Assembly: GCA_937960645.1 (NCBI GenBank)
Contig: CALGPJ010000005.1
Coordinates: 831 to 64,830, forward strand
From: an uncultured Spirochaetia bacterium
Lineage (GTDB): Bacteria; Spirochaetota; Spirochaetia; JABEVK01
DNA length: 64,000 nucleotides
Reading direction: 5' to 3'
The notes beneath the pieces are model-generated. The model was given only the letters and a program-made list of their open reading frames with translations. It was not told the DNA's origin and did not search any database. The translations under genes were made by a program, and so were the position numbers. Position 1 is the stretch's first letter. Each line of letters opens with the position of its first letter. Shown here piece after piece: positions 1 through 64,000 of the stretch.

Positions 1-1740
1 AATGCGCATGCCGGCGTCGTAGCCCTCGTCTCCCACGTGCACCTGCTCGTTGACCTGTAAAAGCCCCAGCGGCATTTCCTGCCCGTTGATCTTGAGCGAG
101 GGCAGGGTGTAACCCAAAAGGGAATAACGGCTGGGCACGAGCTGCTCGGGCCGGAAGCGCACCCCCCCACGCCGTGCGATGTATTCCCTGCCGATCCACT
201 CCGGCATGAACCCGACGTGGTAGGCCCCGATGTACTGGTTGGGCATCAGCACGTACTTGGTGTTGGGCGTGTTGAGGATGAGCTCGAGCAGGAGGTTGGC
301 CTGGGTCACCATCTTGCCGGTCGCGAAGGGCCAGTAGGACCCCACCCCCTCGCTCACCAGGCCGCCGCCCGACACGATGCTGGGGTTGGCGTGGCCGCGC
401 GGGGCGATCAGCCGCCACAACCAGGCGATGGCCGGTGGCAGGATGTGCAACATGCCGATGATGCCGTAGTTGGGGTTATCTCGTGTGCTCGGGGGCGTTC
501 GGACCCCGAACGATCGCACGTCCACCTCCACCTTGCCGCAAACCACGTTCGCGATGTGCTTGCGGGGCATGATGACGCGGGGATTGGGGCAACGCTTGCC
601 CGGGGCGTCCAGGGTGTGTTCCCAGATCAGGGCGGTGGCCCCGGCGTGTCCGTCGATGTTGAGGAAGATTAACGGCTCCGGCGGATGGGTGCACAGCTTT
701 TCCAGGCTGGGTTCGGTGCCGTAGTGGGTCAGATGGTCCACCCGGAGGAACCAGCCCTCCTCGGCGTCTTCCACCACCAGCTTTCCGCGCTCGATCGAGG
801 CCTTGTTGTCCACCAGCGCCATGTCGTCGGTCACGGGGTTGAGTTCACAGGTGTCCACCATGTCCAGGTAGATTTTTTCCTTTGTCAGTGTGTTGGTAGC
901 CACCAGGATGCGCCCGTCCTCCAAACGGTGGATGGCCTGGGTCAGCTCGCTTTTGCCGCCACCGCTGGCCCCTTCGTGGAGGATCACGAACTCGTTATCG
1001 TAGGGAGTCTTGAGCCGGACACAGCTGGCGTGAAGGGTGAGGTAGTTTTCCTTTTCCCCTTCGTGGATGAGGATGCTGTACACCCCCTTCTTGGCACTGG
1101 GCCCGGGGTAGAGGTTGAAGCAGAACAGCTCGTGTACCTTTTCTAACCGGTGGTGGGCCACGATCTGCTTGCCATCGAAATGGGTGTGCCGGAAAGGCGG
1201 CACCAAAAACAGGGCCCCGACCGGTTCGAATCGTTGCGGCAGGGCATCCCGCGGGATGAAGCCCTGCAGGTCGGCCAGACCCGTCGCAAAAAATCCGGCA
1301 TTGCCCGGCGCCACCAGTATAGACGGGTAGCCTGTCTCGGCATCGCCGGACATGAAGGGCAGGAGGATGACACTGTCCAGTTTGCTGATCCAATCCAAAG
1401 CCTCCCGGCGCACCGGACCAAATTCCCGACCAAATCGTTCCCGAAAACGGGTCTTATCGGTGGGCAGGTCATCGGCGATCACCATGGCATCCGGGTCACG
1501 GCGCCTCATGTACGCCTCTGTGTAGTTGACCGAGGCCCCGTTTTTGCAACGGGTCACCGTGGCCTCGACGTAGCGCCCCTTGCCGGGAACATCGTAGGCA
1601 ACCTCGAAAACCTCCTGCCCCATGAAGGTGAGTTCGAGCAGGTGATTCCGATCCCTGGGGATAATAATGTCGTTGACTTTCTCCAGGGTTTCCCGAACAT
1701 CGTCCAATAGCACGAAGCGGCTTAAAAGAGATTTATCCAC
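1..1740 (-). CDS. DUF4914 family protein, PEPCK-like P-loop motifs (3' end runs off the window)
   Basis: GTG at 1740 after GGAGG. Translates MDKSLLSRF...VNYTEAYMRRRDPDAMVIADDLPTDK...NLYPGPSAKKG...LTLHASC...HEGASGGGKSE...VTDDMAL. Not in the ORF track, presumably because no stop falls inside the window. Confidence 0.8.
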   Translation of the reverse strand, partial: MDKSLLSRFVLLDDVRETLEKVNDIIIPRDRNHLLELTFMGQEVFEVAYDVPGKGRYVEATVTRCKNGASVNYTEAYMRRRDPDAMVIADDLPTDKTRFRERFGREFGPVRREALDWISKLDSVILLPFMSGDAETGYPSILVAPGNAGFFATGLADLQGFIPRDALPQRFEPVGALFLVPPFRHTHFDGKQIVAHHRLEKVHELFCFNLYPGPSAKKGVYSILIHEGEKENYLTLHASCVRLKTPYDNEFVILHEGASGGGKSELTQAIHRLEDGRILVATNTLTKEKIYLDMVDTCELNPVTDDMALVDNKASIERGKLVVEDAEEGWFLRVDHLTHYGTEPSLEKLCTHPPEPLIFLNIDGHAGATALIWEHTLDAPGKRCPNPRVIMPRKHIANVVCGKVEVDVRSFGVRTPPSTRDNPNYGIIGMLHILPPAIAWLWRLIAPRGHANPSIVSGGGLVSEGVGSYWPFATGKMVTQANLLLELILNTPNTKYVLMPNQYIGAYHVGFMPEWIGREYIARRGGVRFRPEQLVPSRYSLLGYTLPSLKINGQEMPLGLLQVNEQVHVGDEGYDAGMRI

Positions 1741-1768
1741 CGGGGCCTCCAGGTTCTAATCTTCTTTC

Positions 1769-1797
1769 ACCTTATGTTTTGAGGGAAATACTGTCAA
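1769..1797 (-). promoter_or_regulatory. sigma70-type promoter for the DUF4914 gene
   Basis: TTGACA-N17-TAAGGT on the minus strand. Confidence 0.6.
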
Positions 1798-1888
1798 GGC
1801 AATCGGGCAAAAAACGTGAAAATAATTTCGTTTGATGGCCCTCTGAGTTTCATGGGGCTCGTCGAAGTTTCGCTCGGGGATGAGAGGT

Positions 1889-2239
1889 TCAAGCGGTCAG
1901 GTCCAGCACCAAACCTGAAGACAGCTTAGGGGCGTAGGGCCCCATACCCTGTTGTGCGCGCTGAAACTTTTGTAAAAGCTCGCGGTAGGAATCCATGCCG
2001 TCCATGGTGGACCGCTGGGCAGCCCGGGCCGAACGAATGTTTTCGATGATGGTGTCCACGATTTTGAGCCCGATGAGGGAAAGTCCCGCCGTCTCGTCGG
2101 GAGCGGGCACCCCCTTCACGTTGGAGTAAGTGGCGTACATGGACTGCGACGGGTGCACCGGCACGGTCATCTTGCCGTTCCCCTGTGCCACCGAGTTGAT
2201 CGTTGCGTAGTTCAGGATCACTCCCGCTACCGGTCCCAT
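1889..2239 (-). CDS. hypothetical protein (116 aa)
   Basis: ATG after GGAG. Fills the gap between neighbours. No recognisable domain. Confidence 0.65.
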   Translation of the reverse strand: MGPVAGVILNYATINSVAQGNGKMTVPVHPSQSMYATYSNVKGVPAPDETAGLSLIGLKIVDTIIENIRSARAAQRSTMDGMDSYRELLQKFQRAQQGMGPYAPKLSSGLVLDLTA

Positions 2240-2246
2240 ACTCCAA

Positions 2247-2274
2247 ATATCGACGCCTTTGGCGTTTCACTTGA
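2247..2274 (-). promoter_or_regulatory. putative sigma28 (FliA) promoter
   Basis: TCAA-N16-GTCGATAT just upstream of the 1889..2239 gene, resembling the TAAA/TCAA-N15/16-GCCGATAA consensus. Confidence 0.5.
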
Positions 2275-2300
2275 GGGCTTGCGGAACGCAGGGAGTTTTT

Positions 2301-2480
2301 TTATTCGATTTCTTCGACCTTGGCCTTGACGACGTTGTCCTTGAGGACCTCGATCCCGTTCTTGCAACCTTCCTTGGTCTTGTAAGGTTCGCTGACGGCG
2401 ATGATCTCACCGTTACCGGCTTTGAACCGGAAGCGGTAGGTTCCTTTTTTTTCCTGGTAAACCTCAAACTTTGCGGCCAT
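2301..2480 (-). CDS. YegP/DUF1508 family protein (59 aa; absent from the ORF track)
   Basis: MAAKFEVYQEKKGTYRFRFKAGNGEIIAVSEPYKTKEGCKNGIEVLKDN..., the typical DUF1508 pattern. AAGGAG SD. Confidence 0.85.
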   Translation of the reverse strand: MAAKFEVYQEKKGTYRFRFKAGNGEIIAVSEPYKTKEGCKNGIEVLKDNVVKAKVEEIE

Positions 2481-2556
2481 GTTGTCTCCTTTGTTTAAGG
2501 ATATTCCTGTTTGCAGCGATCAACAAGGCCGGGCGCGTCCAGACGCGCGAAACGTC

Positions 2557-2919
2557 TCAGCGCTTTCTGGCCTTTTCGCGGGCCGTTTGAGCTTCCACAC
2601 TCAGTATGGTGTAGGGAATGGCTTCCAACCGTGCCTTGGGAATGGGTTTTCCGGTATCGGCACAGATTCCGTAAAGACCGCTATCGATCCGCGAGAGAGC
2701 GGCCTCGATCATTTGCAAGCGTTTTAACTCCACCTGACTCAGCGCATCCAGATTTTGACGATCGACGTCATCGCTTGCAGCATCTACGGGGTCTTTCGGG
2801 CTTTCGTCATCGATGATGGTTCGGTAATCCTCATCATCAGTCCGGAGCTGATTGAGGATTTCGGCGCGCATTCGCAGCAACTCCTGGCGCATTCTCTCGA
2901 TGAACTCGGGTTCCAGCAT
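2557..2919 (-). CDS. dksA: DksA/TraR family RNA polymerase-binding factor, single-Cys variant
   Basis: Coiled coil with DPVDAA (DxxDxA) tip. C-terminal YGICADTGKPIPKARLEAIPYTILSVEAQ. AGGAGG SD. Confidence 0.85.
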   Translation of the reverse strand: MLEPEFIERMRQELLRMRAEILNQLRTDDEDYRTIIDDESPKDPVDAASDDVDRQNLDALSQVELKRLQMIEAALSRIDSGLYGICADTGKPIPKARLEAIPYTILSVEAQTAREKARKR

Positions 2920-2947
2920 CCCTTCCTCCTAACTATTCAAGCATGGA

Positions 2948-2976
2948 AAGATGACCATTTTACATTAAAATGTCAA
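2948..2976 (-). promoter_or_regulatory. dksA promoter with a palindromic operator candidate in the spacer
   Basis: TTGACA-N17-CATCTT. Perfect 7-3-7 inverted repeat CATTTTA-CAT-TAAAATG at 2956-2972. Confidence 0.5.
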
Positions 2977-2999
2977 GGGTTGGCTTTTCCTTGCTATCC

Positions 3000-3110
3000 T
3001 GTCATTCCGAACCTGCGATAGCAGGTGAGGAATCTTGTGACCTAGAGGCTGCGGGTAAAAAGATTCCTCGCTTCGCTCGGAATGACAGTGTGGACGCTCG
3101 GAATGACAGT
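3000..3110. repeat. REP/RPE-like palindromic element (GTCATTCCG...GAGGAATCT / AGATTCCTC...CGGAATGAC) with a partial duplicated right arm
   Basis: Inverted arms at 3000-3035 and 3061-3087. Extra copy of CGCTCGGAATGACAGT at about 3095-3110. The reverse strand reads 'CHSERSEES', typical of this repeat class. Confidence 0.75.
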
Positions 3111-3118
3111 TGGTAGCC

Positions 3119-3147
3119 TTGACACTTTCTAATCCCGTACCTAGTAT
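3119..3147 (+). promoter_or_regulatory. sigma70 promoter of infA
   Basis: TTGACA-N17-TAGTAT. ATG follows 11 nt later with no SD. Confidence 0.7.
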
Positions 3148-3158
3148 GAATGTTGCAA

Positions 3159-3377
3159 ATGGCAAAAGACGACGAAATAGAAATAGACGGCGTGGTCAAA
3201 GAGTCCCTGCCCAACACCATGTTCCGGGTCGAACTCAAAAACGGCCACGTGATATTGACACACCTCAGCGGAAAAATGCGCAAGAACAATATCAAGATTG
3301 TTCCTGGTGACCGCGTCAAGGTTTCCCTGAGCGCCTACGACCTCACCAAGGGGCGGATTATTTACCGCGAGCGATAA
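3159..3377 (+). CDS. infA: translation initiation factor IF-1
   Basis: [30 protein letters not shown]...[19 protein letters not shown]...[11 protein letters not shown]. Confidence 0.98.
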
Positions 3378-5365
3378 ACCTCCAGCACTTCATCCCGAAG
3401 CACCCAGCCCTCCATTCCATCGGCTGTCTTGATCCTGAGATGATCGTTGGCCCTGCCAAAGATGTTGACCTGGGTTCCCTTGTCGAGAGCCACCCAGACT
3501 TCCGCACTCGACTCGGGAATACGGCGCAACGCGGCCGCCTCGGGTCCAATCACAGCCAGCCGCTCGCCGCTCAAAGCCCCGCTCATCGCGTACATCCCCA
3601 GTCCACCGATGAGGATCAGGGCCATCGTCACGCTGGCACTGAGGTGAAACACTGAACCTTTTTTCAGGCCAAAGGCCAGAAATATCAATCCGGCATTGAC
3701 GCAAAGAACGATCACGAAATAGAGAATGTCGCCGTTGACGATGGGAAGGACTTTCGCGGAAGGCATGAGCGGACTTGTGGCGGTCAATTTGGCCCGAAGA
3801 ACGTCGATGCCTTCATGCTGAATGCCGGCCGCCTCCAATCTCAAAATCTCCACCAGGGCCTCGGCCTGACGTTGGAGTTTGCTCAAGGCCAGCGCTCTGG
3901 GGTAGCCCAACAGGGGGTATTGCGGATATTCGGTCATCAGTTTATCCAGAAGGTCCAGGCATTCCTCGGTTCGGTCCTGCTGGTAAAGTCTTGCGGCCTC
4001 CTGGTATCGGTCATCGAAGTCGGCCTCGAAAGCTGCCATACCGAGCATCACCAGGGACCCCAAAATCGGCGAAATGGTCGAACGCTTTACTCTTGTCCCG
4101 AATAGGATCACCAAAAACAAGACCAAACCGGGAGCCAGCGCCAAATAGGCCAGGGGCTGTTCCAAAAGACCCAGCTTGATGGTCGAACGAATTTTTTCGA
4201 CCTCAGGCCAGGCGTCCTCCCGTCGCTCCTGGGGGGCATCCTGTTTCATGATCCCCGGATCCAAACGGATTTCCGGCAGAGTCCGGAGCTTTTGGTCGAT
4301 AGGATCGAAAAAGCTGAAGGGCGGAACCACCAGGAAGGGATTTTCCCCTTCCACCTTTTGAAGATAAAACCTTTTGGTGATGCTGCCCTCGTAGCCCAGG
4401 GGTGTGGGAAGAAAGTTTTGCTCTTCCGTCTCGTTGATCAGGGTCAGTCCCTGTGTCCCGGGAGGAGGAATTTTCAGAACCGGTAAGTTCCCGAGTCCCT
4501 GGACGGTTTGGACTACGACAAGTTCGAATTCACCCGGTCCTGATTCCAACTGGGCCGCACGGGTGAAATTCCCCACGGCGCCCGTGGGATTCTCGAAAGG
4601 GACGGCCATGACGGGAATCACGATTTCAGGACTTTGCTTGCGCACCCCCGCGATGGTGAAGGTGGACGGCGGGACGACCAGGTTTCCCGGGCGCAGGGGA
4701 ATAACGGACCAGGCGGACCAGCTCAGTTCCAAAAGCTGGAAGGGGCCTATTTGGTACTGCCGCAGGTCCCCACCCTCGCGCAGTCGAGAAATCACCGCAT
4801 CCTGCCGCAGGGTCAGATCGGCGGAATCCGGCTCGGGTACGAATTCCAGGTTTCGTACCTGCAAAGCCAGAAAAAAGGGTTGCCCCACCCAGACTCGGGC
4901 AGGTGCCACCCAATTCAGGTTCAGGGGAAATCGAAGGCCTGCTTCCTCGGGGCCAACGAAGCTGGAGACGGTTTCCGCCACTCGGTATCTTCGCCCCCCC
5001 TGAAACAGGCTGAAGGCGGGGATCGTATAGAAGCCCGGCCGGCGGCTGGTCAGGCTCCAGGTGACCTGCGTCCCCGTTCTTACCCGGCCATCAGGATCGG
5101 CCCAGGAAGCCGCACGAACGTTTGGTCCGGAAACAACGGAGAGTCCCTCCGGAAAAGGGATATTTCCGGTTTCCCACCGAGCAGGATCGGCTTCCGGGAC
5201 CTGCAGCGTCAATCGTATCGGCTGACCGACAACAGCAGAAACCCGATTCGCGATGAATTGTAATTCGTCTTCCTGCTGGGCGGTCAGGGTAACGCCCAAA
5301 AACGACAAGACTGTTACCAGTCCGAATAGCCGCCAGGTGTGTCGCGAAGTATTCTGGTGCGCCAC
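3362..5365 (-). CDS. batD: BatD-like protein with C-terminal TPR and SH3 (BatE-like) region
   Basis: Signal peptide, BatD-like beta domains (GAVGNF motif), TM segments, TPR-like helices and an SH3b-like end (DGMEGWV). GTG at 5365 after GGAGG. Confidence 0.7.
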
Positions 5366-5898
5366 TGACTTCCCTCCAATCGCTTGATAAAATCGAGAAC
5401 GACCTCCGCATCCCGTAGGTTTCGTGCCTCTGTTGCCGTTCCACCGGCCGTTGACATCTGCGGCTCGCTCTGCCGGGACTGCCACCGCTGGAGGCTGAGT
5501 TCCAGATTGTGCTTGGTATCGAGGTCTGTGGGCCTCAGGAGAATCGCCCGGCGAAAGGATTGGTAGGCCCTTCGATAATCGCCGCTTTCATAAAAAAGAT
5601 TGCCCCTGTTGTACGCAAGCCGAAACGCCAATTCCGCGTCTTCACCGGCTTCTACCAGTTCCCAGACAGCGGCCGCAGCCTCGGCCTCCCCGAGTGCGCG
5701 GTAAACAGCCCCGATGTTGTAACGCATTCGCGGGACCTCCACCCGAGAGGACAGAATATCCCAGTAGGTTTGAAGCGCATTCTGGTAGCGGCCCCGGTGA
5801 TAATCGTCGTTGGCCAGAAGGACATACCAGGTTTCGTTCCAGTTGGCACACCCGAAAAAAAGCCCGGACAAAATTGCTATTAAAAGTAACCGCGCCAT
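5314..5898 (-). CDS. BatC-like TPR lipoprotein
   Basis: Lipobox FFGC. TPR motifs YNIGAVY and YNRGNLFY...A...F..A...P.D.D.K.NLEL. Confidence 0.75.
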   Translation of the reverse strand: MARLLLIAILSGLFFGCANWNETWYVLLANDDYHRGRYQNALQTYWDILSSRVEVPRMRYNIGAVYRALGEAEAAAAVWELVEAGEDAELAFRLAYNRGNLFYESGDYRRAYQSFRRAILLRPTDLDTKHNLELSLQRWQSRQSEPQMSTAGGTATEARNLRDAEVVLDFIKRLEGSQWRTRILRDTPGGYSDW

Positions 5899-6857
5899 TT
5901 GATCACCCTCACCAGCCACGATAAGACCAGAAACAGAATCGACAGACCCAGGAAGAGACTGCCTGTAGCCCGAGGCCGCACGGCCATCAGGAATCCGGGA
6001 TTTTTGTACAGGCTCAACTGCTGAGCCAATCCCACCCCGCCTTGACCCAGATGGTACGAATCGACCCCGGAGAGATTTGCCAGATGTTGAAAAAGACGCT
6101 CGTTGAAACGCGACACCACCTCCAGCCCCTCGGCATCCTTGACCCAGCCCCCCGCGGAATCGGGAACCCGACCGCCCTCCCGCCTGCCTGCGCCGACCCA
6201 TAGAATCTTGATACCGGCCTCGCGAATGAGCCGGAGGGCCGAGGCGAAATCTCTGTCCTCGACCTCGAAATCGGAGAATACCGCCATGACCTTGCGGCGG
6301 TTACTGGGGACGCTCAGGGCGCGATAAGCCGCCATTAGCCCTTCGGTGAGGTTGGATCCCGGCTCCGTGACCATCGAGGGGTGCAGGAGGCCCACCAGGT
6401 TTCGCAGGGCTCCCTGATTTTGACTGAGGGGCTGAAGGATCAGGCCGCTTCCCCTAAAAACCACCAGAGAAAACCAGCTCCCCCGGAGGGCGGGAAGTGC
6501 CGAATAGATTCCACCACGGACCGTTTCCAAACGCGAGGCCGCCCCTTCCATAACCAACATGCTGGGGCTGACATCGACGACGAAGGCGATTTCCAGCTGA
6601 TCCTCGTAGCTGGGCTGTGTCTCGAAATCCCAGCTCAACCCGACGATCTGAAGACCCACCGACACCAGGGCCAACAGAAAAAACAACCGGGAGAAAAAGG
6701 TTTTGATCGCAAAATAGCGCCGATACCCCACCTGCCGATCTCGTGGCGCAAACTTCAAAAGGTTTTTCAGCGCGCGGTGTTCCGCGAAAAACAATAGTGC
6801 CGCCAGGGGGAGGATCAAAAAGAAGAGGGGCAAGTACTCGGGGTGGGAAAGGCTCAC
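5880..6857 (-). CDS. batB: VWA domain membrane protein (BatB-like)
   Basis: N-terminal HPEYL plus TM helices, MIDAS DVSPSM, SDFE. Confidence 0.8.
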   Translation of the reverse strand: MSLSHPEYLPLFFLILPLAALLFFAEHRALKNLLKFAPRDRQVGYRRYFAIKTFFSRLFFLLALVSVGLQIVGLSWDFETQPSYEDQLEIAFVVDVSPSMLVMEGAASRLETVRGGIYSALPALRGSWFSLVVFRGSGLILQPLSQNQGALRNLVGLLHPSMVTEPGSNLTEGLMAAYRALSVPSNRRKVMAVFSDFEVEDRDFASALRLIREAGIKILWVGAGRREGGRVPDSAGGWVKDAEGLEVVSRFNERLFQHLANLSGVDSYHLGQGGVGLAQQLSLYKNPGFLMAVRPRATGSLFLGLSILFLVLSWLVRVIKWRGYF

Positions 6858-7852
6858 AGCACCTCCCGAAGAAGGATTTTGCGGACCAGAAGCCAGCCGA
6901 TCAGGAGCAGGGCACCGATTTGGGCAACCAGCCCCTGAAAGCTTTCGAACCGGACCCGGACACTCGTCTTGACGCCGGTGATTTCCCGGGACTGGATGGA
7001 TCTCAGAATGGCCTCCAGAAGGCCGGGACTTTGGGCCGTGAAATAACTTCCCCCGGAAAGCCCGGCGAGCGATTTAAGTTCCGCTTCGTTAAACGATTCT
7101 TCCAGCGTGCCCGCAAGAATCCGACCGGTGGCGGGATCACGCAGGACCGCCGGCACCCTTTCGCGGGAGCCGATGCCTACGATGTAGGTCTTGACACCCA
7201 GACCCCGAAGAGAGCGAGCGGCGGTCTCCGGTCGAATCTCCCCGGCATTGTTCTGGCCGTCGGTCAGCAAGACCAGCACACGATTACCCGGCAGCTCGGA
7301 AAGATAGAGTCCGCCCAGGGCCAGCCCCATCCCCAGGGCAGTCCCGTAACCCAGATCGGCGATTTGCAAGGCCCACATCTTTTCCAGGAAGGTGTCGCGA
7401 TCCAGGGTGGGAACCACGCGCAAGGCGGCGTTTTGAGCGAAGGTGATCAGGCCGAATTGAACCCCGCGCAACGATTTCACGAAACGCTCGATGACCTCGC
7501 GACTGGCATCGAAACGAGTTTTGCCGGGCAGGTCCTGGGCCGCCATGGTGGGGCTTTCATCCAGGACGAACACGATGGTGGTCCCGCTCTCCAGAATCAC
7601 TTCTTCCCGCCGAGCCAGACCGGGGTTGGCAAAGCCGACGATGAGGAGCAACAGACCCAGACTCCACAATACCGCGCTCAGCCGGTTCAGGGCACGGATC
7701 CCCAGGGGGGCCGAGGGGTGGGCGGGCCCCTGCCAGATACCCAGGGAAAAAACGAGCCGGCCCCCCTGAAAAAAACCGCTTTTGCGCAGCGAATAGCCCA
7801 AAGGGAGGATCAAAACCAGAAACAAGGCCAGGGGGTTTTCGAAGCTGATCAT
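6854..7852 (-). CDS. batA: VWA domain membrane protein (BatA-like)
   Basis: FENP start, DESPTM MIDAS, GTALGMGL, LLTDGQNNAG. Confidence 0.85.
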   Translation of the reverse strand: MISFENPLALFLVLILPLGYSLRKSGFFQGGRLVFSLGIWQGPAHPSAPLGIRALNRLSAVLWSLGLLLLIVGFANPGLARREEVILESGTTIVFVLDESPTMAAQDLPGKTRFDASREVIERFVKSLRGVQFGLITFAQNAALRVVPTLDRDTFLEKMWALQIADLGYGTALGMGLALGGLYLSELPGNRVLVLLTDGQNNAGEIRPETAARSLRGLGVKTYIVGIGSRERVPAVLRDPATGRILAGTLEESFNEAELKSLAGLSGGSYFTAQSPGLLEAILRSIQSREITGVKTSVRVRFESFQGLVAQIGALLLIGWLLVRKILLREVL

Positions 7853-8715
7853 GATGCGCTCACCTTTTTCCTGCCGGCGTGGTCGGTCAAAGTCCTGAGA
7901 CTGGCCAGGGCGCGTTCCACATCATCCATCCTGGCCTCGGGGAGATTTTCGGTTCCGCTGTAAATAAACCGCTCACATCGGCTCAGGAGGTCCACCCAAA
8001 CCATGCCCTCCGAGGGAATGTAATCCGAAATCACGGCAGCCATCTCAGTGGCCGTCAAGCTGCTCAGCCCCGAATCTCCGGAAGTTGCAACGATCCACCT
8101 GCGAATCGAAACGTTCAATTCCTCGTAAAATTCACGCGCACTCAGCCGATAGGAGTTTTTTTTGAGGTGCTCCAATTTGTTCGAAAGGTAGCGATAGGGC
8201 AATACCCGGCGATAGATTTCCCCCAGGGATCGATAAAACCGACCCGCCCACCGAAGTCCATAAAACAACAGTACCGGGAGGCCCAATACCAGAAAAAGCA
8301 AGAGGGATATTTGTGCCACCGTTTGCGGCATGGGCAGGGGATCCAGGTAGGGCCGCAGTTCCTGCTCTGCCCCCAGGAGGCTTCTCGTTGTAATGGAGAC
8401 TCCCGCAATCGAGCCGCCGCCGAGCTGCAATGTCGGCAACACTCTTTCGCCGGGAGCGTAGCTCACGAAGGTAATGTTGACCCAGGTCTGAGCACCGACC
8501 CGCACCAGCTCCACCCTGCGGATATCGATGAACTCGTGGACAGGCAATTGCGAGGGTATCAAGAGAGCGTCGGGGTTTTCCGTATCGACGAGGAGGCGCA
8601 GCTCCACCTGATCGCCCACGTAAAACTCGGGCGGCACGAAGACGGTTTGCCGGATGGTGATGTTCTGCTGTGCCGACAGTAACGATGCCAGTAAACAGAA
8701 AAGGAGAACGATCAC
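7849..8715 (-). CDS. Bat-operon hypothetical membrane protein
   Basis: GTG overlaps the DUF58 stop (GTGA). Signal peptide, beta domain, one TM and an LTATE motif. Confidence 0.7.
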   Translation of the reverse strand: MIVLLFCLLASLLSAQQNITIRQTVFVPPEFYVGDQVELRLLVDTENPDALLIPSQLPVHEFIDIRRVELVRVGAQTWVNITFVSYAPGERVLPTLQLGGGSIAGVSITTRSLLGAEQELRPYLDPLPMPQTVAQISLLLFLVLGLPVLLFYGLRWAGRFYRSLGEIYRRVLPYRYLSNKLEHLKKNSYRLSAREFYEELNVSIRRWIVATSGDSGLSSLTATEMAAVISDYIPSEGMVWVDLLSRCERFIYSGTENLPEARMDDVERALASLRTLTDHAGRKKVSAS

Positions 8716-9587
8716 GTTGTCACCCTGCGTTCGAAAAAATCGAGGAGCTTGAGACCGGGATTGTCGTTGGTGCTGATTTCCAGGGTTCGAATTCCTCGCT
8801 TTTTGCACTCCCGAAGCCAAATCAGCCGTTGCAAGGCGTTGAAATCGCGATGTTCCCTCAAAAAGTCGCTGCTACGGCCCCAGGTAGAAATCACCTGACG
8901 GGTCTCCGGATCGATCACCTCCAAATAGCCGGCCTCGGGAAAGTTCTCGTCGATCGGGTCGTGCAGCCGGCAGGCGATGACCTCGTGCCGCACGGTAAGG
9001 CGGCTGAGCGCACTCCAGTAATTTCCCACTCGAAAATCGGAGAGGATGAAGACGATCCCGCGCCTCTTGATGAACTGCCGGGTGGCGAGGAGGGCCTCGG
9101 ACATGGAAGTGCCGTTTTCCCGGGGAGTCGTTGCCAGGCAGTATTGCAGGAGTTTGGCCGCATGGGCATTGCCCTTTCTCGGTCGCAGCACCTTGTGGAT
9201 CTTGCGGGCAAAAAACACCCCCCCGACTCGGTCGCCGTTGTGATTGGCGGCATAGACCAAATGCGCAAAGAGGATGTCGAGGAGGTCCCTCTTGCTCGTT
9301 TGTCCGATTCCCTGCCCCATGCTCAGCGAAAGATCGGCGACCAGGGTGAGGTTCATCTCCCGCTCTTCATGGTACACCTTGGTGTACGCATTGTTCAGGC
9401 GCGAAGTGACGTTCCAATCGATGAAGCGAGCGTCGTCCCCCGGGACGTATTCCCGGACCTCCACGAATTCCAGACCTGGGCCGCGGAAGGCGGTGTGATA
9501 GCTTCCCGGGAAGAGTCCTTCCACCAGCTTGCGGCTGGTGAGCCGCAACATTCGGACCTTTTTGTAGAATTCGGTACGATCCTTCAT
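8712..9587 (-). CDS. DUF58 domain protein
   Basis: FRGPGLEFVEVREYVPGDDARFIDWNVTSR, DLSLSM, ILSDF. Confidence 0.92.
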   Translation of the reverse strand: MKDRTEFYKKVRMLRLTSRKLVEGLFPGSYHTAFRGPGLEFVEVREYVPGDDARFIDWNVTSRLNNAYTKVYHEEREMNLTLVADLSLSMGQGIGQTSKRDLLDILFAHLVYAANHNGDRVGGVFFARKIHKVLRPRKGNAHAAKLLQYCLATTPRENGTSMSEALLATRQFIKRRGIVFILSDFRVGNYWSALSRLTVRHEVIACRLHDPIDENFPEAGYLEVIDPETRQVISTWGRSSDFLREHRDFNALQRLIWLRECKKRGIRTLEISTNDNPGLKLLDFFERRVTT

Positions 9588-9588
9588 G

Positions 9589-10575
9589 TCACGGCAGGGC
9601 CACGGCCCCCAGCACGATCGTGATCACCTCGTCGGCGGTCAGTTCCTCGGCCTCGGCTTCGTAGCTCAACACCACCCGATGCCGCAACACGGGATGGGCC
9701 ACGGCCTTCACGTCCTCGGGCAGGACGTAGTCCCGCCCCTGAAACAGGGCCCGCACACGGGAAAGCCGGTAAAGTGCGATGCTGGCACGCGGGCTGGCGC
9801 CATAATCCAGGAAGCTCGCGAAGGCATGAGCTTTGCGATCGGTTTCTCGGGTTGCCGAAATGATGCTGATGATGTACGTGGCGATCTTGTCGTCCACCCT
9901 GACCTCCTCCACCGCTCGGCGCAGCTGGTAGAGTGCATCGGGGTTCAGGACGGTTTCGATGTGCCCCTGGGGATCGCCCTGGGCTGCAACGGTCCTGAGG
10001 ATTTGCAGCTCCTCGGACGGACTGGGGTAATCGACCAGGAGCTTGACCATAAAGCGGTCCAGCTGCGCCTCGGGCAGGGCGTAGGTCCCCTCGTGCTCGA
10101 TGGGATTTTGGGTGGCCAGAACGAAAAAGGGCCGCGGCAGGGGATGGGTTTCGTCCCCGATGGTGACCTGGGTCTCCGCCATGGCCTCCAGCAGGGCGCT
10201 TTGAACCTTGGCGGGGGCCCGATTGATTTCGTCGGCCAAAATGAAGTTGGCAAAAATGGGGCCCTTGCGCGAGACGAACTCCGCGGTCTGCGGACGGTAA
10301 ATCAGGGTTCCGATCAGGTCAGCGGGCAGTAAATCCGGGGTGAATTGAATCCGTTTGAAACTCACTCCCATCGCCTCGGCCAGGGTTTTGAGCAAGAGGG
10401 TCTTGGCCAAACCCGGCACCCCTTCCAGGAGGACGTGTCCCCCGGCGATGACCGTCATGAGCAGCTGCTCGATGAGGTTTTGCTGTCCGACGATGCGTTT
10501 GGCAATTTCTTCCCGGACAGCCTTGATTTGCTCCTGGGCCTGCTGGATGCGCCCCTCATGGTAGGGATGGTCCAT
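9589..10575 (-). CDS. moxR: MoxR family AAA+ ATPase
   Basis: GVPGLAKT, RIQFTPDLLPAD, DEINRAPAKVQSALLEAM, ATQNPIEHEGTY.LPEAQLDRF. Confidence 0.96.
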   Translation of the reverse strand: MDHPYHEGRIQQAQEQIKAVREEIAKRIVGQQNLIEQLLMTVIAGGHVLLEGVPGLAKTLLLKTLAEAMGVSFKRIQFTPDLLPADLIGTLIYRPQTAEFVSRKGPIFANFILADEINRAPAKVQSALLEAMAETQVTIGDETHPLPRPFFVLATQNPIEHEGTYALPEAQLDRFMVKLLVDYPSPSEELQILRTVAAQGDPQGHIETVLNPDALYQLRRAVEEVRVDDKIATYIISIISATRETDRKAHAFASFLDYGASPRASIALYRLSRVRALFQGRDYVLPEDVKAVAHPVLRHRVVLSYEAEAEELTADEVITIVLGAVALP

Positions 10576-10576
10576 G

Positions 10577-11851
10577 TCAACTCCTGTAATCCGCGTTCAC
10601 CTTAATATATTCGTGCGAAAGATCGCTTCCCAAAAGCCGTGCCTCAGCCGGGCCGCATTGGAGATCCAATTCGATGAGCACCTTTTCCTCGTGGGGCGGA
10701 TAATCCCGCACCTCGGGCAGGGAGACCTGCCTCAGGTAGGTCGAAAGGCGCTTTTCTGCCTCGTCACCGAGCTGAAAACAGCCCTCCCCGTAAACTCGCA
10801 GGCCGCCAATAAACAGCTGCATGCCGGAAAGATCGACATCAGGGGCGATTCGTCCCAGGCTCGAACCCGCAGCGGCCAGGATCCGCCCCACGTTGGGATC
10901 GTTGCCGTAGATGGCGGTTTTGACCAAGGGGCTGTTGACGATTTGCCGAGCTGCCGCCTGGGCCGTCGCACGGTCCGGGGCGCCGCGGACAATCACCTCG
11001 ATCACGTGGGCTGTCCCTTCTCCGTTGCGCACCACATCCTCGGCGAGTTGCGCGCAAAGGCGATGCAGGGCGTCCCGGAATTCGGCGGCGCTAACCGCAG
11101 GATATCGCCGCGACGAGAAAGCCAGGACCGCATCCGAGGTACTCTGGTCCCCGTCCACGCTGATCAGGTTGAAGGTGTCCGCCGCAACAGCGGAGAGCGC
11201 CTCCCGCAACTCTTCGCGCCCAACGCTGACGTCCGTCAGGATCAACCCGATCATGGTGGCCAGGTTGGGCTCGATCATGCCGGCCCCCTTGACCACGCCA
11301 CAGAGGCGCCCCTGGCCGAGCTGCACCGAACGGAGTTTGGGATAGGAGTCGGTGGTCATGATGGCGGTTGCCAGATCCAGGAGATCCCCTTGCCCCAGGG
11401 AAGAGATGAGATCGGGCAGAAGCTGGCACATGGGCTCGACCGGCAGCTTCCACCCGATCACGCCGGTGCTCAGCACGAAGAGACGTTGGGGCTCCTCCTT
11501 GAGTTCGTTGGCGACGGCCTTTTGAAGGAGCTGGGCATCCTCCAGGCCACCCGGAGCCCCCACGTTGGCCACCTTGGTGTTCACCAGCACACCACGGGCC
11601 AAAGGCTCCCCCAACAAGCGGCGTGCCAGAACCACCGGCGCACCCGCAAAGGCATTCCGGGTCAGGACGGCGGCGAAACTCGGTGTGGGTTCGTCGAGCA
11701 CCAGGGCAGCGAGCTTCATGGGAAGGGGTTTTTCGACCGGCTTTTCTGCGGGAAAAAACTCCAGACGGCCGGTGGCCACCTTAAAACCTTCCGGAAGTCG
11801 TGACCAGGACCTCAGAGTCTGTCGGTAGGCTGTCGAATCTCTCCACTCCAT
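10577..11851 (-). CDS. argJ: ornithine acetyltransferase / N-acetylglutamate synthase
   Basis: STGVIG, IMTTD, KGAGMIEPNLAT autocleavage site, SVDGDQSTSD, SPLVKTAIYGNDPNVGR, C-terminal INADYRS-like end. Confidence 0.93.
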   Translation of the reverse strand: MEWRDSTAYRQTLRSWSRLPEGFKVATGRLEFFPAEKPVEKPLPMKLAALVLDEPTPSFAAVLTRNAFAGAPVVLARRLLGEPLARGVLVNTKVANVGAPGGLEDAQLLQKAVANELKEEPQRLFVLSTGVIGWKLPVEPMCQLLPDLISSLGQGDLLDLATAIMTTDSYPKLRSVQLGQGRLCGVVKGAGMIEPNLATMIGLILTDVSVGREELREALSAVAADTFNLISVDGDQSTSDAVLAFSSRRYPAVSAAEFRDALHRLCAQLAEDVVRNGEGTAHVIEVIVRGAPDRATAQAAARQIVNSPLVKTAIYGNDPNVGRILAAAGSSLGRIAPDVDLSGMQLFIGGLRVYGEGCFQLGDEAEKRLSTYLRQVSLPEVRDYPPHEEKVLIELDLQCGPAEARLLGSDLSHEYIKVNADYRS

Positions 11852-12761
11852 TACCAATGGTATACCCCAGAGCGGCAGGTATGGCAAGCTGTAAGAGGAT
11901 GGGCAGGTGGTCGGAGTAGCCGCCCCGGTCGCGCTGGGAATAACCGCGCGGCGCTCCGTTTGCGGTCAACAGATGGGGCAAGATCATTATCTCCAGGGTG
12001 GCCTGAATGGTCTGCGGCGGAAACACCAGAGCATGGTCCAGGGTGTTCCATACCCCGCGAAAAAAATACGTGCCGCCGCGGCCCCTCACCTGGATCCATT
12101 CCGGCAGAAGCCCCTCACTCTGAAGGTCCGAGTTGAAATCCCCCACAGCGATCAGGATGAGATCGGGATCCCGGGAGCGGAGCCACGTGGCCCGCTCGCT
12201 CAAACGCGCAGCCGCGGCTACCCTGGCCTGGCGGGTGGAGGTGGCTCCGTCCCGTTGGCTCTTCCAGTGGTTGTTCCACACCACCAGCGTGCGCTCTTCC
12301 CAGGCCAGCTCCATTTCCAGGATGGGGCGCTGTGGCTCGCCTCGGTAGTCGGGCAGCTCGATCCGGGCCACCCTTCGCGGGGGCTGCCGGGTGAGGAATA
12401 CGGGAATGATCCGAAGCTGTGCTTCGTCGAATCCCACCACCGTGTAGTTTTCCCGATTGAGAAACCGACTGCTCAGGGTGCGTGCGGTGTTGAGGTTTTC
12501 CACCTCCTGAAGGGCCACCACGTCGGGTATGCCTCCGGGAGCTTCGCGGATGATCTGAGCGGTGCGCTCCAAACGTTGTAAAAACAAGGTACGGTTCCAA
12601 CTGCCTCGGGTCGGATCGAACTCCGGGGGTTCACCGCCATCGGCCACGTCATCGAACAAGTTGTGCACGTTCCAACTCAGAAGGCGGAACGCCACCTCCT
12701 GCTGCAGGCTCCAGGAACACCCCCACACAAGGCACAGAAATATCAAAAAAGCCTTTTTCAT
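11781..12761 (-). CDS. endonuclease/exonuclease/phosphatase family lipoprotein
   Basis: Lipobox VWGC. WNVHNLFD, LQEVE, NHWKS, GDFN, LDH, YSDHLP. Confidence 0.88.
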   Translation of the reverse strand: MKKAFLIFLCLVWGCSWSLQQEVAFRLLSWNVHNLFDDVADGGEPPEFDPTRGSWNRTLFLQRLERTAQIIREAPGGIPDVVALQEVENLNTARTLSSRFLNRENYTVVGFDEAQLRIIPVFLTRQPPRRVARIELPDYRGEPQRPILEMELAWEERTLVVWNNHWKSQRDGATSTRQARVAAAARLSERATWLRSRDPDLILIAVGDFNSDLQSEGLLPEWIQVRGRGGTYFFRGVWNTLDHALVFPPQTIQATLEIMILPHLLTANGAPRGYSQRDRGGYSDHLPILLQLAIPAALGYTIGNGVERFDSLPTDSEVLVTTSGRF

Positions 12762-12822
12762 CGGTACCTCCGATAAAAAAGGCAATTTTCATGGGATTTG
12801 TCCCGAATTATGGCCGAACGAT

Positions 12823-14331
12823 CTAGTCCTCGTCTTCGTCGTCGGTTCCCGAGTCTACATCCTCGCCCTCGACCTCGCCCTCGTCGTCGTAGCCCTCGAG
12901 GCCATAGCGCTTGATCTTATTTTTCAACCCCTGCCGACTGATCATGAGGTTGCGCGCCGTTTGCGAGATGTTGAGGTTGTGCTGCTCCAGGGCGTTCTGG
13001 ATCAACTCTTTTTCGATGCTGCGGATGAACTCCTTCATGCTGTAAGCGTGGGCCCCATTCGGCAGCTGGATGGTGCGAATGACGGCCGTCTCGCCCTGAA
13101 TCTTGCGGTACATTTCCACGTTTTCGTCGAGGATCTTTCCCAGGTCTTCCAGGTCGATGGCCTCGTTTTTTCGGCTCCGCGTCTGTACGTAGACCTTTTC
13201 GATCAGTCCCTCGAGTTCGCGGACGTTCCCCGGGTAAAGATATCGGGTGAAAAACTCGATCGCCTCGGTGGTCAACGGGGGGAAGTTGATGTTGCGCCGC
13301 TTGACGATGAAGTCGATCAGGCCGACGATGTCGCTGCGACGGTCGCGAAGCGGCGGAATCTGAATATGCAGAGTACCGATCTTGTAAAAGAGGTCTTTCC
13401 GTATTTTGCCGGCTTGAACCTCCCGCAGCGGATCCTGGACACACGAAAAAATCAGGCGGACATCGGCCGTTTTCTCCTGATCACCCCCCGCATTGTAATA
13501 GGTGCCGTAGTTCAGGTAACGTAAAATCTTGGCCTGGATGGCCTTGTCGAGCAGCATAAATCCCGAAATGTACAGGATTCCGCGGTCAGCCTGGGCAAGA
13601 AACCCTTCGCGATCGGTCTTGGTCCCGCCCTTGCTGAATCCGAACAGCTCCAGCTCCACGGCTTCTTCGTTGAAGTTGCTCACATCGAAATGCACGAAGG
13701 GAAGGTCACGACGATTGCTGAGCTTGTGCAAGACCTGGGCACAGAGTTTTTTGCCGGTGCCTTCCTCGCCCGAAATCAGGACGGGGTGGTCGCTGAGCGC
13801 ATAGGTCTTGAGCTGCTCTTTGATCTTGAGCATCGAAGGATGGGTGCCGTAGATGGCGTCGAGGGGGTTGGCCTTATGAAACTTGAGAAGAGAGTTTTCC
13901 TGGCGGAGAATTTGGTTTTCGTTGGCCTGTTCTTCCCGCTCCTGACGCTCGTGACGCCACCGCGCCAGGTCGGCCAGAGCCCCTTCGACAATTTTCTCCA
14001 ACCGATCCACCTCGACAGGTTTCACCAGGTACTGATAGAGGAGTTTGCTGTTGACCGCGTCGAGCATGATCTCGGTATCGGTATAAGCGGACAGGACCAG
14101 GGCGAAATAGTCGTCTTTTTGTTTTTTGATTTCCCGGATCAATTCCAGACCAGTCATTCCCGGCATCTTTTGATCCGCGATCAAAAGATCGAAGGGTTTG
14201 GAAAGGCAATAGGCGAGGGCCTTTTTGGGATCGTTGAAGATCACCAGGTCAAACCGAGACAGGGCATTTTCGACGATTTTGGCCGTTGTTTTTTCATCGT
14301 CGACCAACACGATGCGTTGAAGATTCGGCAT
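12823..14331 (-). CDS. NtrC-like response regulator (REC-AAA-Fis HTH) with a degenerate AAA domain
   Basis: Receiver VDDE/ADQKMP/LVKP. Walker A GEEGTGK. No GAFTGA. Walker B reads LYISGF. YPGNVRELE, Fis-type HTH and an acidic tail. Confidence 0.85.
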   Translation of the reverse strand: MPNLQRIVLVDDEKTTAKIVENALSRFDLVIFNDPKKALAYCLSKPFDLLIADQKMPGMTGLELIREIKKQKDDYFALVLSAYTDTEIMLDAVNSKLLYQYLVKPVEVDRLEKIVEGALADLARWRHERQEREEQANENQILRQENSLLKFHKANPLDAIYGTHPSMLKIKEQLKTYALSDHPVLISGEEGTGKKLCAQVLHKLSNRRDLPFVHFDVSNFNEEAVELELFGFSKGGTKTDREGFLAQADRGILYISGFMLLDKAIQAKILRYLNYGTYYNAGGDQEKTADVRLIFSCVQDPLREVQAGKIRKDLFYKIGTLHIQIPPLRDRRSDIVGLIDFIVKRRNINFPPLTTEAIEFFTRYLYPGNVRELEGLIEKVYVQTRSRKNEAIDLEDLGKILDENVEMYRKIQGETAVIRTIQLPNGAHAYSMKEFIRSIEKELIQNALEQHNLNISQTARNLMISRQGLKNKIKRYGLEGYDDEGEVEGEDVDSGTDDEDED

Positions 14332-14337
14332 AGTTTT

Positions 14338-14366
14338 AATTTAGGAAAATGCGATAAAATTGTCAA
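14338..14366 (-). promoter_or_regulatory. sigma70 promoter, leaderless-type
   Basis: TTGACA-N17-TAAATT, then 6 nt to the ATG at 14331. Confidence 0.65.
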
Positions 14367-14423
14367 TATGATTTTTAATAATGAATTATCAGTAAGTCTG
14401 ACTATTATTTAGAGATGGACTGC

Positions 14424-15113
14424 CTAATCTATGGTCACCGTATTTCCCGGGATGGGACGGCGTCGGGTTTGCCAGTCCCGGTAACCCGCCTGATTCAGGC
14501 GGCTTTCCACCGAAGCCAGGTTTCGCTCCTCCACCTGCAGAAACACACGGTAAATCGACCCCTCGCTACGGATTTGAGGTTGCAGCTCCAAACGCGCCAG
14601 ATCGCGGGCATATTGGAGGGCCCGTTCCCGGCTGCTGAGTGCGATCATCTGGACGAAGACGGGATTGACGCTTCCTTCGGAAGCCACGGGGGTCCTTGGC
14701 TGATCGACCGTCGGCGGCGCTACCGGTTGCGGCGAGGTGATGGGTCTCTCCTCGGCCAGGGTTTCCGGATTGTCCAGAACCTCGATCTGAACCCGGCCCA
14801 CTCCCAGGGGTAAGAGGCCGATTTCCTGGGCGGCTGCCCGGCTCAAGTCGATGATACGGTTTTCCACGAAGGGACCTCGGTCGTTGATTCGCACCACCAC
14901 ACTCCGACCGCTCGAAAGCAAGGTCACGCGTACCCGAGTTCCAAAGGGCAAGGTTCGATGGGCGCCCGTGTACTGATTCATGTCGAAGGTTTCACCGCTG
15001 GCCGTGCGCCGACCGTGAAAGGGCTGGCCGTACCAGCTCGCCAGACCCGATCCGGACTGCGCGCCTAAGGACAGGGTAAGGAGGCTCAACAAAAAGAAAT
15101 GGAGGTACCTCAT
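14424..15113 (-). CDS. rlpA: septal ring lytic transglycosylase RlpA family protein with C-terminal SPOR-like domain
   Basis: GLASWYG..FHGRRTASGE.FD...TGAHRTLPFGT...VRINDRGPF...IIDLS. Confidence 0.93.
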   Translation of the reverse strand: MRYLHFFLLSLLTLSLGAQSGSGLASWYGQPFHGRRTASGETFDMNQYTGAHRTLPFGTRVRVTLLSSGRSVVVRINDRGPFVENRIIDLSRAAAQEIGLLPLGVGRVQIEVLDNPETLAEERPITSPQPVAPPTVDQPRTPVASEGSVNPVFVQMIALSSRERALQYARDLARLELQPQIRSEGSIYRVFLQVEERNLASVESRLNQAGYRDWQTRRRPIPGNTVTID

Positions 15114-15170
15114 ATCCCCGTTATCGGCAGTGGTTGTCTCAAACTACAGATCAACCTAGAATACACAGCC

Positions 15171-16748
15171 ATGAGCGACCTCGATACCGGACATTGGGCC
15201 GACATTTACGCCGAAAAGGTTTTGCGGGAAAAAGGGCCCAAAGATCAGTATGTGTGCGCCTCGGGAATCACCCCGAGCGGCACGGTGCACATCGGCAATT
15301 TCCGCGAGATCATCTCGGTGGACCTCGTGGTGCGTGCCTTGAGGGACCGAGGGCAGAGGGTCAGGTTCATATACTCCTGGGACGATTACGACGTGTTTCG
15401 CAAGGTTCCTAAGAACATGCCCGAACAGGAGCTCCTTGCCACCTATCTCCGACAGCCCATCACCCTGGTCCCCGACACCACCGGCCGCGCGCAAAATTAC
15501 GCCCGGGCGAACGAGCTCGAGGTGGAACAAACCCTGCCCCTGGTCGGCATCTTTCCGGAGTATATCTACCAGGCCGAGAGGTACCGCAGCAGCACCTACG
15601 CGGCCCAAATCCGCCACGCCCTGGAAAACACGGCCAGGATCAAGGCCACCCTGGATGCGCACCGTACCGAGCCCCTTCCCGACGACTGGCTTCCCGTCAG
15701 CGTGTTCTGCACCCGCTGCAACCGCGACACCACCACCGTGACCGGCTGGGATGGGGAATGGGGCGTTTCGTACACCTGTTCCTCGTGCGGCAACGAAGAG
15801 ACGGTGGACCTGCGCACCACAGGGGCCGTGAAACTCCCCTGGAGGGTGGACTGGCCGATGCGCTGGGTTTACGAGGGAGTCGACTTCGAGCCCGCGGGCA
15901 AGGATCATCACAGCGAGGGCGGCAGCTTCGACACCGCCCGGGAAACGGTCAAGGTCTTCGGCGGCACCGCCCCCGTCACCTTTCAGTACGACTTCATCAG
16001 CATCAAGGGTCGAGGAGGCAAGATCAGCTCCAGCTCCGGCGAGGTCATCAGTCTGCCCGACGTCCTGGAGATCTACACCCCCGAGGTCACCCGTTATCTG
16101 TTCGCTGGCACCCGTCCCAACGCCGAGTTTGCCATCAGCTTCGATCTGGACGTGATCAAGATTTACGAAGACTACGACAGGTGCGAGCGGATTTACTACG
16201 GGGTCCAGGAAGTCAACGAAAAAGAACGCAAGAAACAATCGCGCATTTACGAACTTAGCCAAAGGGATAAACCCGAACCTCAGATGCCGTACCAGGCCGG
16301 CATCCGCCAACTCACCAACCTCCTGCAGACCTACATGGGGGACCAGGAACGCACCCTCGCCGCCCTGCCCGGGGTGCGCCCCGATCAGGTGGCCCGACTC
16401 AAGGAGCGCATCCGCTGCGCCTGGAATTGGGTTAGCCACCACGCCCCCGCCGACTTCAAGTTCAGCCTCCGAACCGAGCCGGCCCCTCGGGACGTTTTGG
16501 AAGCCGGCTTCCATCCCGCCCTGGCCGTCCTCTACCGCCACCTTCGCGACGACTGGGATCGGTACGACGAAAAGGGCTGGCAAAACCTGGTCTACGAGCT
16601 GGCTCGGGAGCACGGTCTGGACCCCAAGCAGTTTTTCCAGGCCATCTACCTGGTCCTCATCGCCAAGACCGAAGGGCCCCGGCTCGGGAACTTTATCCAG
16701 ATCATCGGCCGTAATGACCTGCTCAAGCTCCTGGGAAGCTGGTCATGA
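15171..16748 (+). CDS. lysS: lysine--tRNA ligase, class I
   Basis: HWAD, SGITPSGTVHIGNFRE, KLPWRVDWPMRW, EPAGKDH, KISSS. Upstream TTGTCT-N17-TAGAAT-8nt-ATG. Confidence 0.97.
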   Translation: MSDLDTGHWADIYAEKVLREKGPKDQYVCASGITPSGTVHIGNFREIISVDLVVRALRDRGQRVRFIYSWDDYDVFRKVPKNMPEQELLATYLRQPITLVPDTTGRAQNYARANELEVEQTLPLVGIFPEYIYQAERYRSSTYAAQIRHALENTARIKATLDAHRTEPLPDDWLPVSVFCTRCNRDTTTVTGWDGEWGVSYTCSSCGNEETVDLRTTGAVKLPWRVDWPMRWVYEGVDFEPAGKDHHSEGGSFDTARETVKVFGGTAPVTFQYDFISIKGRGGKISSSSGEVISLPDVLEIYTPEVTRYLFAGTRPNAEFAISFDLDVIKIYEDYDRCERIYYGVQEVNEKERKKQSRIYELSQRDKPEPQMPYQAGIRQLTNLLQTYMGDQERTLAALPGVRPDQVARLKERIRCAWNWVSHHAPADFKFSLRTEPAPRDVLEAGFHPALAVLYRHLRDDWDRYDEKGWQNLVYELAREHGLDPKQFFQAIYLVLIAKTEGPRLGNFIQIIGRNDLLKLLGSWS

Positions 16749-17470
16749 GTATAGAAGAGGCAAAAAAGCGGGCCGCCTACCAGGCCGTTGACACCTACGT
16801 GAAGCCGGGTGTGCGGTTGGGGATGGGCACCGGATCCACCGCAGCCTACGTGTTGGAAAGGGTCACCGCCCTGTGGAACGCGGGCCACCTCGAGGGGCTC
16901 CTGGTGGTGCCCACCAGTCTGGGCACCGAGTGGGCCTGCCGTCAGGCGAGTCTGCCCGTCACCACCCTGGACGATCCCCGCATCCAGGGCCGGCTGGATG
17001 TGACGCTGGACGGAGCCGACGTCATCGCACCACAGCTGAGCCTGATCAAGGGCGGCGGGGGCGCCCTGTTGACCGAAAAAATCGTGGCCCGCGCTTCGGA
17101 CCAATTCGTGGTGGTCGCCGACGCGAGTAAACTCCAGCCCCACCTGGGAACCGGCTTTCCCCTGCCTCTCGAGGTCCTCCCCCAGGCCCAGGCCCTGGTG
17201 CTGCGCTTGCTGCGGGAGATGGGGGCCCAGGCCCACATTCGGCAGGGGGGCGGCAAGGCGGGGCCGGTCATCACCGATAGTGGCCACATTCTGATCGATG
17301 TCGTCTTCCCTGCCCCCATCGACCCGGTTGCCATGGAAAGGGAGCTGGACTCCATTCCCGGCGTGCTCGAATCCGGCCTCTTTGTCCGACTGGCCCACGC
17401 TGCGGTGGTGGGTCACCCGGGCGGCCGCGTCGAGGTGCTTCGGTTTGATTCTCCGGCATCTTTTCATTAA
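16745..17470 (+). CDS. rpiA: ribose-5-phosphate isomerase A
   Basis: GMGTGST, DGAD, IKGGGGALLTEK, PLPLEV. Confidence 0.96.
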   Translation: MSIEEAKKRAAYQAVDTYVKPGVRLGMGTGSTAAYVLERVTALWNAGHLEGLLVVPTSLGTEWACRQASLPVTTLDDPRIQGRLDVTLDGADVIAPQLSLIKGGGGALLTEKIVARASDQFVVVADASKLQPHLGTGFPLPLEVLPQAQALVLRLLREMGAQAHIRQGGGKAGPVITDSGHILIDVVFPAPIDPVAMERELDSIPGVLESGLFVRLAHAAVVGHPGGRVEVLRFDSPASFH

Positions 17471-17473
17471 GAT
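17445..17473 (+). promoter_or_regulatory. internal sigma70 promoter for hemerythrin
   Basis: TTGATT-N17-TAAGAT at the end of rpiA. Confidence 0.5.
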
Positions 17474-17491
17474 AATTTCAGGGGGTAAAAA

Positions 17492-17899
17492 ATGGCGTTT
17501 ATCGATTGGAGTGCCGAGTACGATGTCGGCGTCAACCTATTCAACAAACAGCACCAAGGACTGGTGGCCCTGGTCAACAAGCTCCACGAGGCGATGCTCG
17601 AGGGCAAGAGCCGCAGCGTGATGTCTTCCATCCTGGATGACCTCATCAAGTACACAGCGGAACATTTTTCCAGCGAGGAAGAGTATTTCCACAAGCACCA
17701 TTATCCCCTCGACGCGGAACACACTCAGCAGCACCAGGCTTTGACCGACCAGGTCATCAAGTTCAAACAGGACTACGAATCGGGACAGACGACCATCGGC
17801 GTTCCCCTGCTGGATTTCCTGCGCAAGTGGCTGGTAGAACACATCCAGGGCGCCGACATGAAATACAAAAGCTTTTTCCAGGAAAAGGGTGTTTCCTGA
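17492..17899 (+). CDS. bacteriohemerythrin
   Basis: FIDWS..YDVGV, QHQGL, HFSSEE, H...H, WLVEHIQGAD. Confidence 0.93.
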   Translation: MAFIDWSAEYDVGVNLFNKQHQGLVALVNKLHEAMLEGKSRSVMSSILDDLIKYTAEHFSSEEEYFHKHHYPLDAEHTQQHQALTDQVIKFKQDYESGQTTIGVPLLDFLRKWLVEHIQGADMKYKSFFQEKGVS

Positions 17900-17911
17900 G
17901 GGAACCACGCG

Positions 17912-18124
17912 ATGATTGAGCTCCATTCCACCCTCACCTGCTGCTTTTGTCAAAAAACAACATCTCTCACCATGCCGGAGGATGCCTGCCAGGTGTTTTT
18001 TGAGTGCCCCCATTGCCACCAGATTCTGCGTCCCAAACCAGGGGACTGTTGCGTGTTTTGTTCATACGGGGACGTTCCCTGCCCGCCGGTCCAGCAAGAA
18101 AGGCTGAACGGACGCTCGCCTTAG
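17912..18124 (+). CDS. GDCCVxC domain small Cys-rich protein
   Basis: STLTCCFC...MPEDACQVFFECPHC...LRPKPGDCCVFCSYGDVPCPP. Confidence 0.85.
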   Translation: MIELHSTLTCCFCQKTTSLTMPEDACQVFFECPHCHQILRPKPGDCCVFCSYGDVPCPPVQQERLNGRSP

Positions 18125-18248
18125 CGTGCCGATCGCGAACGAAACTAACGAAAATCTAACATCAATAGGTCAATTTTTTGATTTAAAATAAGTTGATAGT
18201 GTTTTTACTCTGATATCATTCTAAGGCTTTTGCCTGGGGGTAGAGAAC

Positions 18249-19097
18249 ATGAAGAAACGATTGTTCCTGGGCCTTCTCCTGGCCTTCGGCTTGTTCCTTG
18301 GCTCCTGTGCCAACATCAGCTCGCCGCCGCCGGACTTTCCTACTCCGCCGCAGACCGTTACGACGCCTCCCTCCTTCCTCGAGGCGTACTACGCTCCCGC
18401 TCAGAACCTGACAGGTAGTGCGCTCAAGGCGGCCCTGCACAACATCATCAAAAACCACACCATCGTTCCCTACGGTACATCGGGGAGCGGAGTTTGGGGC
18501 GCCTTGATGGACCTGGATGAGGATCCCAATAACACCAACAACGTGATTTACGTCTACTCCCGTCGCAGTGAGCCCAAAAATCGTACTCAATACAATTATC
18601 CGTCGGATATGGACGCCTGGAACCGGGAGCACACCTTCCCCAAGAGTCGGTCTTTCAACAACAGCAAGTGGCCGGCCTACACCGACCTCCACCACATGCG
18701 CCCCGAAGACCGGACCATCAATTCTTCGCGCGGGGACCGCGACTTCAAGAGCGGCGGAGAACCGCACTCCGAATCGCCCAATATCAAGGTCGCACCAGGA
18801 ACCTGGGAACCACCGGACGAAATCAAGGGGGATATCGCTCGCGGGATGTTTTACATGGCCGTCCGCTACGAGGGCACCTCTGCAAACGAACCGGACCTGG
18901 AAATCGTTAACCGGGCCACCAGCTCCGGAGAACCCAACATCGGCTACCTTAACGACCTTCTGGCCTGGCACGACCTGGACCCTGTCGACGATCGGGAGCG
19001 GTTGCGCAACGAAAAGATTTACCAGCGCTACCAGGGCAACCGTAACCCCTTTGTGGATCACCCCGAATGGGTGCGACTGATATGGACGGAAGAATAA
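18249..19097 (+). CDS. endonuclease I family (Bsn/EndA-like) lipoprotein
   Basis: Lipobox LGSC. NREHTFPKS, DLHHMRP, KGDIARGMFYMAVRY, YQGNRNPFVDHPEW. Confidence 0.92.
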   Translation: MKKRLFLGLLLAFGLFLGSCANISSPPPDFPTPPQTVTTPPSFLEAYYAPAQNLTGSALKAALHNIIKNHTIVPYGTSGSGVWGALMDLDEDPNNTNNVIYVYSRRSEPKNRTQYNYPSDMDAWNREHTFPKSRSFNNSKWPAYTDLHHMRPEDRTINSSRGDRDFKSGGEPHSESPNIKVAPGTWEPPDEIKGDIARGMFYMAVRYEGTSANEPDLEIVNRATSSGEPNIGYLNDLLAWHDLDPVDDRERLRNEKIYQRYQGNRNPFVDHPEWVRLIWTEE

Positions 19098-19308
19098 GGA
19101 GCCCCTTTTCGCAACGAGTGCAGGGTAGTACCATACCTCCCAGGGATCCCTCGCCATAAACAGCGATGAGGAAGGAGAACCTGTAAATTCCCCAAAAATG
19201 GGAAGGATGGTGCCGCCCCACGCCCGAGTTTTCGGTTTTCCTGGTACATGGTTTCTTCTTTTACGGGCCAGGCAGTACGGGGTATGGGCTGCGATGTCAA
19301 TGGCCCCT

Positions 19309-19824
19309 TCACTCCAAAAAGTGCTCCTCGTGGTCGCACCTTCGGTAATCGTAGAGCTCCGTGGGGTCGAACCACACGGCCAGCTCGCGCTCGGCCTCCT
19401 CGGGGGTGGCGCTGGCGTGGATGACGTTGCGAATGGACTGGTTGGCGTCCCGGCTGAGGGCGTAGCCATGATGGCTAAAGTCCCCACGAATGGTTCCGGG
19501 AGGCGCCGTGAGAGGTTCGGTGGGGCCGCACAGCTTGCGCATCACCTCGACGGCTCCGTTCCCGTGGACGGCCAGGGCGAGAACCGGTCCCGAGAGCAAA
19601 AAATCGATGAGGTTTTTCCAGACAGTCTCGCCATGGCGCTTGCCGATGTCTTCCCAGAGATAGTGGGCGCGGGCCTGGTCTTCGGTCGCCCGGACAAGTT
19701 TCATTCCGCGAATGTTCAACCCCGCATCCTCGATCCGGGTGAGAATGCGGCCGATCAAGCCACGTCGAATCGCATCGGGTTTGAAAAGAACGAGGGTTGT
19801 TTGAAAATTTGCGTCCTTGGCCAT
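19309..19824 (-). CDS. ndk: nucleoside diphosphate kinase
   Basis: TLVLFKPDA, PGTIRGDF, NVIHAS. TATAGT 9 nt upstream of the ATG. Confidence 0.95.
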   Translation of the reverse strand: MAKDANFQTTLVLFKPDAIRRGLIGRILTRIEDAGLNIRGMKLVRATEDQARAHYLWEDIGKRHGETVWKNLIDFLLSGPVLALAVHGNGAVEVMRKLCGPTEPLTAPPGTIRGDFSHHGYALSRDANQSIRNVIHASATPEEAERELAVWFDPTELYDYRRCDHEEHFLE

Positions 19825-19928
19825 AGAATTGTTACTATAGCGGAAACGGGGCGTTCCGCAAGGGCCGGGGTTCATCCCCGGTGCAAACCGTTCGATACTT
19901 AAAGTAAATCGTTGGAGGATGGTATTCG

Positions 19929-21275
19929 ATGAATAAAATGTTTTTTTTGATCTCGCTCCTGATGATCCTTTCTGCTTGCCAAAGCGTGAGTGTCAAATAT
20001 ACCGAAGGCGTCACGGTTCTTCCGCCGAACCAGTACCCCGCCGAACTGGCTGAGCTTTTCAAATCGCTCGGTGACCGAGATACGCCCGAGGCCAACGACA
20101 TCGTCAAACGATGGGAAGATTGGATGCAGGAACGCGGCGGACTTCCCCTCCTTCAGGGGAACAAAGTGACCTTCGTTTTCTTCTACAGCAATACGGAGCT
20201 GAATGTTTCGCGCGTCAGCCTTCAAACCGACTTCAACAACTGGGCGGAACAGGACTACCTTTACCGGTGGGGGCAAACCCGTTTGTTTTATAAGACCTAT
20301 CAGCTTCCCGAGATCGGTCTCCGGCAGTACAATTATCTGGTTTACGACCTGGAAATCCCGCGTATCGAGCTGGATCCCCACAACCCCGCCATGACACCCG
20401 GCCGCCCCAGGAGGAACATCATGGGCTTTGACAGCAACAAAATGGGCATCGTGAGCTTTTTCCGGGGCCCCATTCCACCAGAGGGCTTCCTGGTTCGCGC
20501 CCGTGAAGTTTCGGTGTACACGCCGCCCGGGTACCGAGAGCGCCCCAACCAGCGTTATCCCGTGTTCTACATGATGGATGGCCAGAACATTTGGGACGGC
20601 TCGGGCCTTCCCTTTGGCGGTTGGAAGGCCAACACCATCGCCGACCGCCTCCTCGAGGAACGCAAAATCGAGCCCTTCATCATCGTGGGAATCGCCAACT
20701 CGTCGCGCCGGGCCGAAGAGTACGTGGGCGGAAGCATCTTTCACAAAATGACGCCCACCCTGGACGAGGGCTTCGTCAGCCAGGCCAGGCGCCTTCACGA
20801 AGAGTTCCGCCGCTACGTGGTCGAGGTGGTCAAACCCTTTATCGACAAAACCTACCGCACCCTTCCCGACCCTGCCAACACCGCCATCGGGGGGGCCAGC
20901 TTTGGGGCAGGAGTCAGCCTGAGCATCGCCTTCGCCTACCCCGGTGTCTTCGGCAAGGTGGCGGCCGTCAGCGGCGGAAACTATTCCCCGGGCAATCCGC
21001 AGTGGGAGGGCAAACCCTACGTGATGTACCCCTGGCTCATGGACACCCTCATTCGTCAAAAGCTCCCCATCAAGATTTGGCTGGACTGCGGTACCGAAAA
21101 CGTGGATGCCCTCTTCGTTCCCCGATCCCGCGAGATGAACGAACACCTGCTCCGTTTGGGCTGGAAGGAGGGTCAGGACCTGCGATGGGTAGAGGACCGC
21201 GGGGCCGGACACAACGAGGCGGCCTGGGCCAAACGCCTTCCCGAAATCTTCACCTTTCTGTTTCCCCGGCGTTAA
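19929..21275 (+). CDS. alpha/beta hydrolase (Fes/IroE-like esterase) lipoprotein with N-terminal CBM48-like domain
   Basis: Lipobox LSAC. YTPPGY, YPVFYMMDGQN, nucleophile GASFG, HNEAAW. Confidence 0.85.
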   Translation: MNKMFFLISLLMILSACQSVSVKYTEGVTVLPPNQYPAELAELFKSLGDRDTPEANDIVKRWEDWMQERGGLPLLQGNKVTFVFFYSNTELNVSRVSLQTDFNNWAEQDYLYRWGQTRLFYKTYQLPEIGLRQYNYLVYDLEIPRIELDPHNPAMTPGRPRRNIMGFDSNKMGIVSFFRGPIPPEGFLVRAREVSVYTPPGYRERPNQRYPVFYMMDGQNIWDGSGLPFGGWKANTIADRLLEERKIEPFIIVGIANSSRRAEEYVGGSIFHKMTPTLDEGFVSQARRLHEEFRRYVVEVVKPFIDKTYRTLPDPANTAIGGASFGAGVSLSIAFAYPGVFGKVAAVSGGNYSPGNPQWEGKPYVMYPWLMDTLIRQKLPIKIWLDCGTENVDALFVPRSREMNEHLLRLGWKEGQDLRWVEDRGAGHNEAAWAKRLPEIFTFLFPRR

Positions 21276-22291
21276 CGTGGCCGCAGTGCCACGAAGGGAA
21301 AGTATTCACGGTTGATCTCACTGATGGCCCGGAGCAGGCTCCGTTCCCCGGGGTCGTCCTGGCCCAGCTGCCAAATCATCACACCCGCCAGGCCCAACCG
21401 TCGGGCGAGCCGGGTCTTTTGCCCAATGGTTTTCGGACCATTGAAATGGTAACCGCCAGCCTCATCCCGATCGGGGCCAGGGTCCAGCTTTTTGATGATG
21501 TCCCGGTAGCTCAGGGCCGGACCTGTACCATGTTCTACCGCGATACGACCATAGAACGGCAGCCCGAGGACCACCTTTTCGGGGGGGACCTGGCGGAGGA
21601 TCATCTTGAGGTGCTGACGGGTTTTTTCGTAGCTGGCATGGATACCGCTGTCGTCGTAACTCATGAGGTGAACCTGATCGACGTAACGGTAGCTCTCCGT
21701 GAGCAGGGGGACGTAGGGGCTGACGGCAACGCTGAGCTTCAGCCCATACGGGTCAAACATCTGCCGCAGCTGCGCCAGCAAGGCCACAAAGTCGCTCAGG
21801 GATGAGCCGCGCGGGTATTCCCAGTCGATGTCCACGCCGACAAAGCCTTCCTTGACAGCGGTCCGGGTGATTTGTGCCGCGAAGTGCCGACGCAGCTGCG
21901 GGTCGGCCGCAATTCGGGCCAGCGAATTTTGGTAAGGCAGGTCCCCCAGGTCCTTGATCCCCAGATGGAGTCTCAACTGGTACTGCTGCCCCCACTGTCT
22001 TACCCGGTTCCACTCCCCCCGCCGGCCGGAACTGATTTTGATCGATCCGTCGGCTTCGGGGGTGGCGGCGAAATACACCAAATCGGTCAGGTATTCCAGC
22101 CGTGAGGGTTCCACCGTAGCCAGGCTGTAGACGGGGAGGTACCCGGTGATTTGAAACTGGCCGGGGTCGGGACGCGGAGAGGGCCGGCTGAAAATGAATT
22201 CGGGTTCCACCCTCTCGGGAAGGATCAGAGAGGGCAGGTAACAGGAACCCAACAGGGCCAGGAAAGCAAGCCGGAGCCAAGACATTTCCAT
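21272..22291 (-). CDS. glycoside hydrolase family 18 (chitinase-like) lipoprotein
   Basis: GVDIDWEYP catalytic motif, LMSYD, LGLPFYGR, GVMIWQLGQD. Lipobox LGSC. Confidence 0.9.
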   Translation of the reverse strand: MEMSWLRLAFLALLGSCYLPSLILPERVEPEFIFSRPSPRPDPGQFQITGYLPVYSLATVEPSRLEYLTDLVYFAATPEADGSIKISSGRRGEWNRVRQWGQQYQLRLHLGIKDLGDLPYQNSLARIAADPQLRRHFAAQITRTAVKEGFVGVDIDWEYPRGSSLSDFVALLAQLRQMFDPYGLKLSVAVSPYVPLLTESYRYVDQVHLMSYDDSGIHASYEKTRQHLKMILRQVPPEKVVLGLPFYGRIAVEHGTGPALSYRDIIKKLDPGPDRDEAGGYHFNGPKTIGQKTRLARRLGLAGVMIWQLGQDDPGERSLLRAISEINREYFPFVALRPR

Positions 22292-22313
22292 CACAATATA
22301 GCATAATGGGGGC

Positions 22314-23036
22314 ATGATTGGCATCATCGGTGCGATGGAAGAGGAAGTCACCCTGCTCAGAAGCAAGCTGGAATCGATTCAGGAAATTCAGCATGGTGGT
22401 ATGGTCTTTTACACAGGGAAGCTCCACGACACGGATGTGGTCCTTGTCCGATCCCGAATTGGCAAGGTCAACGCGGCAAGCGCCACCACCCTTTTGCTGC
22501 GGGAGTATCGGCCGCGTTACGTCATCAACACTGGCAGTGCCGGGGGGCTGTTGAACCAGATCCAACGCTTCGGGGACGTGCTGATTCCCGACCGGCTGGC
22601 CCACCACGATGTGGACGTGACAGCCTTCGGTTACCGTCCCGGCCAGATCCCCGGTCAGGAGGCCGACTACCCCGCCCACCCTCTCCTGGTGGAAAAGGCC
22701 GAGGAGGCCATGGAGAACCTGTTGAAAGAGGGGATTTTTCCACCGGGTACCCGCCACCACCGGGGCCTTCTGGTCAGTGGAGACTCGTTCATCGCGGATC
22801 CCGAAAAGGCTGCGCGAATTCGAAAGACCTTTCCGAACGCGGTCGCGGTGGAAATGGAGGCGGCGGCCATCGCCCAGGTCTGCGTCAATTTCGAGGTGCC
22901 CTTCGTGGTCACCCGGGCCCTCTCAGACATTGCCGGGGTAGAGAGCCCCATGAGCTTTGCAGAGTTTTTGCCCATCGCCGCCACCCGCAGTGCGGCCCTG
23001 GTCGAACGCCTGATTCAAATGGTACAGGAGGTATAA
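22314..23036 (+). CDS. mtnN: 5'-methylthioadenosine/S-adenosylhomocysteine nucleosidase
   Basis: IGIIGAMEEE, IGKVNAA, NTGSAGG, SGDSFI, VEMEAAAIAQVC, RALSD. Confidence 0.96.
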   Translation: MIGIIGAMEEEVTLLRSKLESIQEIQHGGMVFYTGKLHDTDVVLVRSRIGKVNAASATTLLLREYRPRYVINTGSAGGLLNQIQRFGDVLIPDRLAHHDVDVTAFGYRPGQIPGQEADYPAHPLLVEKAEEAMENLLKEGIFPPGTRHHRGLLVSGDSFIADPEKAARIRKTFPNAVAVEMEAAAIAQVCVNFEVPFVVTRALSDIAGVESPMSFAEFLPIAATRSAALVERLIQMVQEV

Positions 23037-23038
23037 CC

Positions 23039-23524
23039 ATGGATCTCAAAAAAATCGTGAGTTTCACCATCGACCACATCCGAATGAGCCGGGGGGTCTT
23101 CGTATCCCGTGTCGACGAGGTGGGCGGGGAAAAAGTCGTCACCTTCGATATCCGCATGAAGGAGCCCAACCGTGAACCCGTGATGGACATTCCCGCCCTG
23201 CACACCATCGAACACCTGGGCGCCACCTACCTCAGAAATCACCCGGAACTGGCAGATCGGACCATCTACTTCGGGCCCATGGGTTGCCGCACCGGCTGTT
23301 ACATGATCCTGCGCGGCATCGAGACCAGCGAAGAGGCTCTCACCATCGTTCGGGACATGATGCGCTGGATTGTGGACTTCAATGACCAGGTACCCGGTGC
23401 GGCCGCGAGGGATTGCGGCAACTGGAGGGACCACAACCTCGACATGGCCCGCTGGGAGGCCAAAAAGTTCCTGACCGAGGTGCTGGAACACCCGCGGCCC
23501 GAAAACCTTCAGTACCCCGCGTAG
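23039..23524 (+). CDS. luxS: S-ribosylhomocysteine lyase
   Basis: SFTIDH, FDIRM..PN, HTIEH, GPMGCRTG, CGNW. Confidence 0.96.
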   Translation: MDLKKIVSFTIDHIRMSRGVFVSRVDEVGGEKVVTFDIRMKEPNREPVMDIPALHTIEHLGATYLRNHPELADRTIYFGPMGCRTGCYMILRGIETSEEALTIVRDMMRWIVDFNDQVPGAAARDCGNWRDHNLDMARWEAKKFLTEVLEHPRPENLQYPA

Positions 23525-24534
23525 GTCCCGCGAGAGCCCAATAGCCCGCAGGCGGCCTCGATGTCCTCACCCCGGCTTTTGCGGATGGTCGTGCGGATTC
23601 CCTTGTCGAGCAACACCCGCTGAAACTCTTCCATGCGCTTGCGGGAGGCCGCCTGAAATTCCGTCCCGGGGACGTTGTGGAACTTGATCAGGTTGACGCG
23701 CACCTCCAGGCCGTGCAGGAGCCTCACCAATTCCCTGGCATGGCGGGGACTGTCGTTGAGCCCATCGAACACGATGTATTCGACGTAGATCCGTCGTTTC
23801 CCGTCCTCGTGGCGCCTCAGCAGGTCAATCACTCGACCGATGGGCCAGACCTTCTGGCAGGGCATCAACCGGGCGCGCTCCTCGTCGAAGGGAGAATGAA
23901 CGCTCAGGGCCAGGCGCACCGGGGTTTTGCGCAGAAACTCCTCGAGGTGGGGCAAGACCCCGACGGTGCTGACGCAGATGCGCTGGTGGCTGAGTCCGTA
24001 GCCCCAGTCTGAAATCAGGACCTCGAGCGCCTGCAAAACCGCTGCCATGTTGTCCAGGGGCTCCCCCATGCCCATGAAAACCAGGTTGGTAATCCGCGAA
24101 CGTTCGGGCAGTTGCGCATACTGGCCCAGGATTTGACCGCTTTCCAGATTGCCCTGGAATCCCAGCCTCCCGGTCATGCAAAACTTGCAGCCCATCTTGC
24201 AACCCGCCTGGGTACTGAGACACAGGGTGGCTCTTTCATCCTCGGGAATGTAGGCGGCTTCCACCGTTCCCGAGGGGACTGGAAACAGGTACTTTTTGGT
24301 TCCGTCCGCGGACGCGGCTCCCAGGTGGGGATCGGGCCGGTCCAGCGTGAAGCTGGCCTCCAGCCGGCTGCGCAGGACCCTGGGGAGATTGGACATCGCC
24401 GCAAACGAGCGGCAGTCCTTGTGGTACATCCACTCGGCCAGCTGGCGGGCGGTATACCTGGGGGCGTTCAGATCACGGCAGAGTTGTTCCAGCTGGGAAA
24501 GTGTCCATCCAAAAAGGCTGGGCAAAACGTTCAT
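23509..24534 (-). CDS. rlmN: 23S rRNA m2A2503 methyltransferase (radical SAM)
   Basis: DGTKKYL, CLSTQAGCKMGCKFC, MGMGEP, RGEDIEAACG. Start placed at MNVLPS. Confidence 0.95.
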   Translation of the reverse strand: MNVLPSLFGWTLSQLEQLCRDLNAPRYTARQLAEWMYHKDCRSFAAMSNLPRVLRSRLEASFTLDRPDPHLGAASADGTKKYLFPVPSGTVEAAYIPEDERATLCLSTQAGCKMGCKFCMTGRLGFQGNLESGQILGQYAQLPERSRITNLVFMGMGEPLDNMAAVLQALEVLISDWGYGLSHQRICVSTVGVLPHLEEFLRKTPVRLALSVHSPFDEERARLMPCQKVWPIGRVIDLLRRHEDGKRRIYVEYIVFDGLNDSPRHARELVRLLHGLEVRVNLIKFHNVPGTEFQAASRKRMEEFQRVLLDKGIRTTIRKSRGEDIEAACGLLGSRGTYAGY

Positions 24535-24621
24535 CGGAAAAAAATCATGCCACAATTCGGATTTTCGTTCCAGAGTACGTTCAAAATGCAAAAAAAAGTG
24601 CATATATCTGAGGAGGTGAGT

Positions 24622-25620
24622 ATGTTTTATCGAAAAGTGTTTGTGGTCATCCTGCTGGCGGCGTCGTGCGCTCAATCGCCCGATATTTGGGTCCCCCGGG
24701 AGGTGGACTTCACGCCGCCACGGATGGTTTCCTGTGAGCGGGACGGTTCCAATACCGTCGTCCTGCGCTTCGACAAACCAGTCGCCCAGCTGTCCATCAC
24801 TGCCCCCGAAGGGGAGGTTGGCCATCAAAGCGAGGACAGCCTGGATTTCCGACTTTCCTTCAGTGTGGATCCCCAGCCTGGGGCCGAGTGGGTTCTCAAG
24901 GTTCAAGCCGCCGACGGAGCGGGAAATAGCGCCCTCTATCTGGTGGCGGTGTACGGGGTCAACCCCCGACTGCCCCCGGTGCGCCTCAACGAACTGAGCA
25001 TCCAGGGCAGCAACACCAAACCGGATTACATCGAACTTCTGGCTCTGGGGGACGGCAACCTCGCAGGACTGGTGGTTGCCCTGGGGAAACCGGCCGACGG
25101 GGAGGCCTTCTATACCTTCCCCTCGGTCGAGGTCCGCAAGGGGGACTACATCCTTTTGCATACCAAACCCCAGGGAATCCCGCAAGAAAAGGATGAGACG
25201 AAGAACAAGTGGGAAAGCGGCGGACTGCTCAGCTCGCCAACGGCCTGGGATTTCTGGTGGCGCGGGGGCAAGGGGCTTTCGGGCACGAACGGGCTGGTGG
25301 TGTTGTTGGACAATCCGCGCGGCCGCGGTTTGGACGCTGTGCTGTACTCCAACCGCACCTCAGCCAGCGACGACCGCTACCAGGGCTGGGGCAGCGCCGC
25401 AATGCTGCAGCGGGTGGAATGGCTGGCGCGCCTGGGCACCTGGGGGGACGGCACGGCGGAGAAACTCGCCCCCGAGGACGCGGTCCCCTCGTCGTACGCG
25501 ACCTCGACCCGCACCTTGAACCGAAAGAACACCGGCAGCGGCAAGAGTGCGTGGTTCACGGGAGCCAGCGGCACGGCAACCCCCGGGGCCGTCAACACCA
25601 CTCAGGCACACAGCCCCTGA
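24622..25620 (+). CDS. lipoprotein with a lamin-tail-like domain
   Basis: AGGAGG SD, lipobox AASC, Ig-like N-region, LNEL...DYIEL motif, C-terminal ATPGAVN. Confidence 0.7.
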   Translation: MFYRKVFVVILLAASCAQSPDIWVPREVDFTPPRMVSCERDGSNTVVLRFDKPVAQLSITAPEGEVGHQSEDSLDFRLSFSVDPQPGAEWVLKVQAADGAGNSALYLVAVYGVNPRLPPVRLNELSIQGSNTKPDYIELLALGDGNLAGLVVALGKPADGEAFYTFPSVEVRKGDYILLHTKPQGIPQEKDETKNKWESGGLLSSPTAWDFWWRGGKGLSGTNGLVVLLDNPRGRGLDAVLYSNRTSASDDRYQGWGSAAMLQRVEWLARLGTWGDGTAEKLAPEDAVPSSYATSTRTLNRKNTGSGKSAWFTGASGTATPGAVNTTQAHSP

Positions 25621-25628
25621 ACGTCATG

Positions 25629-25958
25629 CTAGGGTGCGAGGACCTTGTCGAGGTAGTCGTCCAGGAGGGCTTTGGGGTAGGCCCCGGTTTTTCGGCCGAT
25701 TTCCTGACCGTTGCGAAAAATCACCAGGGTGGGGATGCTGTTGATCTGAAGCTGTTCGGCGATTTCAGGGTGGACATCGACGTCCACCTTGCAAACACGG
25801 ATCACCCCCTGACGCTCCTGGGCGATCTGCTCCAACACGGGGGCGATCATTCGGCAGGGACCGCACCATTCAGCCCAAAAATCGACCAGGACGGGCTCGG
25901 AGCTGGATTTGATGGTTTGTTCAAAGGTTTTTGAGTCCAGGGCGGTGATGTCGGCCAT
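25629..25958 (-). CDS. trxA: thioredoxin
   Basis: DFWAEWCGPC, SIPTL. Confidence 0.97.
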   Translation of the reverse strand: MADITALDSKTFEQTIKSSSEPVLVDFWAEWCGPCRMIAPVLEQIAQERQGVIRVCKVDVDVHPEIAEQLQINSIPTLVIFRNGQEIGRKTGAYPKALLDDYLDKVLAP

Positions 25959-25960
25959 GG

Positions 25961-26731
25961 TCAGTCCTCCTTGGGGGGTTTGAGATCTCTCAGGCGGAAA
26001 TCTACAATAATTCTATCCCAAAAAGCAAGTGCCTTTTCACAAACCTCCTTTATCCGGGTATCGTTCGAGGCACTGCCCGTCTGGATCAGCACTCGTGTCC
26101 GGTGGAGCCAGAACGAGGCCCGCAGGATGAGCTCCTTCTGCTGTTGGGCGATGCGGTTGAGCGGAGCGGGTTCCGTCAGCAACGATTTGTACACCTCCTC
26201 TTCCCGACCCAGCCGGCCGCTGGCGGGGATGAGCTGGCTCAGCTCCAGATCCCGCTCCCGTGTTTTCTGGCTGTCGATGGTTCGCAGGTGCGGGACCATC
26301 TGGGGCCAGATCGAGGTGGCCAGCCATTCCAGGGCCCCGTAAAGTTTATCCACGTCGAGGTTTGCCTGAGGGTGAATACCGCGGGAGGGATAGGGTTCGA
26401 TGGCCTTCTGCAGTTTTTCGATCACCCGGTCCGCGTAGCTCTTGGGCTTGTCGGATTTCGGCCGGGGATTCATCTCGGCCAGCAGCTGTTCCCGTTTTTC
26501 TTCTTCTGCTTTGGCCATCAGGGCTTTGAGGATCTTGATTTCTTCGCTGAGGAAAAACGCCATGTCCATCATCTTGAGGCGGGCCAGGCGGTAGCGGTTT
26601 TCGAACTCCTGCTTGGCCCTGGGCGGCTTTTGGTAGTGGACGATGTAGTGATCGTACTCCTGGAGGATCTTCTCGACGGCCTTCTCGATTTCCTGGGCCT
26701 TGAGGCCCTTCCCCAAAAGCCAATCGAGCAT
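25961..26731 (-). CDS. hypothetical helical protein co-transcribed with the trp operon
   Basis: 256 aa ORF 3 nt after trpA and 2 nt before trxA. Confidence 0.7.
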   Translation of the reverse strand: MLDWLLGKGLKAQEIEKAVEKILQEYDHYIVHYQKPPRAKQEFENRYRLARLKMMDMAFFLSEEIKILKALMAKAEEEKREQLLAEMNPRPKSDKPKSYADRVIEKLQKAIEPYPSRGIHPQANLDVDKLYGALEWLATSIWPQMVPHLRTIDSQKTRERDLELSQLIPASGRLGREEEVYKSLLTEPAPLNRIAQQQKELILRASFWLHRTRVLIQTGSASNDTRIKEVCEKALAFWDRIIVDFRLRDLKPPKED

Positions 26732-26734
26732 GAT

Positions 26735-27487
26735 TCAATCCAGAAGGGACCGAACCCGAGCGCACAAGAGCTCGGTGTAGTCCTCGGGCTTGGAGTCAGG
26801 GGGCATTTGGCCGATGGCGCGGACCAGGTGGCTTCCCACCACGATGGCATGGACGTGGGGAGCGAGCAGTTTTACCTGGGAACTGCTATCGATGCCGAAG
26901 CCGCCGAAGACACGCACCCCACGCGTTTTCAGCGATTCCAGAAAGTCCAGCACCTGGGGCTGCAGCTCGGTATGGGTGCCGGTGATGCCGCTGCGAAGGG
27001 CCACGTAGATGTTGGAAAAGCCGCCCTGAAGAATGTGCTCCAGACGCTGCGGCAGGATGCTGGGCACGATGACGGGCATGAGGTCCAGGCCCACCTTTCG
27101 GGACTCCTCGGCAAGGCCCTCGTCCTGGCCGTAGGCCAGATCGGGGACGATCAAACCGGTCACCCGGTGCTCCCGGGCACGGCGGCAAAAGGAGGCGATC
27201 CCCGGCGTGTACACCAGACTGGCGTAGGCCATGATGTAAAGGGGCACCTCGGGCAGGGACTCCCGAATGCGCTCGATCAGTTTCCACCCCCTCTCGGGTT
27301 TCCACCCCCGATCCAGCGCCCACTGGCAGGCCCCCTGGATGGTGGGACCGTCAGCGCTGGGGTCGGAGAACGGAAATTGCACTTCCAGGTAGGCCGCACC
27401 CCCCTGGACCATGCCCAGGGCAGCGCCCAACGACGCCTCGTCGGAGGGATAGCCGGCCACCAGATGGGTCATCAGGAGCTTAGCCAT
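26735..27487 (-). CDS. trpA: tryptophan synthase alpha chain
   Basis: LEVQFPFSDPSADGPTIQ, IVPDL, GITG, GFGI, VVGS. Confidence 0.95.
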   Translation of the reverse strand: MAKLLMTHLVAGYPSDEASLGAALGMVQGGAAYLEVQFPFSDPSADGPTIQGACQWALDRGWKPERGWKLIERIRESLPEVPLYIMAYASLVYTPGIASFCRRAREHRVTGLIVPDLAYGQDEGLAEESRKVGLDLMPVIVPSILPQRLEHILQGGFSNIYVALRSGITGTHTELQPQVLDFLESLKTRGVRVFGGFGIDSSSQVKLLAPHVHAIVVGSHLVRAIGQMPPDSKPEDYTELLCARVRSLLD

Positions 27488-28733
27488 GGTGTTTTTCCGC
27501 CTCCGAAATCGAAGCCGCCTCGCTGAGCAAAAAATCCCGCCACTGTTGCGGCTGCAGGGCCTTGGCCGTAATAAAAATGTCTTTGTCGCCGCGGCCGCTC
27601 ATGTTGACCAGGATGTTGGCCTTTCGGGGCAGGTGGGGCGCCAGACGGATCGCCGCCGCACCGGCATGGGCGCTTTCCAGGGCAAACACGATCCCCTCGG
27701 TCCGGGCGAAGAACTTCAGCGCATCCAGGGTTTCCTGGTCGGTGACACTCTGAAACTCCACCCGGCCGCTTTTTCCGAGAAAGGCCAGCTCGGGGCCGAT
27801 GCCGGCGTAGTCCAGGCCGGCGCTGACCGAGTGGGTCCGTTCCACCTGGCCGTCATCGTCCAGGATGAAATAGCTCTTGTACCCCTGAACGATGCCCACG
27901 CGCCCGGCCTGGGTCATACGCACCGCGTTTTCGCCCAGCTGGGGACCGCGGCCGCCGGCCTCCACCCCGATCAGTCGCACATCCTCGTCGACAAAGGCCG
28001 AAAACAGCCCGATGGCATTGGAGCCGCCGCCCACGCAGGCCAGGATGGCATCCAGTTTGACATCCCTCAGTTGTTCCCTGACCTCCCGCCCGATCACGGA
28101 CTGAAACTCCCGCACCATATCCGGGAAGGGTGCCGGGCCGAGGGCCGAGCCCAAAAGGTAATGCGTGTTTTCCCAGGAAGCGGCCCAATCGCGCAGGGCC
28201 TCGTTGACCGCATCCTTGAGGGTCCGCGTCCCCGAGGTCACCGGGACCACCTCGGCCCCGAAGAGCTCCATCAGGAACACGTTGGGGCGCTGACGCCGCA
28301 CATCGACCTCCCCCATGTAGACCCGGCAAGGCAGGCCCAACCGCGCGCAGGCGGCGGCCGTTGCCACCCCGTGCTGGCCGGCCCCGGTCTCGGCGATGAT
28401 CCGGGTCTTGCCCATCATCCTGGCCAGAAGGGCCTGACCCATAGCGTTGTTGATTTTGTGGGCGCCGGTGTTGGCCAGTCCCTCGAGCTTGACGTAGATG
28501 TTGGCCCCGCCCAGTTCCTCGCTGGCGCGATGCGCCCGAAGCACGGGAGTGGGACGTCCGATGTACTCGACGCGCAAGCGCTCGAGCTCCGATTGAAAGG
28601 CCGGATCGGGATAAAAACGGTGGAACGCCTCTTCGAGCTCCTCGAGGGGGCGGCGAAGCACCTCGGCCACGTATCGGCCGCCGAACTCGCCAAAGTAGCC
28701 GTTACGGGAAGGCAATGCGGACCTCCTCGACAA
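27480..28733 (-). CDS. trpB: tryptophan synthase beta chain (exact start uncertain)
   Basis: GYFGEFGGRYV, TGAHKINN, AETGAGQHG, CVGGGSNA, SAGLDY, SGRGDKD. Confidence 0.97.
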   Translation of the reverse strand: MSRRSALPSRNGYFGEFGGRYVAEVLRRPLEELEEAFHRFYPDPAFQSELERLRVEYIGRPTPVLRAHRASEELGGANIYVKLEGLANTGAHKINNAMGQALLARMMGKTRIIAETGAGQHGVATAAACARLGLPCRVYMGEVDVRRQRPNVFLMELFGAEVVPVTSGTRTLKDAVNEALRDWAASWENTHYLLGSALGPAPFPDMVREFQSVIGREVREQLRDVKLDAILACVGGGSNAIGLFSAFVDEDVRLIGVEAGGRGPQLGENAVRMTQAGRVGIVQGYKSYFILDDDGQVERTHSVSAGLDYAGIGPELAFLGKSGRVEFQSVTDQETLDALKFFARTEGIVFALESAHAGAAAIRLAPHLPRKANILVNMSGRGDKDIFITAKALQPQQWRDFLLSEAASISEAEKHHG

Positions 28734-30126
28734 AACGAAGAATTTTTTCCGGGTCCTTGATCCCGGGCTGTTTTTCGAGCCGGGAACTGGCGTCTACCAG
28801 CTCGGGCTTCCAGCGTTGCACCACCTCGGCAACGTTTTCTACCCCCAGCCCGCCGGCGAGCCACAGGGGCTGATCCTCGATACTCGACAGAATCTCGTCG
28901 GCCACCCTTTGACCCGTCCCCCCCTTCCGATCCGGCGAAAAGGCATCGATCAGGAACCGCGGCGGCCAAATTCCCCGCCAGGGATCGCATTCGATAGCGG
29001 TTTGGGGGCTGATGGCCTTGTAGGCCCGATGGGCTTGGATCTTGACGAAGTCCGGCGTCTCCTCGCCGTGAAACTGCAGGGCATCGAGGGAGCCCTCCTC
29101 CAACAGCTCCTCGATCGGGGGCGGTATCGGCTGGTCCGGCCCCAGCTGAACCACGCCCACCTTGAGGAGAGAACATCCCCCGAGACTGCGGATAAACACT
29201 GGGCTCACTTGCCGGGGGCTGGGGGCCAGGACGAAGCCGGCGATGTCGGCCCCAGCCTGTTCGGCCAATTTGAGGTCCGTCTCCCGGGTGATGCCGCAAA
29301 TCTTCACCAGGGGCCCGGGGTTGACTTTGGGAGCGTAAAGCCTCGACCAAAACGAGGGGCGGGGCCAGGGACGATAGGTCGCCACCAATTTTCGGGCCAG
29401 CTGTGGATCTCGAACCGCCCCCTCCCCGACCAGGACGCCATGAAACTGGTTCAACGCTGTCCAGTTCGCCTGGTAAGGTTCAAAGATTCCCGATTCGTAG
29501 ATGACCTGGGCGTTCCAATCCACCAGCGAGCGAATTTTTAGGGGGAGCACGGGGTCGACCCGGAACGTGGCGAGGTCCCGGCAATTGATCCCCAAAAACC
29601 GGGGACGAAGGCGGCGCGCCTTCGCCATGTCCTCGCGGTCATGGACCTCCATCAATACGGCCAGCCCCAGTCGCCGTGCTTCGTTGTAGCGCTCGGTCAG
29701 GGTCTTTTGGTCCAACAGGGCCGCAATCAAGAGAATGGCGTCCGCTCCGGCCCGCCAACTGACGACGATGTCCTCTTCGGTAGAGAGAAAATCTTTGCGC
29801 AGGACGGCAAGATCGGGGAAGGCGTTTTTGACGGCCATGAGGTCTGCCAGGCTCCCGCCAAAACGATCTTCCTCGGTGAGGACACTCACCGTTCGCACCC
29901 CGGCCTCGTAGTAGCGTCGGGCCATTTCCACAGGGTCTAAATCCGGGTCGATGTCGCCGCGGCTGGGGGAGCGCCTTTTGATTTCACAGATCACGGGGGG
30001 TTGGCGAAGAAAAAACGACACGGGCACCTGGCGGCGCTCCGGCACCGGGTGGCCGAACTCCGGCCCGAGGCGGCCCATGGTTTCCAATCGTTTTTCAAGA
30101 ATGTCGAACAAAATGCCTTTTTTCAT
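28702..30126 (-). CDS. trpCF: bifunctional indole-3-glycerol-phosphate synthase / phosphoribosylanthranilate isomerase
   Basis: EIKRRSPSRG, SVLTE, LRKDF, GINCRDL, then VKICGIT, QFHG, GGTG, LAGGL, VDASS. Confidence 0.93.
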   Translation of the reverse strand: MKKGILFDILEKRLETMGRLGPEFGHPVPERRQVPVSFFLRQPPVICEIKRRSPSRGDIDPDLDPVEMARRYYEAGVRTVSVLTEEDRFGGSLADLMAVKNAFPDLAVLRKDFLSTEEDIVVSWRAGADAILLIAALLDQKTLTERYNEARRLGLAVLMEVHDREDMAKARRLRPRFLGINCRDLATFRVDPVLPLKIRSLVDWNAQVIYESGIFEPYQANWTALNQFHGVLVGEGAVRDPQLARKLVATYRPWPRPSFWSRLYAPKVNPGPLVKICGITRETDLKLAEQAGADIAGFVLAPSPRQVSPVFIRSLGGCSLLKVGVVQLGPDQPIPPPIEELLEEGSLDALQFHGEETPDFVKIQAHRAYKAISPQTAIECDPWRGIWPPRFLIDAFSPDRKGGTGQRVADEILSSIEDQPLWLAGGLGVENVAEVVQRWKPELVDASSRLEKQPGIKDPEKILRFVEEVRIAFP

Positions 30127-31727
30127 CGTCTTGCCTTGATCTGACGAACGGTATCCAGGATCTCTTCCAGTTTAGCCCGAACCTGCCCGCCTGCAAGGGC
30201 TTCTCGGGCCAGGGCGATCCCATCCTTTAAGGTGTCCGCCTTCCGGGCCACCCAAAGGGCGGCACCGGCATTGGCCGCCACCGCGTCAGCCAGAGCACGC
30301 CGCCCCTCGCCGCGGATCAGTTCCCGGGCCAACTCGGCATTCTGGGCGGCCGTTCCTCCGATCATGTCGCTCAGCGGGTGCTCTGCCAGACCAAGGTCCG
30401 CGGGCCGCACCGTTTGGCGCTCCACGTCGCCCTCGAACCCAACATACAGGTTCGTCGGACCGCACACACTCAGCTCGTCCTGGCCATCCTCGGCATGGAG
30501 AGCCACGACCCGCTGAACACCCAAAAGCCGGGCGGCCCGGGCCAGAACGGGGGCCAGGGCGTCGCTGAAGACTCCGATCACCTGGAAGGCCGCCCGAGCC
30601 GGATTAGCTAAAGGCCCCAACAGGTTCATGATGGTCTTGACCCCCAGCTCCCGGCGAACCTGGGCGGCATGCCTCATGGCGGCGTGGTACTTCGGAGCGA
30701 ACAGAAACGCAAATCCGGTCGTCTGCAGGAGCTCGGCGGCCTCGGCGGGTTCGAGTTCGATGTCCAGCCCTAGCTCCTGATAAAACTCGGCGCTGCCACT
30801 GCGGGAGCTCACGGCGCGGTTTCCGTGTTTCGCGGTGGGTACCCCACAGGCCGCCGTCACCAGGGCGGTCAGCGAGCTGACGTTGAAGGTCCCCAATTCG
30901 TCGCCGCCGGTTCCGCAGGTGTCCAGGGTAGGCACGCTCACGGGGAAGGGCCGCTGCTTGTCGCGCAGCACACTCACGCAGGCGGCGATTTCTTCCGGCG
31001 AGGGCCCCTTGGCGGTGAGGGCAACCAACACACCGGCGAGCTGGGCCGGGGTCATGGCCCCCTCGGTGATCTCGTCCATCACATTGACGGCTTCCTGTCT
31101 CTCCAGATCCTGGCGCTGAATGAGTTTGTTCAGGTATTCCCGATAGGGAAAAGACTCGCGCCGATACCGCAAAAAGTTGGACAGGAGCTTCTTGCCGTGT
31201 TCGCTGGCGATGCTCTCGGGGTGGAACTGCACACCTTCAAGGGGCCAGACCTTGTGCCGCACCCCCATGATCTCACCATCGGGGCTTCGGGCGGTCACCT
31301 CGAGATCCTCGGGAAGGTGATCGGGATCGATGACGAGGCTGTGGTACCGGGTAAAATTGCTGGGCGAGGGAATGCCCCGAAACAGCCCCTTGCCGTCGTG
31401 CGAAATGGCGTGGACCTTGCCGTGCACAATGTCCCTGGCCTGGATGATCGGTGCCCCCAGGGCATAACCGATGGCCTGGTGCCCCAGGCAGACGCCCAAA
31501 ATCGGTATCTTGCTTCCGAGCTTACGAATCACCTCGACGCTGATCCCCGCTTCCTCGGGACGTCCTGGCCCGGGTCCGATCAGGATGCCCCGGGGTTGCA
31601 TTTTTTCCAGCTGTGCGACCGTGATCTCGTCGTTTCGAAAGACCTTGATTTCCTGGTCGGTCAGTTCGATGAGGTACTGCACGATGTTGAACGTGAACGA
31701 ATCGTAATTGTCGATGACGACGTACAT
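30123..31727 (-). CDS. trpGD: bifunctional anthranilate synthase component II / anthranilate phosphoribosyltransferase
   Basis: IDNYDSF, GVCLGHQ, QFHPES, then DTCGTGGD, KHGNRAVSS, NLLGPLANP. Confidence 0.95.
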   Translation of the reverse strand: MYVVIDNYDSFTFNIVQYLIELTDQEIKVFRNDEITVAQLEKMQPRGILIGPGPGRPEEAGISVEVIRKLGSKIPILGVCLGHQAIGYALGAPIIQARDIVHGKVHAISHDGKGLFRGIPSPSNFTRYHSLVIDPDHLPEDLEVTARSPDGEIMGVRHKVWPLEGVQFHPESIASEHGKKLLSNFLRYRRESFPYREYLNKLIQRQDLERQEAVNVMDEITEGAMTPAQLAGVLVALTAKGPSPEEIAACVSVLRDKQRPFPVSVPTLDTCGTGGDELGTFNVSSLTALVTAACGVPTAKHGNRAVSSRSGSAEFYQELGLDIELEPAEAAELLQTTGFAFLFAPKYHAAMRHAAQVRRELGVKTIMNLLGPLANPARAAFQVIGVFSDALAPVLARAARLLGVQRVVALHAEDGQDELSVCGPTNLYVGFEGDVERQTVRPADLGLAEHPLSDMIGGTAAQNAELARELIRGEGRRALADAVAANAGAALWVARKADTLKDGIALAREALAGGQVRAKLEEILDTVRQIKARR

Positions 31728-33119
31728 TTAAACCTCCAGCCCGACGCTGTGGGCCATGGCGCGCAGTTTTTCGTTGGTTTCCTCCAGCTCGCGTTCGGGC
31801 CGGCTGTCGTAAACGATACCCGCACCCGCCTGGAGAGCCAACCGATTGCCGCTCTTCCAGCCGCAGCGGATGGCGATGCAAGTATCCAGGTCGCCGCCGG
31901 GTCCGACCCAGCCCACCACCCCGGCATAGAAGCGGCGGGCCACCGGCTCCAACGTGCTCAGGATTTCGATGGCCCGAATCTTGGGGGCCCCGGAAACCGT
32001 ACCGGCGGGAAAGGTGGCCCGCAGCGCGTCGGTCCCGAGCATACCGGGGCGCAGTTTTCCGCTCACCCCGCTCACGATGTGCATCACATGGCTGTAGCGC
32101 TCCACCACGTAATAGTCGGGCACCGCGATGCTTCCCCGCTCGCAGACCCGGCCCAAATCGTTTCGCGCCAGATCAACCAGCATGAGGTGTTCGGCCTGTT
32201 CCTTGGTGTCGGCCAGAAGTTCTTTTTCCAGGGCCTTGTCCTCCCCTTCGTCTTTACCGCGTCGACGTGTGCCGGCGATCGGCCGGATCAGCGCCTGGCC
32301 GTTTTTGACCTTGACGTGGACCTCGGGACTGGCACCAAAAAGCTGACCGTTGCCAAAGTCCAGGTAAAACATGTAGGGAGAAGGATTGTTGGATCGGAGG
32401 TGGCGGTAGGCCTCGATCGCGGGAATATCGGTTTCGACAAGAAGGCGACGGCTCAACACCCCCTGCAACAGGTTGCCCTTGATGATGTGATCACGCACCA
32501 CCTCGACGCCGTGGCGAAACGAATCGGCCCACTCATCGGGTAAGAGTACGGCCCTGGTGGATGTACTGTCCGCGTTGAGGAATTCCCACTGGCCGTCGCC
32601 GATCTGCTCCTCGATGCCCTGCAGGGCTTCCTCCAGATCGATGTCCGCCTCTTTCCAGTTCATCCCGATCAGATAGATCAGGTCGGTATAATGATCGAAT
32701 ACGGCCCAAACGTGCCCAAAAAGAAAGATGGCCTCGGGTAGATTTAAGGGATCGTCCTGGGGTTGAAGGACGATCGTGTCGAAGTACCGACAGTTTTCGT
32801 AAGCCAGGAAACCCACGCCCCCCGAAGGAAAGGGAAAATCCTGGCGCGGATTCGGAAGCTGATTGGCGAAGTAGACAAGAAGATCGAGGATATCGCGGTG
32901 GATGCTCCTGATTCTGCTCTTTTTCCCCTCTTTGACGAAAAAGCATTCCCGTTGCTGCTGGATGATTCGAAACGCCTCCCTTACCAGAAGCAAACTGTAG
33001 CGGGAGCGGCCATGCTGCGCGGAACTGCTTTCGAGAAGAACGGCAGCCCCGAGTTTGCGTGCTAGGCTGTAAGGGGTGTATCTTTCCCCTTGCAACACTC
33101 TGATGAGTGATTCCGGCAT
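31728..33119 (-). CDS. trpE: anthranilate synthase component I
   Basis: LLESS, NPSPYM, GASPE, PIAGT, EHLMLVDLARND, PAGTVSGAPK. Confidence 0.95.
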   Translation of the reverse strand: MPESLIRVLQGERYTPYSLARKLGAAVLLESSSAQHGRSRYSLLLVREAFRIIQQQRECFFVKEGKKSRIRSIHRDILDLLVYFANQLPNPRQDFPFPSGGVGFLAYENCRYFDTIVLQPQDDPLNLPEAIFLFGHVWAVFDHYTDLIYLIGMNWKEADIDLEEALQGIEEQIGDGQWEFLNADSTSTRAVLLPDEWADSFRHGVEVVRDHIIKGNLLQGVLSRRLLVETDIPAIEAYRHLRSNNPSPYMFYLDFGNGQLFGASPEVHVKVKNGQALIRPIAGTRRRGKDEGEDKALEKELLADTKEQAEHLMLVDLARNDLGRVCERGSIAVPDYYVVERYSHVMHIVSGVSGKLRPGMLGTDALRATFPAGTVSGAPKIRAIEILSTLEPVARRFYAGVVGWVGPGGDLDTCIAIRCGWKSGNRLALQAGAGIVYDSRPERELEETNEKLRAMAHSVGLEV

Positions 33120-33168
33120 AAAAGGGGGACCTCTGGTTCAAACTATCGGAGATCCCCCCTTCGGTCAA
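33120..33168 (-). terminator. ssb terminator-like hairpin overlapping a trpE promoter and SD
   Basis: GGGGGAUCUC-15nt-GAGGUCCCCC-UUUU directly followed by the trpE AUG. TTGACC-N17-TAGTTT overlaps it. Confidence 0.6.
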
Positions 33169-33174
33169 GACAGC

Positions 33175-33567
33175 TCAAAAAGCGGGCACTTCCTCATCCT
33201 CGATGATCTCCTCCTCGTCTTTTGCTTTGGTTGGGGCGGTCTGGGTGTAGAACTGGACATCGTTGCCGATGATCTTGATGCGCGAGTGCTGCTTGCCCTC
33301 GTCGTCCATCCATCGATCCTGTTTGAGCCTGCCGGCAACACGGACGGATTTGCCCTTCTTCAAAAGCTCCTGACACTTGAGGGCCGTCTGATTCCAAACC
33401 TCGACATCGAAGAACGACACCTCGCTGCGCTTTTCGTCATTCACCGTATAATAACGGTTGTGCGCGATGCTGAACTTACAGACCTTTGACCCTTTTGGGG
33501 TGGTGATCATGGTGGGGTCCTTCACGAGGTTCCCTTCCATCACGATGGAATTACCGAGCCTGAGCAT
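33175..33567 (-). CDS. ssb: single-stranded DNA-binding protein
   Basis: GNLVKDP, FSIAHNR, FFDVEVW, GRLKQDRW, acidic tail ending EVPAF. AGGAGG SD. Confidence 0.95.
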   Translation of the reverse strand: MLRLGNSIVMEGNLVKDPTMITTPKGSKVCKFSIAHNRYYTVNDEKRSEVSFFDVEVWNQTALKCQELLKKGKSVRVAGRLKQDRWMDDEGKQHSRIKIIGNDVQFYTQTAPTKAKDEEEIIEDEEVPAF

Positions 33568-33681
33568 TTTTTACCTCCTTCTTTTTGGTGCTCATCTATA
33601 CAACCCGTTTTTTTTGATTTTTGTACCTGTTTTTGAAGGAGGAGCGGAGAAAATTATTTGAAAAACAGCTAAGATTCCAAC

Positions 33682-34155
33682 ATGGATGCCCTCATCCTCT
33701 ACGCCAGCCGCAGTGGCAATACCGAGCGTGCTGCCGAATGGATTGCCGATATACTCCAGGCAAAAGGCCATCAGACCGTAAAGCACAACGCACAGGATTT
33801 TCACCCGGAGCTTTTGACCCGCTTTCCCCTGATCCTGGCCGGCTGCAGCACCATCGGCGAAGGCGACCTTTTGCCGGCCTTCTTTCCCTGGGAAAAAGCG
33901 TTGCGCGAATTGACTCTGGAAGGGGTCTACGGGGCGGCATTCGGTACCGGGGCCGAACGCTACCGGTATTTCGCCGAGGCTGTGGTCATCCTGGAGAATC
34001 GTCTGAAAAATGCCGGTATCAAACTTCTCTTGCCTGGTTTGAAAATCGATACAACTCTTGGAATACGACGCGAGCAGGTGGAACCCTGGGCCCGTAGAAT
34101 CACCGAGAAAATCGACGAAATCCTGTCCAGCGGTGCTACCAATCGCCCCGAATAA
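33682..34155 (+). CDS. flavodoxin
   Basis: YASRSGNTE FMN loop, STIGEGDL, AFGTG. TAAGAT 6 nt before the ATG. Confidence 0.85.
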   Translation: MDALILYASRSGNTERAAEWIADILQAKGHQTVKHNAQDFHPELLTRFPLILAGCSTIGEGDLLPAFFPWEKALRELTLEGVYGAAFGTGAERYRYFAEAVVILENRLKNAGIKLLLPGLKIDTTLGIRREQVEPWARRITEKIDEILSSGATNRPE

Positions 34156-34303
34156 TCAGGGCCACCGTTCCTCCGACTGTCAAAATAATGGCCAGGTTAA
34201 CAGCAGGCATCACCAAAAACTGAAGTTCTGGACCACCCCAAAAAAACAGGATGCCGCTCAACAAACTGAAGCACATACCACCAAGGATGATGTATTTGCT
34301 CAT
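34136..34303 (-). CDS. small two-TM membrane protein (55 aa; absent from the ORF track)
   Basis: MSKYIILGGMCFSLLSGILFFWGGPELQFLVMPAVNLAIILTVGGTVALIIRGDW. Preceded by TTGGCA-N17-TAAGAT-8nt. Confidence 0.55.
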   Translation of the reverse strand: MSKYIILGGMCFSLLSGILFFWGGPELQFLVMPAVNLAIILTVGGTVALIIRGDW

Positions 34304-34311
34304 ACCGAGTC

Positions 34312-34362
34312 ATCTTAGATCAAAATGGGGCCCTTGCCAATCTAAAGTGTTCCATTTACTCT
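34312..34362. promoter_or_regulatory. divergent promoter pair sharing one -35 element
   Basis: Plus strand TTGCCA(34334)-N17-TACTCT-7nt-ATG. Minus strand TTGGCA(34340)-N17-TAAGAT-8nt-ATG. Confidence 0.6.
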
Positions 34363-34369
34363 AAAAGCA

Positions 34370-35881
34370 ATGGATCCCTTTATCCTTCGTGATCGGCTGA
34401 CTCGATACTCCAATTTGACGGGAATCAAATTCGAAACCCTTCGAGAGCGCTGGAAGGCCATCGAGAATCTTCCCCCCGAAAAGCGTTGCCAGATCAACCC
34501 TTACGATCTTAAATCTGTCCTCGACATGAGTGATGAGGATCTGTACGAATTCTTTTTGAAACTTGTTCAGGTGGAACTCTTGATCCCTCGCTGGTGCCTG
34601 GTTGATGCCCAAACCGGTTTTTATTTCAAAACCTGGCCTGATTTCGCCTCGATTTATACAGAGCGCGAGTTTTGCCCCCTAACCTCCGAGGTGATCGACA
34701 TCGACCTGGAAAAAAACCTGGAAGTCTGCTTTCAGGTTCACCCCGGTATCTACAACGACGAGATCAATCCCTACGACGACTATGCATCCTACATCACGTT
34801 TTTTCGCAGTCAAAAAATCCACTTTTCCGAAGAAATCGATCACTACCTCGGTAAGGACAACACCAAGTTTTTCCATGTGTTCAACAGTTTTGAGCTTGGC
34901 AAAATATCGCTCGAGGCAGAAGCGGGAAAAACGTACAGGATCATCAGTCTCGAAACTCAGGGGAACGTCCTGTTAAGGGTGGCCGCCTCTCCGCAGCAGG
35001 CGAGCTTTCTCAACAAAATGGTTCTTTACCGTGAAAGCAAGACCCCCGTCATGCCAGGCATGGGCAAGCCCGCGCAAAGTCTGGAAATCGAATTGAACGA
35101 GGACGGATTCAAACCCAGGGAACTGACCTGCAAGCCCGGTAGGGTCGAGGTTTGGGTTCAAAGCAACCTCAAGAAAAAGTCCGGCGTACTCGTCCTTGTC
35201 GATGACCTTCCCCGCCTTAAAACTCTTCTCAAGAACTCTCCCCCGCGCAGCGACCAGGTTTTGACCGCCAAGATTTTATTGAGTTCTCGTTCCTACAAGG
35301 AGTACAATGTTCTCAGCCAGGCCGGAGGCGACAAGGCATTTCCGGTCACGGACCTAACCATCCTCTTTGCTGAAATGGAGCCCAATTACGAGCTGTACAC
35401 CACCCAGGGAGATCAAAAAGCCTTCCACCTTATTCAGGAGATGTTGAGCGCCCTGCAGGACCTCGTCACCCTCACCAACGGTGTGGTGGTGAAAACCCTC
35501 GGCACCCTGATCATGGCAATCTTTCACAAGCCCGACGAAGGGGCCCTGGCCTGTGAAAAAATCATGGACAGGGTTCTCAGTCACAACAAAAAAAACCCGG
35601 CCGACAAACACCTTCTGATCAAGGCCGCCATGCATCACGGCGACGCCCTGGCGATAAAGGTCGAAAACAACCTGGATTACTTCGGCAAGCTCATCACCAC
35701 CGCCATCCGGCTCCAATCTCAGGCCGAGGGAATGGAACTGGTCGCGACGCCGGAGCTTGTCCAGACCCTATCGCCAGATTACAACCTCGAGGAAAACGGC
35801 TGGACTGTTCAGGAAAAACAATATTCCATTCAGGAAGGAATCGACTTGAAAGCTTTCTGCTGTAAACGCGCGCCCAAATAA
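34370..35881 (+). CDS. DUF5939-like N-terminus plus class III nucleotide cyclase domain (catalytic residues degenerate)
   Basis: C-terminal LTILFAEM...LY..QGDQKAF..I...GVVVKTLG..IMAIF...LDYFG...AIRLQ cyclase fold. Confidence 0.75.
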   Translation: MDPFILRDRLTRYSNLTGIKFETLRERWKAIENLPPEKRCQINPYDLKSVLDMSDEDLYEFFLKLVQVELLIPRWCLVDAQTGFYFKTWPDFASIYTEREFCPLTSEVIDIDLEKNLEVCFQVHPGIYNDEINPYDDYASYITFFRSQKIHFSEEIDHYLGKDNTKFFHVFNSFELGKISLEAEAGKTYRIISLETQGNVLLRVAASPQQASFLNKMVLYRESKTPVMPGMGKPAQSLEIELNEDGFKPRELTCKPGRVEVWVQSNLKKKSGVLVLVDDLPRLKTLLKNSPPRSDQVLTAKILLSSRSYKEYNVLSQAGGDKAFPVTDLTILFAEMEPNYELYTTQGDQKAFHLIQEMLSALQDLVTLTNGVVVKTLGTLIMAIFHKPDEGALACEKIMDRVLSHNKKNPADKHLLIKAAMHHGDALAIKVENNLDYFGKLITTAIRLQSQAEGMELVATPELVQTLSPDYNLEENGWTVQEKQYSIQEGIDLKAFCCKRAPK

Positions 35882-35932
35882 CCGATCGATTCTCCTTCCT
35901 TGCGTCAGAGCACTCCGAGGATTCGTGCATTC

Positions 35933-37765
35933 CTAATGCCGGATCCTCACAATCCGGAAGCTCATCCGTGAAGTTTCCCCACTATTCAAATTCAGCGGCC
36001 ACAAAAACAAAAGACGGTAAAAATCTCCCAGGTCCGGCCGAACGCGAACACCTTTGAGGGTACACGGTGAGTCGGTGTGAATAGAAAAAATTGCCTTGTT
36101 CCGATCGTTCGTGACCGCATGCTCTAAAACATCGGCCAGATCGAAACTTTTTTCTTCCGCGATGTTGAGCCGAAACTCCGTCCCGAAATGACCTTCCAAC
36201 TTTAACGGTCCTTGATTCTGAACCGAATACTGCACCGACCATTCGCCTTCCTGAAAAACGAAGCTCTTGTCGATTTTGACCATGAGATCGGGCCCATGCG
36301 TTTTGACAGCACCCCGCCAACTCAAACTCAATTCGTTTTTATCCCGCTCGATCGAACCTACTTTATATTCCTTGTTCCACAATTTGTCGAAAAGGGGCTC
36401 CGTTCCCATCCTCAGCTCCTCCAGGCTGGGAGATCCCCCCCAATAATCCGCTAAAATATAGCGGCGATCTTCCTTGCTTTCATACGAGGGTGCCCAGGAA
36501 AGATTGAGCTTTTTCTCGACCAGATCCCAATCGACGACCTGGCCGCCGTTGGTGGTAATGACGAGGTTGAGGGACTTGCTTTTGAACAAGTACTCGGTGT
36601 GCGAATCCAGGTTGAAGTCCTGCCGAAGCAGCGTCGGTGCAAAGGCGGGTCCCCGCCCGATGGTCTCTGCGGATATCAATTTTTCCATTGCATAGTTTTT
36701 GAACCCGCGATCGAGGTTATTCAGATTGTCCCAGGTGCAGTAAAAATGGTGGTCCTGAGAAAGATATAACTCCTCCAGGGCGGATTCCTTGCGGTACTTG
36801 TCGCCCTTGACCATCCATGTCTGGAAGCTCACATGAACCATTTTCGTATAGAGTTGATTGAACCCCCGAGTGGCACTCAGAATCTGCTTGAAACTCGAGC
36901 GGGCCTTGGCGTGCTCCTGGGGCGGCAGGTCAGCGCCCGCCTCCGTTATCTCCAGATAGCCTGGTGTCGGGAAAAAATAGTGGTGACCCGGCCCATGCTG
37001 ACGCTTCATGAATTGATTGGGCAAAAGGCTCTCGATACGGTCAAAACGGTCTCGCGCCTGATTGATGAACGTCTTGAACGTCTCTTCGGAAAAGGTTCGC
37101 TGTCCATTCCAAAAAAGCCCGATACAGTGGTTTTTTTGGGCATTTTCCGATTCGAATAGCTGATCGACAAGATCCCAAAGCTCCGCATGATCGCCTTCCT
37201 GAAGTTTCCTGCCGAGTTTGAACGAGAAGGGCAGGACGCTCAGGGTGTGTCCCTGGGCCTCGGTAAGGCTGACCCGGTATATCGAGCGCACGTCCTCCAC
37301 ACCGATCCTCTGAAATGCCTCGATGGGCAGAAAGGTATATTCAATTCCGGACTGTTGGAGAACGGGGGGGAGACTTTCGTCCCAGACACCGCGCGTCAGC
37401 CACAACCCACGGGGTTTTCTTGAAAAAGTCTTACTGATCAGCGTCGCTAATTTTTCTATCTGGAGAAGTCGGTCTTTATGAAAGATCAAAGGCAAAAGAG
37501 GGGCACTGTAGCCACCGCCCAAAACCTCCATGCGTTTCGCCTTGACGAGTTCATCGACCACACGGATGAGCTCCGGGTGATATTCCTTCATCCATTCGAT
37601 AAAGGGCCCGGAGAAATAAAGACTGAAGCAAAAGTCCTTGGTGCTGTACGCCTGTGAAACCAGGGGTTTCAAATTTCCGGTATAGTAGTTTTCCAGTTCT
37701 TCGTTGCTCCAGGCAACAGGGGGATGAAAATAGGCGCCTAAGAGAAGACAGACCTTCGGCCTCAC
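35933..37765 (-). CDS. GH57 (alpha-amylase/4-alpha-glucanotransferase)-like protein with degenerate active-site motifs
   Basis: SLYFSGP, EVLGGGYSAPLLPLI, PRGLWL...VWD, GIEYTFL, DFNLD. GTG overlaps the upstream stop. Confidence 0.75.
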   Translation of the reverse strand: MRPKVCLLLGAYFHPPVAWSNEELENYYTGNLKPLVSQAYSTKDFCFSLYFSGPFIEWMKEYHPELIRVVDELVKAKRMEVLGGGYSAPLLPLIFHKDRLLQIEKLATLISKTFSRKPRGLWLTRGVWDESLPPVLQQSGIEYTFLPIEAFQRIGVEDVRSIYRVSLTEAQGHTLSVLPFSFKLGRKLQEGDHAELWDLVDQLFESENAQKNHCIGLFWNGQRTFSEETFKTFINQARDRFDRIESLLPNQFMKRQHGPGHHYFFPTPGYLEITEAGADLPPQEHAKARSSFKQILSATRGFNQLYTKMVHVSFQTWMVKGDKYRKESALEELYLSQDHHFYCTWDNLNNLDRGFKNYAMEKLISAETIGRGPAFAPTLLRQDFNLDSHTEYLFKSKSLNLVITTNGGQVVDWDLVEKKLNLSWAPSYESKEDRRYILADYWGGSPSLEELRMGTEPLFDKLWNKEYKVGSIERDKNELSLSWRGAVKTHGPDLMVKIDKSFVFQEGEWSVQYSVQNQGPLKLEGHFGTEFRLNIAEEKSFDLADVLEHAVTNDRNKAIFSIHTDSPCTLKGVRVRPDLGDFYRLLFLWPLNLNSGETSRMSFRIVRIRH

Positions 37766-38292
37766 ATTCGACCTGCCCCGAAATGAAACAATCCAAAGCC
37801 CGTAGCCGCAAGGGCAAAACTGAGCATCAGGAGGCTGAATCGAGCGCCAGAGGGAATCTCATCGGGTAAAAACCGTGACACCTCCCTCAGAATGACAAGA
37901 GAAATCAAATAGCCCAGCGAAACGGTGAAACACGCAAAGAGGGCTTGTCCCAGATCCGTCAAATTCATCAGGAGCAAGGACGTCCCCAGGGCGGCGGTTT
38001 GTGCTAGCAGGGGAAGAAGCTGATTTTCCTCGGTTTCGAACAAGCCGAAGAGAAGCCAGAGCACCAGGGCGGCCGTCGGCAGAATCAGGGGGACCATCCA
38101 GTTCCAGTCTACGGGAAGGGTTAGGCGGATTATCGTCATCAGGACGCTGGCCAGGAGATTCCAGCCCCAAAGACGCAAGACATCGGCAAAGCGAAACCTT
38201 TCTTGAAATCCCAGGACTTCCAGACCGATGCCCTTGATGAAGAAGATATTCGCTCCCAGAACGAGGGAAACATGGAGGAACCACAGATTCAT
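37762..38292 (-). CDS. RnfA/RnfE-like integral membrane protein (divergent)
   Basis: About 6 TM segments. NIFFIKGIG, LLPLLAQTAALG, LRE..R...IP pattern. Follows the RnfD-like gene with an ATGA overlap. Confidence 0.55.
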   Translation of the reverse strand: MNLWFLHVSLVLGANIFFIKGIGLEVLGFQERFRFADVLRLWGWNLLASVLMTIIRLTLPVDWNWMVPLILPTAALVLWLLFGLFETEENQLLPLLAQTAALGTSLLLMNLTDLGQALFACFTVSLGYLISLVILREVSRFLPDEIPSGARFSLLMLSFALAATGFGLFHFGAGRM

Positions 38293-39317
38293 AGATGATT
38301 CCTCTTGAGTAAAAGCAGCAGGGAGTCGTTTTTGTGGTATATTTCGTCGACCGCCACTCTCTCGAAGAGACGTTGGGTCAGCCAGAGCAGGAGTGATGTC
38401 CCCAGGACCGCCGTGTATGCGTTGACCAAACACCCCAAAAAGCACAATAGCCCTGCAAACAGACCCAGGACGAATCGGGCCCATTTGCCCAGGGGTAATT
38501 GCCGATAATCCGAAAGGTTCCATAAAAGCGGCACCATGAAACTGCCATTGAAGAGAAGAAAAAGTGCGTCACTTTCCCAGAAACTTTTTCCCATAGGTAT
38601 TCCAGCAAGTATCAAGTATAACGGAAAAAACACGATCGTAAAGCCTGAAACCGCGATCCAGGTGAGGTGTCCCCGCGCCCACAGATAAAAAAAACCAAAA
38701 ATCAGGAGGATCCATCCCCTGTCGGCCGGAATCACCGAGTCGGCCCCCTTTAGGGCGTCGACGTATCCGACGGGCATATTGGCCCCTGCCAGGATAAGGA
38801 TGTTGTTGATCCTATCCGTGATCGCCTTGTCGTCACTGCCGGGCTCGATGCCTGCAAGGCCAATACTGTCTCCCACCACCCCCTCGTTCACTTTTTGATA
38901 GTATCGAAACAGCGGGGCCTCGACCTGCTGGAAAAGCAGGGGCCAGGCAAGCACAGCCATCCCGACGACAAGGGAAAAAGCCGGCAGTCTTGGCCGGAAA
39001 TACAGCAAAGCCCCCAGACCGACACTCAGCAACACCCCCAGTATTGAGGGGAAGGTCAGCGGCAGAACCAGGTAGAGCACAAGTCCATAGGGAAGATTTT
39101 GCAGGAACCAACTGAGGACCTCTTCTTTTTTTCTGAAAAAAGAGAAAATTAAGGGGCCGGCGACTCCGTGTAAGAAAACGGTGACGAGGGTGAAAATGTC
39201 GTTGAGCCCGATCAGGATTCCCAGCAATAATACGATGACGATCTCGAGACTTCGGTTGAATACCGTACGAAAAATGAAGGCCTGCGGCGGAAAATTCCCG
39301 CCTTTCTCCTGTTTCAT
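38289..39317 (-). CDS. RnfD-like integral membrane protein (divergent)
   Basis: Multi-TM with a central soluble loop, YLWARG..TW, and LSDY..LP....R...G..AG pattern. ATGA overlap with the RnfC-like gene. Confidence 0.65.
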   Translation of the reverse strand: MKQEKGGNFPPQAFIFRTVFNRSLEIVIVLLLGILIGLNDIFTLVTVFLHGVAGPLIFSFFRKKEEVLSWFLQNLPYGLVLYLVLPLTFPSILGVLLSVGLGALLYFRPRLPAFSLVVGMAVLAWPLLFQQVEAPLFRYYQKVNEGVVGDSIGLAGIEPGSDDKAITDRINNILILAGANMPVGYVDALKGADSVIPADRGWILLIFGFFYLWARGHLTWIAVSGFTIVFFPLYLILAGIPMGKSFWESDALFLLFNGSFMVPLLWNLSDYRQLPLGKWARFVLGLFAGLLCFLGCLVNAYTAVLGTSLLLWLTQRLFERVAVDEIYHKNDSLLLLLKRNHL

Positions 39318-40546
39318 TGGTTCCTCCTTTCCTGTCGAAACCTCTGCAGGAGGGGGATCCGCGAGGGACAAACCGAAGAGCATATTCCGCATTCCAGACA
39401 CCGTTGCAGCTCCGGCCTCAACTCCTGAAACCCGTCTTTCACCTCGAGTCCTTCAAACAGTCGAATCGGGTTGATGCCTACAGGGCAGGAATCGACGCAG
39501 GCCGAGCAGCGGATGCAGGGCTGTTGCTCGGCTATTCGAGTTTCATGAGGGTTCAAGACCAGTATGGACCGTGTGGTGATCGTGATCATGGTGTCGGTCT
39601 GAAGGCGATATCCGCTGAAAGGCCCGCCCCAAATCACGGAATGTTCTCCGGAAGAACTGACGCCGCACTCCTCCAGCAAGTTCGATACAAGTGTCCCAAC
39701 CTTTACCCTGTAAACTTTGGGTTGGGCGACCCCAGACCCGGACACGGTCACGAAAGATTCTACCTGAGGACGGGAGTACCGAGCCAGCAAGGATAATGCC
39801 ACCAGGCTGTCGGCATCGATGACAAGGCTCGTTTCCGAGTTGGAAAGGAGTTTACTGTGAGCCGCAGGATACTCGGCATCATGCCAGGTGACGGTGTAGG
39901 TGCCACTCCCGAATTTGCTGATGACCCTGGCAGCGTAATCCTTGGGGCGTTTGTGCACGGCAAACTCGATTACCTCGGGGCTGTATAGCTTTTTAAGGAT
40001 TTTGATCCCGGTCACTATGTTCTGATCCTCGTAGAGGCACAGGTGGTACCAATTCGTCTGGTAAGGTTCCGGCTGAAGCAAATTGACGATCACCTTCTTT
40101 ATTCGTGCTCTGGGGTCCAGATGGAAAGGCGGTTCCAGGGCACTCGAGGTCGCCAAAAAGTTATAGTACTCCAGCATCTCGAACAGACGGGTGGAATTCC
40201 ACTCCTCCCATGGTTGGGGATTGACCGATTTTCCCGTTCTTTTGAAAGCCCCCTCCAGAGCGATGGCCGCAACGGTGGATTCCGTACCATCAGGAAGAAC
40301 CATACTGGTAACCTTGACAACCCGGCCGGGAATGGGTGAAAAAACCCTGCCCTGCGGTCCCTGTCCGATGATTTGTTCTTCCTCGACCCAATCCCCGGTT
40401 TTGATGAGCCACTCCCCCCCTGTCCCGACGTTCAGCCCCAAGGTCAGCACCGCCACCTGAGGCAGGGCAGCATTTACCAAGCCGTGTCTTTGTGTCAATT
40501 CAAGAAATGGGTCGATCTTGAGCCTCGATTCCATGTGCCGCGTCAT
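39314..40546 (-). CDS. RnfC-like protein (barrel-sandwich, SLBB, 2x[4Fe-4S])
   Basis: FSPIPGRV, NLLQPEPYQT, VTVSG, VKVGT, GGPFSG, CIRCSACVDSCP, CLECGICSSVCPSRIPL. Confidence 0.8.
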   Translation of the reverse strand: MTRHMESRLKIDPFLELTQRHGLVNAALPQVAVLTLGLNVGTGGEWLIKTGDWVEEEQIIGQGPQGRVFSPIPGRVVKVTSMVLPDGTESTVAAIALEGAFKRTGKSVNPQPWEEWNSTRLFEMLEYYNFLATSSALEPPFHLDPRARIKKVIVNLLQPEPYQTNWYHLCLYEDQNIVTGIKILKKLYSPEVIEFAVHKRPKDYAARVISKFGSGTYTVTWHDAEYPAAHSKLLSNSETSLVIDADSLVALSLLARYSRPQVESFVTVSGSGVAQPKVYRVKVGTLVSNLLEECGVSSSGEHSVIWGGPFSGYRLQTDTMITITTRSILVLNPHETRIAEQQPCIRCSACVDSCPVGINPIRLFEGLEVKDGFQELRPELQRCLECGICSSVCPSRIPLLQRFRQERRNQ

Positions 40547-42018
40547 GCTGCCTGCCTCCTCTGTTGCCCCTCGGCTGCCGATCGCCGCCTTTTAACGAAC
40601 TGCGGATTCCCATACAACAAGGATAAAACGATGATCCCCAAAAGGCTCAAAGCCGGAAAGATCGATGGCGATGTCATTATCCGTACTTCTGTGGCTGGCG
40701 AGAGTGTATACTCCGTGTCGCCGATTCCGATCAAATTCCCTAATCCTAAAGCCCCTCCCCTTTTGGCGGCCTCTTCCCTCCACTTCTGATCAAACGGCAA
40801 AATCACCGCATATTCTTCACGAATGTTTTTGCCTTCGCGCCGGTAAAACGGCTGAGTGAGAGGTTTTTCCTCCGGATTTCCGAACTCCACGCCATAAGGA
40901 AAGGCCTCCTGAAAAATCAAATGTGCCAGAAACAACCTCGGCCCGGGAATTCCCTGTCGCAGTTCGATCTCGAAAGATTCCTCACCGCTCAGCTGGGAGG
41001 GCCGGGGTACCTTGATCCAGGGCGGCATCAATTCGACCCGCTCCGTGCCGCTCAACAGCAATGACGGCAAGACAGTTCCCAGCGCCAAAAGAGTTCTTAC
41101 CCTGTCACGGAAACCCGGTTGGCGTGACCTGAGCTCCATGGGCACAAAGAGACGATGCTCGAGCTCGCTGAGCTTTCTTCGCCAATGACGTTGGACGAAC
41201 ATCAAAAAGAGCGCGTGAACCCCTAACAATAAAAAGAATTCCAATATATTTACAACAACCGTCAGGAATTCCGAAGTGAAAAGACTCACGAAACCGGCGG
41301 CCGGTATCAAAAGAAAAAGCCTGGGGATGGTGAATATGGTAAATATGTCGGCTTTTTTCAATGGCCCATCGCGTTGCCTTTTTTCCAACCAATGCCGCAA
41401 CAGATCGAGCACCAGAACCATGAACAGGGAGGCCGCATAAAGACTCAAGAGCCCTCTTTCGCCAACCAAACACAGGTAAAGGATTCCGATGCCCCAAAGC
41501 GCCCACAGCCAGGGGCGAAGCAGTCGCCGAACTCCCAAGCCGATCAGAAACAGGAAGATGGAAAACGCGGCGATCGAAAGGGGAAGCTGGGTCACCCTCC
41601 TTTCTTCCAATTGACTGCCGGGTTGGTGCCAGTGGAATCCATGCCGGCCGAGCCAATCACCAAAGCCCTGGTTCCATCGCGATGCGTGCACATATATCCA
41701 GAAACCATGGTGATCGCTTATAAAGAGCTTGGGCACATTCCTGAGAAAGGGATCCCACCGGGGATCTGTCGGGTGAAGCCTCTGGCTGATTGCCGAGACC
41801 GGAATGATTTCGAATCTGCTGAAGTCGTGAAAAGACACCAGCGCGAGGCTGGGGGAAAGCACCCCCTCCCAACCCTGCTCCCTGACCAACTGCGCCAGCC
41901 TGTTTTCATCCTCGGGAGAACCTCCGACAAATATCGGTTTCCAGTTTTCCCAGGCTTGAATTGTCAAGGGAAGGAGCAACAGAACCACCATGGGCAAACT
42001 TTTTTCCAAATACATCAC
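40543..42018 (-). CDS. hypothetical multi-pass membrane protein
   Basis: Signal peptide, soluble domain, about 7 TM. Tightly coupled to both neighbours. Confidence 0.7.
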   Translation of the reverse strand: MMYLEKSLPMVVLLLLPLTIQAWENWKPIFVGGSPEDENRLAQLVREQGWEGVLSPSLALVSFHDFSRFEIIPVSAISQRLHPTDPRWDPFLRNVPKLFISDHHGFWIYVHASRWNQGFGDWLGRHGFHWHQPGSQLEERRVTQLPLSIAAFSIFLFLIGLGVRRLLRPWLWALWGIGILYLCLVGERGLLSLYAASLFMVLVLDLLRHWLEKRQRDGPLKKADIFTIFTIPRLFLLIPAAGFVSLFTSEFLTVVVNILEFFLLLGVHALFLMFVQRHWRRKLSELEHRLFVPMELRSRQPGFRDRVRTLLALGTVLPSLLLSGTERVELMPPWIKVPRPSQLSGEESFEIELRQGIPGPRLFLAHLIFQEAFPYGVEFGNPEEKPLTQPFYRREGKNIREEYAVILPFDQKWREEAAKRGGALGLGNLIGIGDTEYTLSPATEVRIMTSPSIFPALSLLGIIVLSLLYGNPQFVKRRRSAAEGQQRRQAA

Positions 42019-42020
42019 TC

Positions 42021-42500
42021 CTAGAGGTTCGTGTACGCAATCCCGAGAAAGATTCCCAGAATGATGCCGACAAAGACCTCGGCCGCCTTGTGTCCGTTGA
42101 TTTCTTTGACATGCTTATACGCCATGCCGTGTTTTTGATTGAGGTCCGTGATGATTTGGTTCAGAACCTTGGCCTGGAGTCCAGCGGCCCGGCGAACACC
42201 CAGGGCATCACGAATCGCCAGGAGCGAAAAAAAAAGAGAAACACCGAACAAGGTGCTGGTGACGCCCTCCTGAAACCCCACCACAGTGGTCACCGCCGAC
42301 ACCACGGCCGAATGGCTGGAGGGCATGCCCCCGGTAGACCACAGAAAGGTCACAATCAATCCTTTTCCCAGGCGAGAATTGTACTTCAGAATCGCGATCA
42401 GCGCTTTGATGAATTGTGCCAAAAACCAGGCGGAGATCCCAGCCAATATGATAGGCTGAGAAAAAAACGTTCCGAGGTTATCGAAGGGTTGGAGTGGCAC
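42021..42500 (-). CDS. divergent PAP2 (DUF212) family membrane protein
   Basis: AQFIK, TGGMPSSHSA, DALGVRRAAGLQA.VLN, GH...EV..G. Upstream TTGACA-N17-GAAACT-6nt-GTG. Confidence 0.9.
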   Translation of the reverse strand: MPLQPFDNLGTFFSQPIILAGISAWFLAQFIKALIAILKYNSRLGKGLIVTFLWSTGGMPSSHSAVVSAVTTVVGFQEGVTSTLFGVSLFFSLLAIRDALGVRRAAGLQAKVLNQIITDLNQKHGMAYKHVKEINGHKAAEVFVGIILGIFLGIAYTNL

Positions 42501-42580
42501 AAGCCTAGTTTCCTTCCTTGGCTTTTTTTTGTCAAGACTGAGTTGATCTTTGATAGGAACCCAAGTAATCTATCATTGGA

Positions 42581-43357
42581 ATGATCAACCGTACCAAGAG
42601 CGAATGGGCTCTGGCTAGAGATACGATCCTCACTGCCTACAAGGATTTTTTTTTCTGGCTGTACATGGGGCATTTTCCAGCCCGGGAAATTTGGAATCAA
42701 TTTCGCCAGGTCATCAACGATGGATGGCTAACGGTGTTCTGGGGCAGTGTGGTCCAGGGTATCTTCGTCATGTGGTTGGGGGGCTTCTATGGTGAGCAGT
42801 TCGGAGGGTATCGTTGGCTGGGGACCATCACGGTATTCGCCGTCTTACGGGAATTTTCTGTCCTGATGACCAGCGTCCTGTTTGCGGCGCGTATCGGAAC
42901 GGCTTTTACCGTCGAAGTCGGTTCCATGCAAATGACCGAACAAATCGCCGCCTTGAAAATCATGGATGTGGAACCGCATACATACCTGGTGATTCCTCGG
43001 GTTCTGGCCTCGACTCTCGCTCTACCGGTTTTCGTGGGCTTCAGCTTCGGGGTGGCCATCATCTCCAGCTGGATGCTCTCCGACATCTTCTGGGACATCA
43101 GTTTCCAGCAATTTTTCCTCAATGCATTCAACTACATCGGAGGAGACATCGTCACCAACTCCCTGGTTCGATCTTTCATCATCGGTTTCGTGCTTTCCCT
43201 CAATGCCGTTGGTCTGGGTTTTTACCCCTGTGACGGCGCGCAGGAACTGGGGCGGACCACCACCAAGAGCATGGTGGTCAACATCTTTTCCCTTCTTTTG
43301 ATCGATTTGGCTATCGGCATGGCCAGTACCCAGCTCTCGATGGGAGCTCCCTCGTGA
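42581..43357 (+). CDS. mlaE: MlaE-family ABC permease
   Basis: LREF...MT..LFAARIG.AFT.EVGSMQMTEQI.AL.IM...P..YLV.PR, G.TTTKS.V. Confidence 0.9.
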   Translation: MINRTKSEWALARDTILTAYKDFFFWLYMGHFPAREIWNQFRQVINDGWLTVFWGSVVQGIFVMWLGGFYGEQFGGYRWLGTITVFAVLREFSVLMTSVLFAARIGTAFTVEVGSMQMTEQIAALKIMDVEPHTYLVIPRVLASTLALPVFVGFSFGVAIISSWMLSDIFWDISFQQFFLNAFNYIGGDIVTNSLVRSFIIGFVLSLNAVGLGFYPCDGAQELGRTTTKSMVVNIFSLLLIDLAIGMASTQLSMGAPS

Positions 43358-44112
43358 TCGTGGCCGAAGACTTGTGGGTCAAATTCGGCTCCAAAGAGGT
43401 GCTCAAGGGACTGAACATCGAAATCCCGGAGGGCCGCACCACGGTGATCCTCGGCAAAAGCGGTATCGGCAAGTCGGTCCTTTTGAAGTGTATCCTCGGT
43501 CTCCTGCAACCCGTCAGTGGCCGGATTTTCATCGACGGTTCCGAGTTTCTGAGTGCGGGCAAGGCCCAAAAAAAGCAAATGACTGCCTGCATTGGTATGC
43601 TGCTACAAAACGGGGCCCTCTTCGACAGTATGAACGTGGAAGAAAACATCGCGTTTCCGCTGGCCTATCACAAAAAGGCACCCCCTGCCGAAATCCGCAG
43701 GAAGGTTCTGGAATACGCCGAATTGGTCGGTATACAAGACAGCCTTCACCTGATGCCCAAGGACCTCTCGGGGGGAATGCGGCGCAAGGTGGCGCTCGCC
43801 CGCGCCATCATGCTCCAACCCCGATACTTGTTTTACGACGAACCGACCACCGGACTCGATCCCACATCCAGTGCCATCGTGGAAATCCTGATCCGTCAGC
43901 TCAAAGAGCAGCTCGATATCACCACCCTCGTGGTGACCCACGACATCGATCTGGTGGCCTTCCTGGGAGAAGATGTTGCCCTTTTGGATGAAGGCAAAAT
44001 ATTATATAAACAGACGAGGGAAGAGGCATTTCGGGAGGATTCACCCATTTACCGCTCCTTCATCGCCAGTCGAAAAAGGATACAGAATGAACAAGGTTTC
44101 ACAAACGATTAA
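43354..44112 (+). CDS. mlaF: MlaF-family ABC ATPase
   Basis: GKSGIGKS, QNGALFDSM, LSGGMRRKVALARA, YDEPTTGLDP. Confidence 0.92.
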   Translation: MIVAEDLWVKFGSKEVLKGLNIEIPEGRTTVILGKSGIGKSVLLKCILGLLQPVSGRIFIDGSEFLSAGKAQKKQMTACIGMLLQNGALFDSMNVEENIAFPLAYHKKAPPAEIRRKVLEYAELVGIQDSLHLMPKDLSGGMRRKVALARAIMLQPRYLFYDEPTTGLDPTSSAIVEILIRQLKEQLDITTLVVTHDIDLVAFLGEDVALLDEGKILYKQTREEAFREDSPIYRSFIASRKRIQNEQGFTND

Positions 44113-44899
44113 GACCATCCTTCTCGTTCTCATCAGTATCCTCACTGTTGTCGTTTTGTATTCGATGATTTTCAGGGTCGATTTTTTCAATACCGGCATC
44201 AACTATTACATGGAGTTCGATCAAATCGGGACCATCGTCACCGGTTCTCCCGTACGTAAGGCCGGAGTCAAGGTGGGCAGCGTGATCGAGGTGAACATTA
44301 ACCCGGAAACCCAAAGGACCGTGTTGCTCCTGGTACGGTTGTTCCCGGGAAACATCATTCGGAAAAGCGATCAAATCTCCATCCTCACCGGCGGCCTATT
44401 GGGGGACCAGTTCATCGACATCCTCCCCGGCGATCCTTCCGCCGAAGCCTATGCCCCTTTTTCGCTGATCAAGGGCCGGCCCAGCTTCGATCTCGCGTCC
44501 ATCGCGGCCACCGGCGAAGACGTTTTGAAGGAAGTCACACGGGTCAGTGCGTTGATCGGCAACCTCATCGACAGAAACTCGGAGTCCATTAGCAATTCCC
44601 TTTCCAACATCGAAAAACTTTCCAAAGACCTCCAGGTCTTAGGCAGGACGGTCAACACCCTGGACACTGAGGTTACCAGAATTTCCAACATGCTCGGTCC
44701 CACCCTGGAAAGCATCCAGAAAACAGCCGTTCAAATCGAGTCCCTGGCAAAGACCCTGAACAGCAGCGAATCGATCTTTGGCTATGTCAACAGACCTTCG
44801 ACCCGTAACAAAATCGACAGCATCCTCACCGAGCTTCAGGAAGTGACACAAAACCTCAATAGTATTACCAAAGAAATCCAATCGGCATTAAAACCCTGA
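44087..44899 (+). CDS. mlaD: MlaD/MCE family protein with a long helical C-terminus
   Basis: One TM, GSPVRKAGVKVGSV, GLLGDQFIDI.PG. Confidence 0.9.
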   Translation: MNKVSQTIKTILLVLISILTVVVLYSMIFRVDFFNTGINYYMEFDQIGTIVTGSPVRKAGVKVGSVIEVNINPETQRTVLLLVRLFPGNIIRKSDQISILTGGLLGDQFIDILPGDPSAEAYAPFSLIKGRPSFDLASIAATGEDVLKEVTRVSALIGNLIDRNSESISNSLSNIEKLSKDLQVLGRTVNTLDTEVTRISNMLGPTLESIQKTAVQIESLAKTLNSSESIFGYVNRPSTRNKIDSILTELQEVTQNLNSITKEIQSALKP

Positions 44900-45870
44900 T
44901 GGGAAAGCGCCAGACCTTCAAGACCACCAAAGACGACGACGGTAAACGGCTGGACGCCATCTGCCGGCGGATCCTGGCGGGGCTGGGTCTCGGCGTGATT
45001 CAAAAGGCCATCCGCAAGGGCGATATCCGAATCGACGGAAAAAGGGCCCATCCCGACGACCGGGTCCAGGCGGGCAAGATTTTGGAGATTTACGAGCAGC
45101 TTGTGGAAAAGGCACAAAACTCCCCTCCTCGACCTCGCCTTGCGCACAAAAGGCCTCGGCGCTGGAACATGTTGGACCTCGAGGCGATGATCGTGCGCCG
45201 CAACGATCACGTGATCGTTTTTAACAAAGCGCGGGGCGTCCTGGTCCACGGCCCGGACAGCCTGGACAGCCTCGTGAAAACTCACCTGCCCTCGCAGAGT
45301 CTCAGCTTCCAACCGGGCCCCCTCCACCGCCTGGACCAGAACACCTCCGGACTGGTAGTTTTTGGTCTGAGCCTCGAGGCCGCCCGCGTCTTCGACCACC
45401 TTCTCCGGTCGGGGCTCCTGAAAAAGACCTACCTCGCCTTGCTTTGCGGCCAGATGATTCAAAAGAGGGAATGCCGCCTGCCCCTTCTCAAAGACAGCCA
45501 GCGCGGTTTGGTGCAACCCGATCCTTCAGGAAAGCCCTCGGCCACCGACTTCGTCCCACTTCTGGCCAAAAACGGCCTGACCCTGGCTCTGTGCTATCCT
45601 CGAACAGGAAGGACCCACCAGATTCGGGTTCACGCCCAGGCAATCGGCCACCCCCTGGCCGGTGACGGCAAATACGGTGGCGGTAAGTTGGAGGGGGGCT
45701 TTGTCTTGCACGCCTGGCGCCTTCACTATCCAAAAGAGGCTTATTCGGTTTTGGGTCCGGCCCCCCTGATCGCCCATCTGCCCTCCCCCAGCCGGAACAG
45801 CATCCTGACCCGACTCAATGTGACGGCCCAGGAATTGGAAAAAATCCTCGAAAGGCAGGAAGGGCGATGA
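44899..45870 (+). CDS. RluA-family pseudouridine synthase with S4 domain
   Basis: RLD..., HRLDQNTSG, TGRTHQIRVH, GD.KYG. Confidence 0.93.
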   Translation: MGKRQTFKTTKDDDGKRLDAICRRILAGLGLGVIQKAIRKGDIRIDGKRAHPDDRVQAGKILEIYEQLVEKAQNSPPRPRLAHKRPRRWNMLDLEAMIVRRNDHVIVFNKARGVLVHGPDSLDSLVKTHLPSQSLSFQPGPLHRLDQNTSGLVVFGLSLEAARVFDHLLRSGLLKKTYLALLCGQMIQKRECRLPLLKDSQRGLVQPDPSGKPSATDFVPLLAKNGLTLALCYPRTGRTHQIRVHAQAIGHPLAGDGKYGGGKLEGGFVLHAWRLHYPKEAYSVLGPAPLIAHLPSPSRNSILTRLNVTAQELEKILERQEGR

Positions 45871-46727
45871 ATCTCACCGCCCTGTTTCGGTTTGCCGTTT
45901 GGAAGGTCAAGGGCACCAGGATTTACGCCCTGGTGGGGAAGAGCGGTACCGGCAAAAGTTTTCGCGCCCAGCTGATTGCCGAAAAGTATCGGCTCAGCCA
46001 TATCATCGACGACGGTCTGTTGATCGCTGGCCCAAAAATCCTGGCGGGACGGAGTGCCAAAAACGATCCAGATTACATGAGCGCCATTCAAACCGCCGTT
46101 TTCGACAAATGGGAACACCGTGAAGAGGTAAAAAAACGCCTGAGAGAGGAAAAGATTCAGGGAATACTGATCCTGGGAACCTCGGAAAAAATGATCCGCC
46201 GAATTTGTGAGCGCCTGGAATTACCCCTGCCCGAACGTATCCTGCACATCGAAGAAATGAGCACCACCGAGGAATTGCAGTTGGCTCGGCTGGACCGCGA
46301 ACAGGGACGCCACGTCATTCCGGTTCCGGCGCTCGAGGTTCAAAAAAATTTCGCTCAGCTGGTAATCGACGGAATCAAGGTCCTCCTGAGTCGGCGTCTC
46401 GACTGGCTTTTGCGGCGGAAACGTTGGGAAAAGACTGTGGTTCGACCTCCTTTCCATCGCAACGGCCGGATTACCCTATCGAAGTCGGCCCTCATCAGCC
46501 TGGTTCTTCACTGTGTGGACGAGTTCAACGCGCAATTGGGCTTCATCTCGTGTAAAATTCGCCAAAACAACGAAAAATTGACGATAAATCTTTGCATTTC
46601 TGCGGCGTATGGATTAGAATTGAAGCTGGAGGTTCCTCGATTGCAGGCCTACATCAAACAGCACATCGAGCAGTACACGGGCTTATCGATCGGGGAAGTC
46701 AATATCAAGGTCACGAAACTTGTTTAA
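45867..46727 (+). CDS. P-loop NTPase with Asp23/Gls24-like C-terminal domain
   Basis: GKSGTGKS, IIDDGLLI, AGRSAK, ILGTS, HVIPVP. C-terminal LQ.YI...IE.YTG....VNI.V. Confidence 0.7.
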   Translation: MNLTALFRFAVWKVKGTRIYALVGKSGTGKSFRAQLIAEKYRLSHIIDDGLLIAGPKILAGRSAKNDPDYMSAIQTAVFDKWEHREEVKKRLREEKIQGILILGTSEKMIRRICERLELPLPERILHIEEMSTTEELQLARLDREQGRHVIPVPALEVQKNFAQLVIDGIKVLLSRRLDWLLRRKRWEKTVVRPPFHRNGRITLSKSALISLVLHCVDEFNAQLGFISCKIRQNNEKLTINLCISAAYGLELKLEVPRLQAYIKQHIEQYTGLSIGEVNIKVTKLV

Positions 46728-46738
46728 AGGAGTAAAAC

Positions 46739-47911
46739 ATGAAAAAAGAACCACGGATGGTTGTCATGTTTTTGGTTTTGGCGGCGTTCCCCATGATGGC
46801 CCAGACCCCATCCAGTCTGGCCACCGCCAATAGCGATATCTTTGCTGTGCAAAGCGAACTGGGCAGCGCCCATGCACAAAAAGTTTTGACTATTGTTCAG
46901 GCCCTTTACGACCAATACAACCAGGTTTTTCAGTTCGACAAGTCGAAACTGACCAATCCTTTACAGATTCGGTGGTTCGCGACCAAGCAAGGATTCGATG
47001 CCTACCTTTCCAGTAAAAGGGTCGAAGGGTCACGCAACGATTTCGTTTTCCTGAGCTGGAGGGACGCTTCCAAAAATGAGCTGGTTGCCTGGGGTGAAGA
47101 CGAAAACTGGTTCAAATCTCTGGCCTTTCAGGGCTTCATCCAGTACATCTGGAGCTTCCTTCCCAACCCGCCGATTTGGCTTCGGAATGGTTTTGCGTAT
47201 TATTTCTGGGACCTCGAGTGGGACGAAGCTACCGGCAGTGTCAAACGCTCGGATAACCTGACCTTTCTTGATGCCGCGAAAAACATCATTCGGCGGGGAG
47301 CACCCGATCTCAATCAATTACTTACCCTCGACGAGGCCAGGGTCACACCGGACAGCGATTACCTCTCTTGGGCCCTTGTCCATTACTTCAGCAACACCAG
47401 CAATTCGGCCGATGTCCGTCTCTTTGCGAATGTTTTGATCGCCCTATCCCCCAGCGAGACGCTCAGCAACAATTCCCGTTCGGTGCTCAATCGAATCACC
47501 AGTGCCCGAAGCCTGTCCGACCTCTCCGCAAACCTAAGTCAACACCTCAACGGGTTGCAGGGATTCTCGACCTTCATGGAAGATGGCATCGACCGTTTTC
47601 GATCGGGGAATTGGGCCGCGGCTACGGAATCCTTCAACAAGGCGCTGGCGCTCAGGCCCAACGACTTCCGGCCCCATTATTACCTCGGCCTGACCGCATA
47701 CTCCGAGGGAAAGTATGAGGCTGCGGCCATCCACTACAACAACGCCAAAAACTTTAATCCGCCGCCGGGGTTGATCGCCTATGCGATGGGTCTCAACAGC
47801 TTCTACCTGCGTCAATACGAGGATGCCACAAACTTCTTGCGGCAGGCCATTGCCGAAAACCCTGCGGACTACAAGACCAATGCGGAACAGGTGCTGGCCC
47901 TGATGCAATGA
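46739..47911 (+). CDS. exported protein with a zincin-like (degenerate) domain and C-terminal TPRs
   Basis: AAGGAG SD, signal peptide, LAFQGFIQY...PIWLRNGFAYYF, TPR motifs YYLGL and YAMGL. Confidence 0.75.
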   Translation: MKKEPRMVVMFLVLAAFPMMAQTPSSLATANSDIFAVQSELGSAHAQKVLTIVQALYDQYNQVFQFDKSKLTNPLQIRWFATKQGFDAYLSSKRVEGSRNDFVFLSWRDASKNELVAWGEDENWFKSLAFQGFIQYIWSFLPNPPIWLRNGFAYYFWDLEWDEATGSVKRSDNLTFLDAAKNIIRRGAPDLNQLLTLDEARVTPDSDYLSWALVHYFSNTSNSADVRLFANVLIALSPSETLSNNSRSVLNRITSARSLSDLSANLSQHLNGLQGFSTFMEDGIDRFRSGNWAAATESFNKALALRPNDFRPHYYLGLTAYSEGKYEAAAIHYNNAKNFNPPPGLIAYAMGLNSFYLRQYEDATNFLRQAIAENPADYKTNAEQVLALMQ

Positions 47912-48583
47912 TCACCAGTCGATTTCGGGTTGGCCCTGAGAGGCCAGCCAGGAATTGATTTTACTGAACGGCCTGGAACCCCAAAAGCCGCGGTGAACAG
48001 AAAGCGGCGAAGGGTGAGGGGCTTCCAAAACGAGATGGCGCCTTCGATCCAGAAAGGCGCCTTTTTTTTGCGCATAGGCCCCCCAGAGCACGAAGGCCTT
48101 GGGCTTCTCATCCCGATCGAGGGCCTTGAGGGCGGCATCGGTGAACAGCTCCCAGCCCCTGCCCTGATGGGATGCCGGAGCGTGGGCGCGCACCGTCAAG
48201 AGGGCATTGAGCAACAGCACCCCTTGCTTCGCCCAATGGATCAGGTCGCGCTCGGTGTGCGGTTCCCGTCCCAAATCCTCTCGCAGCTCCTGAAAGATGT
48301 TCACCAAAGAAGGCGGCATATCGACCGAGGCGTTGACCGCAAAGCACAGTCCTATTGCCTGCCCGGGGCCGTGATAGGGATCCTGTCCCAGGATGACGAC
48401 GCGCACCTTGTCGAAGGGCGTGAGATCGAAAGCCCGAAAAATCAAGGCAGCGGGAGGGAATACCGCGTATCGACGATATTCCTCGTAGACGAAGGACCGA
48501 AGCTCCTGGAAATAGGGCTTCCGAAACTCATCTTGCAGCCGGGCCTTCCAACCCGGCTCCAGGCGGATGCGATCCTCACTCAA
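47912..48583 (-). CDS. ung: uracil-DNA glycosylase
   Basis: VVILGQDPYH, PPSL.NI, WAKQGVLLLN, HPSPLS. TTG start overlaps the upstream stop. Confidence 0.96.
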   Translation of the reverse strand: MSEDRIRLEPGWKARLQDEFRKPYFQELRSFVYEEYRRYAVFPPAALIFRAFDLTPFDKVRVVILGQDPYHGPGQAIGLCFAVNASVDMPPSLVNIFQELREDLGREPHTERDLIHWAKQGVLLLNALLTVRAHAPASHQGRGWELFTDAALKALDRDEKPKAFVLWGAYAQKKGAFLDRRRHLVLEAPHPSPLSVHRGFWGSRPFSKINSWLASQGQPEIDW

Positions 48584-49329
48584 CAGAGACTCCTGGCCAT
48601 GGTTCGCACTTGCCCGAGGTAACTCCTTCCGAATAGATTGAGGTGGTTCAGGACGTGATAAAGATTGTACAACATCTCCCGGCGTTCGTGCTCTTTCTCT
48701 TTGGGGAGAATGCGATGAAATCCCTCGTAGAAGGCCGACGGGTAACCGCCAAAGAGCTTGGTCATCGCCAGATCCGCCTCCCAATGGCCCCGATATACGG
48801 CAGGATCGATCAAGACCCCCTCCCCATTGGAACGCATGAGGTGGTTGCCTGCCCAAAGATCCCCATGAAGGAGGCTCGGCCAAACCTCGAGTCCCTTCCA
48901 ACGTTCGGGCAGGTGTTGGGCAATTCCGGTCAATTGTCTGGCAAGTTCGGCGTCGATCAGACCCGAATCCCTGGCCATTTTGGTTTGAAATTCCAGGCGT
49001 CGTGTGGCAAAAAACTCCCACCAATCGGGATGGGGATCATTGATCTGAACATTATTGCCGATGTAGTTGTTTCTCCCCCAACCGTAATCGTTCCCTGCGC
49101 GGACTCGGTGATGTTCCGCAAACCTCTGGCCAAATTCAAAGTAGTTCAGTTTTCCCGAAGGATGTTCGAGCAGCTCGATTTCCAGCCACTCACCCTCGCT
49201 CGATTTTCCGTAGCCGAGAACCCTGGCCACACCCACCTTCCCCACGGCGGCCAAAGCCTCGAGCCCCTCCCGTTCACAATCGAGCATGTTTGGGAACCGC
49301 CGCTGTGTCTTTCGAAACGCCTCGCTCAT
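48580..49329 (-). CDS. fructosamine kinase family protein
   Basis: E..GL..L, NNYIG, LLHGDLWAGN, IDPA.Y.GH.EADLAMT.LFGG, LYH.LNH.NLFG. Confidence 0.92.
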   Translation of the reverse strand: MSEAFRKTQRRFPNMLDCEREGLEALAAVGKVGVARVLGYGKSSEGEWLEIELLEHPSGKLNYFEFGQRFAEHHRVRAGNDYGWGRNNYIGNNVQINDPHPDWWEFFATRRLEFQTKMARDSGLIDAELARQLTGIAQHLPERWKGLEVWPSLLHGDLWAGNHLMRSNGEGVLIDPAVYRGHWEADLAMTKLFGGYPSAFYEGFHRILPKEKEHERREMLYNLYHVLNHLNLFGRSYLGQVRTMARSLC

Positions 49330-49345
49330 GATTCGATTCTCTCCG

Positions 49346-49975
49346 TCACGAATCCCTGTAGTGATAACTCAGCCAAATATACGTCGCAATATACCCCATC
49401 ATCAGAAAGAGAAAAACCCAAATGTCCAAACCCCGAGGAGCAAAAATCAGTAGAAGCATACAAAGACCAAAGATGACCAACAACCAGCCGCCGATTCGGT
49501 GCATCCGTTTCCAGTTTTTCTCATCCGCAACCGTCCAGGGTGTCTTGATGGCCCAAAACCACCGAGACCGAAAAGGCGTTCGATACAAAAAGCTCCCGAT
49601 GATGATGAAAATCATCCCCAGAACACTTTTAATGATAACGGCAACGATGGGGGAAACGCCCAGGGCAAAAATCAAGGCGGACCAGTAAAGGTAGAGATAT
49701 AGAGTGAGAAAAGATCGCGCTCCCCAGAGATACAGGTTTTCCTGGGTTTCGAAATATTCGGATCGACTATCGACTTTTGGCTGCAAGCCCATAAAAAAGT
49801 AAGCAAAAATCGGCAACACCGCGACGAACCAAATGGCAGGCCTGGGAACAAAAGCATCGGGATCGCCCGTTAGGGACCATAGGAGGGGGATTTCCAGTGG
49901 CAAAGAAGAGAAAATCAGGGCAGTCCCTAAAAGATGGAGGGTGAGTACGACCAGGAAAAACTTGCTCAACCGCAT
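49346..49975 (-). CDS. SdpI/YhfL family membrane protein (DUF1648 + SdpI)
   Basis: LPLEIP..W...G.PD, IKTPWT...E.NW...HR.GG. TTGATT-N17-GACAAT-6nt-ATG. Confidence 0.85.
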   Translation of the reverse strand: MRLSKFFLVVLTLHLLGTALIFSSLPLEIPLLWSLTGDPDAFVPRPAIWFVAVLPIFAYFFMGLQPKVDSRSEYFETQENLYLWGARSFLTLYLYLYWSALIFALGVSPIVAVIIKSVLGMIFIIIGSFLYRTPFRSRWFWAIKTPWTVADEKNWKRMHRIGGWLLVIFGLCMLLLIFAPRGLDIWVFLFLMMGYIATYIWLSYHYRDS

Positions 49976-50014
49976 AAGGGAATTGTCATGCCATTTCCGG
50001 GATGAATCAAGCTT

Positions 50015-52141
50015 TTAGAACACTTGAACCAGATCTTCCCACAAAAAAGGAAAACTGATAACATGAGCCGCTGATACTCCAGGGATTTTCATGATTTCGG
50101 GGCACTGGCAAACCACTATTGCTTTCCTTTCCGAAAGATAGCCGGATACGAAAGGTGATGGTTCCTCGAGCAAAAAGCTGGAATCGATCAGCAGTCCATC
50201 ATAACCGTCCCAGGATACGGAATCGGGTAAATCCTCGTAGAGGTCCAATTCAATGTTTTCTTCCTGATACGCAGCGAGCAAATCCTCCGTTATGGGAATC
50301 GTTTGGTTACAGAACATCAATTTAAGGGGCTTCCTGGAAGGCGGCGCAACAGCATCCTGGGGCACAAAGTACAGATCAAAACATGTACCCAAACCCGGCT
50401 TGCTGAAAAGATTCAGCCAGCCCTTTTGCAAAATCATTCCGGACAGAACGAGGCTCAGCCCCAGGCCGCTGCCTGTTTCTCGAGACTTCGTCGTAAAAAA
50501 TGGCTCGAAAATCAGTTTTTGAATCTCGTTCGGGATGCCTACACCGTTATCTGTTACACGCAGTCTGACATAGGACTCCTTTTTTAGTTCCGGAAACATC
50601 GCAGGAAGGATACCCTGGGGGGAAAGGCGCTGTACTTTGAGACGAATCAGACCCTCCGCTGCCTCCTTGCCGGCCATTACCCCCAAGGCGTGGATGGAGT
50701 TGATCAGCAGGTTCAAGATGATTTGCTCGGTTCTGGCAATGTCTCCCATGACGTATACTGGGCTTGGGGGCCCCTCCTGTTGAAAAACGACGCCCGTTCC
50801 GGCATTCGATTGCGCGATGGTGAGCGCATTTAGAATGGCCTGATTCAGGTCGAAGGCTTTATATTCGATGTCTCGCCGAGTAGAGAGGTGGAGCAAACTC
50901 TGGGACAAATGGACAGCCCGGGAACTGCATGCTTCCAAAAGGGCTATTTTGTCCTTTAATGCCGATGATTCGATCACAGAATTGCTCTCGATCAAGTATT
51001 TGAGAATCGAAGTAGTTCCCGTCAAACCGCTCAGGATGTTGTTCAAATCGTGGACGACCCCACCGGCAACGAGGGCCAACATTTCGGCCTGGCTTTGGAC
51101 TTTTTGAACCTTCTCTGCCCTGTCCATCTCGGTCACATCGATGATCTGCACAGCAAAAAAGTTGGATTTACCCTTAACTTTTGTCAGGTGGATGTCGTAC
51201 AGCCTGTTGGAGGTAGCCTTGAGCTTGACCCTCCGTTCGATCACACTGGACCGGTGAACATGTTCGGAGGCCGCTTTTCTCAGCAATTTGTCGATGGTCT
51301 GATTGAAATGGTCGACAGGCCGGGAACAGTCGACACGACTTAATCCAAAAAAAGTTTCCGCTGCCAAATTGTAGGTGATGAGGATATTGCCCTCGGTGAT
51401 CAGCAGGGGCTGGTCGATGAAATTGAAAACCTCCTGACTCAGGTTGGTGAGGAATTGGACGTCTTCCTGGCTTTTGTACAGCTTGTCCGCCATCGCGTTG
51501 AATTCTTGGGCAACTTCTTCGAATTCCTGGACGGGATACCTGGGAAGACGGTACCTCACATCGTTGCCAAAACGGGTCATGTCGGTTTTCAAAGATTTCA
51601 ACGAGCGCACCACATTTCTTTTCAGGACGTAATAACCGACCAGAGCGCTCGCCCCTGCGAACAATACAAGATAGGATAAGGTGCTCACCAAGGCGCTCGT
51701 CGCCCGATTGGTCAGTTCATCATTGGCAAAGAAAAGTTCAATAGCACTCCAGAGGGGATGGCTCACCTCGCGTCGCAGTACCAGGGCTTCTTTCTGAAGG
51801 CCGGACGGCACTTCTGCGTGTTGCTTCCACTCATCCCCGAGCCGAAGGAAATTCACGTCATCCTGGTCAGACGATCCAGAAATCACGCGCACACCGATGA
51901 ACCATCGAGGTGTTTTCACGGTTTGCAAAAACGAGAGCAAATTTTTCAACTGGTTGGGATCTTGGACGTCGAGAAATACTTTTTCTGTCAGGCCAAGGGT
52001 AATGCTCTTATAGTCTTCGAACTCTTGTTGGAGACGACCCCGCAAAACGAAGAATTGAACGGTTACAGCCAGAGCGACAAATAGAATTGCCCAGATGAGA
52101 AGGACAATAGTAAATATTTTTGAAATCTTGAATGGATGCAT
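50015..52141 (-). CDS. membrane sensor histidine kinase (HAMP, PAS-like, HisKA, HATPase, degenerate receiver-like tail)
   Basis: GGVVHDLNNIL, QIILNLLINS, DNGVGI, IFEPFFTTK, GSGLGL. Confidence 0.9.
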   Translation of the reverse strand: MHPFKISKIFTIVLLIWAILFVALAVTVQFFVLRGRLQQEFEDYKSITLGLTEKVFLDVQDPNQLKNLLSFLQTVKTPRWFIGVRVISGSSDQDDVNFLRLGDEWKQHAEVPSGLQKEALVLRREVSHPLWSAIELFFANDELTNRATSALVSTLSYLVLFAGASALVGYYVLKRNVVRSLKSLKTDMTRFGNDVRYRLPRYPVQEFEEVAQEFNAMADKLYKSQEDVQFLTNLSQEVFNFIDQPLLITEGNILITYNLAAETFFGLSRVDCSRPVDHFNQTIDKLLRKAASEHVHRSSVIERRVKLKATSNRLYDIHLTKVKGKSNFFAVQIIDVTEMDRAEKVQKVQSQAEMLALVAGGVVHDLNNILSGLTGTTSILKYLIESNSVIESSALKDKIALLEACSSRAVHLSQSLLHLSTRRDIEYKAFDLNQAILNALTIAQSNAGTGVVFQQEGPPSPVYVMGDIARTEQIILNLLINSIHALGVMAGKEAAEGLIRLKVQRLSPQGILPAMFPELKKESYVRLRVTDNGVGIPNEIQKLIFEPFFTTKSRETGSGLGLSLVLSGMILQKGWLNLFSKPGLGTCFDLYFVPQDAVAPPSRKPLKLMFCNQTIPITEDLLAAYQEENIELDLYEDLPDSVSWDGYDGLLIDSSFLLEEPSPFVSGYLSERKAIVVCQCPEIMKIPGVSAAHVISFPFLWEDLVQVF

Positions 52142-52176
52142 CGTCCCCCCTTACTATAATAAGCCAGAGGGGACGA
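52141..52176 (-). promoter_or_regulatory. 11-bp hairpin covering the kinase SD and start, with a TATAGT box in the loop
   Basis: UCGUCCCCUCU-14nt-AGGGGGGACGA(UG). No U-tract follows. Confidence 0.45.
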
Positions 52177-52187
52177 GGTTACCAGCA

Positions 52188-52778
52188 TCAGGACTTCAGC
52201 AACTCCGCCAGAGTCTTCATCGCATCATGGCTAGCCGAAGTGATTTTGGCACTGGCTAAAAGATCCTTCTTGTTCTGGCTAAGCCAGTTAAAGACGGCCT
52301 GCTGCATTGCCGCCAGTCCTTCGGCTTTTTTCAGCTGCTCCTTGAGCGCCTGCTGCTCGTTGGCGGAAAAACTCGCTCGACTGTTGCCAATAATCAACGT
52401 TGTTCCCTGAATCTTGACTTCAGTCTTGTCGGGCTTGGCGGCCTTTGGAGCGGAGCTTTTAGCCGGGGCTTTGGCGGCAGCCTTGGCTGGTGCTTTAGCC
52501 GCAGCCTTCGCCGGTGCTTTGGCGGGCGCTTTAGCGGCCGCCTTGGCTGGTGCCTTAGCCGCAGCCTTCGCCGGGGCCTTGGCTTTAGCCTTAGCTTTGG
52601 CCTTGGCCTGCGCAAGCTTTTCTTTTTCCTTCTGGAGTTTGATGCGCTCTAACTCTTTCTTTTTACGCGCCGCTTCAGCCTGCTTTTTGACACTGTCGAA
52701 AACTTTTTTGAGAGCTTCGACATCCAACACCTTAAGGTCCTTCGTGATCTCGCTGAGGAGGGTCTTTGCGTCACTCAT
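52188..52778 (-). CDS. Lys/Ala/Pro-rich histone H1-like protein
   Basis: N-terminal coiled coil, (AK)n then repeated KAPAKAAA, C-terminal globular domain of about 75 aa. Confidence 0.75.
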   Translation of the reverse strand: MSDAKTLLSEITKDLKVLDVEALKKVFDSVKKQAEAARKKKELERIKLQKEKEKLAQAKAKAKAKAKAPAKAAAKAPAKAAAKAPAKAPAKAAAKAPAKAAAKAPAKSSAPKAAKPDKTEVKIQGTTLIIGNSRASFSANEQQALKEQLKKAEGLAAMQQAVFNWLSQNKKDLLASAKITSASHDAMKTLAELLKS

Positions 52779-52784
52779 GGTACT

Positions 52785-52835
52785 AGAATAAAGCATGTTT
52801 TGATGATTTGCAAATATTTTTTTTTGTTATAGAGT
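52785..52835. promoter_or_regulatory. divergent promoter pair sharing a palindromic TTGCAA -35
   Basis: TTGCAA at 52808-52813. Minus strand N17-TATTCT-6nt-ATG(52778). Plus strand N16-TAGAGT-6nt-GTG(52842). Confidence 0.6.
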
Positions 52836-52841
52836 GAAAAA

Positions 52842-53291
52842 GTGATGTTTTTTCTCTGGCTCGGTCTTTTTGTTCTCACCATCGCCGGGGCAGTGATATT
52901 CTCGGTACCGGAGTTCGGCCTTGTGGCGTTGGGGACCATAACTGCAATCGTCATTAGCCTGATCCCGGGTTTGGAAAATGCCTACCTTATCCAGCTTACC
53001 TCGGTGTTGTTCTCCTTTTTTCTGTTATTCGTTTTCCTCAGGAAAAAGGTGAAAAGTGTCTTTCAGGGAAATGAGCTGCGCGAGGACCCCTTCGAGATCT
53101 CGGGCAGAATTGGAGTAGTCGTCGAGCCCATCGAACCCAACAGTCCCGGACGGATCAGCCTGGGCGGAACAACCTGGACTGCCATCTCCTACTCGGAGAG
53201 TTTCCGGGCAGGAGAACGAGTACAGGTACTGGAGAAAGAGGGGTTGACCCTCGTAGTAAACAAAATCGATCAGGAGGTAGCATGGAAATAA
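52842..53291 (+). CDS. NfeD family (short, OB-fold) membrane protein
   Basis: 3 TM, then G..G.V...I....GRI..GGT.W.A......G.RV.V...EG.TL.V. Confidence 0.88.
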   Translation: MMFFLWLGLFVLTIAGAVIFSVPEFGLVALGTITAIVISLIPGLENAYLIQLTSVLFSFFLLFVFLRKKVKSVFQGNELREDPFEISGRIGVVVEPIEPNSPGRISLGGTTWTAISYSESFRAGERVQVLEKEGLTLVVNKIDQEVAWK

Positions 53292-54208
53292 TCATGACAG
53301 TCGTGGTGATCTTGGCGATCTTTCTCTTCGTCAACACCGTCAAGGTCGTTCCCGAGGCCCAGGCTTGGATCATCGAGGAGCTGGGAAAGTATAAAAGGAC
53401 CCTGGGTTCCGGTCTTCACATCGTCATTCCGATTCTTCATCGGGTGGCGTACAAGCACACGTTGAAAGAACAGGTCATCGACGTTCCACCCCAAATCTGC
53501 ATCACCAGCGACAACGTTCAAGTGACCGTCGACGGTATTCTTTACCTCAAGGTCCTGGACGCACAAAAGGCCAGTTATGGCATCGAGAATTATCGTTATG
53601 CCACCGTGCAACTTGCGCAAACCACGATGCGAAGCGAAATAGGCCGTATCATGTTGGACGATACCTTTTCGGAACGCGAAGCGATCAACAACGCCATCGT
53701 GAAAAGCGTCGATCAGGCCTCCGACCCCTGGGGCATTAAAGTCGAAAGGTATGAGATCCGTGACATCGAGCCCGCTCCCTCCATCATCGAAGCGATGGAG
53801 CAGCAGGTCGAAGCGGAGCGGCAAAAACGGGCGGAGATCCTCCTCTCCGAAGGTGACAAACTGTCCCGAATCAATAGGTCCAAGGGCGACCGCGAGGAGG
53901 CGATCAATCTCTCCAAGGGGCAAAAACAAAAAGTCATCAACGAGGCCGAGGGCCGGGCACAAAGTATGGCCATCCTGGCAAACGCCACGGCCGATGGGCT
54001 GAAAATGATCGGAGAGGCCATTCAAAAACCCGGCGGCAGGGAGGCTTTGAGCGTCCACTACGTGCAGAAGTACCTGGAACAGCTCAAAAAGGTTCTCTCG
54101 CACAACAAGGTTAGCATCCTTCCTGCGGAAGCCGCACGTCTTCAGGGCCTGGCCCAGATCCTCGGTTTCCAGCAGTCCACCAATCCGAAAAACGAGGGGG
54201 TCAAATAA
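53282..54208 (+). CDS. SPFH/stomatin-like protein (paraslipin) 1
   Basis: ELGKY, PPQICIT.DNV.V.VDG.LY, LAQTTMRSEIG, WGIKVERYEI. Confidence 0.93.
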   Translation: MEIIMTVVVILAIFLFVNTVKVVPEAQAWIIEELGKYKRTLGSGLHIVIPILHRVAYKHTLKEQVIDVPPQICITSDNVQVTVDGILYLKVLDAQKASYGIENYRYATVQLAQTTMRSEIGRIMLDDTFSEREAINNAIVKSVDQASDPWGIKVERYEIRDIEPAPSIIEAMEQQVEAERQKRAEILLSEGDKLSRINRSKGDREEAINLSKGQKQKVINEAEGRAQSMAILANATADGLKMIGEAIQKPGGREALSVHYVQKYLEQLKKVLSHNKVSILPAEAARLQGLAQILGFQQSTNPKNEGVK

Positions 54209-55128
54209 TGGATTTCGTGACAATTCTTCTGATCGTTCTAGGAGGAGTGAGTTTCATCCTCATCCTCCAAAACATCCGCGTGGTCCCCGCTCAATCAGTC
54301 CTGGTGATCGAACGCCTCGGCAAGTACTCCCGCACCCTCGGGGCCGGTTTTCACATCCTTTTTCCGTTTCTCGATCGCATTGCCTACCAACATAGTCTCA
54401 AGGAAATCGCCATCGACGTTCCCTCCCAACCGGCATTCACCACCGATAACGTCCGCGTCCGTGTGGATGGGGTGCTCTATTTGAGGGTCATCGATCCTCG
54501 CAGGGCCAGCTATGCCGTGGATAACTACCGTTTGGCCGCCGTCCAGTTGGCGCAGACCACCATGCGCTCGGTGATCGGCCTGCTCGAACTCGACAAAACC
54601 TTCGAGGAACGGGAAAACATCAACGCTCGAATTCTCAAATACATCAACGACGCCTGCTCCGAATGGGGTGTCCAGGTAACCCGCTACGAAATCCAAAACA
54701 TCCAGGTCCCGGCCAACATCCTCAAGGTGATGGAAGTGCAAATGAGGGCAGAACGGGATAAACGGGCGGCCATTGCCAAAAGCGTCGGCGAAATGGAAAG
54801 CAAGATCAATTACTCGATGGGCACCATGGAAGAAGAAATCAACAAATCCGAGGGGCAGAAACAACGGCTGATCAACGAAGCCCAAGGTAAGGCCAACGAA
54901 ATCCTCGCCATATCCAAGGCCCTGGCCTTTAGCATCGAAAAGCTCGCGCATGCCATTGCCCAACCGGGTGGCCTGGAGGCGGTGACATTGCAAAATGCGG
55001 AGTCCTTTGTCGAAATCTTCGGCGATACCGCCTCAGGCAATCAGAAAGTTCTCTTGCCTATGAACCTTGGAGCGCCCGAGGACTTTATCCAGCTCTTGAA
55101 AAAAGTCGAAAAATCCTGGAATAGCTAG
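54208..55128 (+). CDS. SPFH/stomatin-like protein (paraslipin) 2
   Basis: ERLGKY, T.DNV.V.VDG.LY, LAQTTMRSVIG, WGVQVTRYEI. Confidence 0.93.
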   Translation: MDFVTILLIVLGGVSFILILQNIRVVPAQSVLVIERLGKYSRTLGAGFHILFPFLDRIAYQHSLKEIAIDVPSQPAFTTDNVRVRVDGVLYLRVIDPRRASYAVDNYRLAAVQLAQTTMRSVIGLLELDKTFEERENINARILKYINDACSEWGVQVTRYEIQNIQVPANILKVMEVQMRAERDKRAAIAKSVGEMESKINYSMGTMEEEINKSEGQKQRLINEAQGKANEILAISKALAFSIEKLAHAIAQPGGLEAVTLQNAESFVEIFGDTASGNQKVLLPMNLGAPEDFIQLLKKVEKSWNS

Positions 55129-55937
55129 TTTCTGGCGGCCTTGTCGGCAGCACTCTCCAGAGCAAGGAGAATGTTCTGATAGAGATCGCTTTGCCGGCTG
55201 AAGCGGGGACTGTAAAGTCCCCGAACTCTTTCTTCCTCGATGAAGCCCCAGGCCTTGGAGCGGTTGTCGGAATGCGGATTAAAAACCGCAAAACAGGTGG
55301 CCTTGTGTTGCTTCAGGAGGGAAAAAACCGGCACATCCGTCAGACCGTCTCCGACATAAACGATCGTTTCCATGGGAATGCGCAGCAAATCGACCTTTCG
55401 GTTCACATCAAAGGGCCGGGCCCGATATTGAGGTCCCACCAAACCCTTGCTGATTCGATAAATGAAGCGCGTTTTATCGGTAAAGCTGATGATGTTTCTC
55501 GGAAAATCGATGACTCCCTTTTCGTCGTAATGCCAGTCACACGTCCAGATATCCGTGAAAAAAGAAGCGATGGCCGTAGCACGAATCAAATCCCCGATTC
55601 CGCTGGAAATCAGGTAATATTCGATCTCAGTACCGGGCCGGCGCTGTTTCAAATCCTGCCGCAGCTCCTCGAAGAACTGAGGCAGGCCCTCGTGAAAGCT
55701 CAGGTTATGGCCGGCCTCGATAAAGTCGTTGCGGGTGAACGGGCGCCCCAACCTCTCACCGAGTTGCTTGATCTCGTAGAGGTAGGCCGGAACCGGATCC
55801 CAGCCCTCGGCGATCCGCGCACCCACGATTTTTGACCAAAATTCCGTGGGGTCCACTCCGTTTCGTTCCAAAAAAAAGGAGGAACTATCGGGCGCAAGAG
55901 TATCGTCGAAGTCGAAAGCCAGGGCTAAAACACTCAT
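55125..55937 (-). CDS. HAD family hydrolase
   Basis: FDFDDTL, ISSG, TDKT, YVGDGLTDVP. Confidence 0.88.
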   Translation of the reverse strand: MSVLALAFDFDDTLAPDSSSFFLERNGVDPTEFWSKIVGARIAEGWDPVPAYLYEIKQLGERLGRPFTRNDFIEAGHNLSFHEGLPQFFEELRQDLKQRRPGTEIEYYLISSGIGDLIRATAIASFFTDIWTCDWHYDEKGVIDFPRNIISFTDKTRFIYRISKGLVGPQYRARPFDVNRKVDLLRIPMETIVYVGDGLTDVPVFSLLKQHKATCFAVFNPHSDNRSKAWGFIEEERVRGLYSPRFSRQSDLYQNILLALESAADKAARN

Positions 55938-55973
55938 GAGGTCAGTCCACTCCCGTAAACCGCATTAAAACAT

Positions 55974-55998
55974 AAAAAAACCGCCTCGACGAGGCGGT
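55974..55998 (-). terminator. Rho-independent terminator after the ABC ATPase
   Basis: ACCGCCUC-GUC-GAGGCGGU followed by a U run. Confidence 0.85.
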
Positions 55999-56007
55999 GG
56001 AGAACTC

Positions 56008-57126
<1,119 letters not shown>

Positions 57127-57173
57127 CGATTACCTCCAACTTGACCTGTTTCTCATATTCTAAGGGGTAGTTT

Positions 57174-58148
57174 TCAATACGTCAACACGCATTTTTGGAG
57201 GAAACTTTCCGCGTCCATTTCGCCTGACCTCAATCGTTCCAATCCCTGGTCAGGGCCAAAAATCGGCGTGAGGAACTCCCGGCCCAAAGTCGTATCCTCG
57301 GTAGCGTCTTTGGCAAAATTGCTCCACTGGCTTTGCATCTTCATCGAGGGAGCTGCCTGGAGATAGCGGCGCAGGGAAGACTGCTGCATGAGCCACCGGA
57401 AAAACTTTTTGGCCTCGGAGTTGGCAGCTTTTGTCAGGGCAATGAAGGACCCCTGGGGATAGAGGACCTGTTTTTTGTCGGACAGGAGAAAACTCCAGGA
57501 AAAAACGCTCAGGTCCTGCCGCTCCAGCTGACGCAATCGGTGAAGGGGCAACACCCAGGCCGGAATTCGGCCGTTATTCAGCTCGATGAAGGGCACTATC
57601 CCGGACAGACGATTCGGAAGATCCTGGTCTCTAAGCCGCCAGGCTTCCAATTGCCGAGGGTCTTCGGCCAATAGAGACGGAACCAGGTCGGGAACCCACC
57701 AAGGGCTGAACTTCAACCCAGCCCGATTGCGTGGCGGCAGTTCCAGGAGATCTTTCCACTCCATGGCCGGCGGTACTGACCGCGTTCTGGGATATATCAC
57801 CACAGCGGGGACCAGCGTCAGCGCAAGCATCGACAACGTCCCATCCATTGGAAAACGCAGAACGAAGTTCGATGAGCTCAGGTTGTCGATTTCATCGAGA
57901 ATCGGCCGAAGGTCTTGATAACGTTCTTTCCAGGGATGAATCCCCGGACCTATCAGGAGATCGGGTTCGGGTCGATGGGACGGCCAGTTCCCCTCGAGAT
58001 AAAAATAATCGACACGGACGCTCTCCGTTTCAGCCCACTCATCGATCAGTTCCATCCACGAGGCTTCAGTCAGCCATACGACGATTTTTTTCTCGAAGAA
58101 ACCGCAGGAGCTTGCCGCCATCACGAAGAGGAACACGGCCGAAACCAT
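57174..58148 (-). CDS. hypothetical lipoprotein, possibly a degenerate sugar-binding protein (start uncertain)
   Basis: Lipobox ASSC, PDLLIG, A.KF.RWL pattern. Lies upstream of the ABC ATPase. Confidence 0.55.
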   Translation of the reverse strand: MVSAVFLFVMAASSCGFFEKKIVVWLTEASWMELIDEWAETESVRVDYFYLEGNWPSHRPEPDLLIGPGIHPWKERYQDLRPILDEIDNLSSSNFVLRFPMDGTLSMLALTLVPAVVIYPRTRSVPPAMEWKDLLELPPRNRAGLKFSPWWVPDLVPSLLAEDPRQLEAWRLRDQDLPNRLSGIVPFIELNNGRIPAWVLPLHRLRQLERQDLSVFSWSFLLSDKKQVLYPQGSFIALTKAANSEAKKFFRWLMQQSSLRRYLQAAPSMKMQSQWSNFAKDATEDTTLGREFLTPIFGPDQGLERLRSGEMDAESFLQKCVLTY

Positions 58149-58191
58149 GACGACGGGGCGGAAGGTTCTGTGCGTGCAGAACTGCCGATGC

Positions 58192-59490
58192 TCAGGACGA
58201 TAGTGCGTCGGCTGTTCGGAAGATGGTTTCATAGAGATCCGGCAAATCCTTCACATCGATGGAGGCAAAAGTCACCCGAAGGTATCTATCCCCGAGAGCG
58301 ATGGTCCCAATTCCCTCATCGTTCAGGAGTTTTTCCCGAAGAGTGTTCGCGTTCAAATTCCCGGTGTCAAAGCACATGAAATAGCCAGAATTGAACGGCA
58401 GCTCTTGGAGTTTCCGTCCCGCACTGCGCCGGTTAAGCAAATCCCGGACCACCTCATACCGTTTTTTCAGCTCCTCCATGTACTTTTTCTTGATCCCGTG
58501 ATACACAAGGCTCGTCAGCTCCTTGTACAGGATGCTCTGGGCCACCTGGGAACAGCTGGAAACCGAGGCCCGTAGGGCGCCTTTGACCTTGGCTTCGAGG
58601 GCCTCGGCGATTTGCGGGGTCATCGAGGTGGTTCCCACCGTAAAGAAGCCTACCCGGAATCCCCAAACGTAATCTTCCTTGGTCGCCCCATCGCACTTGA
58701 TGGCCAGGATGTTGGGATGGGCCTTGTAAAGCAGATTGAAAAGGCTATGCGGATAAATGTCATCCTCGTAACAGAGGCCGAAATACGCATCGTCCAGGAT
58801 CACGACGACATGCCGATTTTGGGACGCCACTCGGATCAACTCCCTTTCCCACTCCACGGCTTGCTGCTTCGTTGGCGAGTAACCCGTCGGGTTTTGCGGA
58901 TAATTCAACACCAGGATCGCCTTCCCGCCTTCTGGGACCTTGTTCAAGATCATGTCCGCCACGGCCTCGATGCTGAGGACCCCTTTCTTGTCGAAAAGGG
59001 GAAAATGATGGACCCTCGCTTGAAACCTGGTGGCGAACATCAAATCATAGTTGTCCCAACTCAATTCGGGATAAAAAACATGGTCCTGCGGCGCACAAAA
59101 GAGTTCCGCCGCAAGAACCATTGCTCCGGTGATACCGCTGGTTACGGCCGGCAGGGACATGAACCTTTCATCGAGTTCGGGGTTTTTCCGAACCAACCCT
59201 TCCTTCCAGGCGATTCGGAGCTTGGGATTGCCCGCCGTCGGCGCGTACCCCACAGCCTCCATGGGCGTCAGCCGCGGCAAATTGTCCTGGATGGTCGGCA
59301 GGATCATGGGTTGGCCGTCGACGTAGGCCATTCCGACGGTGGCGTTGTAGCGATGCGCTTTCTTTCCGGCTTCCGTTGCCTGAGCGACGATGCCCTCCGG
59401 AAAATAAATCTCCTTTCCATAATCACTTAAGCAGATACCGATCAAAGTGTCGTGGAGAGCTTCGTTCAGTTTTTGTGCCAATGGGTGCAT
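58192..59490 (-). CDS. PLP-dependent aminotransferase class I/II
   Basis: YNATVG, LNYPQNPTGYSP, DDAYFGL, DGATKE (PLP Lys), WGFRVGF. Confidence 0.92.
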   Translation of the reverse strand: MHPLAQKLNEALHDTLIGICLSDYGKEIYFPEGIVAQATEAGKKAHRYNATVGMAYVDGQPMILPTIQDNLPRLTPMEAVGYAPTAGNPKLRIAWKEGLVRKNPELDERFMSLPAVTSGITGAMVLAAELFCAPQDHVFYPELSWDNYDLMFATRFQARVHHFPLFDKKGVLSIEAVADMILNKVPEGGKAILVLNYPQNPTGYSPTKQQAVEWERELIRVASQNRHVVVILDDAYFGLCYEDDIYPHSLFNLLYKAHPNILAIKCDGATKEDYVWGFRVGFFTVGTTSMTPQIAEALEAKVKGALRASVSSCSQVAQSILYKELTSLVYHGIKKKYMEELKKRYEVVRDLLNRRSAGRKLQELPFNSGYFMCFDTGNLNANTLREKLLNDEGIGTIALGDRYLRVTFASIDVKDLPDLYETIFRTADALSS

Positions 59491-59496
59491 GGACGA

Positions 59497-59548
59497 ATGA
59501 TAGTCCTCGTTATCCTACCTTGTCAATTCAACCTGTTGAGAATAAAAT
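59497..59548. promoter_or_regulatory. divergent promoter pair sharing a TTGTCAA -35
   Basis: Plus strand TTGTCA(59520)-N17-TAAAAT-6nt-ATG(59555). Minus strand TTGACA(59526)-N18-TATCAT-6nt-ATG(59490). Confidence 0.7.
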
Positions 59549-59554
59549 AGCCTC

Positions 59555-61096
59555 ATGCCCAGCGGCCCAACTTCTACGCCATCGCTATCCTGGTGGGACT
59601 CCCTCTTGTTGTTCTTAGGTTTAGGCGGAAAAGACAAGGAAAAATATCTTATCCTCAAGGGCATCAAAAACAATTTGAGGATCTACGGAAAAAAATATTT
59701 TCATGTCGGCGCCGATTTGGCCGATCCCGCTTTGGCAAAGTTTTTTTACGATATTTATGTTTGTCTTGGCCCTGCGCAGACCTTGTTCCTGAACCTGCAA
59801 AACAGCACGGCGTTGAAAAACATTATCATCGAGGGGGCCCTGACGGCCGATGGGCTCGAACTTCTGCGCTCCCTGGACGACGAGGTGCTCCAAACAAAAT
59901 CGCAGCAAATGCCCATTGAAAAGTTAGCGGAAGAGAGCCAACAGATCCTTGCCCAATACTCGAGCCTGTTCACCCCGGAGCTCATCCGTAAAATCGAAAG
60001 TCGTTACAAGACCCTGAGCGTTTTTCTCGACATGTTGAAATTTAACTATTATTTTTTGCTCAAGAAATTCGATTCCTACCTGCCTGAACGCGATTTCAAT
60101 TATCGCCCCAAGTTCGAAAAGATTCATGGCTCGTACATCGTCGAAGACCTGAAAGAGTTTTGGGAGATCGGTGCCCACTTCCCCGTTCAAGCAGACTGGG
60201 ACAGCGTTTTCGATGCACTCAAGGCCTATAAGAACATCGAGCCGGTAAACCGGGGATGGTGGAAACGCATCATTCAAAGCATTCAACAATTTCAACAAAA
60301 CGACATCATCCCCTTGATCATCCAGCATGTGTCCCAGGACCTGACGTATCAGGTGCTTTCCAAACCCGAAAAAGAAGCCCTCGTCGATAGCCACCTCAAT
60401 ACTCTTAAAACGCGCGTTGACGTGACTATTTCCAAAATTCGAACGCAGAAACGACGAAGTGCAATTAGCAAACTCGTTCAGGATGTTTTTGGTAATGAGG
60501 TCGTAAACCGAACCAAAAACTACAACGAAAAATACAACGCGATCCTTGCCAAAAGAAACGTCGGGACTTTCATCCACGTCGAAGCCTTCAATTATCTCAA
60601 AACGTTCTTGGTGGATTATTGCAAAAAAGACCTGCGCGACCTCGTGAATCATCTGGTCATTAAAGGCCAATGGGTGGAAATGAACAACAGCAAGGTTCTC
60701 AGCGAAGGGTTCCACCGCATCATGGAAATCAGCGAAAGGCTTGTCAACTTCGACGACTCCCTCGCAGAGGAAGGAGAGCGGGGATCTCGGCTCAAGTCAC
60801 ACCTTATCAAGTCAGAACGAGACGTCAACGCTCAAAACATCGCCAAGACCATGGTGCGGGACATCAACGGGTTGGCCAAGACCTTCATGGTCGAGACGGG
60901 CAACGAACTCATCAATGTCGGCAAAGTCCTGAAGGCAGTCATCGAGGACATGCCGAGGCAAAAACATGAGGTGATCGTCAACTGGAAACAATTGGAATCG
61001 TCGTTCGATGGGAATTTACGAGAGTCCCTGGTCCAACTCTACAAAAAGCTGTTCAATTTCGTTCAGCTCATCCAAAACTACATCCGGGAGGGCTGA
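59555..61096 (+). CDS. conserved helical protein, DUF5312-like (spirochaete)
   Basis: 513 aa all-alpha protein with FNYYFLLKKFDS..PE.DF.Y.PKF. Family recalled from memory, not searched. Confidence 0.6.
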   Translation: MPSGPTSTPSLSWWDSLLLFLGLGGKDKEKYLILKGIKNNLRIYGKKYFHVGADLADPALAKFFYDIYVCLGPAQTLFLNLQNSTALKNIIIEGALTADGLELLRSLDDEVLQTKSQQMPIEKLAEESQQILAQYSSLFTPELIRKIESRYKTLSVFLDMLKFNYYFLLKKFDSYLPERDFNYRPKFEKIHGSYIVEDLKEFWEIGAHFPVQADWDSVFDALKAYKNIEPVNRGWWKRIIQSIQQFQQNDIIPLIIQHVSQDLTYQVLSKPEKEALVDSHLNTLKTRVDVTISKIRTQKRRSAISKLVQDVFGNEVVNRTKNYNEKYNAILAKRNVGTFIHVEAFNYLKTFLVDYCKKDLRDLVNHLVIKGQWVEMNNSKVLSEGFHRIMEISERLVNFDDSLAEEGERGSRLKSHLIKSERDVNAQNIAKTMVRDINGLAKTFMVETGNELINVGKVLKAVIEDMPRQKHEVIVNWKQLESSFDGNLRESLVQLYKKLFNFVQLIQNYIREG

Positions 61097-61109
61097 CACT
61101 CACCCCGCA

Positions 61110-62423
61110 TCACTCCAGAAGCTCCTTCAACCGCCGCGAAAGGTTGTTGGGTAATATGCCCAGGGCTTCAGCGGCCGACTTTATGCTCCCGAATTTTCTA
61201 ATTTGGGTTTGAAGATACGTCAATTCCAGACGTCTTTTGGCCTCGGCATAGGGTAAGGTCAGATGAAAAATATTGTCCGAGTCGTAGGCCATATCGCGGC
61301 TGTGGTCCAGGTATTGCATCGTCTGTTTTCGATCCAGGGGCAACCCATCTTCCCAGATCACCACCCGTTCACAAAGTGCTTTGAGTTCACGAATGTTACC
61401 GGGCCAGGGGTAGCTCAGAAGACCGTCCCAGGCTTCCTCGCTGAACACCTCGCTCGCGGGCCTTTTGCACCCGCTTTTTGCAAGGAAGTACTCGATCAGG
61501 GGACCGATCTCCTCTTTTCTTTCACGAAGAGGCGGAAGGTCGATGGGCAGGGTGCTGATCCGATAATAAAGATCTTTTCGGAACCTGCCCTCGGCAACCT
61601 CCTTTTCGAGATCCTTGTTGGTAGCACTCACCACCCGAACGCTGGCAGATTGCACCTTGCTCGTCCCGATTTTTTGTATTTCGCCATTCTCCAAAAAACG
61701 CAGCAATTTCGTTTGCGCACTCAGGGGCAGATCCCCGATTTCATCGAGGAACAGGGTGCCGCCGTTTGCAGCAGCCAGTTTGCCCTCATAATCGGCAAGT
61801 GCCCCGGTAAAAGCCCCCTTGACGTGACCAAAAAGCTCGCTCTCGATGAGGGACTCCGGGATAGCCCCGCAATTCAATCGAACCAGATTTCCAGCGGAAC
61901 GCGGACTCAGTTGATGGATGTAGGCTGCCGCTGCATCCTTTCCCGTACCGCTTTCCCCCAGGATTAGAATCGGCATATCGGACTTCGCTGCTCTGGCCAT
62001 TCGGTTCAGGGCCGACATCATCGCTTTGGAGGCCACAACTGGATAGACATCGGACAAAGATTTCTTGACGAGGGCATGGTACCGGGTGGCATTGTTGAGA
62101 ACCACGAGGAGCCGCTCGGGCATCAACGGCTTTTCCAGGAAATCATAGGCTCCCTGGCGGATGGCGGTGAGGGCATCCCCCAGGGTCGATTGCCCGCTGA
62201 TCATGACGACAGGCAACAAGGGAAAACGCTCCAGGCTCAGCTCCAGTAACCTTAACCCATTTTCCTTTCCCAGATTCACATCCATCAACACGGCAGAAAC
62301 CTGATCATCCAAAACTTGTAAATACCGGGAGGGCTCACAGGACCTGGCCTCCCAGTCATGGGATCGCAATAGCATCACGAGGCTTTTACAGATCGCCTCA
62401 TCGTCGTCACAGACCAGGATCAT
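61110..62423 (-). CDS. sigma54-dependent response regulator (NtrX/AtoC-like)
   Basis: Receiver domain, GESGTGK, ESELFGHVKGAFTGA, LFLDEIG, WPGNIREL, HTH. Confidence 0.93.
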   Translation of the reverse strand: MILVCDDDEAICKSLVMLLRSHDWEARSCEPSRYLQVLDDQVSAVLMDVNLGKENGLRLLELSLERFPLLPVVMISGQSTLGDALTAIRQGAYDFLEKPLMPERLLVVLNNATRYHALVKKSLSDVYPVVASKAMMSALNRMARAAKSDMPILILGESGTGKDAAAAYIHQLSPRSAGNLVRLNCGAIPESLIESELFGHVKGAFTGALADYEGKLAAANGGTLFLDEIGDLPLSAQTKLLRFLENGEIQKIGTSKVQSASVRVVSATNKDLEKEVAEGRFRKDLYYRISTLPIDLPPLRERKEEIGPLIEYFLAKSGCKRPASEVFSEEAWDGLLSYPWPGNIRELKALCERVVIWEDGLPLDRKQTMQYLDHSRDMAYDSDNIFHLTLPYAEAKRRLELTYLQTQIRKFGSIKSAAEALGILPNNLSRRLKELLE

Positions 62424-63427
62424 GGGAATTGTTTCTCCATGGCAACCTCCGCCCCGCCGCCCCTTCGGTCACGCCAGACCAGGGTCCAGCCGTGGACCTG
62501 GGCAACTTTTTTCGTAAACTCCAGTCCCAATCCCAAGCCCTTTTGCTTGGTACTACCGCTAAATCCGCATCCACGATCACGAATTTCGATTCCTGCGTCC
62601 TTCAGGACAACCTCGATCGGCGGCCCTGATTTGTCCTGAGCTTCCCAGGCGTTTAACACCAGATTCTCGAGCGCCTGAGACAGGAGGACCTCGTCGGCGT
62701 GGACTCTAGCGGCATTCGATGCTTGTGCCTCATTCAAGAATTGTACGGGAATGCCGGTCGACCTTCCGATTTCCTGGGCCAATTCTCCAAGATCGATATC
62801 CCTGGGAGAGGGGTCGGGGAAGGTGTAAATTCCTTTGAACAACGACAGTAACCGGTTGAGCCTTAGGGTTTGTTCCTCAAGAAGCCGGGCCATCTCCCTT
62901 TGCTGCTGTGGATCCGTTTGCGACTTCAGGAGCGAAGACACCATCGCCACCGGCGTCCAGAGGTTTTTCATCTGATGGACCACGTATTTTGCCACTTCAC
63001 TCCTTTCCCTTTCACGAAGTTGCTGTTGCGCCTCGATGAACGCCCCCACCAAAAGCCTTAATTCTTGAAATTCTTGCTGATCGATTTGCAAGCTCACGCC
63101 TTTTAGGAGGTCCTGGTAGTGAGTTCTCAGGGGCAAAATCAGCCGTTTGTACCCCATCCAACTGAAGAAAACGAACAACAGGAAAAGGACAAAGCCGAGT
63201 GTGCTCACTTGAAAAAGCCAGCGTTGATACACGCGTTCACCGAAGACGACCTGATTTGCCGCCAGCCGGGCGATTTCCCCGCTCTCGGATGGGTGTTCCT
63301 GAAGCTCCAGGATTTTTTCAAACACCTGGGTGGCGCTCAATTCCTGAATCGCCACCAGGTCGAGAATAGTCAGAGCAATCACCGCGAAACTGACGATCAA
63401 CAAAAACGACAGAGCGAAGGCTTTCAT
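62420..63427 (-). CDS. membrane sensor histidine kinase (NtrY-like, compact)
   Basis: 2 TM, HQMKNLWTP, NLVLNA, DRGCG, GLGLGL. Confidence 0.85.
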   Translation of the reverse strand: MKAFALSFLLIVSFAVIALTILDLVAIQELSATQVFEKILELQEHPSESGEIARLAANQVVFGERVYQRWLFQVSTLGFVLFLLFVFFSWMGYKRLILPLRTHYQDLLKGVSLQIDQQEFQELRLLVGAFIEAQQQLRERERSEVAKYVVHQMKNLWTPVAMVSSLLKSQTDPQQQREMARLLEEQTLRLNRLLSLFKGIYTFPDPSPRDIDLGELAQEIGRSTGIPVQFLNEAQASNAARVHADEVLLSQALENLVLNAWEAQDKSGPPIEVVLKDAGIEIRDRGCGFSGSTKQKGLGLGLEFTKKVAQVHGWTLVWRDRRGGGAEVAMEKQFP

Positions 63428-63431
63428 GGCT

Positions 63432-63905
63432 TCACGGCCTCCACACCATACTCGGCCACCCTCCCCAGAGACCCTGGGATTCCTGAATGCTGCGGCCCTC
63501 CACGACCAAAATAGCACGCAAGGTTACCTGACTTGTTCTGCGTTGGGTGAGATCCAAAAGAAATTGTTTCAACCATGTCTTTGCCTGAGAGAGATTGAAT
63601 TGGCTTTCCGGTTTGCCATCGAGCCAGCATTGTGCCAGGCCAGTCTTTCGATCATAAACGACTCTTTTTTTGATGACCTGATCCTTGTAACCCACCTCTT
63701 CGTACAACCGGACATGATACTCTATTTGAATCGGGACCCCGTACAGCATCAGCGTTTCGACGCTCTCGGGAAAGGCGTCCTGAAGTTCGACGGTCAAAAT
63801 CCCCTTGTCGTACCTCGGTTCCCCGAAATAAGTAGGTTGACTGGCCAATCCCAAAAAGACCAGGGCCCCCAGGCCCCAGTCTCTAAGGATTTTCAGGATA
63901 TCCAT
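63432..63905 (-). CDS. DUF4390-like exported protein
   Basis: Signal peptide, L..GVPI.I.Y.V.L pattern. Lies upstream of an NtrY/NtrX-like pair, the usual context for this family. Confidence 0.55.
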   Translation of the reverse strand: MDILKILRDWGLGALVFLGLASQPTYFGEPRYDKGILTVELQDAFPESVETLMLYGVPIQIEYHVRLYEEVGYKDQVIKKRVVYDRKTGLAQCWLDGKPESQFNLSQAKTWLKQFLLDLTQRRTSQVTLRAILVVEGRSIQESQGLWGGWPSMVWRP

Positions 63906-64000
63906 AGTATCAATAATTGAAATGCGGACCTATGGTAAACCAGGCGTTGACAGGATTGATATCCTTTGTAGGCTTGGCATCCAGACGGTGCATGCCGCTA

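What the first reader, a model, noticed from the sequence alone, without database searches (positions are those of the whole stretch)
35933..42500. Six-gene coupled operon: DUF212 + unknown membrane protein + cofactor-stripped 'pseudo-Rnf' (C, D, A/E) + degenerate GH57
Seen: the six minus-strand genes abut or overlap (ATGA/GTGA junctions at 40546, 39317, 38292 and 37765) behind one promoter. The RnfC-like protein keeps both C-terminal [4Fe-4S] motifs, but the canonical GIVGxGGAxFP flavin/NADH loop reads FLATSSALEPPF and the AECEP Cys is replaced (LQPEP). The RnfD-like protein has EAPL at my best alignment to the FMN-linked ATPL threonine. The single RnfA/E-like protein lacks the LGxCP and TNC cysteines, and no rnfB or rnfG is present. 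Known: functional Rnf needs six subunits and these cofactors. Inference: this is not an NADH:ferredoxin ion pump but a repurposed membrane complex (Fe-S redox sensor or scaffold) linked to a PAP2-like phosphatase and a glucan-binding GH57 relic. This is my best candidate for an undescribed system here.
Basis: partly seen in the sequence, partly recalled or inferred. Interest (0 to 1): 0.72.

Follow-up and report, generated by a model that had tools for sequence, protein, structure and literature searches.

The report
Cofactor-stripped Rnf kept across spirochaetes
This operon is the spirochaetes' native copy of the Rnf energy pump with its flavin and membrane iron sites removed; related stripped copies remain under selection in Treponema and, with no iron-sulfur motif left, in Borrelia, so it likely does a second, non-energy job, and the idea that it powers the syphilis bacterium looks doubtful.

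Summary
Observation confirmed. The six genes are real and coupled. RnfC*, RnfD* and RnfA* lack the FMN/NAD loop, the FMN threonine and both iron cysteines. A separate complete rnfBCDGEA operon lies on contig C6. The locus is the ortholog of T. pallidum tp0153-tp0147, published as a working 'noncanonical Rnf' pump. Of 121 Spirochaetia loci, 45 are intact, 13 partial and 63 stripped. A second intact rnfC is present in 56/63 stripped versus 3/45 intact genomes. Stripping recurred many times, and stripped genes keep dN/dS of 0.06-0.27. New here: this family's missing RnfE sits elsewhere, stripped and fused to a CheR-like domain (8/9 genomes of the family, plus one other family). All 7 Borrelia genomes examined keep duf212-mem-RnfC*::RnfD*-RnfA* with no Fe-S motif, plus a relocated RnfE* just behind a chemoreceptor gene. 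The membrane gene matches BB_0071, whose transposon mutants were not recovered from ticks in a published screen. Verdict: not an ion pump, likely a retained non-redox membrane scaffold. A link to chemoreceptor arrays is the leading but unproven role.

The parts
42021..42500 (-). DUF212 (divergent PAP2 family) membrane protein, 159 aa; GGMPSSH, RDxxGVR and GH motifs intact; ortholog of the first gene of the T. pallidum and Borrelia operons
   Evidence: Pfam PF02681 E=8e-40; motifs 98-100% conserved over 91 rows including Borrelia
40543..42018 (-). 'mem': Spirochaetia-specific polytopic membrane protein, 491 aa (ATG two codons in is an alternative start); N-terminal signal, a likely periplasmic alpha/beta domain built from two segments, about 7 membrane helices; ortholog of B. 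burgdorferi BB_0071 by position, size and sequence
   Evidence: No Pfam/NCBIfam hit; profile hits 46 of 49 same-class and 0 of 202 other genomes of the phylum; AF2 model pLDDT 77.7; no PDB fold match at E<=0.001; BB_0071 link
39314..40546 (-). RnfC*: barrel, NuoF-like and SLBB domains plus two [4Fe-4S] motifs; FMN/NAD loop, ECEP and YPQGxE motifs lost
   Evidence: TIGR01945 190 bits, below cut-off 246; alignments
38289..39317 (-). RnfD*: no FMN-carrying Thr; of the riboflavin-site residues, Asp248-equivalent kept and Asn124-equivalent replaced by Arg
   Evidence: PF03116 37 bits; alignments; residue roles from PMC9588780 passages
37762..38292 (-). RnfA*: both iron-binding cysteines lost
   Evidence: Cys25/Cys113 roles from PMC9588780
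35933..37765 (-). GH57 4-alpha-glucanotransferase-like protein (TP0147 type); the column of the 1K1W catalytic glutamate is replaced; likely a pseudo-enzyme and an optional neighbour
   Evidence: PF03065 and PF09095; alignment to 1K1W; Glu at that column in 41 of 120 loci; catalytic residue numbering recalled

Best explanation
The operon is the native Spirochaetia rnf locus with its electron-carrier sites removed, and its products likely still assemble into an RnfC*-D*-A*-E* membrane scaffold that does a second, non-redox job, most likely anchoring or signalling at chemoreceptor arrays together with the DUF212 and 'mem' proteins. Shown: the cofactor motifs are gone; a complete Rnf is encoded elsewhere in this genome; the same site carries an intact rnfCDGEAB in many relatives; stripped genes stay open and under purifying selection; the missing RnfE is kept elsewhere, itself stripped and fused through a proline-rich linker to a CheR-like domain; Borrelia keeps the same core with RnfC fused to RnfD and no Fe-S motif. 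Inferred: the ancestral complex had two jobs. When a second rnf operon took over ion pumping (or, in T. pallidum and Borrelia, when pumping was given up), the native copy shed RnfB, RnfG function and the flavin and iron sites and kept only the structural job. My odds: not a pump about 0.93; an assembled complex kept for a non-redox role about 0.75; that role being chemosensory about 0.3.
For: Own genome has canonical rnfBCDGEA (C6) and nqr (C7). Of 121 loci scored on 10 cofactor motifs: 45 intact, 13 partial, 63 stripped. A second over-cut-off rnfC elsewhere in 56/63 stripped, 12/13 partial and 3/45 intact genomes (read by hand, tallied). 20 of 20 second operons fetched have C, D, G, E and A with all four A/E cysteines and the RnfG Thr; RnfB lies in the fetched stretch in 19. 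Second copies fall on one side of a branch away from all 70 native copies (SH 100, FastTree). The GH57 tree needs 16 state changes, 11 without partial loci. In 9 independent pairs a second copy goes with stripping in 5.6 and against in 0.0 on average, median p 0.031. dN/dS of stripped C/D/E/A 0.06-0.27; Borrelia C::D 0.14-0.17, A* 0.13-0.24, E* 0.21-0.24; one fusion pair 0.09. Borrelia C::D fusion in 7/7 with profile E 1e-38 to 1e-42 for the C part and 1e-18 to 1e-24 for the D part, no hits with reversed sequences, no CxxC. RnfE*-CheR fusion in own genome and 7 of 8 family relatives and in G318 of another family. RnfE* lies directly downstream of a chemoreceptor gene in 7/7 Borrelia. bb0071 mutants (3 insertion sites) were not recovered from larval ticks (PMC6516651).
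Against: The second job is not universal. G188 and G333 have mem next to gh57 with no rnf gene between them; G335 and G354 gave no rnfC hit at E<=1e-25; four loci keep only C and D and one keeps only C. No neighbour is obligate: the T. pallidum-type locus lacks mem, Borrelia lacks GH57, and G349/G369 show neither mem nor duf212 at the locus and no PF02508 hit. The chemotaxis link rests on one fusion and one gene adjacency, and the relocations in f1, f71 and Borrelia may be a single event. Only 1 of 14 chemoreceptor-like ORFs here ends in a CheR-binding pentapeptide, and the Borrelia receptor next to rnfE* does not. Without partial loci the independent-pair test has only 5 pairs (median p 0.125). 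RnfC keeps all eight cysteines in 63 of 63 stripped non-Borrelia loci, so some redox role may persist outside Borrelia. No unsaturated dN/dS pair includes the window's own genes. The tick screen has bottlenecks, and its insertions may be polar.
Confidence: 0.65

Rival explanations
1. It is a working noncanonical Rnf pump that binds flavin non-covalently or at cryptic sites and takes electrons from flavodoxin (the Deka/Norgard model for T. pallidum).
For: tp0147-tp0153 are co-transcribed (data not shown in the paper) and conserved in treponemes; T. pallidum has an A-type ATP synthase and no other Rnf (PMC4436053, PMC7512555 passages). G094 has only the stripped copy. RnfD riboflavin-site Asn and Asp are kept in 90% and 68% of stripped loci.
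Against: The NAD/FMN loop is intact in 0/63 stripped loci, RnfA first Cys 0/63, RnfB N-terminal cluster 0/63. The electron path of PMC9588780 needs RnfB, Fe-AE, FMN-G, FMN-D and FMN-C. Stripping follows the presence of a second complete pump. The Borrelia form has no cluster motif at all.
Confidence: 0.05
2. It is a reduced redox module or sensor: RnfC's two [4Fe-4S] clusters plus RnfD's riboflavin report or relay cytoplasmic redox state.
For: All eight RnfC cysteines are kept in 14 of 14 stripped lineages, and RnfD G114, P123 and P262 in 14 of 14. A CheR-like fusion would give a signalling output.
Against: Borrelia keeps the genes under selection with the ferredoxin domain gone. The window's RnfD has lost the riboflavin-site Asn. 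The clusters may simply be structural.
Confidence: 0.17
3. The scaffold serves envelope lipid metabolism: it organises the DUF212 lipid-phosphatase-like enzyme and 'mem' (for example polyprenyl-phosphate recycling or lipid transport), and the CheR fusion is a lineage-specific add-on.
For: DUF212 heads the operon in the window, T. pallidum-type and Borrelia loci with invariant PAP2-like motifs and is present in 54/63 stripped loci. The mem model's top, non-significant fold hits are HpnN/MmpL/RND transporters (E 0.15-0.65).
Against: DUF212 is adjacent in only 18/45 intact loci. The fold hits are not significant (TM-score <=0.2). No substrate is known; a search for DUF212 papers gave nothing relevant. 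The prenyl-phosphate link is recalled, not tested.
Confidence: 0.1
4. The genes are slowly decaying relics of a redundant operon.
For: Complete loss or loss of most subunits occurs in some lineages. dN/dS is relaxed compared with intact copies (0.00-0.24, mostly <=0.11).
Against: Open frames persist over more than one substitution per site; dN/dS is far below 1; the genes are kept in 0.9-1.1 Mb reduced chromosomes; an in-frame C::D fusion and a separately kept RnfE* exist.
Confidence: 0.03

Closest known systems
T. pallidum 'noncanonical Rnf', tp0153-tp0147 (Deka et al. 2015, PMC4436053; 2020, PMC7512555)
   Same: Same locus and order (DUF212, RnfC, RnfD, G/E/A-like, GH57). G094, whose RnfD* is named T. 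pallidum RnfD in public sources, shows this layout. The paper already notes the missing FMN motif.
   Different: The papers read it as an energy-conserving pump; here it is stripped at every relay. The window adds mem, lacks G and E in the operon, and has a relocated RnfE*-CheR fusion. The class-wide intact/stripped pattern and the Borrelia form were not found in the searches made.
Canonical Rnf (C. tetanomorphum 7ZC6, A. woodii 9ERI, A. vinelandii 8AHX)
   Same: RnfC, D, A and E folds by profile match; RnfC [4Fe-4S] motifs.
   Different: No RnfB or RnfG; no FMN-C/NAD loop, FMN-D Thr or A/E cysteines.
Na+-NQR, derived from Rnf by duplication and neofunctionalisation (PMC4014512)
   Same: A duplicate Rnf that lost rnfB and took a new job.
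   Different: NQR kept the flavin/iron relay and is still a pump; this copy lost the relay.
CheR methyltransferase (1AF7, 1BC5)
   Same: The fusion's C-terminal domain matches the SAM-binding domain and the beta-subdomain (PF01739 E=5e-17).
   Different: The N-terminal CheR domain is replaced by RnfE*; the second Glu of GEE and the Arg of CRN are mostly changed; G318's copy keeps mainly the beta-subdomain region. Residue roles are recalled.
Electron-flow-independent use of Rnf by the Bacteroides toxin Bte2 (PMC12718326)
   Same: Shows that an Rnf complex can matter structurally without electron flow.
   Different: There an intact pump is exploited by a foreign toxin; here the host itself keeps a stripped complex.

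Membership tests
Rnf ferredoxin:NAD+ oxidoreductase | Six subunits RnfABCDGE | tested here: not met
   C, D, A in the operon; stripped E on C65; no G or B for this copy
Rnf ferredoxin:NAD+ oxidoreductase | RnfC FMN/NAD site (GxGGAxFP, ECEP, YPQGxE) | tested here: not met
   TIGR01945 below cut-off; motif roles partly recalled
Rnf ferredoxin:NAD+ oxidoreductase | RnfC two [4Fe-4S] clusters | tested here: met
   8 Cys in the window; absent in the Borrelia form
Rnf ferredoxin:NAD+ oxidoreductase | RnfD FMN-Thr (Thr153 in 7ZC6) | tested here: not met
   EAPL at that column
Rnf ferredoxin:NAD+ oxidoreductase | RnfD riboflavin site (Asn124, Asp248) | tested here: inconclusive
   Asp kept, Asn replaced by Arg in the window; 90%/68% kept over stripped loci
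Rnf ferredoxin:NAD+ oxidoreductase | Four A/E cysteines binding iron | tested here: not met
   0 of 4 in RnfA* plus relocated RnfE*
Rnf ferredoxin:NAD+ oxidoreductase | Redox-coupled Na+/H+ translocation | not testable with these tools
   needs biochemistry
T. pallidum-type noncanonical Rnf locus | duf212 ... rnfC rnfD ... rnfA gh57 synteny, native clade | tested here: met
Active GH57 4-alpha-glucanotransferase | Catalytic Glu/Asp pair and HxH motif | tested here: not met
   alignment to 1K1W; numbering recalled
CheR methyltransferase (fusion on C65) | N-terminal domain with catalytic Arg plus intact SAM site | tested here: not met
   N-domain replaced; GxGxGE and the Asp kept, GEE/CRN changed; roles recalled
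Assembled C*D*A*E* complex with mem/DUF212 | Physical association | not tested

The most novel reading that the evidence does not exclude
Spirochaetes turned their ancestral respiratory Rnf into a cofactor-free membrane machine, conserved from free-living species to T. pallidum and Borrelia (BB_0070-0073 plus BB_0595 by position). It docks on chemoreceptor arrays through RnfE* (a CheR beta-subdomain fusion here, co-transcription with a receptor in Borrelia) and reports membrane or envelope state to motility. T. pallidum would then have no Rnf-based ion pump.
Probability: 0.27. Interest if true: 0.9.

Novelty: new variant of a known kind. Interest (0 to 1): 0.76.

Why it matters
A published model of syphilis bioenergetics rests on this operon being a pump. 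The class-wide pattern says it is a stripped paralog, and T. pallidum's only copy, which makes that model directly testable. It also identifies an Rnf-derived complex in Borrelia, an organism recalled as not using iron-sulfur chemistry, and links it to a gene needed in ticks in a Tn-seq screen. More generally it is a case of a respiratory complex repeatedly converted into a pseudo-enzyme scaffold once a replacement pump is present, which implies that intact spirochaete Rnf has an unrecognised second function.

Tried and rejected
The search for related loci with the window RnfC alone found no relative; a GH57 alignment worked. The locus set is therefore anchored mostly on GH57 and biased towards GH57-linked operons. 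Promoter scan uninformative. No RNA holder listed, which is no evidence either way. ESM Atlas gave only unnamed Spirochaetota clusters for mem, with recognition 2066 below the tool's threshold. Whether the fusion's RnfE* descends from the native or the second operon is unresolved: profile scores are similar and the tree has long branches. A fixed neighbourhood for the fusion was rejected because neighbours differ within the family. No other domain fusions on stripped subunits were seen in the 121 loci. My RnfG profile missed truncated G; a 111-184 aa ORF lies between D and E in 44 of 61 non-intact loci that have E, and 2 stripped ones (L114, L210) carry an [ST]GA[TS] string. The single-protein fusion search missed G318's divergent fusion (versus 122), so 'not seen' in the other 20 non-family genomes is weak. 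Literature searches for the fusion, for Borrelia Rnf and for BB0070-73/BB0595 and for DUF212 listed nothing describing them; the library lacks most subscription papers, and bioRxiv supplements are closed.
Full report
Observation. The six ORFs, their coordinates and the four start/stop overlaps are as reported. Pfam names DUF212, RnfC_N/Complex1_51K/SLBB/Fer4, NQR2_RnfD_RnfE, a weak Rnf-Nqr and Glyco_hydro_57; the 491-aa membrane protein ('mem') has no family. RnfC scores 190 bits on TIGR01945, below the cut-off of 246. Against intact copies the window lacks the GxGGAxFP loop, ECEP and YPQGxE of RnfC, the S/TPL threonine of RnfD and both cysteines of RnfA, but keeps RnfC's eight cysteines. Passages of the C. 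tetanomorphum structure paper (PMC9588780) give the electron path RnfB - Fe(AE, four Cys) - FMN-G - FMN-D (Thr153) - riboflavin (Asn124, Asp248) - two RnfC clusters - FMN-C - NAD+. All but the clusters, and possibly riboflavin, are gone here. A promoter could not be shown.

The genome does not need this copy as a pump. G000 (99% complete) carries a complete rnfBCDGEA on contig C6 with all motifs, and an nqr operon on C7.

The locus is known in one organism. Passages of Deka et al. 2015 (PMC4436053) and 2020 (PMC7512555) describe tp0153-tp0147 of T. pallidum as a co-transcribed 'noncanonical Rnf' that lacks a flavinylation motif, and propose it as a flavodoxin-fed ion pump. Genome G094 has that seven-gene layout without mem, its RnfD* is named T. 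pallidum RnfD in public sources, and it has no other rnfC. Two earlier notes of this scan made the same point for Treponema.

Class-wide survey. I gathered 181 stretches (window, L047-L226) and annotated them with profiles built here. After dropping stretches without an operon anchor, 5 duplicates, and loci without a scorable RnfC and RnfD, 121 remained. On ten cofactor motifs, 45 are intact rnfCDGEAB between duf212/mem and gh57, 13 are partial and 63 are stripped. The GH57-like anchor occurs in 170 of 201 class genomes and mem in 46 of 49 same-class and 0 of 202 other genomes. Eleven further Treponema-like loci were all stripped in RnfC. On a GH57 tree, independent of the rnf genes, state changes 16 times, 11 without partial loci (FastTree, unrooted). 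Direction is inferred: several lost cofactor sites are unlikely to be regained.

Stripping tracks a second pump. An over-cut-off rnfC elsewhere in the genome is present for 56/63 stripped, 12/13 partial and 3/45 intact loci (read by hand; six are split or cut by contig ends; tally). With kinship removed, 9 starred independent pairs give 5.6 agreeing and 0.0 opposing on average (median p 0.031); without partial loci 5 pairs remain (p 0.125). Twenty second operons were fetched: all have C, D, G, E and A with four A/E cysteines and the RnfG threonine, 19 show RnfB, and 19 show the RnfD Thr/Ser by alignment or pattern. With the own copy they fall into several types outside the native clade. The seven stripped loci with no second copy include G094, three 1.7-2.1 Mb genomes, and three incomplete assemblies.

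The stripped genes are maintained. dN/dS is 0.06-0.27 for stripped C, D, E and A in unsaturated pairs among 10 stripped pairs, versus 0.00-0.24 (mostly <=0.11) in 6 intact pairs (Nei-Gojobori). No unsaturated pair includes the window's genes. Kept in all 14 stripped lineages are the RnfC cysteines and fold glycines/prolines and RnfD G114, P123 and P262.

The missing RnfE. In this family (f1) the window and the seven relatives with D and A in view have no gene between them. Contig C65 encodes an RnfE-like domain (PF02508 over cut-off), a proline-rich linker and a CheR-like domain (profile hits to 7ZC6_E at 4e-22 and to CheR 1AF7 at 1.5e-15). The fusion is full-length in the own genome and 7 of 8 relatives; it was not found in G397, 90% complete. 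Both RnfE cysteines are lost. Only 6 protein clusters matched it at E<=1e-20 among 7998 candidates scored. G318 of family f71, also without rnfE in its operon, has a more diverged fusion (hhalign probability 98.7) that keeps mainly the beta-subdomain region, which binds receptor pentapeptides according to a passage of PMC7390727. The own genome has three other CheR-family proteins and 14 receptor-like ORFs, one with a pentapeptide.

Borrelia. The mem profile hit all 7 genomes of family f5, two of which public protein names identify as Borrelia. All 7 carry duf212 - mem - a 767-773 aa RnfC::RnfD fusion - RnfA*, followed by a release-factor-2 gene in the two read in full (label recalled). The fusion has the RnfC barrel and NuoF-like parts, no ferredoxin domain and no CxxC; reversed controls give nothing. 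A stand-alone RnfE* lies directly downstream of a chemoreceptor gene and upstream of argS in 7 of 7. dN/dS is 0.13-0.24 for these rnf-derived genes. BB_0071 (65768-67240, +) matches mem in position and size, and an insertion-site flank in the supplement of PMC6516651 translates to a stretch identical at 13 of 15 residues to the mem of L261. Its mutants (3 sites) were among 46 genes not recovered from larval ticks (Table 2, section 18 part 1, S1 File). BB_0070, 0072, 0073 and 0593-0596 have no rows in that file; the library covers 45.5% of genes, so this is only suggestive. BB numbers other than 0071 and 0597 are assigned by position. Public databases already label the Borrelia fusion as RnfD or RnfC-domain protein; no paper on it was listed.

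Mechanism. The same core (C*, D*, A*, with E* kept even when moved) survives in the window's family and in Borrelia, the latter without any cofactor motif, so the retained job needs the scaffold and not electron transfer. I read this as subfunctionalisation of a two-job ancestral complex. The job itself is inferred. The two independent-looking ties of RnfE* to chemoreceptor biology make anchoring or signalling at arrays my first choice (about 0.3), ahead of residual Fe-S sensing and envelope-lipid organisation with DUF212 and mem. Against universality: some lineages lost most or all rnf genes at the locus, and neither mem, DUF212 nor GH57 is always present. The GH57 column of the 1K1W nucleophile holds Glu in 19/45 intact, 11/13 partial and 11/62 stripped loci, so it is often a pseudo-enzyme regardless of Rnf state. 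The mem model (pLDDT 77.7, pTM 0.72) has no significant PDB match. Physical association was not tested.

Comparison and verdict. It fails membership of functional Rnf, is a member of the T. pallidum-type locus, and differs from the published reading of that locus. PMC4014512 (passages) lists Spirochaetes only in a table; PMC12718326 (passages) shows an electron-flow-independent use of Rnf by a toxin; PMC9524633 (one passage) lists BB_0070 as a hypothetical protein. Searches listed no paper on the intact/stripped pattern, the RnfE-CheR fusion or the Borrelia form. Novelty: new variant of a known kind. Interest 0.76.

Noticed in passing
G000:C65:26193-27611 (L014:8194-9612, +): Stripped RnfE fused through a proline-rich linker to a CheR-like domain; convergent with a 345-aa gene that looks like a flagellar-brake/PilZ protein (label recalled, not scanned).
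   Followed up: yes
L261-L267 and L288-L294 (Borrelia genomes): duf212-mem-RnfC::RnfD-RnfA* with no Fe-S motif, and rnfE* between a chemoreceptor gene and argS.
   Followed up: yes
G000:C6:143624-148583 and C7:62.6-65.7 kb: The genome has a complete rnfBCDGEA (preceded by a small cysteine-rich RseC-like gene, label recalled) and also an nqr operon, so three Rnf/Nqr-type loci in 2.2 Mb.
   Followed up: partly
L084:9568-12693 (G029): In this lineage the stripped rnf operon runs directly into riboflavin synthesis genes (labels recalled) instead of gh57.
   Followed up: no
L112, L121, L156, L158, L166, L176, L277: A deletion route besides stripping: only C+D, only C (with a near-intact NADH site in L112 and L121), or no rnf gene left between mem and gh57.
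   Followed up: partly
L191, L192 (G349, G369; 1.7 Mb genomes): Only a partly stripped rnf copy, no second rnfC, and a 724-739 aa gene directly upstream of rnfC in place of mem/duf212.
   Followed up: no
window 35933-37765 and orthologs: The GH57-like gene is in 170 of 201 class genomes, mostly without catalytic residues but with a conserved NQxRGDKxRK stretch not present in the Thermococcus enzyme.
   Followed up: partly
window 34370-35881 (+): DUF5939 plus adenylate/guanylate cyclase-like gene convergent with the operon's end; flavodoxin gene at 33682-34155.
   Followed up: no
window 42581-44899 (+): mlaE with an ABC ATPase and an MlaD-like gene, divergent from duf212 across an 80-bp gap.
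   Followed up: no
G000:C42:2101-2439 and C25:12712-13470: A second, diverged DUF212 between a threonyl-tRNA ligase-like and a rhomboid-like gene (labels recalled); and an FMN_bind lipoprotein.
   Followed up: no
L190, L199, L200, L218, L221: A cluster of families with intact rnf and gh57 but neither mem nor duf212 at the locus.
   Followed up: partly
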